From IMG/VR virus record IMGVR_UViG_3300025723_000048, positions 1-55,867 of that record: a stretch of DNA of 55,867 nucleotides. One strand, written 5' to 3'. Source of the stretch: a virus (taxonomy: Duplodnaviria; Caudoviricetes). The notes under the pieces are model-generated. The model saw only the letters and a list, made by a program, of their open reading frames with translations. It made no database searches and was not told the origin of the DNA. A program made the position numbers and the translations under genes. Of this stretch, positions 1 to 55,867 are shown one piece after another (position 1 is the stretch's first letter; each line of letters starts with the position of its first letter).

Positions 1-1785
1 ACTTTTAATAATAAACAAAATGCTCTTACTAATCCCGTAACAGGAACAGGAACAACTAACTATATAACCAAATGGACAGGAACAAATACTGTTAATACAA
101 GTACAGCTTATGATGATGGTACAGGGTTTATGGTTAATACTACAACTAATGGTGGAAGGCGATTTGTAGTTTATAGTGCAAGTGCGGATAATCAAATGGC
201 AGTTACAGGAACAGGACCTTCGATAAGATTTGCAGATAACATAGCATCCCCCACATACTCAGCTCTATATGGGATGGCTACTCAGTCTAATAACTATATT
301 ACAGGAGCAGTAGCAGGAGATTTTGCGATAACATGGAATAGTGCTAATAACTTATTATTGGGATATTCAAACACTTCTACTGAAAAGGCAAGACTTACAA
401 GTTCTGGAAACTTTTTGATAAATACCCAAACAGATAATGGACAAAAATTGCAAGTAAATGGTACTTCTTATTTTGGTTCTGATATGTTTACTTATGCTAA
501 TGGAGGTATATTCTTTAATGGTAGTGGCTCTTATACAAGTGGTATATTCCAAAATACAAACGGATTAAACTTACAAACAGGTAGCACTCCTAGACTTACC
601 ATAGCCTCTACAGGAGCTGCTACATTCTCAAGTAGTGTAACGGCAGGGGATTTAATATCAACATCTTATGGAACTGCTCGTATTCAAATTAATTCAACTA
701 CAAATAGTTCAAATGCAGGATTGAGGTTTGGTGCTAAAAACTCAAGTGGTACTAATAATAACGCAGGTTTATATTTTGTATCAGGAACAAATACAGCAAA
801 TACTTTTTTATCATTAGTAGCAGATGATAACACTTATCAATTAAATGTTTTAGCTAATGGCAATGTAGGTATAGGAACAACAAGTCCAAATGTTAGCGGA
901 CAAGGTTCAAGCGTTTCGGTTTTAACATTAAAAGGAAGTTCACAATGGGGAGTTTATGAAGTAGCTAATAATGCTAATACAAGTGATGGACTTTTATTAG
1001 GAGCGTATGCATTTACAAATCCTTCTTTAAGTTCTGGATATACAATGCCTGCTTATATAGGTTCGTGGTTAAGTGGTGGAGGTTCGACAAGCGGAGGCGA
1101 TATGAGATTCTTTACGCAATCAAGCGGAACGGCAGGAGCAACCGAAAAAATGCGTATTACAAGTGGAGGTAACGTAGGAATAGGTACTACAAGTCCTGCG
1201 GAAAAAATTGATATAAATGGAGCATTAGCAGTAAGAGGAAGTACGGCAGGATATGCAAGTGCAAGTGCAGTAGGTGTATTAGACCAACCAACAACAGGTA
1301 TTACAAGGTTATTATCATTCGGACCGAATACTTCAACATTAGGTTCTTTTAATTTTTATATTGCAGGAGCTAATAATACAGGTGGAATTACTGCTTTATC
1401 CATAGGCTCCACAGGAGCTGCTACATTCTCATCTCTTGGAACAGGTACAGTATATTCAAATAGTGGAACACTAACAAATACAAACCCTTCTGATTCTACT
1501 TTAAAAAATACAATAACTCCTTTAGGTTATGGATTGAATGAAATAATGCAATTGCAGCCTAAAACATTCTACTATAACTCAGATTCAACTAAATCAAGCC
1601 TTAAATATGGTTTTATCGCCCAAGATGTCGCCCAAATAATGCCTGATATGGTAAGAAAAATAGAACCTAACAATCCCGATTCTAAATTAGGTCTTGAATC
1701 AGATGGTATTTATGTAACATTAGTAAATGCGATAAAGGAATTGCAACAAGAAATACAAGATTTGAAAAAACAGATAAAAAATTAA
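1..1785 (+). CDS. Tail fibre protein, distal part (5'-truncated), with C-terminal intramolecular chaperone (peptidase S74)
   Basis: Frame is open from base 1 (TFNNKQNALTNPVTGTGT...). Repeated GNVGIGTTSP and TGAATFSS modules. C-terminal SDSTLK...L.PK.F.Y...GFIAQDV followed by a coiled coil is typical of S74 chaperones. Confidence 0.85.
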   Translation, partial: TFNNKQNALTNPVTGTGTTNYITKWTGTNTVNTSTAYDDGTGFMVNTTTNGGRRFVVYSASADNQMAVTGTGPSIRFADNIASPTYSALYGMATQSNNYITGAVAGDFAITWNSANNLLLGYSNTSTEKARLTSSGNFLINTQTDNGQKLQVNGTSYFGSDMFTYANGGIFFNGSGSYTSGIFQNTNGLNLQTGSTPRLTIASTGAATFSSSVTAGDLISTSYGTARIQINSTTNSSNAGLRFGAKNSSGTNNNAGLYFVSGTNTANTFLSLVADDNTYQLNVLANGNVGIGTTSPNVSGQGSSVSVLTLKGSSQWGVYEVANNANTSDGLLLGAYAFTNPSLSSGYTMPAYIGSWLSGGGSTSGGDMRFFTQSSGTAGATEKMRITSGGNVGIGTTSPAEKIDINGALAVRGSTAGYASASAVGVLDQPTTGITRLLSFGPNTSTLGSFNFYIAGANNTGGITALSIGSTGAATFSSLGTGTVYSNSGTLTNTNPSDSTLKNTITPLGYGLNEIMQLQPKTFYYNSDSTKSSLKYGFIAQDVAQIMPDMVRKIEPNNPDSKLGLESDGIYVTLVNAIKELQQEIQDLKKQIKN

Positions 1786-1822
1786 ATAAAATACATTAAA
1801 TTTGTCAAAGAATAATCAAATT

Positions 1823-2151
1823 ATGAAAAAATTATTAGTAATTGCCTTATTAGCAATCGCCTTTCAATCAAAAAGTCAAGTAATAGATACTACTAAACAT
1901 TTTGGTATTGCAGTATGCCCTATTAATCCCGTAATGGCTAAATACTCTGATACTATCCCTTGTACTTTCTTAGGAGTAAGGTCAATTTTTGATAACTTAA
2001 AGACTACTTGCACCCAGGAGCAACTCATATAGATGGTAATTCTACTATTGGCGGTGCAGACTATCAAGGATGGAACGGAAGTAACACCTATCCGTTTTAT
2101 TTTACAGGACAACAAATTAACGTAACATTCGTAACACCAACAACAAAATAA
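1823..2151 (+). pseudogene. Secreted small fibre-associated protein split by a -1 frameshift or deletion
   Basis: ATG 1823 encodes signal peptide MKKLLVIALLAIAFQSKS-Q and stops at TAG 2030-2032. The -1 frame is open 1996-2151 and gives PGATHIDGNSTIGGADYQGWNGSNTYPFYF...TK*, resembling the C-termini of small proteins that follow fibres. Confidence 0.55.
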
Positions 2152-2164
2152 AAAAAAACAAACT

Positions 2165-2416
2165 ATGAAAAAAACAGGACTATTGGTATTAGGTTGTATC
2201 CTACTATTCGCCTTTGCAGAAAAAGAATTAACGGTGAAGTATGATGCTAAAACTTGGAATGAAAAACTACAACTTATCGAAGCAGCAAAACAATTACTTA
2301 AAAATTCAGATGCTCCTTCTAAGTATGCTAACCCAGTTTGTGATTCATTATCTAAGTTTCAAAAAGAATTAGTAGACCAATTACAACCGCAAGTACCTAA
2401 AGAAGAAAAAAAATAA
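2165..2416 (+). CDS. Small secreted protein
   Basis: N-terminal MKKTGLLVLGCILLFAFA signal peptide; one DSL sequon. Confidence 0.7.
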   Translation: MKKTGLLVLGCILLFAFAEKELTVKYDAKTWNEKLQLIEAAKQLLKNSDAPSKYANPVCDSLSKFQKELVDQLQPQVPKEEKK

Positions 2417-2417
2417 A

Positions 2418-2723
2418 ATGGACATCACTACTGAAATAACGCTGATGGAAAGCCGGCTTTCAACTATGGAGACAAAATTAAACGAAGTAGAAGACAAGAT
2501 TGACTCTATAGACGAGAAGCTTAATCAAGTTATTGAGGCATTGGTAGGTAATAAGATTACAAAGAATGGCGGTATAGTAGATGATGTTAAATATTTAGAA
2601 GACCGTGTTGCAAAACACGATGAAATTGCTAAAAGATTAAGATGGTCATGGGCTATTATACTAGGAATAACTGCCATTGTATCATTTATCATAGAAGTTC
2701 TAGTTCAATATTTTAAAAAATAA
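2418..2723 (+). CDS. Coiled-coil membrane protein (holin/XhlA-like candidate)
   Basis: Heptad coiled coil, single C-terminal TM segment, basic tail; in lysis cassette. Confidence 0.55.
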   Translation: MDITTEITLMESRLSTMETKLNEVEDKIDSIDEKLNQVIEALVGNKITKNGGIVDDVKYLEDRVAKHDEIAKRLRWSWAIILGITAIVSFIIEVLVQYFKK

Positions 2724-2733
2724 AACAACAATT

Positions 2734-2955
2734 ATGTTAGCTATTGAAACAATCACAACAAATGCAGCTTTGGTAATTAGTATCGTTATTGGTATCTATG
2801 AAGTTATTGCTCGTGCAATTCCTACAGTTAAAGATATTACAGTAATAGGAAACGTGGTAAAAGTATTATCTTTTATTAGTGACTCTTTAAACGCTTTGAA
2901 GGCTCCGGCTTCTGCTCCTGCAGCTCCGGTTACACCTCCAACAACACCTGCATAA
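2734..2955 (+). CDS. Small membrane protein (holin candidate)
   Basis: Hydrophobic N-terminal helix, Pro/Ala-rich tail, upstream of spanin and endolysin. Confidence 0.5.
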   Translation: MLAIETITTNAALVISIVIGIYEVIARAIPTVKDITVIGNVVKVLSFISDSLNALKAPASAPAAPVTPPTTPA

Positions 2956-2980
2956 TAAATATTATTTATTGAAACAAAAG

Positions 2981-3005
2981 AGCTGTAGTAAAATACGGCT
3001 TTTTT
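2981..3005 (+). terminator. Intrinsic terminator
   Basis: AGCTGTA-GTAAAA-TACGGCT followed by a T-run. Confidence 0.65.
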
Positions 3006-3022
3006 GCTTAAACAAACTAAAC

Positions 3023-3529
3023 ATGAAAAACACATTAATCTTATTCGTTTGTGCATTATTACTATCATGCGGAATCAATCATTCTGTTCAAAAAGTTTTA
3101 ACCAATGAAACTGCTTTCAATCAAGTAGGAAGGAAGTGGGCCTCTTTAAATCCCATAGACACATCTATAACTAAAATAGTAAATACTACTAACACTGTAT
3201 TAAGAGTTGACACTATGGAGACTAATTATATATTATTAGATACCACTACTCATAAAGATACTTTGTATAAAGTAAAGGTAATAAATAGTTTACAAACTAT
3301 TAGAGACACTACTATAAAGTATATTATAGACAATAGGATGCTACATACCCAGGAGGATTCAACTTCTTTCTATAAGAATAAATCTTTGCAAAATATAATT
3401 ATTTTACAGGATTACCAAAAAAACTTGACAAAATTCAAGTGGTTGTTTTGGATTTTGCTTATCTTAGTAGCCTTAGGATTATTGGCTAATTTTTATATTA
3501 AATATATAGCAACAAAAATAAAGATATGA
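3023..3529 (+). CDS. Unimolecular spanin (u-spanin)
   Basis: Likely start ATG 3023: lipoprotein signal MKNTLILFVCALLLS-C plus a C-terminal TM helix; Thr-rich periplasmic part with several D-[ST] motifs. Confidence 0.8.
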   Translation: MKNTLILFVCALLLSCGINHSVQKVLTNETAFNQVGRKWASLNPIDTSITKIVNTTNTVLRVDTMETNYILLDTTTHKDTLYKVKVINSLQTIRDTTIKYIIDNRMLHTQEDSTSFYKNKSLQNIIILQDYQKNLTKFKWLFWILLILVALGLLANFYIKYIATKIKI

Positions 3530-4053
3530 GTGTAAGTAACGCTTATCCGAATCTAATAGAAATACCATATAAGAAAACCTCTGTTGACATGGCAGAAGTT
3601 ATCTCTTATATTAATGAGACTAACTATCTAGTAGAAGTTAAACGAGCTTGTTATGTTTTATTTAGAAACGAATCAGGTAACGGTAACAACGGAGTATGTA
3701 ATAACTACATAGGCCTTCAAGCTGATGGAGCTAAGTCTGATGAGTTTGTATCTCCTAAGATTGTTGCTACTTGCGTACAGGCAGAGAACATGACAGGTAA
3801 ACAAAGAAGGTTTGCTTGTTTTAATTCATTTAAAGATTCTGTAGATGTTATAGAACATAACGTAATAAACAGAGGTATTTTTATAGGTGGTAAGTCTCAT
3901 CCATATTCAAACATAGATGTTAAGACACCTCATGATTTGGCATTAGCATATTATAAAGAATGGGTTATAGGAAGTTACAAAGCAACACCGGATGAAGGAT
4001 TTATAAATGACTTCATTTCGATGTACAACCAAGCTATCAACAAATTCAAATAA
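3526..4053 (+). CDS. Endolysin, divergent GH73/FlgJ-like glucosaminidase
   Basis: ESG.G...NNYIG...E...RF..F.S..DS pattern resembles the GH73 catalytic region; position after the spanin. Confidence 0.65.
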   Translation: MSVSNAYPNLIEIPYKKTSVDMAEVISYINETNYLVEVKRACYVLFRNESGNGNNGVCNNYIGLQADGAKSDEFVSPKIVATCVQAENMTGKQRRFACFNSFKDSVDVIEHNVINRGIFIGGKSHPYSNIDVKTPHDLALAYYKEWVIGSYKATPDEGFINDFISMYNQAINKFK

Positions 4054-4057
4054 ACAC

Positions 4058-5080
4058 ATGGCAAGACCAAAGAATCTTATAGTTGAGGAATATTGTTCTC
4101 AATTTAAGGAAATGAAAACGTACACATTAGCTAAGAAGATATTTGAAGAAAACCCTGGACTATATAAAAATCTACACAGTTGTAGAGGTGCAGTAGCAAA
4201 AAAAAGAGCAGCTTGGGGCAATAAGAATAGACATTTAGCTACTCATCCAAAGCCATTAAATTACGATACTACTAACTCTAAACCAAAGGTAGTAAACACA
4301 TCAGCTAAGGTTCTTATATTAGATATAGAGACTGCTCCATTAATGGCTTTTGTTTGGAACATATGGCAGCAGAACGTAGGTATACATCAAATAATAAATG
4401 ATTGGTTTTGTTTTACATGGGCTGCTAAATGGTTGTTTGAAGACAAAGTTTATTCAGGTAGATTAACAAGTAAGGAAGCCCTAGAGAAGGATGATAAAAG
4501 AATAATGGAAGGTGTTTGGGGTATGTTAAACGAGGCTGATATTGTCATAACTCACAACGGAGATAAGTTTGACTTACCTAAATTAAATACAAGATTCTTA
4601 TTACATGGGATGAAGCCTGTTTTACCTTATCAATCTATAGATACACTTAAGGCAGTTAAAAGAACACTAGCTTTTACTTCTAACAAACAGGAGTATATTA
4701 ATATGTCTTTAGGTACTGCTAGAAAAGTAGACACAGGTGGTTTTGAATTATGGGATAAATGTTACAAAGGAGATGTGGAAGCTCTTAAGAAAATGGAAGA
4801 ATATAACATTGGTGATGTAACTAGCCTAGAAGATAATTATCTTAAATTAAGGTCCTATATTAAGCCTCATCCTAACATGGGACTGTTTATATTAGACGAG
4901 CATGAAAGATGCCCTTCTTGTGGCTCTAATGAGCTTAAAGAGACAGGTAAGTTATATATGACTAGCGTAGCTTCTTACGAATCATTAAGATGTGATAATT
5001 GCGGTGGTGTAGGAAGAAGAAGGAAGTCTAATTTAACCGTAAACGAGAAAAGAAATATTTTATCATCAACACCGAGATAA
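4058..5080 (+). CDS. DEDD/RNase H-like 3'-5' exonuclease with C-terminal zinc ribbon
   Basis: LDIET, HNGDKFD, IDTL, YNIGDV motifs; CPSC...CDNC. Likely start ATG 4058. Confidence 0.85.
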   Translation: MARPKNLIVEEYCSQFKEMKTYTLAKKIFEENPGLYKNLHSCRGAVAKKRAAWGNKNRHLATHPKPLNYDTTNSKPKVVNTSAKVLILDIETAPLMAFVWNIWQQNVGIHQIINDWFCFTWAAKWLFEDKVYSGRLTSKEALEKDDKRIMEGVWGMLNEADIVITHNGDKFDLPKLNTRFLLHGMKPVLPYQSIDTLKAVKRTLAFTSNKQEYINMSLGTARKVDTGGFELWDKCYKGDVEALKKMEEYNIGDVTSLEDNYLKLRSYIKPHPNMGLFILDEHERCPSCGSNELKETGKLYMTSVASYESLRCDNCGGVGRRRKSNLTVNEKRNILSSTPR

Positions 5081-5271
5081 TGAGCAAACTGCAAGAAAGT
5101 GTAATAAATGACATGAGGCAAAGAGAAGAAAGGGGGTTAAAGAAATATGGTACGGATATGGACCGTACAGATTTAACCTTAAGAGAGTGGCTTCAACACG
5201 CATACGAAGAAAGTTTAGATAAATCGTTATACCTTAAAGCAGCAATTAGAGAACTAGACAATAAGAAATAA
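5080..5271 (+). CDS. Small all-alpha protein, MazG/NTP-PPase-like
   Basis: KKYG...WLQHAYEESLD...YL motif. Confidence 0.5.
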   Translation: MSKLQESVINDMRQREERGLKKYGTDMDRTDLTLREWLQHAYEESLDKSLYLKAAIRELDNKK

Positions 5272-5272
5272 C

Positions 5273-5458
5273 ATGAAGATTCCTAAGAGTTTTAACAAGA
5301 TGAGTAAAGAACAACAAGAAGAGTGGTTAGTAGCTAAGTTAAATGAAGTGTATAAGACAGAAGATGAGATTAAAAGATTGTTAGGTAGTGTAAGAGGTGG
5401 AAAAAAGTTAGTTTTTGAAATAGACAGGGTAGATGAAATAATACTTAAAGAAAAGTAA
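5273..5458 (+). CDS. Hypothetical protein
   Basis: Tightly packed ORF in operon. Confidence 0.65.
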   Translation: MKIPKSFNKMSKEQQEEWLVAKLNEVYKTEDEIKRLLGSVRGGKKLVFEIDRVDEIILKEK

Positions 5459-5459
5459 T

Positions 5460-5777
5460 ATGAATAAGATTATCATTCCAACAGAGTTTAAATTAAACGG
5501 CAAAAGAATAACTGTTGAGTTTGATAATGAATACTGCCAGGCTGAGGGCCTTCTAGGTGAAGCTGACTTCAATGAAAAGGTTATTACACTAGCTAACTCT
5601 TATGATGGCAAGAGACTTAAGAAGAAAGATATAGAGCAAACTTTATATCACGAACTCATGCACATGATATTAGATGCTGCTAACAGTAACAAACTTAAAT
5701 ACAATGAAGAGTTTGTAGACAAGATAGGTTTATTAATACATGAATACGAAAGGACTAAAAAAATAAAACCCCTATAG
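5460..5777 (+). CDS. Small HEXXH zinc metallopeptidase-like protein
   Basis: HELMH motif plus downstream EE. Confidence 0.7.
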   Translation: MNKIIIPTEFKLNGKRITVEFDNEYCQAEGLLGEADFNEKVITLANSYDGKRLKKKDIEQTLYHELMHMILDAANSNKLKYNEEFVDKIGLLIHEYERTKKIKPL

Positions 5778-5787
5778 AAATAGGGGT
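5765..5787 (-). terminator. Terminator between convergent transcription units
   Basis: ACCCCTAT-AGAA-ATAGGGGT perfect stem with an A-run on the left (U-tail on - strand). Confidence 0.75.
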
Positions 5788-5811
5788 AATATAAAATCAA
5801 AACAAACATAA

Positions 5812-7672
<1,861 letters not shown>

Positions 7673-7686
7673 TTATTTCAAGTTCA

Positions 7687-7694
7687 CAAATATA
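7687..7694 (-). promoter_or_regulatory. Bacteroidota -7 promoter box for groEL-groES
   Basis: TATATTTG on - strand, 23 nt before the groEL ATG. Confidence 0.7.
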
Positions 7695-9650
7695 CTACAT
7701 TCCGAAATTACTAACAGAAAAAGTTTCTATTAATGGTTGTTTTCTTTTAGCTATGGCCTGAGATTTTACTTGACCTGTTAAAGTAAGCAGCATAATTTGG
7801 AAGCTTACAACAGTATCAAACTCAGTTCTATCAGAGTGTCTGTATCTTTTTAACTCTTCTAATAGGTTAGGAAAATAAATTTTTTGACAATGATGTTCTA
7901 TGTAGTTAATACAATACTCTAACTGCTTGTTAAGAGCAAAGGCATCACCACTAGCTACACCTCTTTGTTGATGATTAACCTTAGTCTTTCTTAATGGGTC
8001 TATGACTGCGTCAGGTTTCTTACCTAACATGGGAAGACAGTTTAACTTTAAGTCATTATCAGCCTTAAAATATTCATAGTAGTCATCTCCTGCATCCATT
8101 TCTATAGTTGAAGGTACTCCGTAGAACATAGCAGCCATCAACATTTCTTTCCAAAATAACTTCTTCATCTTTGGCCTTCCATAATAATGAGCTATAGGTA
8201 GTCCTGTATCCTCAGGGTTAGTAAGGTCATACTTTTCTCCTACCCAGGCAGAGCCCATAGAGCCCTTGCCTGATGTCATACTACTTCTGAATGGGTCAAC
8301 ACCTATACCATACTCCATGGTACTTAAAGGATACATGACATTGTTTTTGATAATAAAGTTATTTGCTTTCTTTGGCAGCTTATATATTAACCAATTACCT
8401 GAGGAGTCATCAGCAAACTGTACTTTATCTTCTCCATCAAAATAAAGCCTTCCTCTTCTTAGGTGAACGGGTTTATTTTTAATAGCTGCTTCTTGCATTT
8501 CTATATGGTCCAAGTTAAACTCGCAATCCTCATCAGAGAACTTAAAAGCTTCCATCTCATTTAAAGGATAATCTCTAACATCTTGTTCTTTTTTAGAGTT
8601 AGCCCTATCTTCTAGAATATATTGCTGAGCTTCTTTTTTCTTACTAAAACCATATTCATCTACAAACCCGGCTAGACCTTCGTCAGCAGGACAGAAATAC
8701 CTAACAAGCCTAGTAGGTGTTCTTCTACCGTATTTGGATTGGTCTGATTCATCCCATATATCTTTGAACTCTTGTCCTCCCATATTAGGAGGGTTCACAG
8801 TAGAAATCATTAGACCAAAACCAACCTTGTTAGCTCCTTCTGTTAAAGTCTTTTTAGCTATACCCCAGTATTCCGATATTGACATTTCATATTTTCCCGC
8901 TTCATCTATTAAAAGAATACTCCATCTACCTGAGTCAAATGAGTTCATGGCAGTGTTTCTCCATTCTATAAACGAATTTAAACCTTCACGCTTATTATAT
9001 AGACCGTTCTTTGCAGATTTTCTCTTAGCTTGTTTAACAAATATCAAGCGTTTTTTAGGGTCTTCTGTACCATCGGTCCTCGGTTGAATAAATATAGGTA
9101 GAGACCTAAACCCATATACAACCATGTTTTGAAATAAATCCTGAGCATCCGTACCTGTTTTAGATATGATACCGCAACGAGTATTTTCATTTGTTGATGC
9201 TAGCTTAGTAAGTATACAAGACGATTGAGAGGTAGCACCTTCACGACGCTTTTTAACCCTTACAATACCTAGTATATCTTTATCGTTGTAACATTCATCA
9301 TAGAAGACAAACCACTTTCTATCAGCATCTCTATACTGAGGATTGTCTCCATTTTCTAGTGTCCAATAATTTAAGTAGTAGTAATGATTACCTGTAATAT
9401 ATGTAGGGTAGCCGTTGTTCATAAACCAATAACCATTCTGTACACGCTCCCACTCTTCCTTAATAAATTCAACCTGCTCATCAGAGTATATAGGCATATC
9501 CTCGTTATCAAATTCTATATCATAGAAAGAGTCAGGTACTTTAGTCTTTATAAACTTCTGTTTTTTTTCAGAAAGATTATGGTTGGCTATTTTATTTATC
9601 TTAGGAGTATCAGGAATGGTACACTCTAAACCATATATTTCAATTATCAT
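7695..9650 (-). CDS. terL: Terminase large subunit
   Basis: VKKRREGATS Walker A variant, LLIDEAGK Walker B, GVDPF nuclease motif, C-terminal FD.V acidic motif. Confidence 0.9.
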   Translation of the reverse strand: MIIEIYGLECTIPDTPKINKIANHNLSEKKQKFIKTKVPDSFYDIEFDNEDMPIYSDEQVEFIKEEWERVQNGYWFMNNGYPTYITGNHYYYLNYWTLENGDNPQYRDADRKWFVFYDECYNDKDILGIVRVKKRREGATSQSSCILTKLASTNENTRCGIISKTGTDAQDLFQNMVVYGFRSLPIFIQPRTDGTEDPKKRLIFVKQAKRKSAKNGLYNKREGLNSFIEWRNTAMNSFDSGRWSILLIDEAGKYEMSISEYWGIAKKTLTEGANKVGFGLMISTVNPPNMGGQEFKDIWDESDQSKYGRRTPTRLVRYFCPADEGLAGFVDEYGFSKKKEAQQYILEDRANSKKEQDVRDYPLNEMEAFKFSDEDCEFNLDHIEMQEAAIKNKPVHLRRGRLYFDGEDKVQFADDSSGNWLIYKLPKKANNFIIKNNVMYPLSTMEYGIGVDPFRSSMTSGKGSMGSAWVGEKYDLTNPEDTGLPIAHYYGRPKMKKLFWKEMLMAAMFYGVPSTIEMDAGDDYYEYFKADNDLKLNCLPMLGKKPDAVIDPLRKTKVNHQQRGVASGDAFALNKQLEYCINYIEHHCQKIYFPNLLEELKRYRHSDRTEFDTVVSFQIMLLTLTGQVKSQAIAKRKQPLIETFSVSNFGM

Positions 9651-9916
9651 AGTCTAAATTCTAATGGTATATTATCTTCATCCATGAACATATTACAAGC
9701 TGCTTTATTCATTGCATAGAATATGTCTTTATTGATATTCATAACCTTCTGCATTTCATATACATTGCAAATTAAGGGCCTAGTTTCGTATACTGAACAT
9801 TTGTCATCTACTAATTTTTCACATACTCCATTTATATGTGAGTAAGGAAAATCACTACCTACAAACTTGTCTACTCTTTTGCAGCAACAACCGCATCCTG
9901 AACATGGAAAACTCAT
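9647..9916 (-). CDS. YkgJ-type CxxCxxCC cysteine-cluster protein
   Basis: CSGCGCCC...C..L....C.VYE.RP..C. Confidence 0.85.
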   Translation of the reverse strand: MSFPCSGCGCCCKRVDKFVGSDFPYSHINGVCEKLVDDKCSVYETRPLICNVYEMQKVMNINKDIFYAMNKAACNMFMDEDNIPLEFRL

Positions 9917-10266
9917 AACATTGAGTTTAAAGGTATCAATACACCTTTTGATGTATCATTATCTCCACCATTTTTAAAACCATTCTTACCGTAAAAATAT
10001 TTAACTAATTCTTTTAATCTTTTAGTAGATATTATAATAGCTAAATCTTTATCATCTATTCTATAAATCCAATAAGCAGCCTCAGTTGTTGATATACCTG
10101 ACTCCTTACCTCTAGAATAAACTTCTATAAATATATTACCTGTTTTGGAGGCCATACGGTCGCTTTTTACTTCAACCTTAAGACCTCCGGTAAACAAGTC
10201 ATTGACCCACTTCTCTGCTGATTCAGCAAAATCTAAATCGTAATAGAATGAGTTTGAGTATTTCAT
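9913..10266 (-). CDS. PD-(D/E)XK nuclease-like protein
   Basis: VEVKSD...TGNIFIE...SGI..T.A..W pattern. Confidence 0.6.
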   Translation of the reverse strand: MKYSNSFYYDLDFAESAEKWVNDLFTGGLKVEVKSDRMASKTGNIFIEVYSRGKESGISTTEAAYWIYRIDDKDLAIIISTKRLKELVKYFYGKNGFKNGGDNDTSKGVLIPLNSML

Positions 10267-10267
10267 G

Positions 10268-10546
10268 TTAGAATGGTAATGAATCTACTGAATTACTTAC
10301 TTGTGTAGTATTCACAGGAGCTGCATTTACTGCATTATTACTTGCAGGTTTCCAATCATCAATAGTAATACTTACATCTTTACCATATTTGTCTGCTTTA
10401 CCTACATTGATGTTAACCTTTACAAACTTTTTACCGTTAAATTCTTGAACGTGCTTAACAAGTTCTTCAAAGTTTAAAGATGCCTTAAACCAGGTGTCAT
10501 TTTGTTTTTTACCTGAACCTGCGTAAATTTTTGCCTTTTTTTCCAT
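10268..10546 (-). CDS. Putative single-stranded DNA-binding protein
   Basis: Small beta-rich domain, low-complexity linker, C-terminal DSLPF SSB-type tail. Confidence 0.6.
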   Translation of the reverse strand: MEKKAKIYAGSGKKQNDTWFKASLNFEELVKHVQEFNGKKFVKVNINVGKADKYGKDVSITIDDWKPASNNAVNAAPVNTTQVSNSVDSLPF

Positions 10547-10557
10547 GATTGTTGTTT

Positions 10558-10959
10558 TTAATTTAAATTGTTCATTTCTTGTTTACAGTATGATAATGCC
10601 GAACGAAGTATATCTATTTGGTAGTGCATCTCTTTAATTAGCAGCTCACTTACATTATCCCAAAAGCTAACATCTCCTATCTCAGAACTAAGTACAGACT
10701 TCTTTTCCATAGCTCCCATATTCTCCATATTTAACTTAGTAAGTTTTCTAAGAGTAAACTTTTCAGTAAGATAAGTAAGCATAGCCTTAGATTGAGCTGC
10801 TAGTGCCTGTACGGATTGTATATCAGATAATTGATTAAGTACAGCCATAGGATTACTCATATCAACCTTATTAGCTATCACCTTCCTAACAGATTCGTGC
10901 ATAGCCAATGCTTTTTCAAATCTTTCTTGTAGTGCGTCTTCTTCAAATATTTTTTTCAT
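10558..10959 (-). CDS. Hypothetical helical protein
   Basis: ORF track; operon packing. Confidence 0.7.
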   Translation of the reverse strand: MKKIFEEDALQERFEKALAMHESVRKVIANKVDMSNPMAVLNQLSDIQSVQALAAQSKAMLTYLTEKFTLRKLTKLNMENMGAMEKKSVLSSEIGDVSFWDNVSELLIKEMHYQIDILRSALSYCKQEMNNLN

Positions 10960-10960
10960 G

Positions 10961-11191
10961 TTATTTTTTTCTTAAAGATTTATCAGGTTTACTAGATATT
11001 AAAACTAATATAATAAACCCTATTATTAGAGCTGCTAAGGCCCATAAACCCCATTGGTGGATAGTAGTGTTAGTTAGTCCATTATAAATAAATCTAAGCA
11101 AATATTCTGCTAAATATATTATCAAACTAATGATAGATAATATTATTGTTAATATAATAATAGCATTTATATTTTCTATTATCTTATTCAT
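10961..11191 (-). CDS. Small two-TM membrane protein
   Basis: Two hydrophobic segments. Confidence 0.65.
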   Translation of the reverse strand: MNKIIENINAIIILTIILSIISLIIYLAEYLLRFIYNGLTNTTIHQWGLWALAALIIGFIILVLISSKPDKSLRKK

Positions 11192-11192
11192 T

Positions 11193-11405
11193 CTACATTA
11201 AATATTTTTTATCGTAATAATCTTCCCCATCTATAAATTCTATAGCCGGGTTAACTGCTTGATAGAATCCATCATCATGGGACTTTACTATCATGTTTCT
11301 TTCTTTCTTTGTAAGTACAGTCATATTTAAAGACAACCATTCTATGAATCTTTCCTTATCCATAGAGTGAAGTTTAATTATTATGTCTTGAATAGGTGTT
11401 GTCAT
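11193..11405 (-). CDS. Small protein, distant paralogue of the MKTAM cassette genes
   Basis: MTTPIQ...KKER..I..S..DG...GEDYY..KY parallels MKTAM...KEKEQI...YYNQTY. Confidence 0.65.
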   Translation of the reverse strand: MTTPIQDIIIKLHSMDKERFIEWLSLNMTVLTKKERNMIVKSHDDGFYQAVNPAIEFIDGEDYYDKKYLM

Positions 11406-11776
11406 ATATTTAAAATTTTATCAGCTTTTTTCTCCCAACCAGGATTAGTAACATTAACTCCCTTAATACCTGTACCATGTAATAAACTAATCTCAGTAGC
11501 GTTGTCATCAAAGTGAAGAGCTGCTTTATATCCCTTTAACTTATCAGCTTTCCAATTATGATTAGTAAAGTGTATATTCTCTTTATTTATTCCTAACTTC
11601 TTAGCAGTACTATAAAGGTCTGCATTACTAGCACTATGAGGATATAAATGCTTTAACTTATCTTCATATCTAGAAGTAACAATAATAACATCAATACCTT
11701 TATCTATTAGCTTCTTAGCATAATTTTGAACTGCTTTAGTAGATAGGGTAGAATCATAGTCAAAACTTACTTTCAT
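11402..11776 (-). CDS. HAD-superfamily phosphatase
   Basis: SFDYDSTL (DxD), IVTSR, K, HFDDN motifs I-IV. Confidence 0.85.
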   Translation of the reverse strand: MKVSFDYDSTLSTKAVQNYAKKLIDKGIDVIIVTSRYEDKLKHLYPHSASNADLYSTAKKLGINKENIHFTNHNWKADKLKGYKAALHFDDNATEISLLHGTGIKGVNVTNPGWEKKADKILNI

Positions 11777-11871
11777 AACTTAAATAATATAAAGTATAAG
11801 ATTTTCAATATAGCTGCTGTAATTATACCTATTGCTAGAGTAACAAAAGCTGCTTGTATTATTTTTCTCAT
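11773..11871 (-). CDS. 32-aa hydrophobic peptide (not in ORF track)
   Basis: MRKIIQAAFVTLAIGIITAAILKILYFILFKL*; ATGA overlap with next gene. Confidence 0.55.
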   Translation of the reverse strand: MRKIIQAAFVTLAIGIITAAILKILYFILFKL

Positions 11872-11877
11872 AAAGTT

Positions 11878-12087
11878 TTATTGAATGTGTCTAACTGCAA
11901 ATGTCTTGTCTAATCTTTCTATGTATAATTTTCTTTTACTATTAATTGAAGTTCTTATTTTATTCTCTGTAAGACCTAACCTAGCAGCAGCAAACTTAAT
12001 TGATTCATATACTACTGCTTTTTCTAACCTTTCTTCAAGTGGTAAAGATAAGTCATATAATGCTATTCTAAAATTATTATTTAACAT
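11878..12087 (-). CDS. Small HTH (NUMOD1-like) DNA-binding protein
   Basis: YESIKFAAARLGL...IR pattern. Confidence 0.55.
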   Translation of the reverse strand: MLNNNFRIALYDLSLPLEERLEKAVVYESIKFAAARLGLTENKIRTSINSKRKLYIERLDKTFAVRHIQ

Positions 12088-12129
12088 AATTAACTATTAT
12101 TAAGTATATTTTTAAATTTAATTACCAAA

Positions 12130-12497
12130 GAGTTTAAGAGTTTGTAGAAAGTAGGTAAGGAAAAAGTAAAGTTTACCTCCCCTCCCCGGTAGAGATAAAC
12201 TTACTCCCTTACCAAACTACCAAATGAGATAATGAGATGCGTCAAGTGAGGCTGACTGGATTACGAAGTTTCCCCATATCCAGTCATTTAAAAGGTTAAT
12301 GTCAGGATTGTTGTCCTTTATGCCCTAGGCCTAGAAAGACTATGTCTTTTTCAACCTGCGAATAGCCATATTGCTTTTGACTATCTTCCAAATAAAAAAC
12401 CCACCAAGTACAAGTTGATGGGCTGATTAGAGGGCTAATTTGCATTAGTTCTTTAACAAAGCCCGATAATGTACTTGTACTACTTCATCGGAATTGC
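12130..12497 (-). ncRNA. Candidate structured non-coding RNA / attenuator
   Basis: Region lacks a long ORF and follows a full promoter; several hairpins, two with complementary loops, and a U-tailed terminator stem. Confidence 0.55.
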
Positions 12498-12501
12498 ATG
12501 A

Positions 12502-12532
12502 CAAATATACGAACATATTTTATACTACCAAA
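12502..12532 (-). promoter_or_regulatory. Bacteroidota promoter (-33 TTTG, 19 nt, -7 TATATTTG)
   Basis: Matches TTTG-N19-TAnnTTTG. Confidence 0.85.
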
Positions 12533-12535
12533 CTT

Positions 12536-12784
12536 CTACCAAATTTTTATTAAATTATTTTTATCAAACAACATCTTAAGCTCATACTTAGAATCATATA
12601 GCTTCACTAAGTGATTTACAAGCCCTTCCTTAGACTTTCCTTCTTTAAACAACTTAAGCTCTAACAAGTACATAAACTCGGTAAAATTGTAATCTTTATG
12701 TCCCTCATCTTTATAGCAGCTATATATGAATGAACCATCAAATCTTCCGGTACTTCTGTATTGAATATATTCTTCTCTTGTCAT
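12536..12784 (-). CDS. Hypothetical protein
   Basis: ORF track. Confidence 0.65.
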   Translation of the reverse strand: MTREEYIQYRSTGRFDGSFIYSCYKDEGHKDYNFTEFMYLLELKLFKEGKSKEGLVNHLVKLYDSKYELKMLFDKNNLIKIW

Positions 12785-12800
12785 AATATGATTTATTAAG

Positions 12801-12840
12801 TTTTGCTGAAATTTGCTAAGTTTTGCTAAAATTTGCTAAA
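12801..12840. repeat. Four tandem 10-bp repeats (TTTGCT-based)
   Basis: ttttgctgaa atttgctaag ttttgctaaa atttgctaaa. Confidence 0.85.
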
Positions 12841-12876
12841 GGTGCTAATACCAAGTTACCTATTCGTAATTCATTG

Positions 12877-13068
12877 TTATTTATCATAAATATTTATTAT
12901 TGTTTTAATTAAAGTAACTATCCACCAAGAGAAAGGGATAAGAAAATAGAAAGTAAAGTTTATCTTTTTGTATTGTAAAGAACATCCTTTCATATTTGAA
13001 GCATCTAGTATTAAAGAGCCATAATAAAGGAAAATAAAAGGGAACGAAAGAATAAATATTATTTCCAT
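12877..13068 (-). CDS. Small two-TM membrane protein
   Basis: Hydrophobic N- and C-terminal segments. Confidence 0.6.
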   Translation of the reverse strand: MEIIFILSFPFIFLYYGSLILDASNMKGCSLQYKKINFTFYFLIPFSWWIVTLIKTIINIYDK

Positions 13069-13170
13069 TGTTTTATTTTTTATTGTTTTTTAGTCTTGCA
13101 TACATGATTTAGTTCCATCTGGGTTTTTATCGTAGGTTTTTTTGTCGTTTCCATTAACTAACTTACCTAC

Positions 13171-13404
13171 TATCGGCTCAAATAATATCCCTTATTATAC
13201 GCATTAAGATATAATTTATCCCTTTTATGACACATTATATCTTTTAACGTATAAAAAGTTTGCAAAAAGTAGCAGTTTTCACTATCTTTCGCAAAATTAT
13301 AATATCCTGTTGTACCTAAATTATATACTCTTGTAATAAAGTAAGGGTAAAATGTAATAATTCTTGTAACAAAGTGAGCCAAATAAATAAATTATTCAGC
13401 TCAT
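13171..13404. promoter_or_regulatory. Cluster of operator-like quasi-palindromes
   Basis: Three 18-bp sites of 5-N8-5 form, a direct repeat CTTGTAAYAAAGT and TGAGC/GCTCA arms. Confidence 0.4.
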
Positions 13405-13408
13405 AATA

Positions 13409-13585
13409 TTAATCTAAAAATATCTTTAAAGTCTTTTTCCCATCCTGATACACTATTTCTAATACTTCAAAATCTCCTAACTCCTTATACAAAGTTAACA
13501 ACCTGCCAAAAGGCTTATCATTCTTTGCATGGTTTATTATTTCTAATCTTGTTATTTCTACTGGTTTTTTTTCTTCTTGTTTCAT
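13409..13585 (-). CDS. 58-aa hypothetical protein (not in ORF track)
   Basis: MKQEEKKPVEITRLEIINHAK...YQDGKKTLKIFLD*. Confidence 0.7.
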   Translation of the reverse strand: MKQEEKKPVEITRLEIINHAKNDKPFGRLLTLYKELGDFEVLEIVYQDGKKTLKIFLD

Positions 13586-13594
13586 GGTTTAATT

Positions 13595-13798
13595 TTATAG
13601 GTTTTCTATTTCTTTTTTAACTTCTTGCCAATATTCTGTATCAACAGGAACATACCACACTACGCTTAATATTTCATCTACTGCTATTAATGCAAATTTC
13701 TTAGCTTGATATATTGGTCTATTTATATTAGGTGTTATAGTTAATAATTGCTGCTTAAACTCATCAACTAATTCTTGTGCCTTATCTTTAGCTGTCAT
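13595..13798 (-). CDS. Small hypothetical protein (accessory)
   Basis: MTAKDKAQELV...ALIAVDEIL...YWQEVKKEIENL. Confidence 0.75.
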   Translation of the reverse strand: MTAKDKAQELVDEFKQQLLTITPNINRPIYQAKKFALIAVDEILSVVWYVPVDTEYWQEVKKEIENL

Positions 13799-13804
13799 AA
13801 CTTA

Positions 13805-14380
13805 TTATTTTAAATATTTTGGTTTAAGTATTCGTTCATAGTAATCTATAACCTCTTCTTTGCCATCCTTACTACTTCTCCATGTTGCTGGAGCTTCTTT
13901 TCTACATTGCTCTATCCTTTCACGTTTGGATTTAGTTTTATCTGCATTATACTCATAATATAACCATGCTTCCCAATAGTGAGAGCCATAAGGACTGTAA
14001 AATGTTAATGCTATTTGATAACCAAAGAACACAAATGATAATACAGGATTCCATTCATGTCTATAATCAGTATCACTCCATTTTGTTTTCCAACCTAAAC
14101 TACAATAACTAAATCCTATTTTAAGTGGAACTGCTTTTGTATAGTTATAATACATATTATATAGTTGTGCATCAGACACTAATACTTTATTCTTATTGGC
14201 CTTATGTTCCTCTATTGCTTTTTGTATATCTTGCTCATTATATTTAACCCATTTTCTAGGGTAAAAGTATGGTACACCTATTTGTGTTTTACCTGCATAC
14301 AAATTAACTTTGAATGGTTTGAATGGACTATTCAATATTTTTAACCATCTAAAACGCTCTAGTGTGTATTTTAAATTCAT
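13805..14380 (-). CDS. Hypothetical aromatic-rich protein (cassette)
   Basis: Starts within the 17-bp junction repeat. Confidence 0.75.
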   Translation of the reverse strand: MNLKYTLERFRWLKILNSPFKPFKVNLYAGKTQIGVPYFYPRKWVKYNEQDIQKAIEEHKANKNKVLVSDAQLYNMYYNYTKAVPLKIGFSYCSLGWKTKWSDTDYRHEWNPVLSFVFFGYQIALTFYSPYGSHYWEAWLYYEYNADKTKSKRERIEQCRKEAPATWRSSKDGKEEVIDYYERILKPKYLK

Positions 14381-14383
14381 AGG

Positions 14384-14599
14384 TTATTTGTTTTGGTTAT
14401 AGGTTTGATTATAATATTCTTCTGCTGGCATATATATACCTTCAATCCCATCAATATAACTGTTGCATATCTGAGCTTTTTCTTCTCCAAGTGCCTCCTT
14501 AATTATTTCATCATTATCATGGTAAAAAGCTAAAGCATATAATGAATCACCTGTTTTCATAGCTAACTTTTCAATAAATTCTGTCATTGCTGTTTTCAT
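14384..14599 (-). CDS. Cassette gene, MKTAM family paralogue 1
   Basis: MKTAM...EKAQI...YYNQTYNQNK; bounded by junction repeats. Confidence 0.8.
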   Translation of the reverse strand: MKTAMTEFIEKLAMKTGDSLYALAFYHDNDEIIKEALGEEKAQICNSYIDGIEGIYMPAEEYYNQTYNQNK

Positions 14600-14602
14600 A
14601 GG

Positions 14603-14968
14603 TTATTTGTTTTTAGCTATTTCAATTAGTTTCTTAAGACATTCAAGCTCTGTTTCTTCGTATGTATTGTAATAATCGGAAAGAATTGGTTTGTTTGGAT
14701 GCCACCTAATATAAAATTCATAAACATCTTTATCGTGGCTAGTGATATCTATAAGAAATCCTTTCTCCCTAAAAAACCGAAATGCTTGTTGGTAGAGTGG
14801 TAATGCTGCCCAAGTAGATTGCACAGTTTCGCTATTTCTTATAAAATCATACATTTCACTTCCATAATCAATATTGCTATACATATCCATAGCAGCAAAA
14901 CACTTTTCATCAAAACCTAATTCTTTAAGTTCTAATGCTTGTTCATAAGAGATAAATTCTCTATTCAT
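14603..14968 (-). CDS. Cassette gene, hypothetical
   Basis: MNREFISYEQALELKELGFDE.C...LYQQAFRFFREK; bounded by junction repeats. Confidence 0.8.
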   Translation of the reverse strand: MNREFISYEQALELKELGFDEKCFAAMDMYSNIDYGSEMYDFIRNSETVQSTWAALPLYQQAFRFFREKGFLIDITSHDKDVYEFYIRWHPNKPILSDYYNTYEETELECLKKLIEIAKNK

Positions 14969-14971
14969 AGG

Positions 14972-15232
14972 TTATTTGTTTTGGTTATAGGTTTGGTTGT
15001 AGTAATAATTGCCGTTATCTTTTTCTTCATCTTCATTAGTATAATCATTTGAGCCAACAACGCAACCAGTGCTATATCCTTTTTCCCAAGCATCTATTAT
15101 CTGCTCTTTTTCTTTTTCAAGGTAAAGGTTATCTATATAGTCAATTATTCTTTTGGAAGCATTTTCAGTAATAAAACCTAATTGTTTTTCAATTAGAATA
15201 TCATCCTTTAAATATTGCATTGCTGTTTTCAT
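14972..15232 (-). CDS. Cassette gene, MKTAM family paralogue 2
   Basis: MKTAM...KEKEQIIDAW...YYNQTYNQNK. Confidence 0.8.
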   Translation of the reverse strand: MKTAMQYLKDDILIEKQLGFITENASKRIIDYIDNLYLEKEKEQIIDAWEKGYSTGCVVGSNDYTNEDEEKDNGNYYYNQTYNQNK

Positions 15233-15245
15233 AGGTTATTTGTTT

Positions 15246-15461
15246 TTAGTTTACTATTATATCATCTAAGTCAACATCCTCTCCTTGTGTTTGTTTATAC
15301 ACAGTAGTAAAGAACTGACCTAGTAGTTTATAATCTTCATCTATGAAATTACAAAAATCAAATGCAGGTATTGCACCTTTTATTGTAGGTTGAATAACTT
15401 TATCGTAATGAGCATCAGGGTCATAATGAAAAATGACATTACCTCTAAATATGTATTTCAT
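15246..15461 (-). CDS. Cassette gene, hypothetical
   Basis: Bounded by junction repeats. Confidence 0.75.
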   Translation of the reverse strand: MKYIFRGNVIFHYDPDAHYDKVIQPTIKGAIPAFDFCNFIDEDYKLLGQFFTTVYKQTQGEDVDLDDIIVN

Positions 15462-15471
15462 AGGTTATTTG

Positions 15472-16113
15472 TTAAAAATATTTAGATAATTTCTTTCTGA
15501 ATGATTTAGAAATATTACTTATTTTAGGGAAAACAAACAAATCATTAGGATTGACTGTTAAATAAGCCTGTACTTCATCTTTAAAGACTTTACTATCATA
15601 TCCCATCATTTCAAGCTCAGAGCAAATGTATCTATATAACTTCTTATCTATCTGAGATATTAACTTATTAGCATCCCTCTTATAATCTTTGTTAGTATAA
15701 TATAAAGCATGACATAACTCATGCTCAAAGGTTTCTCCTTTTAACGTACCTATACCCATTATATAAGACTTATCACTAACTTTATAAGTAAGTAAAATTT
15801 CATTAAGTATATTACAAAATATAACATCGTAAGCTGTCTCAGTTTCATTTATTAATTTTTTAGCTACCTTGAAAGGAACATTAAATCCATCCCAATCAAT
15901 AGTGTAATTAAATGAGTCACCTTTACTGTACCACTTAACAAACTCCCATATAGAAAATATCCTACCCTTAAACTCAGGAGACTCATAAAACTCCTGAGCC
16001 TTAAGGAATAGCATACACCTATCGTAAGTGTCCGGGACTACTACTGCGAATATATCTTTTTTAATTTCGTGTATCTTGTAGTCTATTTTCATATTAAAAA
16101 GGTATTGATTCAA
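15472..16113 (-). CDS. Hypothetical protein with HEXXH metalloprotease motif
   Basis: TFEHELCHALYY with downstream DEVQAY; start may be the MKIDY Met at 16092. Confidence 0.7.
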   Translation of the reverse strand: MNQYLFNMKIDYKIHEIKKDIFAVVVPDTYDRCMLFLKAQEFYESPEFKGRIFSIWEFVKWYSKGDSFNYTIDWDGFNVPFKVAKKLINETETAYDVIFCNILNEILLTYKVSDKSYIMGIGTLKGETFEHELCHALYYTNKDYKRDANKLISQIDKKLYRYICSELEMMGYDSKVFKDEVQAYLTVNPNDLFVFPKISNISKSFRKKLSKYF

Positions 16114-17962
16114 TTTCCATTAGAGCATCATCCTCAGTAGGAGCATGATACATAATCTTAGTAGCAGCCTTTAAATAAGTTCTAGTTATAGGCAGATGGC
16201 CCTCTTCATCTGTAAACTCTAAACCCTTATTCATCTTTATCTTTATAGCCTGGTTTCTAGGGGTGACATCACCACCTGTCTCCTTGTTCCTCATCTTATT
16301 AATATACAGTTCAGTTATCATCCACGTTGCAGGGTCTTGTATATTTCTATTCATTGTAATAAAGATGTCAGCCTTGTTATAAAGAACTGCTCCTCCATCA
16401 GCGTCAGCAGGATAAGGCATTAACTGATTACCATTGCTATCTCTTTCTCTCTGTGACTGTGTCCTTGTATGAATAGATATAAACAATGTAATGTTAGACC
16501 TCTTAGTAAATAGCAGCATATCTGTGTACATCTCCATCTCATAGTCATATTTAGAAGCCTTGTCAGTAGTCTTAAGAGCGTTGATAGGGTCGATGAATAC
16601 TCCTTTGATAGAATGATACTTAGATACTTTCTCTGTGTAGTTTAAGATGTCTTTATATCCGTGCATATTCTCATTGTTAATAAAGAAGAACCTTTCGTTG
16701 AGCCACTTGATACCTTGTTGAAGATTATCTTCATAAGACTCTTTAATCTTAGTACCCATGTAGAACTCTAGTATCTTCATCTTAACAGATGCAACCCTAT
16801 TCTCTCCGGTATAAATAACCCATCCCCAATCATACTTAAGAGCTGACAAGAATATAAGCCAAAGGTTTACAGTAGTCTTACCTGTGTGGCTATGAGATAG
16901 TGTAGCATAGAACTCACCTTCTTTAAGCAGCAAATACTTATCCATGTCTTCGTAACCAAAAGGTAATCCCATCGGTATAAGACCGGCCTTGTATCTCCTT
17001 ATAAACTCTTCATCATTAGGATTAGAAGATAAGAAGCTAAGCTCCTCCTCCATTATCCCTGCTTCCTCCATTACCTCTTGCTGATACCTTGCTAACTCAT
17101 TTATAGGCATATACTGACCCTGCCTTATTCCGTCATCTATGGCCCTAAACTCATCCTCTATATCCTTGCCTTCAAACTTATTGTATACCTCGTGCCTAAG
17201 TACCTCCCTGGCTATTGCCTCTTCCACTATACCACCTGCAATGTAACCACCTATAAGATAAGAAGACTTTATAACTGCATTATGCCTCATCCCCGTCTCT
17301 GCGGACCGTATCATCTTAGCAGCTATATCCAACTTCTTATAGTCAGTAGTTATCTGCGTCATCTTAATACCTTCAAACTTCTCCTCTTCAAGTACCTCAA
17401 AGAAAGTCTTACTGTCTTCTTTTATTAAGATTTCAGGGTCATAAGAAAAGAATAGAACTCTAGATGGGTTCCTAGCGGAAGGGTCAAACATTGGATACCT
17501 CTTAAGTAAGGCTGCGTAATGTTGCTCATGCTTATTACCGTCAGCTATCTTAATTAATCCATGTACACCTGTACCCGATGGAGACTTCCATACTGCATGG
17601 ATAAACTCATCCTGAATTATATCTTTTTTAAATCTATCTACATCATCTACATCATCTACATCAAAAGGTACTAACCTAGAGTGTATTGAAAGAGAGTTGT
17701 CGTTTCTAAAACTCTTAAAGAATGTTCCATTATCTCTTTGCTTTGTTATAGGTATATCAAAGGCTCCGGCAAATAAAACGCAAGGCAACTGCATCTTCAA
17801 CTTCTTAATCTCTGCATCATCTTTGCAGCTCCTTATATTATCTATCTGACTCTTACATTTACCATCTCTTATACCATTAATAACTGCATCTAATGAAACG
17901 TATGAAGGTTGGTCAACCTCACTGAATACCTTGAAGACTGTTATCTTGTTCATAAATTTCAT
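16094..17962 (-). CDS. Primase-helicase (VirE-N/BT4734-like primase plus DnaB-like SF4 helicase)
   Basis: K..LP...F.G.F, D.DD, SPSG.G.H in the N-domain; SHSHTGKTT Walker A, FIDP Walker B, H...KAD....R and K.R motifs. Confidence 0.88.
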   Translation of the reverse strand: MKFMNKITVFKVFSEVDQPSYVSLDAVINGIRDGKCKSQIDNIRSCKDDAEIKKLKMQLPCVLFAGAFDIPITKQRDNGTFFKSFRNDNSLSIHSRLVPFDVDDVDDVDRFKKDIIQDEFIHAVWKSPSGTGVHGLIKIADGNKHEQHYAALLKRYPMFDPSARNPSRVLFFSYDPEILIKEDSKTFFEVLEEEKFEGIKMTQITTDYKKLDIAAKMIRSAETGMRHNAVIKSSYLIGGYIAGGIVEEAIAREVLRHEVYNKFEGKDIEDEFRAIDDGIRQGQYMPINELARYQQEVMEEAGIMEEELSFLSSNPNDEEFIRRYKAGLIPMGLPFGYEDMDKYLLLKEGEFYATLSHSHTGKTTVNLWLIFLSALKYDWGWVIYTGENRVASVKMKILEFYMGTKIKESYEDNLQQGIKWLNERFFFINNENMHGYKDILNYTEKVSKYHSIKGVFIDPINALKTTDKASKYDYEMEMYTDMLLFTKRSNITLFISIHTRTQSQRERDSNGNQLMPYPADADGGAVLYNKADIFITMNRNIQDPATWMITELYINKMRNKETGGDVTPRNQAIKIKMNKGLEFTDEEGHLPITRTYLKAATKIMYHAPTEDDALMEIESIPF

Positions 17963-18410
17963 TGTAAAGTTTTAATCTTTCGTCTATTTCATCAAATCTC
18001 CTTCTGTAATTGTCATCTACTTCTATAAAGTTCTTTACCTTTTTTATATGATGTAGTGCCGTTGTATGGTCACCTACACCCGAATACTCAGCTATCTTAA
18101 TTAGAGGTAGGTAGGTATATTTTTTAAGTAGGTATATTATTAACTCTCTAGCAAACATAACATCCCTGGCCCTAGTCTTTTTAAGTACATCAACATTACA
18201 TTCTTTCTGAACAAATGAAAGTATTATACTAGAGTTCATTAATACTTTAGGAGGGGCATCAATAAGCCCCGCCTGTAAGTATAACTCTTCTCCTAATTGC
18301 TCTAATAATTTAGATTGCTTTTGTGCCCTGTGTAGTAAATCTTTTATAGTTCTAAGTCTTATCTCCTGTAATTCCATTCTATTATTTTTTAAAGCATATG
18401 TAAAATTCAA
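17919..18410 (-). CDS. DnaA C-terminal-type HTH DNA-binding protein
   Basis: R.R....AR....YL.......L..IA.....DHTT.LH..KKV. Confidence 0.85.
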   Translation of the reverse strand: MNFTYALKNNRMELQEIRLRTIKDLLHRAQKQSKLLEQLGEELYLQAGLIDAPPKVLMNSSIILSFVQKECNVDVLKKTRARDVMFARELIIYLLKKYTYLPLIKIAEYSGVGDHTTALHHIKKVKNFIEVDDNYRRRFDEIDERLKLYNEIYEQDNSLQGIQ

Positions 18411-18452
18411 TTATTAAAATAGCATAAATTATAATCAACCAAAAGAAGTCTT

Positions 18453-19211
18453 TTATTTTACCCATGGCGGTAGATTTATTATTCTTTTATTGCCGTTGAA
18501 CTTATCCCAAAACTCATAAGCCATATCAAAAGATTCCGGATGCTCCAACGCATAGTTAAAAGCAACACACAATCTTTCTAATGTTGACTTACCATAGTCA
18601 ATAAAGTTCTGAGAGATAGGCAACAGTCCGTTATAATAAGGCTCGTTCTTCTCAATGATATAGAAGCTAAAATCTCCTCCGTAAATTGCAGCCTGTAAGT
18701 AGTATTGATAATTAAAGAAGTCCTTTGTAATAGTCTCTAATGAGGCATTTTGAACACTCTTAATATCAATAGTCCTGTCACCGATAGATATGTCCTTAAT
18801 TATAACGAAAGGCAATCCAAAAATCTCTTTGTACTCTCTAGTCTCTACAACAGGATTAGCAGACATTAAGTCTCTAAAGTCTTTATTGCTCCTTACTAAC
18901 TCTACTAAGTTGAATACTTCCTCATGTAAGTCCTGCTGAACAATAGTCTTACCAATAGATTCCTCAACCATTTTATCATACTCAGCTTTATCATCTTTCT
19001 TCCTCATGTCAAACTTCCTACTTATTATATACTCATCATTGAACTTTGTAGGCTCTAATAACATAGAGTGAAGTAGCTGCCCGAATAAAAGTTCGGGTGT
19101 CTGCTTTCTAGGCTTGTTTAAGTAATTAATATAATGCTTAGGTGATACTGCAAAAGCCTTTAAGGAACTATAACTTAACGGTCTTTCTTTTAAACTATCT
19201 AATGTTATCAT
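18453..19211 (-). CDS. RecE/ExoVIII-like PD-(D/E)XK exonuclease
   Basis: LSYSSLK, FG.L.H..LLEP, KD...IDIKS, Y.LQAA.Y. Confidence 0.85.
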   Translation of the reverse strand: MITLDSLKERPLSYSSLKAFAVSPKHYINYLNKPRKQTPELLFGQLLHSMLLEPTKFNDEYIISRKFDMRKKDDKAEYDKMVEESIGKTIVQQDLHEEVFNLVELVRSNKDFRDLMSANPVVETREYKEIFGLPFVIIKDISIGDRTIDIKSVQNASLETITKDFFNYQYYLQAAIYGGDFSFYIIEKNEPYYNGLLPISQNFIDYGKSTLERLCVAFNYALEHPESFDMAYEFWDKFNGNKRIINLPPWVK

Positions 19212-19319
19212 AATTTTATTTTGGAAATTAAATAAAGCACTACTATTGTTAACATAACCGCACAGGTTAACATTAACCCTGATGCTAGTATTTCAACCAT
19301 ATCAGGCTTGTGTTCCATA

Positions 19320-19844
19320 TTATTTAGTTAATAGGTCTGCTACTTTTTTACTCACGTTGTATTTCTGCCTAACTTGTGACATTGTAAAGCCATTAGATAG
19401 GGCATCTTTAACCTTTGTGAACTCAGGTGTGTTCTCGTTCAACCAAACTTTATTATCCGGTTCTGCCTGGGATGCTGCGTTACCATCATCATCTTCGTCT
19501 TCAATGATAAGGTTAAGTATACCTGACAAGGAATATCTCTTAGCGTAAGAAACGGCTGAGCCATACTCCTGAGCGGTATTCTTAGATACTACTATTGGAA
19601 AAATTGATTGGATATACTCTCCTGACTCTACATGATACAAGGTAGTACATACATAAGGCAGACCATCGTTAATTGTGTTAGCCTGTGTAATAAGCAGCCC
19701 GCTCTTCTCTAGATACGGTTTAATGTGTGACTGAATAGAATGTAATTGAGCGTACTTTGACTTAAAAAAGGGGTTGTCTGCTTCCTTCTTAACTGCTGGG
19801 CATTGTTTGTCGAAAGCAGCTAGTGCTTTTAATAGATTTTTCAT
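19320..19844 (-). CDS. erf: ERF-family single-strand annealing recombinase
   Basis: NPFFKSKYA.L, H.ESGE, Q..GSA.SYAKRY.L, DDDGN. Confidence 0.92.
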   Translation of the reverse strand: MKNLLKALAAFDKQCPAVKKEADNPFFKSKYAQLHSIQSHIKPYLEKSGLLITQANTINDGLPYVCTTLYHVESGEYIQSIFPIVVSKNTAQEYGSAVSYAKRYSLSGILNLIIEDEDDDGNAASQAEPDNKVWLNENTPEFTKVKDALSNGFTMSQVRQKYNVSKKVADLLTK

Positions 19845-19854
19845 GTGTTTGATT

Positions 19855-20043
19855 TTATTTTTCTAAATGATTGTGTGCAGGAACTCCGAAACCGTAGAAC
19901 GTACCCATAACAGTATGCTCTATAAGTTCACTCATTAGGGCAATAGTGTCATCCTTAAGGAAACCTTCAAATGATTTACTTAACGCAAGCGTAACGTTTT
20001 CGATGACTTCGGCTTGTAACCTCTGTAATTGTTTTTCTTTCAT
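19855..20043 (-). CDS. Hypothetical protein
   Basis: Preceded by TATCTTTG promoter box at 20057-20064. Confidence 0.65.
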   Translation of the reverse strand: MKEKQLQRLQAEVIENVTLALSKSFEGFLKDDTIALMSELIEHTVMGTFYGFGVPAHNHLEK

Positions 20044-20104
20044 GTGTTATTTTTTACAAAGATAGTATAAATATGTGTAAATGATGTGTAATTCTAAAAT
20101 AAAT

Positions 20105-20131
20105 TTTAAAGTAGGGGGAAATTAATCCCCC
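20105..20131 (-). terminator. Intrinsic terminator
   Basis: GGGGG-N8-CCCCC stem followed by a U-rich tract on - strand. Confidence 0.6.
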
Positions 20132-20137
20132 GTTACC

Positions 20138-20275
20138 TTATGCATTCTTCTTAGCCTTCAATACAGGAGACTTTTCAACACCCTTACTGCCTATTTCTTT
20201 ACCTACTTTTGGCTTAGATAATTGTTGTGCAGGTGTTTTCCCTTTGATTGCTTTTGTTGTTTTTGCTGTTTTCAT
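20138..20275 (-). CDS. 45-aa Lys-rich basic peptide (not in ORF track)
   Basis: MKTAKTTKAIKGKTPAQQLSKPKVGKEIGSKGVEKSPVLKAKKNA*. Confidence 0.65.
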   Translation of the reverse strand: MKTAKTTKAIKGKTPAQQLSKPKVGKEIGSKGVEKSPVLKAKKNA

Positions 20276-20315
20276 TGTTGATTGTTTAAATGATTAAAGA
20301 TTTATGATAGTAAGA

Positions 20316-20504
20316 TTATGATTCTATTTTCGGATAGAACACTGCCGTCTTAGTGTTCTTTGTTTTCCATTCGTCAACTAATTTCTTAGCCTCTTCAAAG
20401 CAGCCTTCATTATACCACATTAAATGGTTTAGCTGAGCAATAAATATCATTCGTTCAGGCTCTGCCATATGGGCAAAGCTAGATAAGCCTGTGTGTTTTT
20501 CCAT
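20316..20504 (-). CDS. Hypothetical protein
   Basis: ORF track; operon packing. Confidence 0.65.
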   Translation of the reverse strand: MEKHTGLSSFAHMAEPERMIFIAQLNHLMWYNEGCFEEAKKLVDEWKTKNTKTAVFYPKIES

Positions 20505-20505
20505 G

Positions 20506-20706
20506 TTACTTATGATTAATCTTTCTAATAATTTTTACAACCGGTTTCTTATTCCAAAACCTCATCTCATGCTTCTCATCTCCGCAGCTACATCTGTGGT
20601 GTTGATGGCAATAAGTTTTAGAGGGATTGTTATACTCTTTAACAAACTCCCAACTATGAGAGTGGAGGGATGGCATCAGCGTTTGCAGTAATGATTTTAG
20701 ATTCAT
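20506..20706 (-). CDS. Small His/Cys-rich protein
   Basis: HSHSW...CHQHHRCSCG possible zinc ribbon. Confidence 0.55.
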   Translation of the reverse strand: MNLKSLLQTLMPSLHSHSWEFVKEYNNPSKTYCHQHHRCSCGDEKHEMRFWNKKPVVKIIRKINHK

Positions 20707-20884
20707 TTTCTTTAATTTGTTTGTTGTGTTGGTCTGTTAATAGTCTATCGAATACAGCTATAAAGAATAGAGCCGAAGGATAGGATGCTTTCTCCTGGGC
20801 GGAGAGAGTGTTGTAGTCTTTCTTAAGACTGTCATAGTTAGTAGATATAAATTCTGCTAACATCTTTAACATTACATTGGTCAT
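20654..20884 (-). CDS. Hypothetical protein
   Basis: Likely start MTNVML at 20884. Confidence 0.6.
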   Translation of the reverse strand: MTNVMLKMLAEFISTNYDSLKKDYNTLSAQEKASYPSALFFIAVFDRLLTDQHNKQIKENESKIITANADAIPPLS

Positions 20885-20894
20885 GTGTTTATTT

Positions 20895-21065
20895 TTAATC
20901 AGAGAATATGTCATCGAATAGTGTGTCAATAACATCTTGGCATTCGTGTAAAGTTCCGGAGAATATCTCTACATAGTCTGCCATTAGATAGTCATTGTAA
21001 GATAGATTCTTTGTACTAATTAAGATAGGTAGGTCGTGTGTTTCTTTCTTTAATACTACATACAT
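20895..21065 (-). CDS. Hypothetical protein
   Basis: Likely start MYVVLKK at 21065. Confidence 0.6.
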   Translation of the reverse strand: MYVVLKKETHDLPILISTKNLSYNDYLMADYVEIFSGTLHECQDVIDTLFDDIFSD

Positions 21066-21075
21066 AAAATTAATT

Positions 21076-21237
21076 TTAAGCGGTGAAGTACGCAAGGAAC
21101 TGTTCTTCTGTCCCTGAGAATTTCCTAGACGTTCCTAGGATGTCTTTAAATACTATTGTAGTATCATCGGATACTATATAGGATAAGATGTGTTGAACGA
21201 ATACGTGGTCGCCTGTTGTTGATAATACTGATTTCAT
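21076..21237 (-). CDS. 53-aa hypothetical protein (not in ORF track)
   Basis: MKSVLSTTGDHVFVQHILSY...FLAYFTA* fills the gap between neighbours. Confidence 0.65.
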   Translation of the reverse strand: MKSVLSTTGDHVFVQHILSYIVSDDTTIVFKDILGTSRKFSGTEEQFLAYFTA

Positions 21238-21263
21238 TCTGTAAAGTTAGGATAAGTTGTTGA

Positions 21264-21494
21264 TTAAAAAAATGTTTTTTCGATAATTATTTTTAGTGTG
21301 TCTGTTACATCTACTACATCATCTCCTAGCATAAGCTCTACTTTTTCTACCTCTCTATCCACATCAGGTGATGAAATATAGTGTAATCCATGGCACTCTT
21401 CTACCATTAGCATAGGTGGCCTACTTGTTTCTTTGTAAGTTATTCTTACTTCCATGTCTAGGTAATCTACTTTTGTTTCTATAATATTTTTCAT
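21264..21494 (-). CDS. Hypothetical protein
   Basis: Likely start MKNIIET; VEECHG.H motif. Confidence 0.65.
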   Translation of the reverse strand: MKNIIETKVDYLDMEVRITYKETSRPPMLMVEECHGLHYISSPDVDREVEKVELMLGDDVVDVTDTLKIIIEKTFF

Positions 21495-21505
21495 TTTATT
21501 ATTTT

Positions 21506-22141
21506 TTAAATTGTCCATTGATTAGCCATAGCATCGGCTATGCCTTGAAATGTTTTACTTCTTAATGTTCTTCTTTCTTGGTCGGTCTTAGTTTGAATAA
21601 AAGCCTCATAGTACCATGTAGGTTGCCGTTTTAATTTACCATTTTTGCCTATCCATTCTCTGAACTCTCCCTTCTCCACAATCATTGTGGGTATTAACTT
21701 AGGCAGGTTCTTTAACCATAAACAAGTTGACTTACTAGCTTTGTGTCCGAACTGATATGGTTGTATTATTTGGTCCGGCTTTCTTATCTTACTAGAGATT
21801 ACCGAGATAGGGTTTTCTATTGCTATCTTATTTATCGGAGCATCCATAAGCCTCCTGACAAAATCTAGGGCAGCCGTCTGATTTATTAATCGCAGCTCAT
21901 TTACTGAGCCATCTTTGTTATACATATGTTTCGCTCCACTAACAGATAGATAAGTACAAGGGGGGTGGGCTACCATTAGCTCCCACCCATCATCTAGGAT
22001 TTCAAACACATCTCTTTTTATGTGCCACTCCGGGTGTCCTCCGCTACAATCTATTATGTCACATGAGTATGCCTCATGCCCTTTTATTCTGAATGCTTTT
22101 GTGACCGCCTGGCTTTCCTCACAGGCTATCAGTACCTTCAT
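21506..22141 (-). CDS. Short DNA cytosine-5 methyltransferase-like protein
   Basis: VLIACEES (motif I variant), AHPPCT (motif IV), IENP (motif VI), RSKTF.GIA.AMA.QW. Confidence 0.8.
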   Translation of the reverse strand: MKVLIACEESQAVTKAFRIKGHEAYSCDIIDCSGGHPEWHIKRDVFEILDDGWELMVAHPPCTYLSVSGAKHMYNKDGSVNELRLINQTAALDFVRRLMDAPINKIAIENPISVISSKIRKPDQIIQPYQFGHKASKSTCLWLKNLPKLIPTMIVEKGEFREWIGKNGKLKRQPTWYYEAFIQTKTDQERRTLRSKTFQGIADAMANQWTI

Positions 22142-22337
22142 TTATTTTACAGTTTTCTATTAGTGAATAATATTTGTCATATAGGTCGTTGAATATATCC
22201 TGAGCCTTATCGGTATACCTTATTTCATTATCATCCTCTTCTGTTATTTTAATACAACCTTCCAAAATTTCGGTTAGTTCGTAGTCGGCTAACTCGGATG
22301 CTAACTCTACAATGTTTACTTTTATTATTGAAGTCAT
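22119..22337 (-). CDS. Small acidic hypothetical protein
   Basis: ORF track. Confidence 0.7.
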   Translation of the reverse strand: MTSIIKVNIVELASELADYELTEILEGCIKITEEDDNEIRYTDKAQDIFNDLYDKYYSLIENCKINEGTDSL

Positions 22338-22340
22338 GGC

Positions 22341-23144
22341 TTATCTTTTATTATATTTATTATTATAAATTATTTCTTCCTCTTCTAGTTCTTGATAGAT
22401 GCTTTCGCAATCGTTGCAAAGTATTGCCTCGTACTCCTGAATGTAGCTTAACTCAGTTGACTTATACTCCTCATGGCAGTCATCACATTTATATCTTTCT
22501 ACTACCTCATCGAAGTCCCACTCGCCATCAACGAACGCAGTTTCCCTAGGATGATAGTAAGAGTCTTTTATATCCGTAAAGTAAGAAGTCTTCGGCTGCT
22601 TGTATGCTTTGTAAGAGCTATTGGAAAACCAAAACCCATCATGCCACTCACCTGCTTGCTCGTTGATAATATGGAACTGGCCGGTCTTATCTAAGATTAC
22701 AAACTTATTGTACTCACCTATTGACATCTCTATCAATTTAAGCATCGCATAGTTATTATAGAAATCTTTTGGCAGCTCCTTAAGTATTGCATTGTTATAT
22801 ATACGAGTGTCATTGTCCTTAGAGTTAAAAGGAACTTCTATGTCTAGGATACCATTGTGACAAAAGAAAGCCTCGTCACTAATCTTAAAGGGATGAATGT
22901 TTCTCTCGTTGATACCTGCTGAGGTTGCTATACGGAAGTGTAGAACAATATTAGTATCTAACATCTCGGACACAAACTTATACTCAGAGTAGAACTTATC
23001 GAAACTCTTTAACTCTTTAACTACTACAATCTTTTCTTTGTGAGCATACATCATGCCGGCTCCATGGGAGTTTCTCTTCCAACAATTTTCTAGTATCTCT
23101 TTTGATAATCTTTTACCCTTTGGTTGAACTGCTATTATACACAT
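22341..23144 (-). CDS. Class II (Ntn) glutamine amidotransferase with C-terminal zinc finger
   Basis: N-terminal M-C nucleophile, HFRIAT, HPF, HNG, WFSN; CDDC...CNDC. Confidence 0.9.
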   Translation of the reverse strand: MCIIAVQPKGKRLSKEILENCWKRNSHGAGMMYAHKEKIVVVKELKSFDKFYSEYKFVSEMLDTNIVLHFRIATSAGINERNIHPFKISDEAFFCHNGILDIEVPFNSKDNDTRIYNNAILKELPKDFYNNYAMLKLIEMSIGEYNKFVILDKTGQFHIINEQAGEWHDGFWFSNSSYKAYKQPKTSYFTDIKDSYYHPRETAFVDGEWDFDEVVERYKCDDCHEEYKSTELSYIQEYEAILCNDCESIYQELEEEEIIYNNKYNKR

Positions 23145-23147
23145 ATG

Positions 23148-24500
23148 TTATATTTTTTTATCTTTTAAAAATTTCTTTAATAATGAATACTCGTTGAAGT
23201 TGTTTATATATTTCTTAAAGTTGTCTACGGTCATATCTTTCTCATCCCTAGTAAAGCAGAACATAGCATGAGCGAATTGTATATTCTTCATGAATGAGTT
23301 GAAGTTTAATGTACCTCTAAATATCCTCAGCTCGATTGTGGCATCGTTCTGCAAGTTGATAGCTGTATATCTTCTAGAGTTGCCGGCCTTCTTCTTTGCT
23401 TTGTATATCAAGTCATTATCATTCTCGTTCTCGATTGCTGCCCAATTCTGCAGGGCCTCAGTCTTCCTTTGGGATATTGATACAACGAAGTCTTTGTTGT
23501 CTATAAAGAACTTCATGAATCTATATAGCTGCCAGGTGCCGAATGATTTTTTACTAAGGTGAATGTGCATACCGCACGTTGTAGAATCGTATGACCTAAA
23601 GCCGTTGCCTATAAGTTTGTCTAACTTATCTTTGAACTCTAGCTGAGACTTTATTATGTACTCGAATGTCATAGGGTGAGACACTATCTCAAAGCCAGTC
23701 TTAAGGCTGCCATCGGACTTGAAGTAAAGATTGTCATCCTTAATTAAATCGGCCATCTCGTTATTATCAATACTCTTCTTGTCGTTCTCTACTTCTAACT
23801 CTAGGCCAAAGAATAGTTCACCCTTGCCAAAGAACTTGGCGTCTGGCTTGTAAGAATAGTTCTTGATATGTCTCTTTGATTGCCCATAACAATCATCGCA
23901 ATACCATCTGTCTTCACTCTCGTTGTGACTCATGTCATCAGTGTGAGTCCACTCATCGCAATTGGAACAAGTATCGTAGTTACCACTCGTCTCGATACAA
24001 TCTGCACATACATCCACACCGCCAACGCTTGTTATGTCATCACATCCAAAGTGCTCTGAGCACTGTTCACATCTAATGTAATTCCTATCCCTGCAATCAT
24101 CGCAAACAATTCTGTCACGAACCCTACCTCTAGAGATGTACTTAACCTCAGTCATATATTGACACTCTTCTTCGCAATCCTCGCACCATCCGTAGTCACC
24201 ACTCTCATAGCAGCTATTACAGATTGAATCCCCACCTATATAGTGGACCGTCTCATCTTCTGCCATAGGGTCGGAGCAATTACCGCAGGTAGGTAACTTT
24301 TCTAGGCAACCATTGCATAGTACTTTGTTGCCAACTTCCGTAAAGTCATCGGTATACTCGGAGCAATCATCGCAGCACAAATAGCTTCCATCGTCAAAAC
24401 ATTCTTTACATACGGTATAGTCGTTGTTGATTATTGTTTCGTCTCCCTTCTCTACTAATTTGTCACAGTCATTACATTTAAAACAAGTTATCTCTTCCAT
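23148..24500 (-). CDS. Amidoligase (GS-like COOH-NH2 ligase) with tandem N-terminal zinc fingers
   Basis: FGLELEVE, DGSL, FEIVSHP, CGMHIHLS, RY.AIN, TIELRIFRGT; 12 CxxC motifs in the N-terminal half. Confidence 0.9.
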   Translation of the reverse strand: MEEITCFKCNDCDKLVEKGDETIINNDYTVCKECFDDGSYLCCDDCSEYTDDFTEVGNKVLCNGCLEKLPTCGNCSDPMAEDETVHYIGGDSICNSCYESGDYGWCEDCEEECQYMTEVKYISRGRVRDRIVCDDCRDRNYIRCEQCSEHFGCDDITSVGGVDVCADCIETSGNYDTCSNCDEWTHTDDMSHNESEDRWYCDDCYGQSKRHIKNYSYKPDAKFFGKGELFFGLELEVENDKKSIDNNEMADLIKDDNLYFKSDGSLKTGFEIVSHPMTFEYIIKSQLEFKDKLDKLIGNGFRSYDSTTCGMHIHLSKKSFGTWQLYRFMKFFIDNKDFVVSISQRKTEALQNWAAIENENDNDLIYKAKKKAGNSRRYTAINLQNDATIELRIFRGTLNFNSFMKNIQFAHAMFCFTRDEKDMTVDNFKKYINNFNEYSLLKKFLKDKKI

Positions 24501-24619
24501 GATAATAGGTTTAAAATTGTGAATTTAATTTCATTAGTCGCCATGAATAAAAGATTGATGATGTCGGGATGTGCATTGCTATCCGGACAAAGGCCTAGGA
24601 TGTGCAGTAGTGTTTCCAT
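24488..24619 (-). CDS. 43-aa peptide (not in ORF track)
   Basis: METLLHILGLCPDSNAHPDIINLLF...; AAACACATG start context. Confidence 0.55.
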   Translation of the reverse strand: METLLHILGLCPDSNAHPDIINLLFMATNEIKFTILNLLSWKR

Positions 24620-24623
24620 GTGT

Positions 24624-24710
24624 TTAGATGTTTGAATGTAATACTCCTCCGTGGTTTGAGTTTAAATAGTCTTTAATCTTTTGTAGGATTGTTTTGATTT
24701 TCTGTGCCAT
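24624..24710 (-). CDS. 28-aa peptide (not in ORF track)
   Basis: MAQKIKTILQKIKDYLNSNHGGVLHSNI*; AAACACATG start context. Confidence 0.5.
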   Translation of the reverse strand: MAQKIKTILQKIKDYLNSNHGGVLHSNI

Positions 24711-24731
24711 GTGTTTATTTGTTTTGTTTGT

Positions 24732-24953
24732 TTAAAAATTAGGTACTTTTGCGTCTGCAATATTTTTTATTCTTTCTATTTTTTTTGCAGCCAACTTTTT
24801 ATTTTCTAATTGAATAATTACTCTTCCGTACTCTGTTTTATTTTCCCATGAATCAAGCATGGGCTTAGTATAAAGGCCTTTCCTATCCTGCCAAAAAAAT
24901 AATATTAGAGTACCGTCTATATCCTCGACTATTTTTTTACTATACTTTGCCAT
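24732..24953 (-). CDS. Hypothetical early protein
   Basis: ORF track. Confidence 0.6.
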   Translation of the reverse strand: MAKYSKKIVEDIDGTLILFFWQDRKGLYTKPMLDSWENKTEYGRVIIQLENKKLAAKKIERIKNIADAKVPNF

Positions 24954-25385
24954 ATATAAATGTTTATAGGCCCGTATTAGAATCGAATCTCACGGCTTAA
25001 CCGTACGGGCAAATATGAATGTAAGCCCTAATAAATAGGGCCTTTTAATTATTAACTTTTATTATCTATCATACAACTTTGCTAGTATTGTATGATTTTC
25101 GAATGTATTAACCTTTCAATAATTATAAATAAGTTCTTTTGCTGTAAAATTTTTTATAACTCACATACTAATATGTGGAAATAATTAAACTTTACAGTTA
25201 GTTTACAGGTTAATACAGTATTTCAAGGAACTACATAAATTCTAAAAATAATTGTTCACCCTGTTAAGTAGTTAGCTTAACCAAACGAACGTACGGTATT
25301 TAGAATGTATTTTAAAGAACTGAAAGGCCTTGAATATTCGATATTCACCCTTGCCTATTTGCAGCAAGGTAAAGGCCTTTATAAC

Positions 25386-25826
25386 TTAATTTAGTGCTAA
25401 TTGCTCGAAAGTCAATCTTTTGCTTTCGTTATCTTTCATTGCTTTCTTGATGTTAACAACTGATGGCAAATTCTGTGTATCAACTAGCAATTTTGGTGCA
25501 AATTGTTTGCGAATAGTTGAAAAAATAGCCTTTGCAGTGCTTACAAGTTCTTTACGCATGGTTTCCTTACCCTCAACAAGTATACTATTGCCATCCACTT
25601 CGATTGATATTGCCCACTCAATCGGTTGACCCTTTGCAATACCTAAAAACATATTATTTAATAGGTCGGTGAATAAGGGGGCAAGGCCATTACCCCACGT
25701 TTGACCCGAAGCCACGTTAAAAGTAGTTGACCTACTTAAGCCTGAAAATGTAGCTGCCTTATCATTCGTGAAAGATAGGGCGTCTAATGTGAAACTTACT
25801 GTTGCTGAATTGTTTGTGTTTGTCAT
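25386..25826 (-). CDS. First gene of the leftward early operon, hypothetical
   Basis: 146-aa ORF followed directly by a structured element. Confidence 0.75.
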   Translation of the reverse strand: MTNTNNSATVSFTLDALSFTNDKAATFSGLSRSTTFNVASGQTWGNGLAPLFTDLLNNMFLGIAKGQPIEWAISIEVDGNSILVEGKETMRKELVSTAKAIFSTIRKQFAPKLLVDTQNLPSVVNIKKAMKDNESKRLTFEQLALN

Positions 25827-25859
25827 GATTGAAAATTTTTGTGTTTGAAAAATGTGTTT

Positions 25860-26820
25860 ATGTTTTTAAATCGGAAGCAATATGGGGTCAATTTTTTTAT
25901 TTTCCAAAAATGTACAAAAGACAAATGTTAAAATTGGGTATAAAAATAGGCTGCAAAATCCCTAGTATTCAATAAGAGTAAGGCTTTCACATTTTAACAT
26001 AACATCATAAAAATAATTTCAAAAAGATAAAAAAATAGGGCAAAAAACATTTAGCAAAATTTAGCAAAAATTAGCAAAATAACAGGAAAAGTTAGCAAAA
26101 TTTTACTAAAAAAATTAGTATAGCATTTCCCTGGTAACTATATTACAGAAAAAATAAGGTAAAAAATAGGTAATAAATAATAAAAGATACAATAAAAAAA
26201 TAAGTAAAAAAGTAGGCTAATAACTCAGTAAAAATATAGCAGCAAATAAAGTAAGAAAAGAAAGAAAGGAAATAAATAATTGTGTATAATATTAAGGTAA
26301 AGAATAGTATCTAATATATTTCGAAGACCCTATGCACATACTTTAGTAGCACATACTTAATATAGTATAGGCTTATTCATTATTCATTTTTATTTGAAGA
26401 TATATATACGTGCCTATAAATAAGAGGATAAGGGGAGTCACTACCCTTTGCTTATCCTTACTCATTTGAACTAATTAATTCAATGTATGCACATACGCGT
26501 ATTGACATATATGTATGTACACAGGTTTAGTTATTTTAATTTGCACTCCACCCATGCGTTTCTTGTGGTACTATGGACCCCATTTGATTTACATATCCCG
26601 TACCCGGTTTTATTATTCACCCTAGAGTAGGCCACGCTGCGACTCACTAATTCGTCTCGCTACATAATACTATTATTATCTTTCCTCTGAAACCCAATAC
26701 AGGTAACAACTACCTATCAAATTATTTGAACAAAAGATACTGCAGTGTTCAAATTATTAGTACAATTACCTTAAATAATAGTTGTATAATAAATTTGTTA
26801 ATGTTCAAATTATTAGTACA
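25860..26820. other. Non-coding divergence region: candidate replication origin or genome terminus
   Basis: Strong A skew, repeated AAAAATA(A/G)G, TTAGCAAAA repeats, adjacent RepL-like gene. Confidence 0.55.
26051..26100. repeat. Four TTAGCAAAA iteron-like repeats
   Basis: Starts at 26051, 26061, 26071, 26092; 10-bp phasing. Confidence 0.85.
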
Positions 26821-26824
26821 TTTG
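26746..26824 (+). promoter_or_regulatory. Promoter with a 19-bp direct-repeat operator
   Basis: TGTTCAAATTATTAGTACA at 26746 and 26802; TTTG(26794)-N19-TACATTTG(26817). Confidence 0.8.
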
Positions 26825-26828
26825 TGTT

Positions 26829-27314
26829 ATGAGTATCACAAGCTATCCAACATATGACTATAATCCATTTAGAGTAGACCATCAGCAGTTCAGGAATATA
26901 CCTAAGGTTGATTTGAAGTCAGGTGAGGTTAAGTATAATGTTGCAGACTTTGAGAGTCATGTTAGAATATATAGCAGTGCTTTTGAGGATTTGAGTGAGT
27001 TGAACTCTATGGCTATCAAGATATTGACTTATATGTTTAGGGAGATTGCTGATGACATGGTTAGGTTAAATGTACAGGAGTTGATTGCTGAGTTTAAGCT
27101 TAGCAGCAGAGGAACGGTCTATAGGGGGTTAATAGATTTATTGGATAAGAAGTTTATGGTAAGGAAGGCCGGCACTGATTACTATTTTATAAACCCTGCT
27201 AAGATATATAAGGGTTCAAGGTCTAAGTGGTATCATGATACTTGTGAGTTTGACAAGGATAACAATATAGAGAAGATAAGAACATTTGAAATACCTAAAA
27301 GCAAATTAAGATGA
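26829..27314 (+). CDS. RepL-like winged-helix replication or regulatory protein
   Basis: A.KIL.Y...S..TVYRGL..L..K.F......YFINP...YKG.R matches the RepL-type pattern. Confidence 0.75.
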   Translation: MSITSYPTYDYNPFRVDHQQFRNIPKVDLKSGEVKYNVADFESHVRIYSSAFEDLSELNSMAIKILTYMFREIADDMVRLNVQELIAEFKLSSRGTVYRGLIDLLDKKFMVRKAGTDYYFINPAKIYKGSRSKWYHDTCEFDKDNNIEKIRTFEIPKSKLR

Positions 27315-27451
27315 GTTTAGTTAAAAAGATAGTTATAACAATAGTTGTGTTACCTTTATTAGTATTAATGTCAGCAGCTATTGCTATTATAGATGCAGTA
27401 GAGAGCTTCTGTAAATATATATATTATTCAATAAAAGAGATATACGAATGA
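27311..27451 (+). CDS. 46-aa membrane peptide (not in ORF track)
   Basis: MSLVKKIVITIVVLPLLVLMSAAIAIIDAV...; ATGA overlaps at both ends. Confidence 0.6.
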   Translation: MSLVKKIVITIVVLPLLVLMSAAIAIIDAVESFCKYIYYSIKEIYE

Positions 27452-27711
27452 ACTGTTACATCTGCAACAAGCACGTTCACAAGGCTTTAAAGTCTAGTGG
27501 GATAAGTTTTGGATACTGTGATGAGCACGCTCATACTGTACAGATAGGTGTTGTTAAATTTATACTACACCATACTCTAGCTCAGTTAAATGAGGACAAG
27601 ATAAGATACTATGAGGCACAGAAGGGAGCTGCTTCTATTGAGTTTAACAAACAAAAAGAAATGCTTAATGAGTTATTCGACGAGGACCAATACACGGAAC
27701 AAGGCTTCTAA
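27448..27711 (+). CDS. Small zinc-finger protein
   Basis: CYIC...YCDEH. Confidence 0.65.
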   Translation: MNCYICNKHVHKALKSSGISFGYCDEHAHTVQIGVVKFILHHTLAQLNEDKIRYYEAQKGAASIEFNKQKEMLNELFDEDQYTEQGF

Positions 27712-28108
27712 GAAACCTAAGACAACTAGAAGTAGCACAAAGAAGATAACAAAAGAATCGTTACCTGATATGTTAAAGAAGACTCAGGTAGTGTTTAACA
27801 GATATATAAGAAATAGGGATGAGGGGTTACAATGTATTTCTTGCGGAAGTAATGCCGGCAATCAGGCAGGACACTATTTCCCGGTAAAGGGATTCTCCGC
27901 TTTGAGGTATGACGAATGGAATGTAAATTTGCAATGTGCAGGATGTAACTTATTTTTACACGGTAACCAGGCAATGTATAGAATAGGCCTTGTAAATAAG
28001 ATAGGTGAGAAAGCAGTTAAAGAGTTGGAAGGTATAGCCATAAAGAATAGAGTTAAGAAATGGTCTATAGAGGAGTTAAAAGGAATAATTAAAAAGTATG
28101 ATATATGA
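27668..28108 (+). CDS. ninG: NinG/Rap-like HNH endonuclease
   Basis: Q.VFN.YIR.RD...CISCG...AGHY.......LRYDE.NV..QC..CN....GN...YR..L; likely start ATG 27668. Confidence 0.9.
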   Translation: MSYSTRTNTRNKASKKPKTTRSSTKKITKESLPDMLKKTQVVFNRYIRNRDEGLQCISCGSNAGNQAGHYFPVKGFSALRYDEWNVNLQCAGCNLFLHGNQAMYRIGLVNKIGEKAVKELEGIAIKNRVKKWSIEELKGIIKKYDI

Positions 28109-28389
28109 GTTCAGCTTGGCAAAAAAAAGAAGGTAAGAATCCTGAGGGAGGTCTAAATGCAAAAGGTAGAGCTTCCTATAATAAAGAAACAGGTGGCCAT
28201 TTGAAAGCTCCTGTTAAGAGTGGTACTAATCCTAGGAGGGTATCTTTTGCAGCTAGATTTGCTGCTATGAAAGGGCCTATGAAAAAACCAAATGGAGAGC
28301 CTACTAGAAAAGCATTAGCTTTGAAGGCTTGGGGATTTGGTAGTGTAGAGTCTGCCAAGAAATTTGCTAACGCTCATAAAAAGAAATAG
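28105..28389 (+). CDS. Conserved small basic phage protein (DUF6321-like)
   Basis: AWQ.KEGKNP.GGLN.KGR.SY...RR.SF.AR...G...R.ALAL..WG. Confidence 0.7.
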   Translation: MSSAWQKKEGKNPEGGLNAKGRASYNKETGGHLKAPVKSGTNPRRVSFAARFAAMKGPMKKPNGEPTRKALALKAWGFGSVESAKKFANAHKKK

Positions 28390-28390
28390 T

Positions 28391-28681
28391 ATGAAAAATA
28401 GTCTAGCAGGAAGTAAGAAGGGTAAGTCAGAGTCGGCTAAATACTTTCAAAACAATCCTGAGGCTCGTAAGAAAAAGAACGAGTATAATAAAGAGTATCA
28501 TTCTTCTGACGAAAGAAAGAAGTATCGTGTAAGGCTAAATAAGGCCAATAGAGACGCTGGAACTTACGGTAATAAAGATGGTAAGGATATGAGCCATACT
28601 AAGTCAGGAAAGGTTGTTAGCGAATCTCAAACAGCAAACAGAGCTAGGAACGGTAAGGATGGAGAATCAACTAAAAAATAA
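28391..28681 (+). CDS. Small basic HNH-like protein
   Basis: Y...YH...R...N.A.R...DGKD.SH.K......S...NR; start ATG 28391. Confidence 0.6.
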   Translation: MKNSLAGSKKGKSESAKYFQNNPEARKKKNEYNKEYHSSDERKKYRVRLNKANRDAGTYGNKDGKDMSHTKSGKVVSESQTANRARNGKDGESTKK

Positions 28682-28684
28682 AAC

Positions 28685-29275
28685 ATGACACCAAGAAAAG
28701 GACACATAATAGTTAAAGCTTATTTAGAACAAAAAGAAACACATAAAGTAACAAGACCTGATGGGTCAGTTGTTCAGTTGTATATAGGTAGAAAGTTTGG
28801 GGAGAACAGTAGAGAGATAAACCCTACTGTATGTGAGGTGATATCTAAGGCTGATGATATAGACCAAGTAGATGTAGGAGATATTGTTATTGTACATCAT
28901 AACATGGTTGTTAACGATGCTATTAGAATAGAAAAGAATATAGATGAGCAGACTGTAATACTAACGCTGTTCTGTAATAATTTATTGTACGCAAAGATTA
29001 ACAAAGTTACAGGGGAGCTAGAGCCTATCTATTCAAACTGTATAGCAGAAAGAATAATGATAAAAGAGCAGACTAATATCTTAACAACCTTTGAACGTAA
29101 GGATGACCATAAATTTAAGATAGTATCTACACCAAAAGACTTTACTAGAGTTAAGCCAGGTGACAATGTACTATGTTATAAGTATAGTGATTACGAGATG
29201 GTATATCATTTTAATAACATAGAAAGAAGGGCTATAAGAATTTGGGGTGAAGACATACTTGGAGTATTTAATTAA
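28685..29275 (+). CDS. Tandem (two-domain) GroES-like co-chaperonin
   Basis: Two units, P....IIV...V.VGD.V.VHHN and P......E...VKPGD.V...Y...DILGV, each resembling the GroES fold. Confidence 0.7.
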   Translation: MTPRKGHIIVKAYLEQKETHKVTRPDGSVVQLYIGRKFGENSREINPTVCEVISKADDIDQVDVGDIVIVHHNMVVNDAIRIEKNIDEQTVILTLFCNNLLYAKINKVTGELEPIYSNCIAERIMIKEQTNILTTFERKDDHKFKIVSTPKDFTRVKPGDNVLCYKYSDYEMVYHFNNIERRAIRIWGEDILGVFN

Positions 29276-29293
29276 GATTGTTACTTTTGGTAT

Positions 29294-29659
29294 ATGACAG
29301 CAAGAGCTATATACCAATTACTAATAATTAATTCTACGAAGGCTATTCCATTGGTTGCGGATGTTTATGATATATCAAACCTTAAGAATGAGAAAGATGT
29401 AACACCGGGTATATTTTTGTTATTCAATTCAAAGAATGTCTTATCAAGGTTTGGCTGCTCGTATGACAATGTAATTGAACACGCAATAAATAATTCACAT
29501 GATGAGTCTATATATGGGTACTATATAATATCAGATGTTAATAACCCATTGAGTAGCCAGGATATAGATGACATATACGAAAACATATTAGAAGGTTATT
29601 TCCATATAGCCGTACTAGGTAAGGAAGCGGAAATACCAATAGATATAATATTAAACTAA
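29294..29659 (+). CDS. Hypothetical protein
   Basis: TACTTTTG promoter box ends 4 nt before the ATG. Confidence 0.7.
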   Translation: MTARAIYQLLIINSTKAIPLVADVYDISNLKNEKDVTPGIFLLFNSKNVLSRFGCSYDNVIEHAINNSHDESIYGYYIISDVNNPLSSQDIDDIYENILEGYFHIAVLGKEAEIPIDIILN

Positions 29660-29967
29660 TGACTATAGAACAAGAGTTGAAGCTATACAAGACAGACGGA
29701 ATGTTTGCCTTGTATTTTGCTTTAAATAGAAAGCTTAATGAAGTATCAAGTAATCTTAATTCATTTGAACTTGACTTGACTGCAGATGATAAAACATTTG
29801 AAAGGTTTATCAAGTTAGCAGCAGCCTTAAAAGAAACTGCAGATACAGTTAATTGGTTGAGAATCAACTACTTAAAAATGGATGAAGATGAAGCTAAACA
29901 AGTGGAGAAGAAAGGTATACCACTATTAGAGCAGTTAGTTAAAAACACAAAGGATGATAAAAAGTAA
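29659..29967 (+). CDS. Putative terminase small subunit
   Basis: Small helical protein near the GroES-like and portal genes; call rests mainly on position. Confidence 0.4.
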   Translation: MTIEQELKLYKTDGMFALYFALNRKLNEVSSNLNSFELDLTADDKTFERFIKLAAALKETADTVNWLRINYLKMDEDEAKQVEKKGIPLLEQLVKNTKDDKK

Positions 29968-30712
29968 AACAATAACACATGAAGGGCTCAATGTAACAAT
30001 GAATATAGATGTGGGTTCTTTAAAAGAGAAACTACTAGGGCCATATAGATATGCCTTGAAGGTACTTAAGAGTATGGTACTCAAAAGAGAAAGGTATATA
30101 AAAAAATTGCATAGGACTTTAAGGAAGAGGGATAATATTATATTTAATATATATGCCTCCAACAGGATATACGCTACATCCTCAGTAGACCTTAGCACAA
30201 AAAGATTAGTGATTCTTTCATATCTTTACAATACAGATTATGCTAAGCTAGAAAGGATAAGAGCTGATTTGAAGGTAGCCGGCACAGGAGTGTACGTTAA
30301 GCAGCTTGACCTGAACTTCCTAGTAAACAAAGGCCTTATATTGAAGGCAGAAGATTCTAGGTACTATTATATATCTGACATAGGAAAGAAGAAGATTGAT
30401 TATGTATGCGAGCTTTGGAAGTCTAGTATGCACTACTTCTTAAAGAACAAAGCAAACAAGGGCACTACGATATTCAAGGTTGCGGAAAAAGATAAGAGGC
30501 CTCGTAGGATATTTACAACTGAACAGAAAGAACAGAAGTCTATTTGGTATAGAACTATGATGCAGCCTTTTTGGGAATCAAATATAAAGAGTATCCCTAG
30601 AGACTTAAATAAAAGAAGGGATGTACTTATAGCCTGGATGGATAATAAGAAGATGAAGGGTGAACCTATAGATAAGCTGCATTATGAATATCTGCAAAAA
30701 TGGAGTAAATAA
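29954..30712 (+). CDS. Basic winged-helix DNA-binding protein
   Basis: L.FLVNKGLI......YYISD.GK wing motif. Confidence 0.6.
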   Translation: MIKSKTITHEGLNVTMNIDVGSLKEKLLGPYRYALKVLKSMVLKRERYIKKLHRTLRKRDNIIFNIYASNRIYATSSVDLSTKRLVILSYLYNTDYAKLERIRADLKVAGTGVYVKQLDLNFLVNKGLILKAEDSRYYYISDIGKKKIDYVCELWKSSMHYFLKNKANKGTTIFKVAEKDKRPRRIFTTEQKEQKSIWYRTMMQPFWESNIKSIPRDLNKRRDVLIAWMDNKKMKGEPIDKLHYEYLQKWSK

Positions 30713-30718
30713 TATATT

Positions 30719-30868
30719 ATGAAAATAAAAAAGAAGAAAAAGAAGACTCCTTTCTTCTATCAGAACTATCCTTTGCCATATGTATCTGAGGATAAGGGTG
30801 GTACAAGTACAACGGTAGGAACAAAAAAAGGCGGAGCACTAGCAGCAGGAAAGCCTACTTCTAAGTAA
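30719..30868 (+). CDS. 49-aa Lys-rich peptide (not in ORF track)
   Basis: MKIKKKKKKTPFFYQNYPLPY...GKPTSK*. Confidence 0.55.
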   Translation: MKIKKKKKKTPFFYQNYPLPYVSEDKGGTSTTVGTKKGGALAAGKPTSK

Positions 30869-30899
30869 TTTTTCTTACATTTGTCTTAAATGTATTCTA

Positions 30900-33251
30900 A
30901 TGACATATTCTAGCATGGAGGAATTGTTGCAGATGCACATGGATAAACCATCCCAAAAGAGAAAGAAGGATTATGGTTTAAAAGTTGCAAAAGGAATCTT
31001 CAACGGAGCCGACAGAAACTTTGATGGATTTTATGGTAAACGCTACAGACAGTGGCGAGCCAACCGTGAGTTTAGTTACGGTACAAATAATACAAAAGAA
31101 TTTATGGACCTAATGAGGGTGGAAGGCAATCAGTCTTTTATCAACCTTGATTGGAGTCCTATTAAGATAGCTCCTAAGTTTGTTGAAATAATCTTAGGGC
31201 AATTTATGTCTAGAAGAGAAGTGCCTATTGTAAAGGCGACTGATGACCTTAGCTTTAATATTAAAGAACTAGAAAAACAAGAAGCAAAGTTTAGGCTTAA
31301 GAATAAAGAACAGATTCAAGCCTTAGAAGAAAAAATGGGCCACAAGATAGAAAGCCAAAAGTTCATGCCGGAAGATGAAGATGAACTTGCTTTGTATTTT
31401 GATTTAGAATATAGACTTCCCGAAGAGATACTTTTTGAAACAAAGATTAAAAAGGTATTAGATGATAACGATATTAATGTTCTTAAAAGACAACTGATTA
31501 GAGATATTATAGATTGTAATTTTGCTTGTACTAAGCTTTACTATGATGCTAATAATAATATAAAAATCAAAAGATGTAAACCTGAGAACTTAATATATAA
31601 TGTATTTGAAACCGACAACGGTAAAGATATAGCTTATATAGGTTTGGTTGAGCCAATGAAGATTTCTACTATAAGAAGAAAATTCAATATAGATGAAGAA
31701 ACATTATTCAAGCTTGCTCAGAAAGCTTCTAGAGAACTTAAGAGAAGTGAAAACCTTTATTGGAAAGACTCATACAAATATACAGAGCTTAGGCCCTATG
31801 ACGACTATTCGGTATTGGTGTTCGACTTTGAAGTAAAGACTACCGATGTTGAATACTCTGTAAAGACTGAAAATAAATTTGGTAATTTATTAGTAGTTCC
31901 AAAACAAGGTAAGCCAGTAGCACCGGCAGGTCAGGAAATAAATGGAGAGGTTATAGAGTCTAAGAAAATGAACATCTACAATGGTATGTATGTAGTTGAT
32001 ACAGACATAATGTTGAAGTGGGATGTATGTGAAGATATTCCTAGACCATACGATAATACTGTTGATGCGTTTTTTAATTACTCAGTAATATGCCCTAACT
32101 CTAATGGTAGCTTAGTTCCTTCTATGATTGAGAAGGCTATGGGTCCTATTAGACAAATGATTGTTATTCGTTTAAAGATGCAGCAGTTGATTGCTACAAT
32201 GAGGCCCGATGGTTTCATGGTTGATATATCAGGGCTTAGAGATGTTGATTTAGGTTTAGGTAATACAACAGACCCATTAAAGTTAATGAGGGTGTATGAC
32301 CAAACAGGTAGGGTATATTGGGATTCAACAGGTGATGACGGAGAAAGAAAAGCACCCCCTATTCAACCTTTGGCTTCTAATGCAAACGTTGCTCAGTTGA
32401 ATACTTTAGTTCAGCAGTACAACTTTGAGTTAGATAGATTAAGAGAAGAGATGGGTATATCAGAATATAAGGATGGTTCAAGTGTACCAGTTAAGACCGG
32501 ACTTGGAGTAATGCAGAACCAAATATCTGCTTCTAATAATGCTATTGAATTTATATACGATGGCTACACTACATTGATGGAAGAGACTTGTGAAAAGATT
32601 TCAATGATGCTTTGGGATTTAGTTGTATTGAAAGCTTCTAAGTTCAAAGAGTTTGAAGGATATGAAATGAGTCTTATAGATATGACATTTGATGTTAAGG
32701 TTAATTTAATATCAGATGACAAACAGAGAGCTGAGTTACAGCAGTTAATGAATACAGCAGTACAGGCTGGAGCTATTACTTACGAACAGGTATTTAAGAT
32801 TAAGAATATTGAAGATGTTAAGTTAGCTGAGTTATATCTTTCTCGTTCAATGAAGAGAGCTAAGAAGGAAGCAGAAGAGACTGCTCAAAAGAATGCTCAG
32901 ATGAATGCTCAGATTCAGCAACAATCATCTCAGGCTAGTATGCAACAAGATGCTCAGTTAGAACAACTGAGAGCTCAGTCTAAGGTTATGGTTGAGAATA
33001 GCAAGGGAAGTGCTGATAAGGATTTAGAGTTATTGAAGTTTGCATCTGCTATGTATACCGTATCTTTGAATAGTGGGAAAGAAGTTCCATCTGATTTAAA
33101 ACAAATGATTGATACTATATTGTCATCTGCAGTTCAAGAGAAGATGCAACAAGGCCAACAAACTCAGCAGGCACAGCAAACACAGCAAGCAGGAGGTGAA
33201 CAAGAAGATGGCCAGGGTGAAGGACAAGAAGAACAAGATAATCAACAATAG
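30900..33251 (+). CDS. Portal protein
   Basis: LDWSPIKIAPKFV.I, ELALYF.L.Y..PEEI, Q-rich C-terminal barrel; precedes scaffold and capsid genes. Confidence 0.88.
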   Translation: MTYSSMEELLQMHMDKPSQKRKKDYGLKVAKGIFNGADRNFDGFYGKRYRQWRANREFSYGTNNTKEFMDLMRVEGNQSFINLDWSPIKIAPKFVEIILGQFMSRREVPIVKATDDLSFNIKELEKQEAKFRLKNKEQIQALEEKMGHKIESQKFMPEDEDELALYFDLEYRLPEEILFETKIKKVLDDNDINVLKRQLIRDIIDCNFACTKLYYDANNNIKIKRCKPENLIYNVFETDNGKDIAYIGLVEPMKISTIRRKFNIDEETLFKLAQKASRELKRSENLYWKDSYKYTELRPYDDYSVLVFDFEVKTTDVEYSVKTENKFGNLLVVPKQGKPVAPAGQEINGEVIESKKMNIYNGMYVVDTDIMLKWDVCEDIPRPYDNTVDAFFNYSVICPNSNGSLVPSMIEKAMGPIRQMIVIRLKMQQLIATMRPDGFMVDISGLRDVDLGLGNTTDPLKLMRVYDQTGRVYWDSTGDDGERKAPPIQPLASNANVAQLNTLVQQYNFELDRLREEMGISEYKDGSSVPVKTGLGVMQNQISASNNAIEFIYDGYTTLMEETCEKISMMLWDLVVLKASKFKEFEGYEMSLIDMTFDVKVNLISDDKQRAELQQLMNTAVQAGAITYEQVFKIKNIEDVKLAELYLSRSMKRAKKEAEETAQKNAQMNAQIQQQSSQASMQQDAQLEQLRAQSKVMVENSKGSADKDLELLKFASAMYTVSLNSGKEVPSDLKQMIDTILSSAVQEKMQQGQQTQQAQQTQQAGGEQEDGQGEGQEEQDNQQ

Positions 33252-33274
33252 TTTGTGTGTTTTTTTCATGTGTT

Positions 33275-33304
33275 AGGGGGAGGGTTTCTACCCTTCCCTT
33301 TTTT
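33275..33304 (+). terminator. Intrinsic terminator
   Basis: GGGAGGGT-TTCT-ACCCTTCCC followed by a T-run. Confidence 0.75.
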
Positions 33305-33308
33305 GTTT

Positions 33309-33339
33309 TTTGAATTACAAAACTTTCTATATATATTTG
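33309..33339 (+). promoter_or_regulatory. Bacteroidota promoter for scaffold-capsid operon
   Basis: TTTG-N19-TATATTTG. Confidence 0.8.
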
Positions 33340-33381
33340 TGAATAGTTTTAGGACAAGTAAATCCCATAAACAAAAGAAAT

Positions 33382-34617
33382 ATGGAAAATAATGACATCG
33401 TTCAGGAGTATGCTGAACAACAACAAACGACAACACAAAGTTCTTCTAGTACAGACATACTTCAAGAGTATGCTAACTCTTTAAAAGAAAAAGAAGAAAG
33501 TGAAGAAGAAAACCATAGTAATGAATTTAGTCAAGATGATGTTTTAAATGACATATCTACAGATGTTTCACATGAAACATTTGAGCATTACGACGAAGCT
33601 TCTAACATTGAAATGAGTGATGAAGAAAGAGATGATTTTATAAATACTTATTTCTTTAATGGTCATGAAGCTAGTAATATTAGTGATGATGTTTTAGATG
33701 AAGAAGATTTCATCAGACAAAGAACAGGCGGTAGATATAATAGTTGGGAAGAGCTAGAAGATGTTTTGAATACTGATAATTCCCAAGTAGGTAAGTTTGA
33801 GAATGAAACAACTGCAGCTATTTACAATATGCTTGCAGAAGGAAAAATAAATGAGGTAGTAGATTTATTACAGAAGAAAACATTTGCAGATAGCTTAAAA
33901 GATAAGTCAGACGATGCTGTATTGAAGGCTTATATAAAAGCAAATAATCCTGAGTTTGATTCACAGGATATTGAAGATGAATATAATGAGAAATATGTTT
34001 TAGATGAATTTGCTTTTGACGACACTAAATTAAGAAGAGAGCAGAAGAAACTAAATCAAAGAATAAAGTTAGATGTAGAAAACGCTAAAGAGTTCTTTTC
34101 AAAGTCGGCTGAGGATATAAAATTTCCGCAGTACACGCAACCGCAATCACAACAAGCTGAAGAGTTTGATGATGCTGAATCCCAAGAAGAAAGGAGTAAG
34201 TTTTTATCTTCATTAAGCAATGTTGAAAAGCGTGTAAATAATCTTCCTTTCTCATGGAGGGATGATAAAACAAATTTGTCCGTTAATGGTAAGTTTGAAA
34301 TTCCTTCACAGGAGTTATCAAAGTACCGTGAAGGGGCTGAAAATTTAGAAGCTTATCTTTCCTCTAAATACTACCAAGACGGTCAGTATAAAGGAGATGA
34401 ACTTGTAAAACATTTGTATGTTGCGGATAATCTTGATAAGATAATCAGTTCTGCTGTTTCACAAGCGGTAAATCAGACAAGACTAGAGATTCTTAAAAAG
34501 AGCAAGAATATCTCAATTGACAATGAAGCGACTCCAACGTTTAGACCTAACGCATCCGATGAAGAGAGTAATATGTTCGACAAGCTCTTCATGGGACACT
34601 TAACCCGTCGGACCTAA
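33382..34617 (+). CDS. Capsid scaffolding protein
   Basis: Very acidic N-terminus, helical C-terminus, between portal and capsid genes. Confidence 0.75.
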   Translation: MENNDIVQEYAEQQQTTTQSSSSTDILQEYANSLKEKEESEEENHSNEFSQDDVLNDISTDVSHETFEHYDEASNIEMSDEERDDFINTYFFNGHEASNISDDVLDEEDFIRQRTGGRYNSWEELEDVLNTDNSQVGKFENETTAAIYNMLAEGKINEVVDLLQKKTFADSLKDKSDDAVLKAYIKANNPEFDSQDIEDEYNEKYVLDEFAFDDTKLRREQKKLNQRIKLDVENAKEFFSKSAEDIKFPQYTQPQSQQAEEFDDAESQEERSKFLSSLSNVEKRVNNLPFSWRDDKTNLSVNGKFEIPSQELSKYREGAENLEAYLSSKYYQDGQYKGDELVKHLYVADNLDKIISSAVSQAVNQTRLEILKKSKNISIDNEATPTFRPNASDEESNMFDKLFMGHLTRRT

Positions 34618-34636
34618 AAAAATTAAATAATTAAAT

Positions 34637-36019
34637 ATGCCAACGAATACTTTCCCTAGTTATTCACAGTCAGGTATAGCATTATCAGCCGGTAACAGGC
34701 AGTTGCTAAATGACTTGAATATTTTTGACCGTTCTTTTGAAAAGAACTTAGTACGCAAATATGGTGCTGAAAACTATGCCATGGTTCAAATGGCTTTAGG
34801 TAATTCAGTAGTAGAAGCCAAGTCTGATAACCGTCAGTTCTACCATTATGAAAAACGTGGTTTACATCAGGCAGTTAAAGTTAAGACTGTTGTTACTGCT
34901 CCTGCTGCAGGTGCTGCTGTTACAGTTACTTTAGATACTGAGTCTTACTACAGTTCAGGTACAGAATCTCCAGTTCGTGTTGGTGAAGTTGTTCGTATCA
35001 TGACATCAGGTCTTGAAGGACAAATCACTGCTATCAACAAAGGAACTGCTTATGCTCACACAGCTACAATCACTCCTTTACAAGCTGCTAATGCTTTTGT
35101 ATCTGCAGGTTCATCTAACTTAGTTGCAGGTGAATATTTGCTTTTAAGAGGTGCTGTAAACGTTGGAGAACAATCAGGTAAATTAGATGGTATCTCTCCA
35201 TTGTTAGATAAAATTTACAATACCACTACTGAACACCGTGATGATTATACAATCACTGACCGTGCTGATATTGAAAAGAATGAAGTTGATTTTGGTAATG
35301 GTCAATACTACTATTACTACTTAGCGATGGATGATATGAATCGTCGTTACATGAATCAAATGTTCTTTAAAGTAATGGAAGGAACTGCTGTAGATAACCT
35401 AAGCAATGGTACAGTAGGTACAACAGGTGTGTTACCAAGAGTAGCAGCTAACGGTACTACTATTCAGTACACTGCAGGTTCTGCTGCTTTGAGTGATGTT
35501 CATACTTTGACTCGTGCATTGAATTTCTATGGTGGTGCAGGTGAGTACCATTGGTTACAAGATATTTATCAAAGACAAGAAATTAACGACTTGTTATTTG
35601 GTAAATACAATAACGGTGCTATCCTTTATGGTTCAGTTGGTGGAAACCAAGAAGCTGCGGTAAGTTACGGATTTAGTTCTTTCACTATTGATGGTTATAC
35701 TTTCCATTTCTTCTTGAACAATATGTTTAGCCCTGAATCTGTATACCAAATTGCTCCAGGTTCTTTGACTCCTGAAAAACGTAACTATGGTTGTTTGATT
35801 CCTCAAAAAATCAATAGTGATGCTAAGACAGGAAAACAATTCCCTAGCTTCCAAATCGTGTTCCAAGAAGTAAACGGACAAAGAATCCTTACTACTGAAA
35901 CAGGTATGTTAGCTCCTCAGAACAAAACTACTGACGCTCAAAAGACCATTACAATGTTGTCTTTCCCAGGTGTTCGTACTTTTGCTGCTAACCAATACGC
36001 TATCTTCAAAGGTGTATAG
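34637..36019 (+). CDS. Major capsid protein
   Basis: 460 aa, codon usage typical of highly expressed genes, follows scaffold, followed by terminator. Confidence 0.85.
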   Translation: MPTNTFPSYSQSGIALSAGNRQLLNDLNIFDRSFEKNLVRKYGAENYAMVQMALGNSVVEAKSDNRQFYHYEKRGLHQAVKVKTVVTAPAAGAAVTVTLDTESYYSSGTESPVRVGEVVRIMTSGLEGQITAINKGTAYAHTATITPLQAANAFVSAGSSNLVAGEYLLLRGAVNVGEQSGKLDGISPLLDKIYNTTTEHRDDYTITDRADIEKNEVDFGNGQYYYYYLAMDDMNRRYMNQMFFKVMEGTAVDNLSNGTVGTTGVLPRVAANGTTIQYTAGSAALSDVHTLTRALNFYGGAGEYHWLQDIYQRQEINDLLFGKYNNGAILYGSVGGNQEAAVSYGFSSFTIDGYTFHFFLNNMFSPESVYQIAPGSLTPEKRNYGCLIPQKINSDAKTGKQFPSFQIVFQEVNGQRILTTETGMLAPQNKTTDAQKTITMLSFPGVRTFAANQYAIFKGV

Positions 36020-36043
36020 TTTTTGAGTGATGAATAATTAAAA

Positions 36044-36071
36044 GGGCCCCCTTAAAAAAGGGGCTTTTTTT
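36044..36071 (+). terminator. Intrinsic terminator after capsid gene
   Basis: GCCCC...GGGGC stem with a T-run. Confidence 0.75.
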
Positions 36072-36151
36072 ATGCCACAATGTCTTGAAAATATATGTGG
36101 CTTTTCTTTTGTTAGTTAGATATTATTAATATATTTGTAAAAAAATAAACT

Positions 36152-37066
36152 ATGGCAAAATCACTATCCGAGTTGACAAGTAACTCAATCGGAACGGATT
36201 CAGCTCTAAAGTCAAAGAGTGCGTCTGTTAAAAAAATTAAAAAAGAACCTGAAATCTATGTATTTAGATTGGTGACTGAACACCCTAAGTATTATGAAGG
36301 CTCTAGTGTATTCCCTCCAAGAGTAATGATTTCTAATAAAGATGTTATTCTTTGGAATTTTGGTACAGAAGAAGAGCCTGATTTACAGCCTAGACAGATT
36401 AGATATGTAGATGGACTTAATAGTATATTTGTTGATGAGCAAGAAGTTAATGGTGCATTACCTGAAAATATTGCTAACAAACAAACAAATGAAATTGTAT
36501 TTGAGAATGGACACCTAAGAGTTCCATCATGGAAGAAGCAGCTTATACTTTTCTTGAAGATAAATAATCAATGTGAGCAGCAAAAAAATAAGTTTAAAAA
36601 TATTAATAACTTATATAGATTATTAGACTTTGTAAATACAGATGATAATGTTATTGACCTTGGTAAGAAGAAAGATAGAGCATATGATGTTGCTCGTTCT
36701 GCTTCCGAAGAAGATATGATACCTCATGCTAAGTTCTTGGGTATACCATTTACTCATCCGGCAACAGGAGAAGAAAGAGATATTGATGCTATCAGAGAAG
36801 ATTACAAATCTAAGGCATTAGAATCTCCTGAGAAGTTCTTATTGTATGCTAACAATCCTAAAGTTAAGATTAGATTTATTGTAGAGAAAGCTCTTAATAA
36901 CTCAGTTATTACAACAGGATTAGTTAAGGGTCAAGTGCATTGGGTTTTAACTAAACAAATGATTGCTGAGATACCTACTAATAAAAATCAGATAGATGCT
37001 ATCGTTGATTATGCTAGTTCTACTGAAGGTGAAGCATTCTTAAGAACATTGAAGACTCAATTGTAA
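36152..37066 (+). CDS. Conserved post-capsid protein
   Basis: R.IRY......IFVDEQ...I.F.NG.L.V pattern; own TATATTTG box at 36130. Confidence 0.7.
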   Translation: MAKSLSELTSNSIGTDSALKSKSASVKKIKKEPEIYVFRLVTEHPKYYEGSSVFPPRVMISNKDVILWNFGTEEEPDLQPRQIRYVDGLNSIFVDEQEVNGALPENIANKQTNEIVFENGHLRVPSWKKQLILFLKINNQCEQQKNKFKNINNLYRLLDFVNTDDNVIDLGKKKDRAYDVARSASEEDMIPHAKFLGIPFTHPATGEERDIDAIREDYKSKALESPEKFLLYANNPKVKIRFIVEKALNNSVITTGLVKGQVHWVLTKQMIAEIPTNKNQIDAIVDYASSTEGEAFLRTLKTQL

Positions 37067-37117
37067 TTAAAATATATTCCGTATATTTGTTAAAAATAAC
37101 AAAAAAAAATAAAAAAA

Positions 37118-37567
37118 ATGGCAGACGATAAAAAACTAATGATGAAATCTTCATCAGATTCAACAGGGATGGGTGAAAAACCAGACTATGCTAAATTGAA
37201 AAGAAGAGCAGAAGTTGGAGATAGTATAGGAAAATCTATTGCAGGTGAGCATTATGGTAAGATAGGTTTACTATTTAAGACAACTGCTAGTGTTGGAAAA
37301 GACGAAGCTGATTTTGCAGGACAGGGTCCTTTAAAAGGTGTTACTGTTAGGATTAATAAAGCAACTAAAAAAGCTCAGTTAACTCACGATGGTCAAACAC
37401 AAGAAATGTCTATAAGCGAGTTAGGTGATATGACTTCTAAAGCTCACGGAGCATGGACTAAAAAATTAGAAGAAATATCTAAGTCTGCTAAAGCTCCTGA
37501 AGAAGCAAAGTCTGAAACTCCTGAAAACGTTAAAAAAATTAACGAGGCATTAAGAAAGAAGCAATAA
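37118..37567 (+). CDS. Hypothetical protein (monocistronic)
   Basis: Promoter box 37082-37089 and terminator 37589-37618. Confidence 0.7.
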   Translation: MADDKKLMMKSSSDSTGMGEKPDYAKLKRRAEVGDSIGKSIAGEHYGKIGLLFKTTASVGKDEADFAGQGPLKGVTVRINKATKKAQLTHDGQTQEMSISELGDMTSKAHGAWTKKLEEISKSAKAPEEAKSETPENVKKINEALRKKQ

Positions 37568-37588
37568 TCAATTATTAAGATAAGCAAA

Positions 37589-37618
37589 GTCCCTCGATTG
37601 ATTTCGGGGGATTTTTTT
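37589..37618 (+). terminator. Intrinsic terminator
   Basis: TCCCTCGA-N5-TCGGGGGA followed by T7. Confidence 0.75.
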
Positions 37619-37641
37619 GTATATTTGTGAAAATATCTACA

Positions 37642-38307
37642 ATGACTGTTGACCAAGTATACTCCATATTAAAATTCATTGTTAGAAAAAATCAATTAGG
37701 TAGTTTACCTCCTGCTGAATTTGAATACGCATTTAATACAGCTCAAAGGAACTACTATGATTTTCTAGTAGGAAGAATAGAACAATACCAATATGGAAGA
37801 CCTGTTCCTAGGGTAGGATTATCAATGACTGATAATATAGTTACTAGGCTAATGCCATTCCAAAAAACATCTACCCAAATACTTTCATCAGGTATTGTAA
37901 CAAAGCCAAGTGATATTAATAAACTATTGGCTATGTATACACCAAGTAATTACCGTGTATATAGAATAGAGGAAGATAGATTTGCCGAAAGAATGCAAGA
38001 CTCTATAGACCCTATAGATGAGAATAATGCTTTTTATATAGAAGAAAAAAGCTCATACCAAGTATACCCTACTACATTAACAAGTGTGGTTATTAAATAT
38101 TTAACTACACCTACTGATGTAAAATGGAACTATACATTAGATGGAAATGGAAGACCTGTTTACACATCTACAGGTAGTGTTCAACCTACTTGGTTAGAAA
38201 ATGATTATGATGAGTTAATAGCTAGAGCAGCTAAAATAATTGGTGTATCTTTGAAAGAGCCTAATGATGTTCAGTATGGCAATTCTGTAATACAAACCGG
38301 AGAATAA
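37642..38307 (+). CDS. Head-tail adaptor / ring protein
   Basis: K.Q.G.L.P.EF...FN.AQ, YL..P..VKW.Y; start ATG 37642. Confidence 0.7.
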   Translation: MTVDQVYSILKFIVRKNQLGSLPPAEFEYAFNTAQRNYYDFLVGRIEQYQYGRPVPRVGLSMTDNIVTRLMPFQKTSTQILSSGIVTKPSDINKLLAMYTPSNYRVYRIEEDRFAERMQDSIDPIDENNAFYIEEKSSYQVYPTTLTSVVIKYLTTPTDVKWNYTLDGNGRPVYTSTGSVQPTWLENDYDELIARAAKIIGVSLKEPNDVQYGNSVIQTGE

Positions 38308-38939
38308 TGGTAGTTACTACAAATCAAATGATAGATAGGGTTAGGAGAAGTTATTACAATAACTACCCTAGTGACTCTTCTGTGCTTACTGATAATGAGA
38401 TATTGTTATTTATTAACGATGCAGTAGCAGATTCTATATCAAAACAGACTAATGAGAATTATGCTGTAACAGGTATAATGACTGTACCTGATGGTTATAT
38501 AAGTACATTTCAAATAACATCTTTAGTAAAAGATGCTGACACAGGATTTTATACTTCTACAATACCTCATCCTCCTTTAGGACTACCTGATAACTCAGCA
38601 GTTCAAGGATGCTTTTTTGTTGGTATTAAAGGTCAAAGTAAGCCTGTAATATATGTATCATCTAGCCAAGTTGATTACTTTAGGTTTATGCCTTCTCCTC
38701 CAAAGGCTGCTTATTATTGGATTGAAGGTAATAAGATATTTATATATGTTAAGACTAATTTACCTGTAGGAACAAAGTTAAATGTTAGAATGGCTACCAT
38801 GACTACGAGTGATTTAAACGCTCCTATTAATGTTCCACCTGATGCTATAGACTTTGTTTATAGTACAGTATTTGCTAAATTAGTACAAAGAAAAGGTTTC
38901 AATTCAGATGAAGTAACAGACGGAAAAGATAGAGTATAA
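38307..38939 (+). CDS. Tail ring / adaptor protein
   Basis: Similar size and position to neighbouring ring proteins. Confidence 0.6.
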   Translation: MVVTTNQMIDRVRRSYYNNYPSDSSVLTDNEILLFINDAVADSISKQTNENYAVTGIMTVPDGYISTFQITSLVKDADTGFYTSTIPHPPLGLPDNSAVQGCFFVGIKGQSKPVIYVSSSQVDYFRFMPSPPKAAYYWIEGNKIFIYVKTNLPVGTKLNVRMATMTTSDLNAPINVPPDAIDFVYSTVFAKLVQRKGFNSDEVTDGKDRV

Positions 38940-39718
38940 TGATAAACCAAGAAAATCAAATACAGAAATACGTAAAGCTTTCAGAGATTGTCAATATGTA
39001 TATTGATGAAAGCAGAGGTACTACTAAGGACTTTAGAAGACTATGGGTACTTGCTTTCCGTGGTTTAACAGACCTTGGATTAGATGTAACATGGACTCCT
39101 AAGATAGACTTAATAAATGTTAACCCTAACTTGACTGTAGATTTACCTGATGATTACCTTGATTGGGTAAGAGTAGGTATATTTAATTCATTAGGTGAGT
39201 TAGCTACATTAAGAGTTAATGACCAACTTACTACATATAAAGACACTCATCCTAATAGGTTACAAGATATAGCTTCTTCTTTAGGTGCTGATATAAACTA
39301 TCTTCAATATCCTTATTGGTATGGCTATTGGGATGACCAGGGTTATGAACATTACTTTGGTGCGGGTTCAGGGTTAGTGCAAGCAGGGGAGTGTAAAGTA
39401 GATGCTCAGAATGGAGTTATAATATTGGACCCTCAATTTAATTACTCTCAAATAGTATTAGAGTATATTAGCAGCCCTGTAATGGATGATGATTATACTA
39501 TTGACTTCAAGGCTCAGGAAGCTTTAATAGCTTGGTTAAGATGGAAGGATATTCAGTCATTGCCTAGCACAAGACTTGTTAATATTAGTGAAAAAACTAT
39601 TAGACAAAAAGAATATTACTCTCAAAAGAAATTAGCTAGAAAACGAATTAAACCATTCCGTTTACAAGTTGCTGAACAATATTTCCGTGAAGGAGAACGC
39701 TTAGCGGTTAAAGGATAA
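38939..39718 (+). CDS. Tail ring protein
   Basis: A.RGL..L..DV, LPDDY..WVRV, IVLEYIS. Confidence 0.7.
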   Translation: MINQENQIQKYVKLSEIVNMYIDESRGTTKDFRRLWVLAFRGLTDLGLDVTWTPKIDLINVNPNLTVDLPDDYLDWVRVGIFNSLGELATLRVNDQLTTYKDTHPNRLQDIASSLGADINYLQYPYWYGYWDDQGYEHYFGAGSGLVQAGECKVDAQNGVIILDPQFNYSQIVLEYISSPVMDDDYTIDFKAQEALIAWLRWKDIQSLPSTRLVNISEKTIRQKEYYSQKKLARKRIKPFRLQVAEQYFREGERLAVKG

Positions 39719-39721
39719 TAT

Positions 39722-42700
39722 ATGCCAATAGAGAATAAGATATTTAACGGTATAATGAATTATGATGACCCTAATGATGCTTTACCTGCAAGGCATCATA
39801 GGACATCTAGTAATGCGATATTCAGGGGTAACCCTGGTAATACAAGAATGGAATCTACATTAGGTAACAGACTTGTAACTAATTCATATTTACCATCGGG
39901 TGTAAACCAAACTATAGGTACATTTTATGATTCATTAAATAATCGTGTATTTATATTTAATTATAATAGTTTAGGTCATAATGGTATATATGTTTTTAAT
40001 ACTCAAACAGAAACATTCCAAACCTTAATTCAATGCGGAGCAAACACAGATGGTGATATATTAGGGTTTAATTTAACTACACCTATTGATTCCATAAATT
40101 TAATATACGGTGATAATACTGATGGAGATTTATTATCTTTTGTAGACTCTTTAAAAAGACCAACAAAATTAAATGTAGAAAGATACTTAGCTAACACATA
40201 TAGCTTTGTTAAAAGAAGTTATATAGATGTTGCGAAGATGCCTCCATCTAATCCAATTAAATCTGTTTACGCTTGTGATACAACTTATACAGGTAATAAT
40301 TTAAAGAATGGTTTGTTTCAATTTATATACAGATTTGTATATGATGATAACGAAACAAGTGTTTGGAGTACAGGTAGTAAAACGGCTTTGCCTTTTTTAC
40401 CTAACAATGATGGTACTGCCGGCAATGCTAAGTTTTTAAATAATAACATTAAAATGTACTTTGATACAGGAGATGTTAATGTTAAAAAAATAGAAGTTGC
40501 TTTTAGACAAACAAGAGAAGGTGCTACAAGTCTATATAGTTTAATACAATCTTTTGATAAGACTTTATTAAGTATCCCTAATAACGATTTATGGGAGTTT
40601 AATTTTTATAATGATGGAGTTTATATACCTGTATTAGAAACAGAACAAATACTTTTATTTGACTATGTTCCATTAAAAGCTAATACTCAGGAGTTATTAA
40701 ATGGTTCAGTTCTTATATACGGTGGTATTACAGAAGGGTATGCTAACGTTCCTGTAACTGCTTCTATTTCTCAGTCTACTACAACTGATAATATAAATTC
40801 AAGAAATGGATTATTATTTTTTGCCGAAAGCATAAGTAGTAATTCTATAAAGATAGTTTTAGATGGTACAATAGGTTCAAGTGCCGGTACTTTGGCAGCA
40901 CTACCTAATACTACTTTTAATGTTTATGCAAGGACATTATCTAATACAGATATGTCTTTTTATTATACTGAATCAACTCAGGGTATATCTTCTGCTATTG
41001 CAGGTTTATCAGCAGCAGCTATTGCAGCAGGGTATACAGTTACTACATCAACAAATTCATTAATAATAACACATAGTAATATTGTACTTTGTGGGACAAT
41101 ATACAGATATAATTATTCTACTATAGCTAATCCTAATTGGGATGTTTTATATACATTATATGCAAACTCTTCTTATCAATATGGTATTGTTTATTACGAT
41201 GCAGATGGTAAGACAAATGGAGTAAATACATCAACAGGATTAAAACTTACTACTCAGGTAGGTGGAGCTTTTGAACCTGAGACACAAATATTAACTAAAA
41301 GAACTTTAACAATAAATAATACTCCCCCATCATGGGCTGCTTATTATCAAGTAGTAAGGACAAGTAACCTAAACTATGGTGATAAGGCTTTGTATTGGGT
41401 ATCTAGTGGTTCTTTTTCTGATAAAGATGTATCAGTTGCTCCTCCTATAGGACAGCAGTATTCTTATTTAAGAATAGATAATATATACGATTACAATTTA
41501 CAAATAAAGGCTACTGAGGGGGTTGTAGGTTATACTTTTACTACAGGAGATAGAGTTAGATTTATTAAGAGATTTAATGCACTTGGAGTACAGGCAAATG
41601 ATTATTCAGGAATGAATCTTGATTATGAAATATTAAGTGTAGATACTAACCCTGTAATGAATGGTATAGCCAAGGATGGTGCGTATATTAAAATATATTA
41701 TCCTACTAATGACATTAGTTCTACGTTTGCTTTTGATGGCACACCTGACTTTCAGAACTATGAAATATTCATATATAATAAGGCTAGTGTAATATCTACA
41801 AGTCAACAGACTTATTTTGAGATAGGAGAGAAATATGATATTTCAAATGGTTTACATTTAGGAAACATTCAAAGTCAAACAGGGTCTCAACCGGCAATAA
41901 TTGATTTCCAGGATGGAGATGTGTTTTATAGAAACAGAAATGTAGTTATAAGTCCTAGTTATCAGATAAATGCAGTAGGTATAAGTAATTATAGTAACTC
42001 TTATGTTACATATCAAATAGGTGATTCAAGTCAAGATATAACTACTACAAATTATAATATAGGACACTCTATAAACACTACTGCTTCACTAGCTTATGGT
42101 GTATACCCTCAATTTAGTGACCCGAATTATAATTATTGGAACAAATCTTCCGTTGATTATAATGTAAGATTTAAGTTTTCATTTGAAATACATAGCAGCA
42201 ATTCAGAGTTAACTACCTCTATTAGTGCTTATATAAAAACGTATAACGCATCTAATGCTTCATATGTTAAAATATTAAATCCTCAACAAGTAAATGTTAT
42301 TAATGTTGAGTATCCTATAAACATAGATGCTATTGTAAAAGTACCTGCCGGATATAAGGCAATGTTAATTTTTACAAATGATTCTAATGTTATTGATTTA
42401 CACTCAGGTGCATTTACAATGACTGTAACACCTTTGAATACTATTAACATAGAAATAGATGATGCTTCTTTTAGTGATGTTTACAATGTTAAAACTAATT
42501 CAAATTCTAGGCCTTTAGTTGTAGATATAAATGCTAAACAATCTTATTTCCCAACAACTGTAAGATATTCTCAATCATATCAACAAGGAACAAGTATCAA
42601 TGGAACTAATAGATTTTATTTCTTAGACTCAGATGATTACGATAGAAAGTTTGGAGATATAATGAGAATGAGGCTGCATAACAAGGACCTTAGGATATTT

Positions 42701-43600
42701 CAATTTAAAAAATGTGGAGTTGTTCCTGTTTTCTCGGTTGAAACATTAAATCAGGATGGTACTAATAACTTAGTGGCTTCTTCTAAAATAATAAACCCTA
42801 TTAGGTATTATGAAGGAGATTTTGGTATAGGCAATCAACCTTCTAGTCTGTGCACATCAGGTTATGCTGATTATTTTTGCGACCCTGTTAAAGGGTATTT
42901 ATTAAGATTATCACAGGATGGCTTAACACCTATAAGTCAAACTTATAAAATGCAGACTTTTACAGGTAATAATTTAACTAATTATCTTAGTAATCACGCA
43001 TATGCAACAGGTGGGTACTCTAAAGTGTTAGGTGTATTCCATTTTTCTAAAGATAGAAGTGGTGAATATATATCTATGCTTCAAGGTTCTACCGACTTGA
43101 CTCCTTATACTTTAAGTTTTGATGAACAAAAGAACTGCTTTACTACTTTTTATGACTTCCATCCTGATTGGGCAGTATGTTATGAGAACGTATTAGCTAC
43201 ATTTAAAGGGGGGAATATATACATTCATGATAGTAATACCTGCAATAATTTCTACGGAACGCAATACAATACATCTATATCATTAGTTTTCAATGAACAG
43301 AATATAGTTAAGAAGACATTTAATTTTATAACAATGGATTCTTCTGATATTTATATTGCTCCTTCTATAACTACAGTGCTAGGTCAGTCTAGTAACTTAG
43401 TTGCAGATGATTATGAGCTTCAAGAAGGGTTGTATAGTGCAGCCTTTATGAGAGATGCAAATAGCCTTGGAGGAATTATTAATGGAGACTATTTAAAAGG
43501 TACTTGGATTCAGGTAACTTTGCAACAAGTTAATGCAAGTAATTTTGTATATTTGTCAGGATTATATTTGGGTTACCAGGTAAGTCCCCGTAATTATTAA
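39722..43600 (+). CDS. Tail nozzle/muzzle (stabilisation) protein
   Basis: 1292 aa, beta-propeller-like; F.G.MN.D, VP.KA..QE....L.YG...EGY, YFCD...G...RLS.DGLTPIS. Confidence 0.8.
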   Translation: MPIENKIFNGIMNYDDPNDALPARHHRTSSNAIFRGNPGNTRMESTLGNRLVTNSYLPSGVNQTIGTFYDSLNNRVFIFNYNSLGHNGIYVFNTQTETFQTLIQCGANTDGDILGFNLTTPIDSINLIYGDNTDGDLLSFVDSLKRPTKLNVERYLANTYSFVKRSYIDVAKMPPSNPIKSVYACDTTYTGNNLKNGLFQFIYRFVYDDNETSVWSTGSKTALPFLPNNDGTAGNAKFLNNNIKMYFDTGDVNVKKIEVAFRQTREGATSLYSLIQSFDKTLLSIPNNDLWEFNFYNDGVYIPVLETEQILLFDYVPLKANTQELLNGSVLIYGGITEGYANVPVTASISQSTTTDNINSRNGLLFFAESISSNSIKIVLDGTIGSSAGTLAALPNTTFNVYARTLSNTDMSFYYTESTQGISSAIAGLSAAAIAAGYTVTTSTNSLIITHSNIVLCGTIYRYNYSTIANPNWDVLYTLYANSSYQYGIVYYDADGKTNGVNTSTGLKLTTQVGGAFEPETQILTKRTLTINNTPPSWAAYYQVVRTSNLNYGDKALYWVSSGSFSDKDVSVAPPIGQQYSYLRIDNIYDYNLQIKATEGVVGYTFTTGDRVRFIKRFNALGVQANDYSGMNLDYEILSVDTNPVMNGIAKDGAYIKIYYPTNDISSTFAFDGTPDFQNYEIFIYNKASVISTSQQTYFEIGEKYDISNGLHLGNIQSQTGSQPAIIDFQDGDVFYRNRNVVISPSYQINAVGISNYSNSYVTYQIGDSSQDITTTNYNIGHSINTTASLAYGVYPQFSDPNYNYWNKSSVDYNVRFKFSFEIHSSNSELTTSISAYIKTYNASNASYVKILNPQQVNVINVEYPINIDAIVKVPAGYKAMLIFTNDSNVIDLHSGAFTMTVTPLNTINIEIDDASFSDVYNVKTNSNSRPLVVDINAKQSYFPTTVRYSQSYQQGTSINGTNRFYFLDSDDYDRKFGDIMRMRLHNKDLRIFQFKKCGVVPVFSVETLNQDGTNNLVASSKIINPIRYYEGDFGIGNQPSSLCTSGYADYFCDPVKGYLLRLSQDGLTPISQTYKMQTFTGNNLTNYLSNHAYATGGYSKVLGVFHFSKDRSGEYISMLQGSTDLTPYTLSFDEQKNCFTTFYDFHPDWAVCYENVLATFKGGNIYIHDSNTCNNFYGTQYNTSISLVFNEQNIVKKTFNFITMDSSDIYIAPSITTVLGQSSNLVADDYELQEGLYSAAFMRDANSLGGIINGDYLKGTWIQVTLQQVNASNFVYLSGLYLGYQVSPRNY

Positions 43601-43611
43601 AATATTTTTAT

Positions 43612-44244
43612 ATGTTACCAATAGGTTTATTAGCAGGTGGAGTACAAGCAGCTATGGGGATAGGTCAAGCTATCGGTGGTGCTATAGGTATGAGAAAAAA
43701 GAAAAGAGAAGCTGATGCTGCAATAGAGGGAATACAAACATACAAAGGTTCAAAAGAAATAGGTGGTATATATGAAGGTGCTAAATTAAGGTCTACAACA
43801 GGTCTTAGTGGTGCTGCTAAGCAAATGGCTACACAAGGTGCTCAACAAGCAGGAGCAACCGCTTTAGCAGGAGCACAGTCTAGAAAGGCAGGATTAGGAA
43901 TGATTGGTTTAGTTCAAGCTCAATCAAATAAAGCAGCTTTAGGTTTAGCTAGTCAAGAAGAATCTGCTAGAAGACAGAATGAACAATCTTTGACAAGAGC
44001 AGCACAAATGCAGGCTAGTGAAAAAGAAAAAGAATTTAAGAGTTCACAAGAGAAACAACAATTAAAGGCTAATATGGCTATGCAGGAATTGGCTAAAAAA
44101 AGAAGTCAAGTATCTCAGGGCTTATCAGCAATTGGTCAAGGGCTTGGTACTATGGCTAGTACAGGTAGTTATGGCTCAGGGATGTTTAATGTTGGTAAAA
44201 AGAAAAAAGCTCCTGAATCTACGGTAGCACTTCCTGAAGATTAA
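43612..44244 (+). CDS. Small ejection (DNA pilot) protein
   Basis: Gly/Ala-rich hydrophobic N-terminus plus coiled coil, after the nozzle gene. Confidence 0.7.
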   Translation: MLPIGLLAGGVQAAMGIGQAIGGAIGMRKKKREADAAIEGIQTYKGSKEIGGIYEGAKLRSTTGLSGAAKQMATQGAQQAGATALAGAQSRKAGLGMIGLVQAQSNKAALGLASQEESARRQNEQSLTRAAQMQASEKEKEFKSSQEKQQLKANMAMQELAKKRSQVSQGLSAIGQGLGTMASTGSYGSGMFNVGKKKKAPESTVALPED

Positions 44245-44289
44245 TGTAACATAGTTTTTAATTATGTTAATAAATAATAAATAAAACAT

Positions 44290-45669
44290 ATGGCATTAGG
44301 AATATCTGAACGTGCAATAAAAGAAGCTTATGGTCCTGTAGATTGGAGTGGCTTTTATAAGGGAATAAACGAAGGTGTAAGAAGAGCTCAGGCAGAAGAT
44401 AAAGCAAAAAAACAAGCTGCACAAAAAGAATACTTTACTACATCTGCTGTATTAAGTAAAGATATGGCAGGAATCAGAGATGCAGATAACTCTGAAATAA
44501 TGGGACATTATAATAATTGGAAGGTAGCTTCTCAAAAATTAATGTCTAATCCTAATCTTATAGAATCAAATCCCGAAGAATATGGTAAGCTATCTGCTCA
44601 GGCTAATGAGTCTTATGCTAAGGCTATGCAGACGATAGAGGCAAGTAAAGTTAAAAAGAAAGACCATGAAGCTATTGCAAAACATATGTTAGACCATCCT
44701 GATGACTATGAAGATGGTGCAAGAGATAATTTTATTAAAGTTACAAGGCAGCCTGTATCAAAATTAATAGAAAACAATGATGATGATATTGAAAAGTATA
44801 AATATAGTGGACCTAACGCTAATAAATATTTTTCACAGATAACTGATATATATTCAAAAGGTGTTACTAACGCTAGAATTATTAAATACAAAGATGATAA
44901 AGAAGGTGTAGTTATTGGAACGGAAGTTCAAATACCTGATATAATGAAAATACAAAATGGGGTATCTAATCTTCTTGACTCTTGGGGTAGCCGTAAAGAG
45001 AAAGCTGCTAAATCAATACTAAATAATTCTCAACAAGAATATTCTACAGTTGCTCAAAATTGGGATAATTTAGATGATAAATATTTTGAACAATTTAAAG
45101 ACAGTAACAATAAAGATATGTTTCCTGAATATCAATCTCCTATAACAGGTAAGATGACAAGGAAGCCTGATTTAATATTCAACTCTCCATACGCATCTGT
45201 TAATTTAAGTTCATATCTACAAGCTAAAGGTGTAATGGGAATGCAGCCAAAAGAAGGTAAACCTATAGAAGATTTTGGTGCAAGTGGTGGAAGTATAAAA
45301 AAGAAACAATTACTTGGAGAAGTTGCTTTATCATTTAGTAAAAGACTTGCTGACTATAAATTAAAAAATGATTTATATAAACAGAAGACAGGTTATTCTA
45401 TGAAGAATGACATAATGATGAATGATAGAGAATTGGAAAATGAATATAAATTAATAACAAGTTTAGTAGGTAAAGAAGAAGCTAGGAATATTGGTGATTA
45501 CCAAAATTTGACACCTGATAAGATTGCAGAACTTGATTCTAAAATAAAATCAATTAGAGAGAAGTTTGGGTTTTCAGCTAGTCAGAGAGCAGCTAAAGAA
45601 CAAAAGCCAAAAGAAGAGACAGATAAAACAAAGCCGACAGTAAAGCCATCGGGTTTAAAATGGCATTAA
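44290..45669 (+). CDS. Internal virion / ejection protein
   Basis: Helical, charged; typical position in podoviruses. Confidence 0.6.
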   Translation: MALGISERAIKEAYGPVDWSGFYKGINEGVRRAQAEDKAKKQAAQKEYFTTSAVLSKDMAGIRDADNSEIMGHYNNWKVASQKLMSNPNLIESNPEEYGKLSAQANESYAKAMQTIEASKVKKKDHEAIAKHMLDHPDDYEDGARDNFIKVTRQPVSKLIENNDDDIEKYKYSGPNANKYFSQITDIYSKGVTNARIIKYKDDKEGVVIGTEVQIPDIMKIQNGVSNLLDSWGSRKEKAAKSILNNSQQEYSTVAQNWDNLDDKYFEQFKDSNNKDMFPEYQSPITGKMTRKPDLIFNSPYASVNLSSYLQAKGVMGMQPKEGKPIEDFGASGGSIKKKQLLGEVALSFSKRLADYKLKNDLYKQKTGYSMKNDIMMNDRELENEYKLITSLVGKEEARNIGDYQNLTPDKIAELDSKIKSIREKFGFSASQRAAKEQKPKEETDKTKPTVKPSGLKWH

Positions 45670-45683
45670 AATAGTTTTAAATA

Positions 45684-48323
45684 ATGGCAGAAGAAATTAT
45701 AGATAATCAACAACAGCCTGGTGATAATTTAAGTAAATATTATAATTACTTGAAATCAGCAGGTGCTGATGTTCCTAATACTGTCGAATCTTTTAAAAGC
45801 ACATTATCAAATAAGGATAATGGTTCTAAGTATTTTAAATATTTAAAAGATAATAAATTTGATACTCCTGATACATACGAATCTTTTAATAGCACCTTAG
45901 GTATAGGACAAGAACCTGTTAAAGAAAAAAAGACTGCAGACTTAAAATCTATTTTATCAATACCTTCAACTAGGGATTCTTCCGAAAGCACAGGTACTAA
46001 GGTATCAGGTATGCCTGTAGGACAGAAGCCTACTAAAGAAGAAAAGAAAGCTCCTGTAGATTTAAAAGCTATACTTTCAATTCCTTCAACTAGAGCAGTA
46101 GGTGAAAGCACTAAAGGGAAAGATTTTCAATTAGAAATAGAAAAGAAACAAGGTGTAGCAGAAGCTCCAAAAAGACAGAAAGAAAAAGAAGAAAAAATAA
46201 AGCAAGCCAAAATAATTGGCTTAAAAAATACGACTAAACGTGCACTTGAAAATGATGGTTTTGCAGAAGGTGAAACCGGATATATGGAAGGTGATGCGAA
46301 TTGGAAAGAACATGAAAAGAAAATATTAGACGGTATACAAGATGGAACTGTAGCTTTAACTACAGACAAACAAGGCAATCCTTATTACGTTCCTGCATAT
46401 GGTCCTGTTAAAAGTTTAGTTGAAGCAGTTAAAAAATCATTCAACGATGAGAAAGACTCTTATAAATTTTGGGGTGGGTCAGATGAAGAAAAGGTAAACT
46501 TTGCAGATAATTTATTAAAAGATAATAAAGTCCCTTCGGGTGTTGCTGTTGGATGGGAAGCAGGTTTAGGAGAGTTTGCAGGTGGAGCTGCCGAAGATGT
46601 TACCAAAGGTGTTGTAGGTGGTTTGGTAGGTACTGCTTTAGGTGCTGAAACAGGCCCATTTGCAGTATTGTCGGGAGCTGCAGGAGCTTTTTTAGCTATG
46701 GCTCCGGGTTCTTATACTAAAGGATATACTTCTGAAATAATAAAAAGATATAAACAATCATTAGATAGTATAACTAAAGATGGAAAGGATGCAACTAAGG
46801 AACAGAAATTAGCTGCTATGAGACAAGCCTTACCTCAGGGTAGATGGGCAGGAGGTGTTGAACTTGTTAAGACAGGTGCTTTATCTTTTATACCTGGTGG
46901 TGGTAAAGCAGCAAGTGAAGGTTTTGGAGCATTACTTAAGAACTATGCTTCTCATACTGCAAAAGATGTTATTGTTCAGGGTGCACTTTCTTCCACAGGT
47001 GAAGCTGTAAAAGATATTGCAGCTAGTGCAAACGGATATAATGTAAGCACGGCTAAGACTTTTGAGGATGCTCTTAATGCAGGTTCAGAAGGTATGAAGA
47101 CAGCTCTTGCTTTTAGCATTGCCCATGGTGCAATAAATGTTCCTAAGTACGTTAAAGCAGGTGCATTAGATTATTTATCTACTATTAAAAAATCAGAGCT
47201 TATTTCTTTTTCTAGAGCACAGGAAGCTAATGGTAAAGCACCTGTAGGCACTACTGAAAAACTTGTAGCTGATTTAGATAAATATAATAATGCTAAATCA
47301 AAAGTACCAAGTATAATACCTGAGAATAAGATGGCCACATTTGCCGGCCATGTAATGAAGAAAAATAAATTACAAGAAGAAAAATTAAAGTCTGACCCTT
47401 CTTTTCATGAAGAGTACGATAAGAGGATAGCAGCAGTTGATAAGAAGATTAAAAGTCTTGTTAGTAAAGATAATGTAGTTGCAGAAGAATCTGATGATGT
47501 TACAGGTGCTAAGGGGGAAGGTGTTCCTATGACTCCTGAGCATGAAAAATTTGTATCAGATAGTATAGATGTTTTAGGTAAGAACTTAGAAGAGTTAAAA
47601 CAAAAAGAAGGCATTGTAGATACAAAAGAATATCAAGAAGCTCAGCAGAAGAAAGATTTAGAGCACGCTAAGACTTTTGGTTTTGATAACCAATATGAAG
47701 CTTTAAATAGTGTAGAGAAAAGAACAGGTGTTAAGTATGATAAATATGAAGACATACCTGAGGATGTATTAAAAACCACTTCGGAAGAAAGAGGTGCTGA
47801 AAAACAAGCTCAAAAAGAAAAGGATAACTTTTTAAATAAAGCTGCTGATTTACATGAAATTAATACCTTTGACAAAACAGATGATTCTAAAGAGCAATTA
47901 GATAATCATTTAGGTTTTGATATAAATAAAGATGAAGAACATTCTGATGAGCAGAAACAAACAAAGCAAGACATATTAGATAAGGTAGCTCAAAGAGAAA
48001 ATGATTATAAGATTTCTAAGGAAGAGGAAGCTGCTCATAACAATGCAGATGAAGATACGGCTACAGAAAAACTTAATCAAACTGAACAGCAATATGACCA
48101 AGATAGAAATAGAACAAAGACTGGAGAACCTGCCTCCGAAATACCGGAAGATGTATTACCAAAGTCTACTCCACAACCCGACAGACCAAGTGCCTTCTCA
48201 GCAACCTTCGAGCAAGCAGGATTCAGAGATGAAGAATCCGCTAGAGCAGCTTTTAAGCGAGAGCAAGACAACGGAACAGGACACACCTATGAAGAGTTCC
48301 TTCATGAGAAGTATTGTGGATAA
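45684..48323 (+). CDS. Large internal virion / ejection protein
   Basis: Central Gly/Ala-rich hydrophobic hairpin, internal duplication DLK.ILSIPSTR...EST, acidic tail. Confidence 0.65.
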   Translation: MAEEIIDNQQQPGDNLSKYYNYLKSAGADVPNTVESFKSTLSNKDNGSKYFKYLKDNKFDTPDTYESFNSTLGIGQEPVKEKKTADLKSILSIPSTRDSSESTGTKVSGMPVGQKPTKEEKKAPVDLKAILSIPSTRAVGESTKGKDFQLEIEKKQGVAEAPKRQKEKEEKIKQAKIIGLKNTTKRALENDGFAEGETGYMEGDANWKEHEKKILDGIQDGTVALTTDKQGNPYYVPAYGPVKSLVEAVKKSFNDEKDSYKFWGGSDEEKVNFADNLLKDNKVPSGVAVGWEAGLGEFAGGAAEDVTKGVVGGLVGTALGAETGPFAVLSGAAGAFLAMAPGSYTKGYTSEIIKRYKQSLDSITKDGKDATKEQKLAAMRQALPQGRWAGGVELVKTGALSFIPGGGKAASEGFGALLKNYASHTAKDVIVQGALSSTGEAVKDIAASANGYNVSTAKTFEDALNAGSEGMKTALAFSIAHGAINVPKYVKAGALDYLSTIKKSELISFSRAQEANGKAPVGTTEKLVADLDKYNNAKSKVPSIIPENKMATFAGHVMKKNKLQEEKLKSDPSFHEEYDKRIAAVDKKIKSLVSKDNVVAEESDDVTGAKGEGVPMTPEHEKFVSDSIDVLGKNLEELKQKEGIVDTKEYQEAQQKKDLEHAKTFGFDNQYEALNSVEKRTGVKYDKYEDIPEDVLKTTSEERGAEKQAQKEKDNFLNKAADLHEINTFDKTDDSKEQLDNHLGFDINKDEEHSDEQKQTKQDILDKVAQRENDYKISKEEEAAHNNADEDTATEKLNQTEQQYDQDRNRTKTGEPASEIPEDVLPKSTPQPDRPSAFSATFEQAGFRDEESARAAFKREQDNGTGHTYEEFLHEKYCG

Positions 48324-48372
48324 GGCTAGAAATACATTTAAAATTAAAAGAAATAAAAAGTAAATTTGTTTC

Positions 48373-49677
48373 ATGAAAAATATAAAAGATATAGGCTCTT
48401 CAAAAGATAAGACATTATTGATATGTGATAACGGTTTGTTCTTTGATTTTGCTTTAAAGTTAGCTGAACATTTTAAGAAAGTATATTACTATACCGAGTG
48501 GAAGAATGCTTACCCAGGGATGGCCGAAGCAGTAGTTGGTACAGAATGGAAGAACGGTAAGAAGCTTAAAACTTTTGACGGAAAGAATATTGAGAGAATA
48601 GAGAATATGTTTTCTGTTATAGATGAGGTTGATTGTTTCTTTACTCCCGATATTTATGATGGTGATTTATTAGAGTTGTTTGAGCGTTCAGGTATACCTT
48701 GCTTTGGTTCAGGTAAAGCCGAGTGCTTGGAGTTGAATAGGTACGAGACTGCTCTAGAAATGAAATCTATAGGTATGGATGTTGCTAGAACTGTTAACGT
48801 AGTAGGTATGGCAGCTCTTAGAGATTTCCTTAGAAAGAATGAAAACAAGTATGTTAAAATTTCAAAATACAGAAAAACCTTTGAAACATTCCATCATATT
48901 AATTACCGCCTATCTGAACCGTTATTGGACAATATTGAGAACACACTCGGACCTCTTAAGTATATTGTTGAGTTTGTTGTAGTAGATAGTATTGATGCTA
49001 TTGTAGAAGAAGGGATTGATGCTTATGCAGTTGATGGAGCTTTACCTTCAAAAGTGTTTACAGGATGCGAAATAAAAGATGTGAGTTATGCCGGTAAACT
49101 TGTAAATTTGTCAGACTTATCAGAAGGTAACACAAAGGTTAATGAGAAGTTTGTTAAGCTGCTAAAGAAATACGACCACAATGGTTTCTTTTCTACAGAA
49201 GTAAGAACAACTAAAGAAGGTAAACATTATTTTATTGACCCTTGTATGAGGCTTGGATTACCTCCAAACGCTTTATATCAAGAAATATATAATAACCTTG
49301 GTGATATTATTTGGAGTGGTGCTAATAATGTTCTTGTTGACCCTAGTACAGACAATCCTTATGGTATTGAAATATTGATAAGTAGTGGATGGCATAGTGG
49401 TAATCATCAGACAGTTTATTTTCCACCTGAAATTAGACAGTGGGTTAAATTGATTAACCCTATTAAGATTGATGGTACTTACCATGTATTAAGATTAGGA
49501 GATTCATCTACAATAGGAAGTTTAGTAGCAGTAGGTAAGAGCCATGAAGAGTGTGCTAAAAAAATTGAGAAGATGGCCAAGCTAATAGAAGGATATGATT
49601 TGAATATTAAGACAGAGGGTATAGGGGAAGCTATTGAAGCATTTAAACAAATGGAAAAATTAAGTAAAAAAAAATAA
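48373..49677 (+). CDS. ATP-grasp ligase, PurD/GARS-like
   Basis: FGSG.A..LEL.R, YVKIS, E.G.D....DG, E.KD, GFFS.E.R, YFID...R.G.PP. Confidence 0.75.
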   Translation: MKNIKDIGSSKDKTLLICDNGLFFDFALKLAEHFKKVYYYTEWKNAYPGMAEAVVGTEWKNGKKLKTFDGKNIERIENMFSVIDEVDCFFTPDIYDGDLLELFERSGIPCFGSGKAECLELNRYETALEMKSIGMDVARTVNVVGMAALRDFLRKNENKYVKISKYRKTFETFHHINYRLSEPLLDNIENTLGPLKYIVEFVVVDSIDAIVEEGIDAYAVDGALPSKVFTGCEIKDVSYAGKLVNLSDLSEGNTKVNEKFVKLLKKYDHNGFFSTEVRTTKEGKHYFIDPCMRLGLPPNALYQEIYNNLGDIIWSGANNVLVDPSTDNPYGIEILISSGWHSGNHQTVYFPPEIRQWVKLINPIKIDGTYHVLRLGDSSTIGSLVAVGKSHEECAKKIEKMAKLIEGYDLNIKTEGIGEAIEAFKQMEKLSKKK

Positions 49678-49680
49678 ACT

Positions 49681-49824
49681 ATGGCAAAGATTAAAGTAAA
49701 GAAAAAAGAAGATATGCAGGAAAAGAAATTTGTAGGTGCTATGCAAAAGCAATGGAAATCTAGACCTGATGTAATAGAAAAGTATGGTAAAGTAGAAGTT
49801 AAAAAGACTGTTAAAAAACCATAA
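49681..49824 (+). CDS. 47-aa basic peptide (not in ORF track)
   Basis: MAKIKVKKKEDMQEKKFVG...KKTVKKP*. Confidence 0.6.
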   Translation: MAKIKVKKKEDMQEKKFVGAMQKQWKSRPDVIEKYGKVEVKKTVKKP

Positions 49825-49825
49825 C

Positions 49826-49972
49826 ATGCCTTTAGTAAAAGCTAAGTCAAAAAAGAAGGCTGATATTAATAAAGCGGTAAGCAAGAATATTAGCGAGTTA
49901 ACTCATCACGGTACAAAAAAACGTAGCCGTGAACAAATAATCGCAGCAGCCATTTCTGCTGCTAAAAGATAA
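49826..49972 (+). CDS. 48-aa basic peptide of a common phage family (not in ORF track)
   Basis: MPLVKAKSKK...VSKNISEL...EQIIAAAISAAKR*. Confidence 0.7.
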   Translation: MPLVKAKSKKKADINKAVSKNISELTHHGTKKRSREQIIAAAISAAKR

Positions 49973-49978
49973 TTACAT

Positions 49979-52786
49979 ATGTCTCTTTGCCCAAATAAGA
50001 ATTTACAGGAGTGGAAAGACCTTGTTGAAAAATATGGTCATAGTAGAGCCCATCAAGCTTTTTTTAGAAAAGGAGATGGTGGTATACCTACTATTGATGA
50101 AGCTAGTAAGTTATTAAATATAGAACCTGATGCACCTACTAAGGGGCAACAAGAGTGGAGAGACTATGTAGATAATATAGATGTAAACAAAAAGACTGCT
50201 TTTCAGCAAATAAATGAAAAGGTAAAGGGTAGGTTTGATGGTTTTAAAGAAACTGCTAAGAGGGCAGTTCAAACTATATTTCCTCAGGCATTTGAGAAAG
50301 GGTTTTACGCTACAATGTCTAAGATTATATTAAGGGAAAAATTTGGTGAGTCTTATATAAAGAATTGGAAGGCTGATAAGGAATCAGAAAGCGTAATGAA
50401 AGAATGGGATTCAAATTATAGCCATAAAGAAAGGTTAGCATTTTTAGATGCCATGGAGAATCCTGATGCAATAAGCCTTGAAAAAGAGCCTAGGCTAAAA
50501 CAACTTTCAGAATTATATAGAGATAGGCTAGATGCTGTCTACAAGACTATAGCAGGTATAAAAGATTTGCCATATATAGAAGATTACTTTCCTCACTTTT
50601 GGAAGAACCCTGAAAAGGCAAAAACTTTCTTTTCATCAATATCAGCTAAGAACCCATTACAAGGTAATAGAAGTTTTTTTAAGAAAAGATTTTTTGAAGA
50701 TATAAGAGCAGGATTAGATGCAGGACTTGAATTAGCAACAGATAACCCTGAGGAAATAGTTAGGTTGTCTGAAATGAATGCTACCAAGTTCAAGATGGCT
50801 AATGACATATTTGACTCATACAAAGAAAGCGGTATGCTAACATTTGTAAGGGGAAAAGAAAAACCACCTGAGGGATGGAAATTAGTTGATGATGCTTTGT
50901 TTAAAAGAATGACTCCATTTGTGGTAGAAGGAGAAGAAGGTCCACAAGCGGCTGTTTCTATGAGTGGATGGTATATGCCGGAAGATGCTTCTAGAATAGT
51001 AAACAACTATCTAAGTAGAGGTCTTAAGGATATGAAGGGTGTAAGGCACGTTTACGAAGGATTGATGTATTGGAATAATATTAAAAATATGTTTCAGTTA
51101 GCATTAAGTCCTTTCCATATATTTACTACTTCTATTAATGCCGGTCTTACCGATATATCTATGGGTGTTCAGAATATAACAACAGGTAAGACTAAGAACA
51201 TAGTTCAGGGTATAAGACAGATAGCAGAGGGTGGATTAATAATACCTTCTGTAATGAGAAACTTTGCAAAGGCAACTGCTATAAGAAAAGACGCATACTC
51301 AGGTAATGCTTCGGTAGAAGTACAAAGATTAGTAGAAGCTAATGGTAGGATAGATTCTGATAAAATGTGGATGACTAATGCAGGTTATCAGTTAAATAAA
51401 AATATTCAAAAGATTAAAGCAGATGGTTTACTTGGTGCTCCAATAGAAGTACCTATTGCTGTATGGAATGGATTGATGTCTACAGTAGAAGCTACAATGA
51501 TGCCTACTGTTAAGTTTGTAAGTGCAATGAAGGTAGGTGCTCATGCTAGGTCCGTAGAGAATGAATTATCATTAAGAGGACCATTATCTGATGTTGAAAT
51601 AAAAGATGTAGCTCAGAGGCATTGGGATAATATGGATGATAGGTTTGGCCAGGTTGTTTATGATAATATGTTTTGGCAAAAGACTATTAAAGATATTGCA
51701 TTTATGACTGTTCGTTCTTTTGGTTACACAGGTGGTACATTAAGAGCTTATAGAAAAGGTGTTACAGAAATTCCTGAAAGTTTAGGAAGATTAAAAGAAG
51801 GACAAGGTCTTTCTTCAAGCTCAGCTTGGTTATTAATGCTACCTGTTCAAGCTGCTATGTATGGAGCAGTATATCATTATATAGCAACAGGTAAAGCACC
51901 CGAAGAGTTTAATGATTATTTCCATCCTAAAGATGGTACTAAAAACTTAGACGGCTCTGATAGAAGAGTTGACTTATGGGGTTATTATAAAGATGCTAAT
52001 AACTGGATTCATAATCCATTTAAAACATTGATTAACAAGACTTCTCCTGCTGTAAATGAAATATCAGAAATATATAATAATAAAGATTTTTACGGTGCTA
52101 GTCTATATCAAGAAGATGATAACTTATTTCAAAAGGGTATAGATGTTTTAAAGTATGAATTTGGAACATTACAACCTTTTGGATTCAGAGAAAAACCAGG
52201 AGAAGAAGTTGGCAAGACTACTCAACAAAAAATAGAGTCTTTTATAGGTGTTCAGCCTTCTTCATCTAAATATCAAAGGACTGATGATGAAAATGTAGTA
52301 CAGGAATTGTTATCAGACCAAATGAAAAATATGAGAAAAAGTGCAGACTATTCTCCTGAGAAGAGTGCTTACAAGAAGATTATAATAGAGCAGCTAAGAG
52401 AAAAGCAAGCACTAGACCAAATACCTAAAGAAGAGAAGATTAAGGCAGGTATAATGGATAGTCAGGGTAATATAGTTCCTAAAGCTTTAAAAAGTATAAT
52501 GGGAGCATCTCACTTATCTAATATTGACAGAAGTTTTAAATACTTAGATGCTAAGAACCAACTTAAGGCAATAAGCAAAATGACTCCTGAGGGAGCTGCT
52601 GAGACTTTGTCTAATAGAAAAGTAGTTAAAAAGGTTAGAGAGTTTATTGATTTAAAGAGAGGAGCTCCTGAATTTTTTGAAAAGAACCCTGAATTAAAGA
52701 AAGCTTACGAACTAATAACTAAAAAGAAGTTTGACGAGACTGACGAGAGAGACCAAGCACAACAGGAAACTGAATCTAACCCATAG
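49979..52786 (+). CDS. Large internal virion / ejection protein
   Basis: 935 aa, helical; CPNKN..EWK.LV N-terminus, Y.PH motif. Confidence 0.65.
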   Translation: MSLCPNKNLQEWKDLVEKYGHSRAHQAFFRKGDGGIPTIDEASKLLNIEPDAPTKGQQEWRDYVDNIDVNKKTAFQQINEKVKGRFDGFKETAKRAVQTIFPQAFEKGFYATMSKIILREKFGESYIKNWKADKESESVMKEWDSNYSHKERLAFLDAMENPDAISLEKEPRLKQLSELYRDRLDAVYKTIAGIKDLPYIEDYFPHFWKNPEKAKTFFSSISAKNPLQGNRSFFKKRFFEDIRAGLDAGLELATDNPEEIVRLSEMNATKFKMANDIFDSYKESGMLTFVRGKEKPPEGWKLVDDALFKRMTPFVVEGEEGPQAAVSMSGWYMPEDASRIVNNYLSRGLKDMKGVRHVYEGLMYWNNIKNMFQLALSPFHIFTTSINAGLTDISMGVQNITTGKTKNIVQGIRQIAEGGLIIPSVMRNFAKATAIRKDAYSGNASVEVQRLVEANGRIDSDKMWMTNAGYQLNKNIQKIKADGLLGAPIEVPIAVWNGLMSTVEATMMPTVKFVSAMKVGAHARSVENELSLRGPLSDVEIKDVAQRHWDNMDDRFGQVVYDNMFWQKTIKDIAFMTVRSFGYTGGTLRAYRKGVTEIPESLGRLKEGQGLSSSSAWLLMLPVQAAMYGAVYHYIATGKAPEEFNDYFHPKDGTKNLDGSDRRVDLWGYYKDANNWIHNPFKTLINKTSPAVNEISEIYNNKDFYGASLYQEDDNLFQKGIDVLKYEFGTLQPFGFREKPGEEVGKTTQQKIESFIGVQPSSSKYQRTDDENVVQELLSDQMKNMRKSADYSPEKSAYKKIIIEQLREKQALDQIPKEEKIKAGIMDSQGNIVPKALKSIMGASHLSNIDRSFKYLDAKNQLKAISKMTPEGAAETLSNRKVVKKVREFIDLKRGAPEFFEKNPELKKAYELITKKKFDETDERDQAQQETESNP

Positions 52787-52822
52787 ACCGCAAAATTTTG
52801 TATATTTGTCAAAACAATAGTT

Positions 52823-53359
52823 ATGAGTTTTGTTGCACAATATACAGTTGCTCAAAGTGCTGATTCGACATCCTTGATTATTACAGATACTTCAAGTTAT
52901 GCTACAGAGGCTAAAAGTACATTCTCCTCTAGAAGGTTATATTTATATAAGATAGATGGTACTACTTACGTTCCTGTAGGTACATCTACTGTTTATATAG
53001 ACTTTAGCTTTGCTAGTTATCCTACGGACCAAATTACTATCACTGGTTTCACTCAGGATTTATCTTTAAGAATAGAGATGGATTTAGTAAGTACATCACC
53101 TCAAACAGGTAGTGTGTATACTGCTTCTAATGTAGTTTCAATGGTAGGTTACACGAATGCAGCTATTTACAATGCAGCTCAGATTGCTGCTACTAATCCT
53201 ATTAGAATATCGGATAAAGTGTTCTTTGATAGCTTAAGACAGTTACAGAGAGAAAAGGTTACTGCTCAGAATGCAGGAACTTATGGAGACCAATTTTCGG
53301 CTCAGGCAGCTTTAGACAGAGCTTACCAAATTATTTTACAGACTAATCTAAGATTCTAA
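52823..53359 (+). CDS. Putative tail or fibre-docking structural protein
   Basis: Ser/Thr-rich beta domain plus C-terminal helices; promoter box 52801-52808. Confidence 0.55.
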   Translation: MSFVAQYTVAQSADSTSLIITDTSSYATEAKSTFSSRRLYLYKIDGTTYVPVGTSTVYIDFSFASYPTDQITITGFTQDLSLRIEMDLVSTSPQTGSVYTASNVVSMVGYTNAAIYNAAQIAATNPIRISDKVFFDSLRQLQREKVTAQNAGTYGDQFSAQAALDRAYQIILQTNLRF

Positions 53360-53910
53360 TGTATAACAGCACTACGATAACATCAATACTTCAATACGCA
53401 GATATATCTATGTTTTTAGGTGCTGATGAATACGAGATAGAAAAATATTATAATTGGATTGACGAGACTGATAGGTTGGAGATGATTGATATTATTAAAG
53501 ATGTTATCAGATATTACCAACCATACTTAGGAGGTACAAGTCAGTTTGATAGGCTTGTTAACTATTTATACGCTCTTATAGGCAAGTGGATTGCTAGTGC
53601 AGAGGTTATATCAAATAATCCTCATGGCATCATTTCAGGGCAGCCGATAGCTCCTGTTAACCCTTCTACGGGTATAGGACAAGTTCAGGTAATAGTGGGA
53701 GGCACAGGTAGCCCTATCCCGGCAAACTCATACTCATATACAAGTACAGCTTTTATAGGTAAGACTATTATAGTTATAGTTGACGGAATTATTATACAAC
53801 AAAATTTACCATTACAATTTTCTTATACATTTAATTCAACTACCGGGACAATCTTATTTAACTCTCCATTGAATCAAAATCAAGTTGTAACGGTGGTATA
53901 TTTTGGATAA
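53359..53910 (+). CDS. Putative structural protein
   Basis: Helical N-terminus, small beta-sandwich C-terminus (YTFNSTTGTI.F...L...QVV.V.Y). Confidence 0.55.
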   Translation: MYNSTTITSILQYADISMFLGADEYEIEKYYNWIDETDRLEMIDIIKDVIRYYQPYLGGTSQFDRLVNYLYALIGKWIASAEVISNNPHGIISGQPIAPVNPSTGIGQVQVIVGGTGSPIPANSYSYTSTAFIGKTIIVIVDGIIIQQNLPLQFSYTFNSTTGTILFNSPLNQNQVVTVVYFG

Positions 53911-53912
53911 TT

Positions 53913-55867
53913 ATGAAAAGAATATATATTTTATTTGCATTTGTTATTAGCTTCTTCGTGTCTAATGCTCAGAACCCTGTTGGGTATCCTCAGCTATTTA
54001 ATGGTAAGTGGTATAGATACTCTCAGTATTTGGGAGTAGACTCTGCGTTACTTGTAAGTAGTAAAGATACTTCTTGGAATCCTAAGCAGCCATCTTTAGT
54101 ATTTTGGCAGAGGCCAGGTATAGATAGTTCTTTTTGGTTATTCAATGGTGTTAAGTGGAATAAGTTAAATCAGAATATAGACACATCAAAGATTAGTGCT
54201 AGTGTGAAGTATAGTGATACTGCTAGTATGTTAAACCCATACCTTAGAAAAATAGATACTACAGGTAAATGGTTAAGCTCAGGATGGCTACCTTCCTTAG
54301 TAAAATATAGTGATACTGCTTTAATGTTAGTACCATATGCTAAAACATATCAATTAGGGTCATACGTTAAATATTCGGATACAAGTTCAATGCTTAATCC
54401 TTATTTAAGAAAGATTGATACTACAGGTAAGTGGTTAAGTAGCGGTTGGTTGCCTTCATTGGTTAAATATTCTGATACTGCTTCAATGTTAAGTCCTTAT
54501 TATAGAACTGCAAATGCAAATGCTGCCTTAGCCTTAAAATTAAATATATCTGATACAAGCTCAATGCTTAGTGGTTATAAGACTTATTATCCTAGAAATG
54601 CGATTAGTGCCGGAACAGGAATAAGCTATAACCCAACTACAGGTGTTATAACAAACTCTAGCCCATCTACAGGTGGTACGGTTACGAGTGTGGCTACTAA
54701 TAACAATACAGGTATTACAGGTGGAACAATTACTACTTCGGGAACTCTTTCAATAGATACTACTATTATTTCTACTAGATTATGGCGACAAAAAGGTATA
54801 GATTCTGTGTCTGCTAATGTTAATTTAAAAGTTAATATTTCAGATACAGCTAATATGCTAGCCAATTATAGAAATGGAATTATTGCATTAAACGCTGATA
54901 CAGTATATCAAGCAGCCCAAATTGCAGCTAGGGTTAAATATACCGATACTGCTTCAATGCTTTCTCCTTATCAAAGAAGTTTAACTGCTGTAAAATATAG
55001 TGATACTGCTTCAATGTTGGCAAATTACCGTACAGGAATAATTGCTTTAAATGCAGATACAGTTTACCAAGCAGCCCAAATTGCTGCGAGAGTAAAGTAC
55101 ACAGATACAGCTTCAATGCTAAATAATTATCTTAATGGTATTATTTCTCTTAATGCCGATAGTAGTTATCAAGCAGGTCAGATTGCAGCAAGAGTTAAAT
55201 ACACAGATACATCTTCAATGTTAAGCCCTTATGCAAGAACTACAGCTTTAGGAAGTTATGTTAAATATACCGATACTGCTTCAATGCTTTCTCCTTATGG
55301 TCGGCTTAATTACATTAACACGCAACTTGCAACTAAAGTTAATTATACAGATACGGCTTCCATGCTTAGTCCATATTACAGGACTGCAACTGCTAATGCA
55401 GCTTTAGCTTTAAAAGTAAATTATACTGATACTGCTTCGATGCTTAATAATTATCTTAATGGTATTATTGCTCTTAATTCCGATACTATCTATCAAGCTG
55501 CTCAAATTGCTGCAAGAGTTAAGTATAGTGATACGGCTGCAATGTTAGCACCTTATACAAGGTCAGTAAGTGGCGGTTATTTGCCTTTAAGTGGGGGTAC
55601 TTTAACCGGTAATTTAAATGGGACTACTGCTAATTTTACAGGGTTTGTTTCAGCTAATGGATTTCAATCTGCAGTAACAGGGGTAGCAGGTGGTTCTACT
55701 ACTAATATGACAAGTTCATCATCACAGAATTGGTATATAACAAGTGGTGCGCCAACTACAACTACAATAGTATTACCCAATGCAACAACTATCGCAATAG
55801 GAAATACTTATCAATTTAACAATAATGCTACAGGTGGTTTAGCAATACAACAATATGGTGGGGGTGC
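53913..55867 (+). CDS. Signal-peptide-bearing, repeat-rich tail fibre protein (3'-truncated; absent from ORF track)
   Basis: ATG 53913, open to window end. Signal peptide MKRIYILFAFVISFFVSNA-Q; 14 [KN][YI][ST]DT[AS]xML repeats; fibre motifs AISAGTGISYNPTTGVI, GGTVTSVA, GGTITTSGTL, YLPLSGGTLTG. Confidence 0.88.
   Translation, partial: MKRIYILFAFVISFFVSNAQNPVGYPQLFNGKWYRYSQYLGVDSALLVSSKDTSWNPKQPSLVFWQRPGIDSSFWLFNGVKWNKLNQNIDTSKISASVKYSDTASMLNPYLRKIDTTGKWLSSGWLPSLVKYSDTALMLVPYAKTYQLGSYVKYSDTSSMLNPYLRKIDTTGKWLSSGWLPSLVKYSDTASMLSPYYRTANANAALALKLNISDTSSMLSGYKTYYPRNAISAGTGISYNPTTGVITNSSPSTGGTVTSVATNNNTGITGGTITTSGTLSIDTTIISTRLWRQKGIDSVSANVNLKVNISDTANMLANYRNGIIALNADTVYQAAQIAARVKYTDTASMLSPYQRSLTAVKYSDTASMLANYRTGIIALNADTVYQAAQIAARVKYTDTASMLNNYLNGIISLNADSSYQAGQIAARVKYTDTSSMLSPYARTTALGSYVKYTDTASMLSPYGRLNYINTQLATKVNYTDTASMLSPYYRTATANAALALKVNYTDTASMLNNYLNGIIALNSDTIYQAAQIAARVKYSDTAAMLAPYTRSVSGGYLPLSGGTLTGNLNGTTANFTGFVSANGFQSAVTGVAGGSTTNMTSSSSQNWYITSGAPTTTTIVLPNATTIAIGNTYQFNNNATGGLAIQQYGGG
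54205..55550 (+). repeat. Intragenic protein repeat array (VKY[ST]DTASML)
   Basis: 14 units conserved in amino acid sequence but with many synonymous differences. Confidence 0.9.

Follow-up and report, generated by a model that had tools for sequence, protein, structure and literature searches.

A 24-nt stop/restart junction links variable arrays of small genes in uncultured phages and probably serves as a handle for homologous recombination

A sequence of 24 nt, TAACCAAAACAAATAACCTATGAA, joins the small accessory genes of an array in the genome of an uncultured freshwater phage, the host of which we infer to be a Bacteroidota bacterium. In our reading, to which sequence comparison lends a probability of roughly 0.7, this sequence is the stop/restart junction of a promoter-less early operon and doubles as a 24–50 nt handle for homologous recombination. 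The repeats and their spread through viruses, the variation among arrays, and the position of breakpoints at the adaptor come directly from the comparison, as does the lack of an integrase, a hairpin, and a promoter. Because unrelated phages carry the linker and near-identical phages differ there, it looks like a common plug for the swapping of genes.

The window, that is, the whole stretch of 55,867 nt that was analysed, corresponds to a virus record that is about 89% complete. The original prediction described five exact copies of a 17-nt motif, and a motif scan of the window located all five copies of this core, AACAAATAACCTATGAA, on the minus strand between 14376 and 15473. At up to one mismatch, the whole virus record contains these five copies only; at up to three mismatches, 8 matches were found versus 0.74 expected, a number that was reached in 0 of 100 shuffles. 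The core is part of the longer 24-nt junction. The copies, J1 to J5, and the genes around them are arranged as follows:

10961 to 16092, minus strand: hyperplastic stretch, delimited by comparison with the relative L007
15472 to 16092, minus strand: gene A, 206 aa from its ATG, which precedes the array as the last non-cassette gene
15457 to 15473, minus strand: J5 (17-nt core); the stop codon of A overlaps its first 2 bases, and the ATG of B is at 15459–15461
15246 to 15461, minus strand: cassette B, 71 aa, the ORF started by J5
15228 to 15244, minus strand: J4; the stop codon of B lies 1 nt before the core; supplies the ATG of C
14972 to 15232, minus strand: cassette C, 86 aa, started by J4, of the MKTAM...YYNQTYNQNK family (F0)
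15087 to 15126, minus strand: constant block inside C, LEKEKEQIIDAW, conserved at the nucleotide level in many contigs
14964 to 14987, minus strand: J3, full 24-nt consensus (core 14964–14980); its internal TAA terminates C; supplies the ATG of D
14603 to 14968, minus strand: cassette D, 121 aa, phrog_25117
14595 to 14611, minus strand: J2; its internal TAA terminates D; supplies the ATG of E
14384 to 14599, minus strand: cassette E, 71 aa, the second F0 paralogue
14376 to 14399, minus strand: J1, full 24-nt consensus (core 14376–14392); its internal TAA terminates E; supplies the ATG of F
13805 to 14380, minus strand: cassette F, 191 aa, the ORF started by J1
13595 to 13798, minus strand: small gene, 67 aa, phrog_21441, family F3
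13409 to 13585, minus strand: small gene, 58 aa, like family F7, with a shortened junction, CCTATAAAATTAAACCATG; end of the array

As had been proposed, every copy provides the ATG of the next gene (B, C, D, E, and F), and three of them, J3, J2, and J1, also close the preceding gene, with the TAA of the core following ...NQNK, ...KNK, and ...NQNK, respectively. The proposed sharing of 33 bp between copies 1 and 3 and of 32 bp between copies 2 and 4 was reproduced by alignment: J1 and J3 are identical over 33 nt within a 49-nt stretch that is 88% alike, and J2 and J4 over 32 nt (100%; 14585–14616 and 15218–15249). Cassettes C and E are indeed paralogous, belonging to the same blastp family and being 42% identical in the alignment. 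Pfam and PHROGs yielded no function for the cassettes and no match for gene A, and no PDB entry matched a structure model of C (pLDDT 82, three helices) at E ≤ 0.001. Scans of the window for Rfam families and tRNA genes found nothing. In the closest relative, L007, about 400 bp lie between the homologues of 10558–10959 and of the primase gene, compared with 5.1 kb in the window.

The exact 17-mer was found in at least 120 IMG/VR stretches of uncultured viruses, with as many as four copies in each, and 29 of the 121 sequences examined contain 2–5 copies. The register to the ATG is fixed in 165 of 165 copies, which also have in common an upstream TAACCAA, at 61–93% per position. When up to six mismatches were allowed, 264 junctions were found in 1.08 Mb, compared to 5 in the reversed control. 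These start 230 ORFs of at least 30 aa, in 101 families, of which F0 (MKTAM) accounts for 60 ORFs; the median size over all 264 junction-started ORFs is 68 aa. Over entire records, the copies form clusters and keep to a single strand (65 matches vs. 4 in the control). The 13 near-complete carriers fall into at least four groups that share 0–6 proteins of at least 100 aa, and no protein family is present in all 13, the most widespread being the MKTAM cassette (10 of 13).

Judged by these sequences, the junction belongs to phages and not to their hosts: the upstream consensus accompanies 91 of 160 viral matches versus 8 of 122 matches in 596 Gb of genomes, and the bacterial and archaeal 17-mer matches look like chance, which rules out a host-derived sequence. 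The exceptions in metagenome-assembled genomes (MAGs) are a few probable phage contigs, such as a 19-kb contig with four copies that was binned with a Sediminibacterium MAG. Among GenBank phage records, no similar DNA was found except for two 60–75 nt matches in uncultured phages; a search with the junction plus the MKTAM 3' block gave a best E-value of 0.08 (Campylobacter and Lactobacillus phages), which is not meaningful, and tblastn with protein C gave no match. In the literature, the motif strings occurred, among the matches listed, in unrelated contexts only (primers and the like).

The content and order of the cassettes vary in nearly every contig: the 95 adjacent cassette pairs represent 89 different family pairs. 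The comparison of related contigs that the original prediction called for thus revealed no fixed gene order, and its central proposal, a cassette array with a portable junction, gained support, as did its portability from a sister phage, L281, that has other cassettes from J4 on. L281 is 98.98% identical to the window over 6004 nt and 99.5% over 3716 nt, and its gene A is 100% identical, but its array reads A-B-F0a-38aa-F0b-F0c instead of A-B-C-D-E-F. Through J4 and the five MKTAM codons that open C, as far as 15218, 281 of 283 positions are the same, and then the similarity collapses. The right breakpoint, by contrast, is not at a junction but inside gene 13595–13798, at about 13631, in a patchwork. 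In a second strain-level pair, L040 and L089, the flanks are 99.9% identical, and the replaced segment has the junction plus MKTAMQEL as its left border and the junction as its right border. Altogether, two strain-level pairs differ by whole cassettes, one breaking at the linker on both sides and the other on the left only.

The same tendency is evident at larger distances. Between unrelated loci, 416 of 2,835 similarity ends are no more than 15 nt from a junction, compared to 29 of 2,835 for random positions. In junction-bearing loci, however, of the 19 internal ends of HSPs with at least 95% identity, only 4 are no more than 40 nt from a junction. Individual cassettes are found in different backgrounds: B is shared with an otherwise unrelated contig (L070; 86% nucleotide identity) over exactly J5 to J4, and homologues of D in four contigs (L016, L046, L027, and L108) have neighbours that differ from those in the window. 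In L007 and L042, the core proteins of which are 64–71% identical to those of the window, arrays of differing content occupy another locus, at which the window has no junction array. Within a gene family, some members have a junction and others do not. The homologue of 5080–5271 has a junction in L007 but none in the window, F3 is preceded by a junction elsewhere whereas in the window this junction has decayed (AATAAGTTATG), and for the F family, represented at 56 viral loci, a junction was present at only one (L284) of the 34 starts inspected; the homologue in L290 has a variant that is one base shorter.

Judged by comparison, crossovers also occurred at other conserved blocks, namely, the internal block of MKTAM and the conserved part of gene 13595–13798. 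Cassette C is a mosaic, with a 5' half like that of L069 (84%) and a 3' half like that of L072 (98%), and the breakpoint falls within the block 15087–15126. MKTAM, the largest cassette family, consists of two freely recombined modules between three constant blocks. In its 3' block, outside of the 24-mer, rare C-ending codons are fixed: TAC in 11 of 14, AAC in 13 of 15, and ACC in 11 of 13 cases, against backgrounds of 26, 26, and 12%, respectively.

The region is present in 24 freshwater sequencing runs, none of them RNA among those listed. The runs were compared via assembled Logan contigs, which break and pile up at every junction, as repeats do in assembly graphs, so that these contigs are blind to circles and rare deletions. 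One contig of 313 nt (run X6) connects 13794 with a junction of the J3/J1 type, the arrangement seen in L281, with a side of 37 nt that makes it weak evidence. The joints of 14413–14422 to 15088–15096 and of 15121 back to 14563 are not deletions but stem from other MKTAM members that share the constant blocks.

How does the junction compare with the ordinary gene starts of the same phage? The original prediction allowed that the motif might be merely a genome-wide optimal initiation sequence. This is ruled out: TAACCTATG was found at the five junctions only and is absent from all other 69 listed gene starts, and its one-mismatch variants occur at the chance level (23 vs. 22 expected). The generic starts, which have an A at −12 and −11 in 76–81% of the cases and no Shine-Dalgarno (SD) motif, resemble the 3' half of the junction (AAATAAC..ATG). 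The leader before the junction ATG is G-free and unstructured, with predicted folding energies of 0 to −1.7 kcal/mol for four of the five junctions and −4.9 kcal/mol for J5 (z-scores −0.7 to +1.2); in RNA folding, the non-junction starts were equally unstructured. No local inverted repeat or hairpin was found at the junctions. All three frames of the 24-mer contain a stop codon (TAA, TAA, and the TGA within ATGA). In 61 of 142 successive junction pairs, the upstream gene ends 3 nt before the next ATG, in 11 at the first TAA, and in 6 with ATGA. Given that the 24-mer spans the region from stop to ATG, there is no space for a promoter inside. The consensus of the Bacteroidetes −7 box is TAnnTTTG; a scan of the minus strand for this box gave no match at any of the five junctions, the nearest ones being at 15630 and 13497.

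In Flavobacterium johnsoniae, adenines at −14 to −11 stimulate initiation, and A-3 and A-6 are described as positive determinants of initiation in Bacteroidia (PMC6847099). The junction has AAAA at −14 to −11 and shares with the SD-less initiation regions reported there the unstructured leader and the absence of an SD; however, its positions −3 and −6 are C and T, respectively, and exact identity over 24 nt is atypical of such regions. Since it lacks A-3 and A-6, the junction is not an optimal start site.

These features are pertinent to a purely translational element, that is, a restart or enhancer leader for SD-less ribosomes at which recombination would be an incidental by-product of conservation. 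The register fixed to the ATG, the stimulatory A-run, the G-free, unstructured leader, the resemblance of the 3' half to the generic starts, and the use of the motif's stop codons in 78 of the 142 successive pairs would all fit such an element. We nevertheless regard it as rather unlikely: the junction is letter-perfect over 17–24 nt across lineages, far beyond anything seen at the other 69 starts, and it does without A-3 and A-6; the same gene families work without it, as the 5080–5271 homologue and most F homologues illustrate; and the internal MKTAM blocks, which are far from any start, are also conserved at the nucleotide level and also serve as breakpoints.

Stoperators of cluster A mycobacteriophages and the RegA sites of phage T4 are spread over the genome and are bound by a phage repressor. 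The junction could likewise be the binding site of a phage regulator, either an RNA repressor of the RegA type or a stoperator-like DNA site, that is kept through conservation of the protein; the binder may also be a host factor. Like these sites, the junctions are short, asymmetric, and in one orientation relative to transcription, they overlap the stop and start codons of many genes, and they are clustered among early genes. We consider this very doubtful, however, because the sites are local (1.1 kb in the window, and clustered in other records as well) and not genome-wide, and because the 13 near-complete carriers have no protein family in common: of the two best candidates, ERF was found in 7 and DUF6321 in 4 of 12 near-complete linker-bearing genomes, which rules out either as an obligatory partner.

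Even more doubtful is that the junction is a scar of tandem duplications of MKTAM genes, formed by a 3' end followed by a 5' end and without a present role. It is true that the two halves of the motif encode the ends of the largest family, ...YNQNK plus the stop upstream and MK(TAM) downstream, and that C and E are paralogues. Yet F0 is found on either side in 42 of the 95 adjacent pairs, so that the other 53 junctions join two non-MKTAM genes; exact identity persists amid diverged or unrelated flanks, with synonymous sites frozen on rare codons, and very recent exchanges break at the junction (L281 and L040/L089).

For the preferred reading, homologous exchange at a stop/restart junction, the candidate recombination enzymes in the window are:

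19320 to 19844, minus strand: single-strand annealing protein of the Erf family (PF04404; E 2.8e-27, 96 bits at a gathering score of 25; phrog_2324, phrog_155)
18453 to 19211, minus strand: PD-(D/E)XK exonuclease (DUF3799; phrog_412, 'exonuclease VIII')
27611 to 28108, plus strand: NinG/Rap-family protein (PF05766), part of the recombination gene set

Of the proposed shuffling by an Erf/RecE pair, the presence of the two genes is borne out in this phage, but Erf is not tied to the element: it is absent from 5 of the 12 near-complete linker-bearing genomes and, therefore, is not required. In these five, RecT and Rad52 were not found; two have a RecA-family gene, and two have AAA_24, below the cut-off only. 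Three of the five have none of the five tested recombinase families above the cut-off (one weak AAA_24 match). A phage Erf/Exo pair has been reported to recombine as well as Red, and the minimal efficient pairing segment is given as 23–27 bp for Red-beta and 31–34 bp for RecA (PMC3945230); the length of the 24-nt junction agrees with these values, albeit at their lower edge. A search of the entire record, about 89% complete, for tyrosine and serine recombinases (PF00589, PF00239) gave no match at E ≤ 0.01, and the controls were detected. A true site-specific, integron-like system, in which a recombinase of an unrecognised family would act on the motif, is hardly credible despite the promoter-less, one-orientation cassettes with an identical boundary site and the many ORFs without known function in these phages, considering that no tyrosine or serine recombinase was found, that the site has no inverted repeat or hairpin, that no protein is common to all carriers, and that crossovers fall in other conserved blocks too, as expected for homology-driven exchange.

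Integrons combine an IntI integrase with attC sites, the imperfect inverted repeats of which fold into a hairpin. The array resembles them in consisting of promoter-less, single-gene cassettes in one orientation, with varied content and a common boundary site; it differs in its 24-nt junction without attC-type repeats, in the exchange, which looks homology-driven, and in the carrier, a lytic-type phage genome. Of the designation as integron-like with no integrase, the second part is borne out by the search for tyrosine and serine recombinases, whereas the integron likeness is an analogy only, there being no attC-type hairpin and no IntI.

Among known systems, the promoter-early stem-loops (PeSLs) of T4-type phages and the boundary sequences come closest to the junction. 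PeSLs are described as repeated intergenic motifs in hyperplastic regions, directly upstream of small ORFans, each a composite of a sigma-70 promoter, a stem-loop terminator, and an SD that makes the cassette its own transcription unit, and minicircles have been demonstrated for them (PMC2839356, PMC4122927). In comparison with these descriptions, the hyperplastic location, the position upstream of ORFans, and the span between the stop codon of one gene and the start codon of the next are shared, and in both cases indels and replacements between close relatives break at the repeat, with homologous recombination between copies explaining insertions, deletions, and replacements. However, the junction comprises 24 nt inside one operon, has no promoter, hairpin, or SD, and is letter-perfect in at least four unrelated phage lineages, inferred to infect Bacteroidota, whereas the PeSLs described there occur within one phage family.

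The modular theory of phage evolution posits short conserved boundary or linker sequences at gene borders as sites of homologous recombination (PMC3029335). As in that model, a short conserved sequence joins unrelated modules, here 101 families in at least four lineages, and similarity breakpoints coincide with it, albeit at a minority of the high-identity ends. The difference from the boundary sequences described is that about 100 gene families, spread over more than 120 contigs, are all bordered by a single sequence, which also acts as a stop/start signal.

On this basis, the 24-nt adaptor would act at two levels within a promoter-less early operon. At the mRNA level, it closes the upstream reading frame and supplies the next ATG, where translation would restart; the leader, G-free and unstructured with adenines at −14 to −11, is of the kind that SD-blind Bacteroidia ribosomes use. 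On the DNA, it would present 24 nt of perfect homology, or 32–50 nt when the constant ends of MKTAM are included. Crossovers between co-infecting phages, or between copies within one genome, would proceed by general homologous recombination, probably with Erf, the PD-(D/E)XK exonuclease, and NinG in this phage and with RecA-type or host enzymes elsewhere. Each crossover would swap, add, or remove whole genes and leave a working junction behind. Given that adaptor-bearing cassettes would stay exchangeable, this would explain why the adaptor is letter-perfect even among lineages with almost nothing else in common.

A broader interpretation, which is tentative and which we hold at somewhat less than even odds, is that the 24-nt junction serves as an exchange standard across the whole community, in that unrelated phages of the same freshwater bacteria, presumably Bacteroidota, would keep one identical stop/restart adaptor. 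If so, any small adaptor-bearing gene could be transferred by ordinary homologous recombination into any such phage and be expressed at once. Such a system would parallel the integron at the metacommunity level, but without an integrase. The two variable modules of MKTAM between three frozen blocks suggest, equally tentatively, a diversifying system with the linkers as recombination joints, which might serve, for instance, specificity in host takeover or counter-defence.

The findings bear on an old dispute over phage mosaicism, homologous exchange at short conserved linkers versus random illegitimate joins followed by selection, in which linkers are said to be rarely identifiable at mosaic boundaries (PMC3029335). 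Here, a single linker recurs next to about 100 families, in contigs that number more than 120 and represent at least four lineages, and strain pairs show the states before and after an exchange, so that the linker model becomes directly testable in nature. The design, with no promoter or terminator but an all-frame stop and an SD-less restart site, differs from anything described for PeSLs in the sources cited and suits hosts whose ribosomes ignore the SD. The junction can also be used to search uncultured phages for accessory genes, possibly including host-takeover or anti-defence genes, and may be a natural docking site for the engineering of such phages.

The 17 nt repeat AACAAATAACCTATGAA was found by a motif scan of the window in five exact minus-strand copies, at 14376, 14595, 14964, 15228 and 15457 (J1 to J5), and the whole 55,867 bp record, which is about 89% complete, contains no further copy with at most one mismatch. 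With up to three mismatches, there are 8 matches versus 0.74 expected, a number that was reached in none of 100 shuffles. The copies join six successive genes, the last non-cassette gene (A) and the cassettes B to F:

Genes joined by the five junctions
15472-16092, minus strand, gene A
15246-15461, minus strand, gene B
14972-15232, minus strand, gene C
14603-14968, minus strand, gene D
14384-14599, minus strand, gene E
13805-14380, minus strand, gene F

Every one of the five copies supplies the ATG of the downstream gene, and at J3, J2 and J1 the motif-internal TAA is the stop codon of the preceding gene. J2 is identical to J4 over 32 nt and J1 to J3 over 33 nt, and the paralogues C and E are 42% identical. 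All elements of the observation behind the original prediction, that is, the repeats, the supplied start and stop codons, the longer shared stretches and the paralogues, were thus confirmed.

The exact 17-mer occurs in at least 120 IMG/VR stretches. Among 121 sequences (120 loci and the window), 92 have one copy, 19 two, 6 three, 3 four, and 1 five. Seven additional upstream bases, TAACCAA, are common to the 165 copies (61–93% per position), resulting in the 24 nt consensus TAACCAAAACAAATAACCTATGAA. When the ATG was fixed and up to six mismatches were allowed, 264 copies were found in 1.08 Mb, versus 5 in a reversed-sequence control. In a control of 596 Gb of bacterial and archaeal genomes, the 17-mer occurs in 122 places, the sole multi-copy match being a 19-kb contig binned with a Sediminibacterium MAG. 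The seven upstream bases are kept with at most one mismatch in 8 of these 122 matches versus 91 of 160 viral copies; the element therefore belongs to phages rather than to their hosts. Neither the junction block nor the protein of the F0 family (MKTAM...YYNQTYNQNK, including C and E) is present in 50,697 GenBank phage records, and no description of either was found in the literature by topic or among the motif-string matches listed.

Across 28 larger records, the motif has 65 matches with up to two mismatches, versus 4 in the control, and within each record all matches lie on one strand in one or two clusters. Twelve near-complete records and the window form at least four groups:

Groups of phages carrying the junction
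Group 1: seven phages of about 34 kb
Group 2: G005 and G010, with the window as a distant relative
Group 3: G008 and G014, about 105–110 kb
Group 4: G020 alone

Between groups, 0–6 proteins of at least 100 aa are common, and not one protein family spans all 13 genomes; the most widely shared family is the F0 cassette (10 of 13). The recombination genes of the window encode Erf, a PD-(D/E)XK exonuclease and NinG. ERF, however, was found in only 7 of the 12 near-complete carriers, so that the proposed shuffling by an Erf/RecE pair lost its specific link to the element. Four of the five ERF-less genomes encode DUF6321 and two a RecA-family gene, and none encodes RecT or Rad52. The DUF6321 protein of the window (28105-28389, plus strand) is 83–89% identical in 11 junction-bearing loci, a conservation far above that of core genes. 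The nearest cultured phages by primase (about 32% amino acid identity) infect Maribacter, Cellulophaga and Flavobacterium; from this relationship and the gene starts lacking Shine-Dalgarno motifs, we infer a Bacteroidota host.

ORFs started by a junction number 264, with a median length of 68 aa; the 230 of at least 30 aa belong to 101 single-linkage families, of which F0 is the largest (60 members). The 95 directly adjacent pairs represent 89 different ordered family pairs, only four of which recur. Gene order is therefore not fixed in relatives, as the original prediction required, and neighbour relations are almost random. The set of the window (B-type, F0, D-type, F0, F-type) is found in no other array among those compared. 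Gene F encodes 191 aa without a Pfam or PHROG match, and members of its family occur in 56 viral loci, some on contigs as long as 254 kb; among 34 homologues whose start was compared, only L284 has the junction, and L290 has a one-base-shorter variant. Thus, the genes do not need the junction, and F is a widespread phage gene captured into this array. In L281, a cassette encoding a 38-aa hydrophobic peptide (6110-6226) is flanked by two junction copies, and similar tiny membrane-like cassettes (families F2 and F8) recur in other arrays.

F0 (window 14972-15232 and 14384-14599; proteins P0001–P0120) has at least 172 homologues, none of them named. Three blocks are constant in the family, MKTAMQELI, LEKEKEQIIDA and YYNQTYNQNK, and two variable modules are mixed freely in many combinations; one N-module, for instance, is combined with four C-modules, and a single C-module with numerous N-modules. 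Even synonymous sites are frozen within these blocks, on codons that the phages seldom use (TAC 11/14, AAC 13/15 and ACC 11/13, with background frequencies of 26, 26 and 12%); GCA accounts for 45 of 46 codons at the 5' end versus 45% background. F0 appears to follow the exchange logic of the array inside the gene. The structure model of C has three helices (pLDDT 82) and no PDB match at E ≤ 0.001.

Comparison with the strain-level relative L281 (98.98% identity to the window over 6004 nt and 99.5% over 3716 nt) located a left breakpoint at the junction. Between these flanks, L281 has A, B, F0a (81 aa), the 38-aa membrane-like peptide, F0b (71 aa), F0c (81 aa) and a homologue of 13595-13798, where the window has A to F. 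The first 283 alignment columns contain 281 identities, through J4 and the codons for MKTAM (window 15218), and identity collapses beyond. The right end is a patchwork within gene 13595-13798, with near-identity from 13631. A 313-nt contig from a 2012 freshwater run has L281-type joints (13631 to 13668, and 13794 to a J3/J1-type junction), which, with a side of 37 nt, is weak support. Similarly, L040 and L089 have 99.9% identical flanks around one F0 gene in L040 versus a different F0 gene plus another cassette in L089, bordered by the junction and MKTAMQEL on the left and by the junction on the right. At the DNA level, cassette B is 86% identical to contig L070 over window 15473-15231, exactly from J5 to J4, whereas L070 has no match to any of the remaining 73 ORFs of the window. 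Gene C combines a 5' half similar to L069 (84%) with a 3' half similar to L072 (98%), and this mosaic switches at the internal block 15087-15126, LEKEKEQIIDAW, which is kept at 93–100% over 24–40 nt in many contigs.

More generally, similarity between unrelated loci ends within 15 nt of the junction centre in 416 of 2,835 cases, versus 29 of 2,835 for random positions. Of the internal HSP ends at ≥95% identity in junction-bearing loci, 4 of 19 lie within 40 nt of a junction, which makes it a preferred crossover point, not the sole one. Summed contig depth in bins with junction or MKTAM blocks was 280–480 in freshwater run X13, versus about 4–6 for the phage's own flanks (window 13000-16600; run X1 was also mapped), indicating that much more abundant phages of the same lake have these blocks.

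L007 and L042, the closest relatives by core genes (primase 64% and a 651-aa protein 71% identical), have their arrays elsewhere, between the 4007-5080 and 5080-5271 homologues, with four and two junction-started genes, respectively, versus none in the window; the 5.1 kb of window 10961-16092 correspond to about 400 bp in L007. These arrays (L007 4700-5600, L042 3380-3860) sit between an exonuclease-like gene and the 5080-5271 homologue, at a position where the window genes simply overlap as ATGA. Phages of this type have a second hyperplastic slot at the locus around 5080.

TAACCTATG is confined to the five junction sites of the window, and its one-mismatch variants occur at chance level (23 versus 22 expected). 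Of 74 gene starts compared, none outside the array has the motif; an A-rich stretch (76–81% A at −12 and −11) is all that the 74 have in common, and a Shine-Dalgarno motif is lacking. A general start signal of the phage, the alternative that the original prediction had named, was thus ruled out. The 24-mer has one stop per frame (TAA at 1-3, TAA at 14-16, and the TGA of ATGA). In 142 successive junction pairs, the upstream gene stops 3 nt ahead of the following ATG in 61, at the first TAA in 11, and in an ATGA overlap in 6; as all three stops are used, unrelated proteins end in motif-encoded ...(Q)NK. The leader is G-free with adenines at −14 to −11, a region where, according to PMC6847099, adenines stimulate initiation in Flavobacterium johnsoniae; the A-3 and A-6 determinants named in the same paper are missing. 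The junction would also work in translation, ending any frame and restarting 3 nt on. A purely translational element is nevertheless unlikely: letter-perfect identity in lineages otherwise without shared content would be explained by exchangeability, not by selection for expression alone.

No inverted repeat was found at the window junctions and no promoter-like box on their sense strand. A regulator site is improbable. A duplication scar, to which the paralogues C and E could point, is more improbable still, and an unrecognised site-specific recombinase acting on the junction is the least credible reading, the window record containing no tyrosine or serine recombinase. RNA structure was also not found at the five junctions (folding energies of 0 to −1.7 kcal/mol for four and −4.9 for the other), and starts without the junction fold no differently. 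Elsewhere in the window, TAnnTTTG-type boxes (TATATTTG, TACATTTG) lie about 15–25 nt upstream of several ATGs (genes starting at 6071/7663 on the minus strand, 26829, 30900, 36152, 37642 and 52823). They resemble the Bacteroidetes −7 promoter element and are not in excess overall (54 and 30 per strand versus about 37 in shuffles). Just 3' of the TATATTTG box at 12509, the relatively G+C-rich, non-coding segment 12130-12520 (minus strand) folds at −110 kcal/mol (z −4.5, 0/100 shuffles as good), has no Rfam match and may be a phage-encoded structured RNA.

Lacking recombinase, inverted repeat, RNA structure and promoter box, the junction is not an integron, nor strictly speaking a PeSL. Among known systems, the PeSL of T4-type phages comes closest, which, according to PMC2839356, likewise involves repeated stop-to-start motifs, hyperplastic regions and modular shuffling; in contrast to the junction, it combines promoter, stem-loop and SD, so that every cassette forms a separate transcription unit. 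The original interpretation was supported in part: the predicted integrase-free cassette array shuffled by recombination appears real, whereas its likeness to an integron is only an analogy.

Considering the repeats and their occurrence in several lineages, the differences between arrays, the breakpoints located at the junction and at constant blocks, and this phage's recombination genes, we favour, with a probability of about 0.7, a dual role of the junction as recombination homology and translation restart. Exchange would be ordinary homologous recombination at 24–50 nt of perfect identity; according to PMC3945230, pairing requires at least 23–27 bp with Red-beta and 31–34 bp with RecA, and an Erf/Exo pair from a phage matches Red in efficiency. 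Cassettes that keep the adaptor would stay exchangeable.
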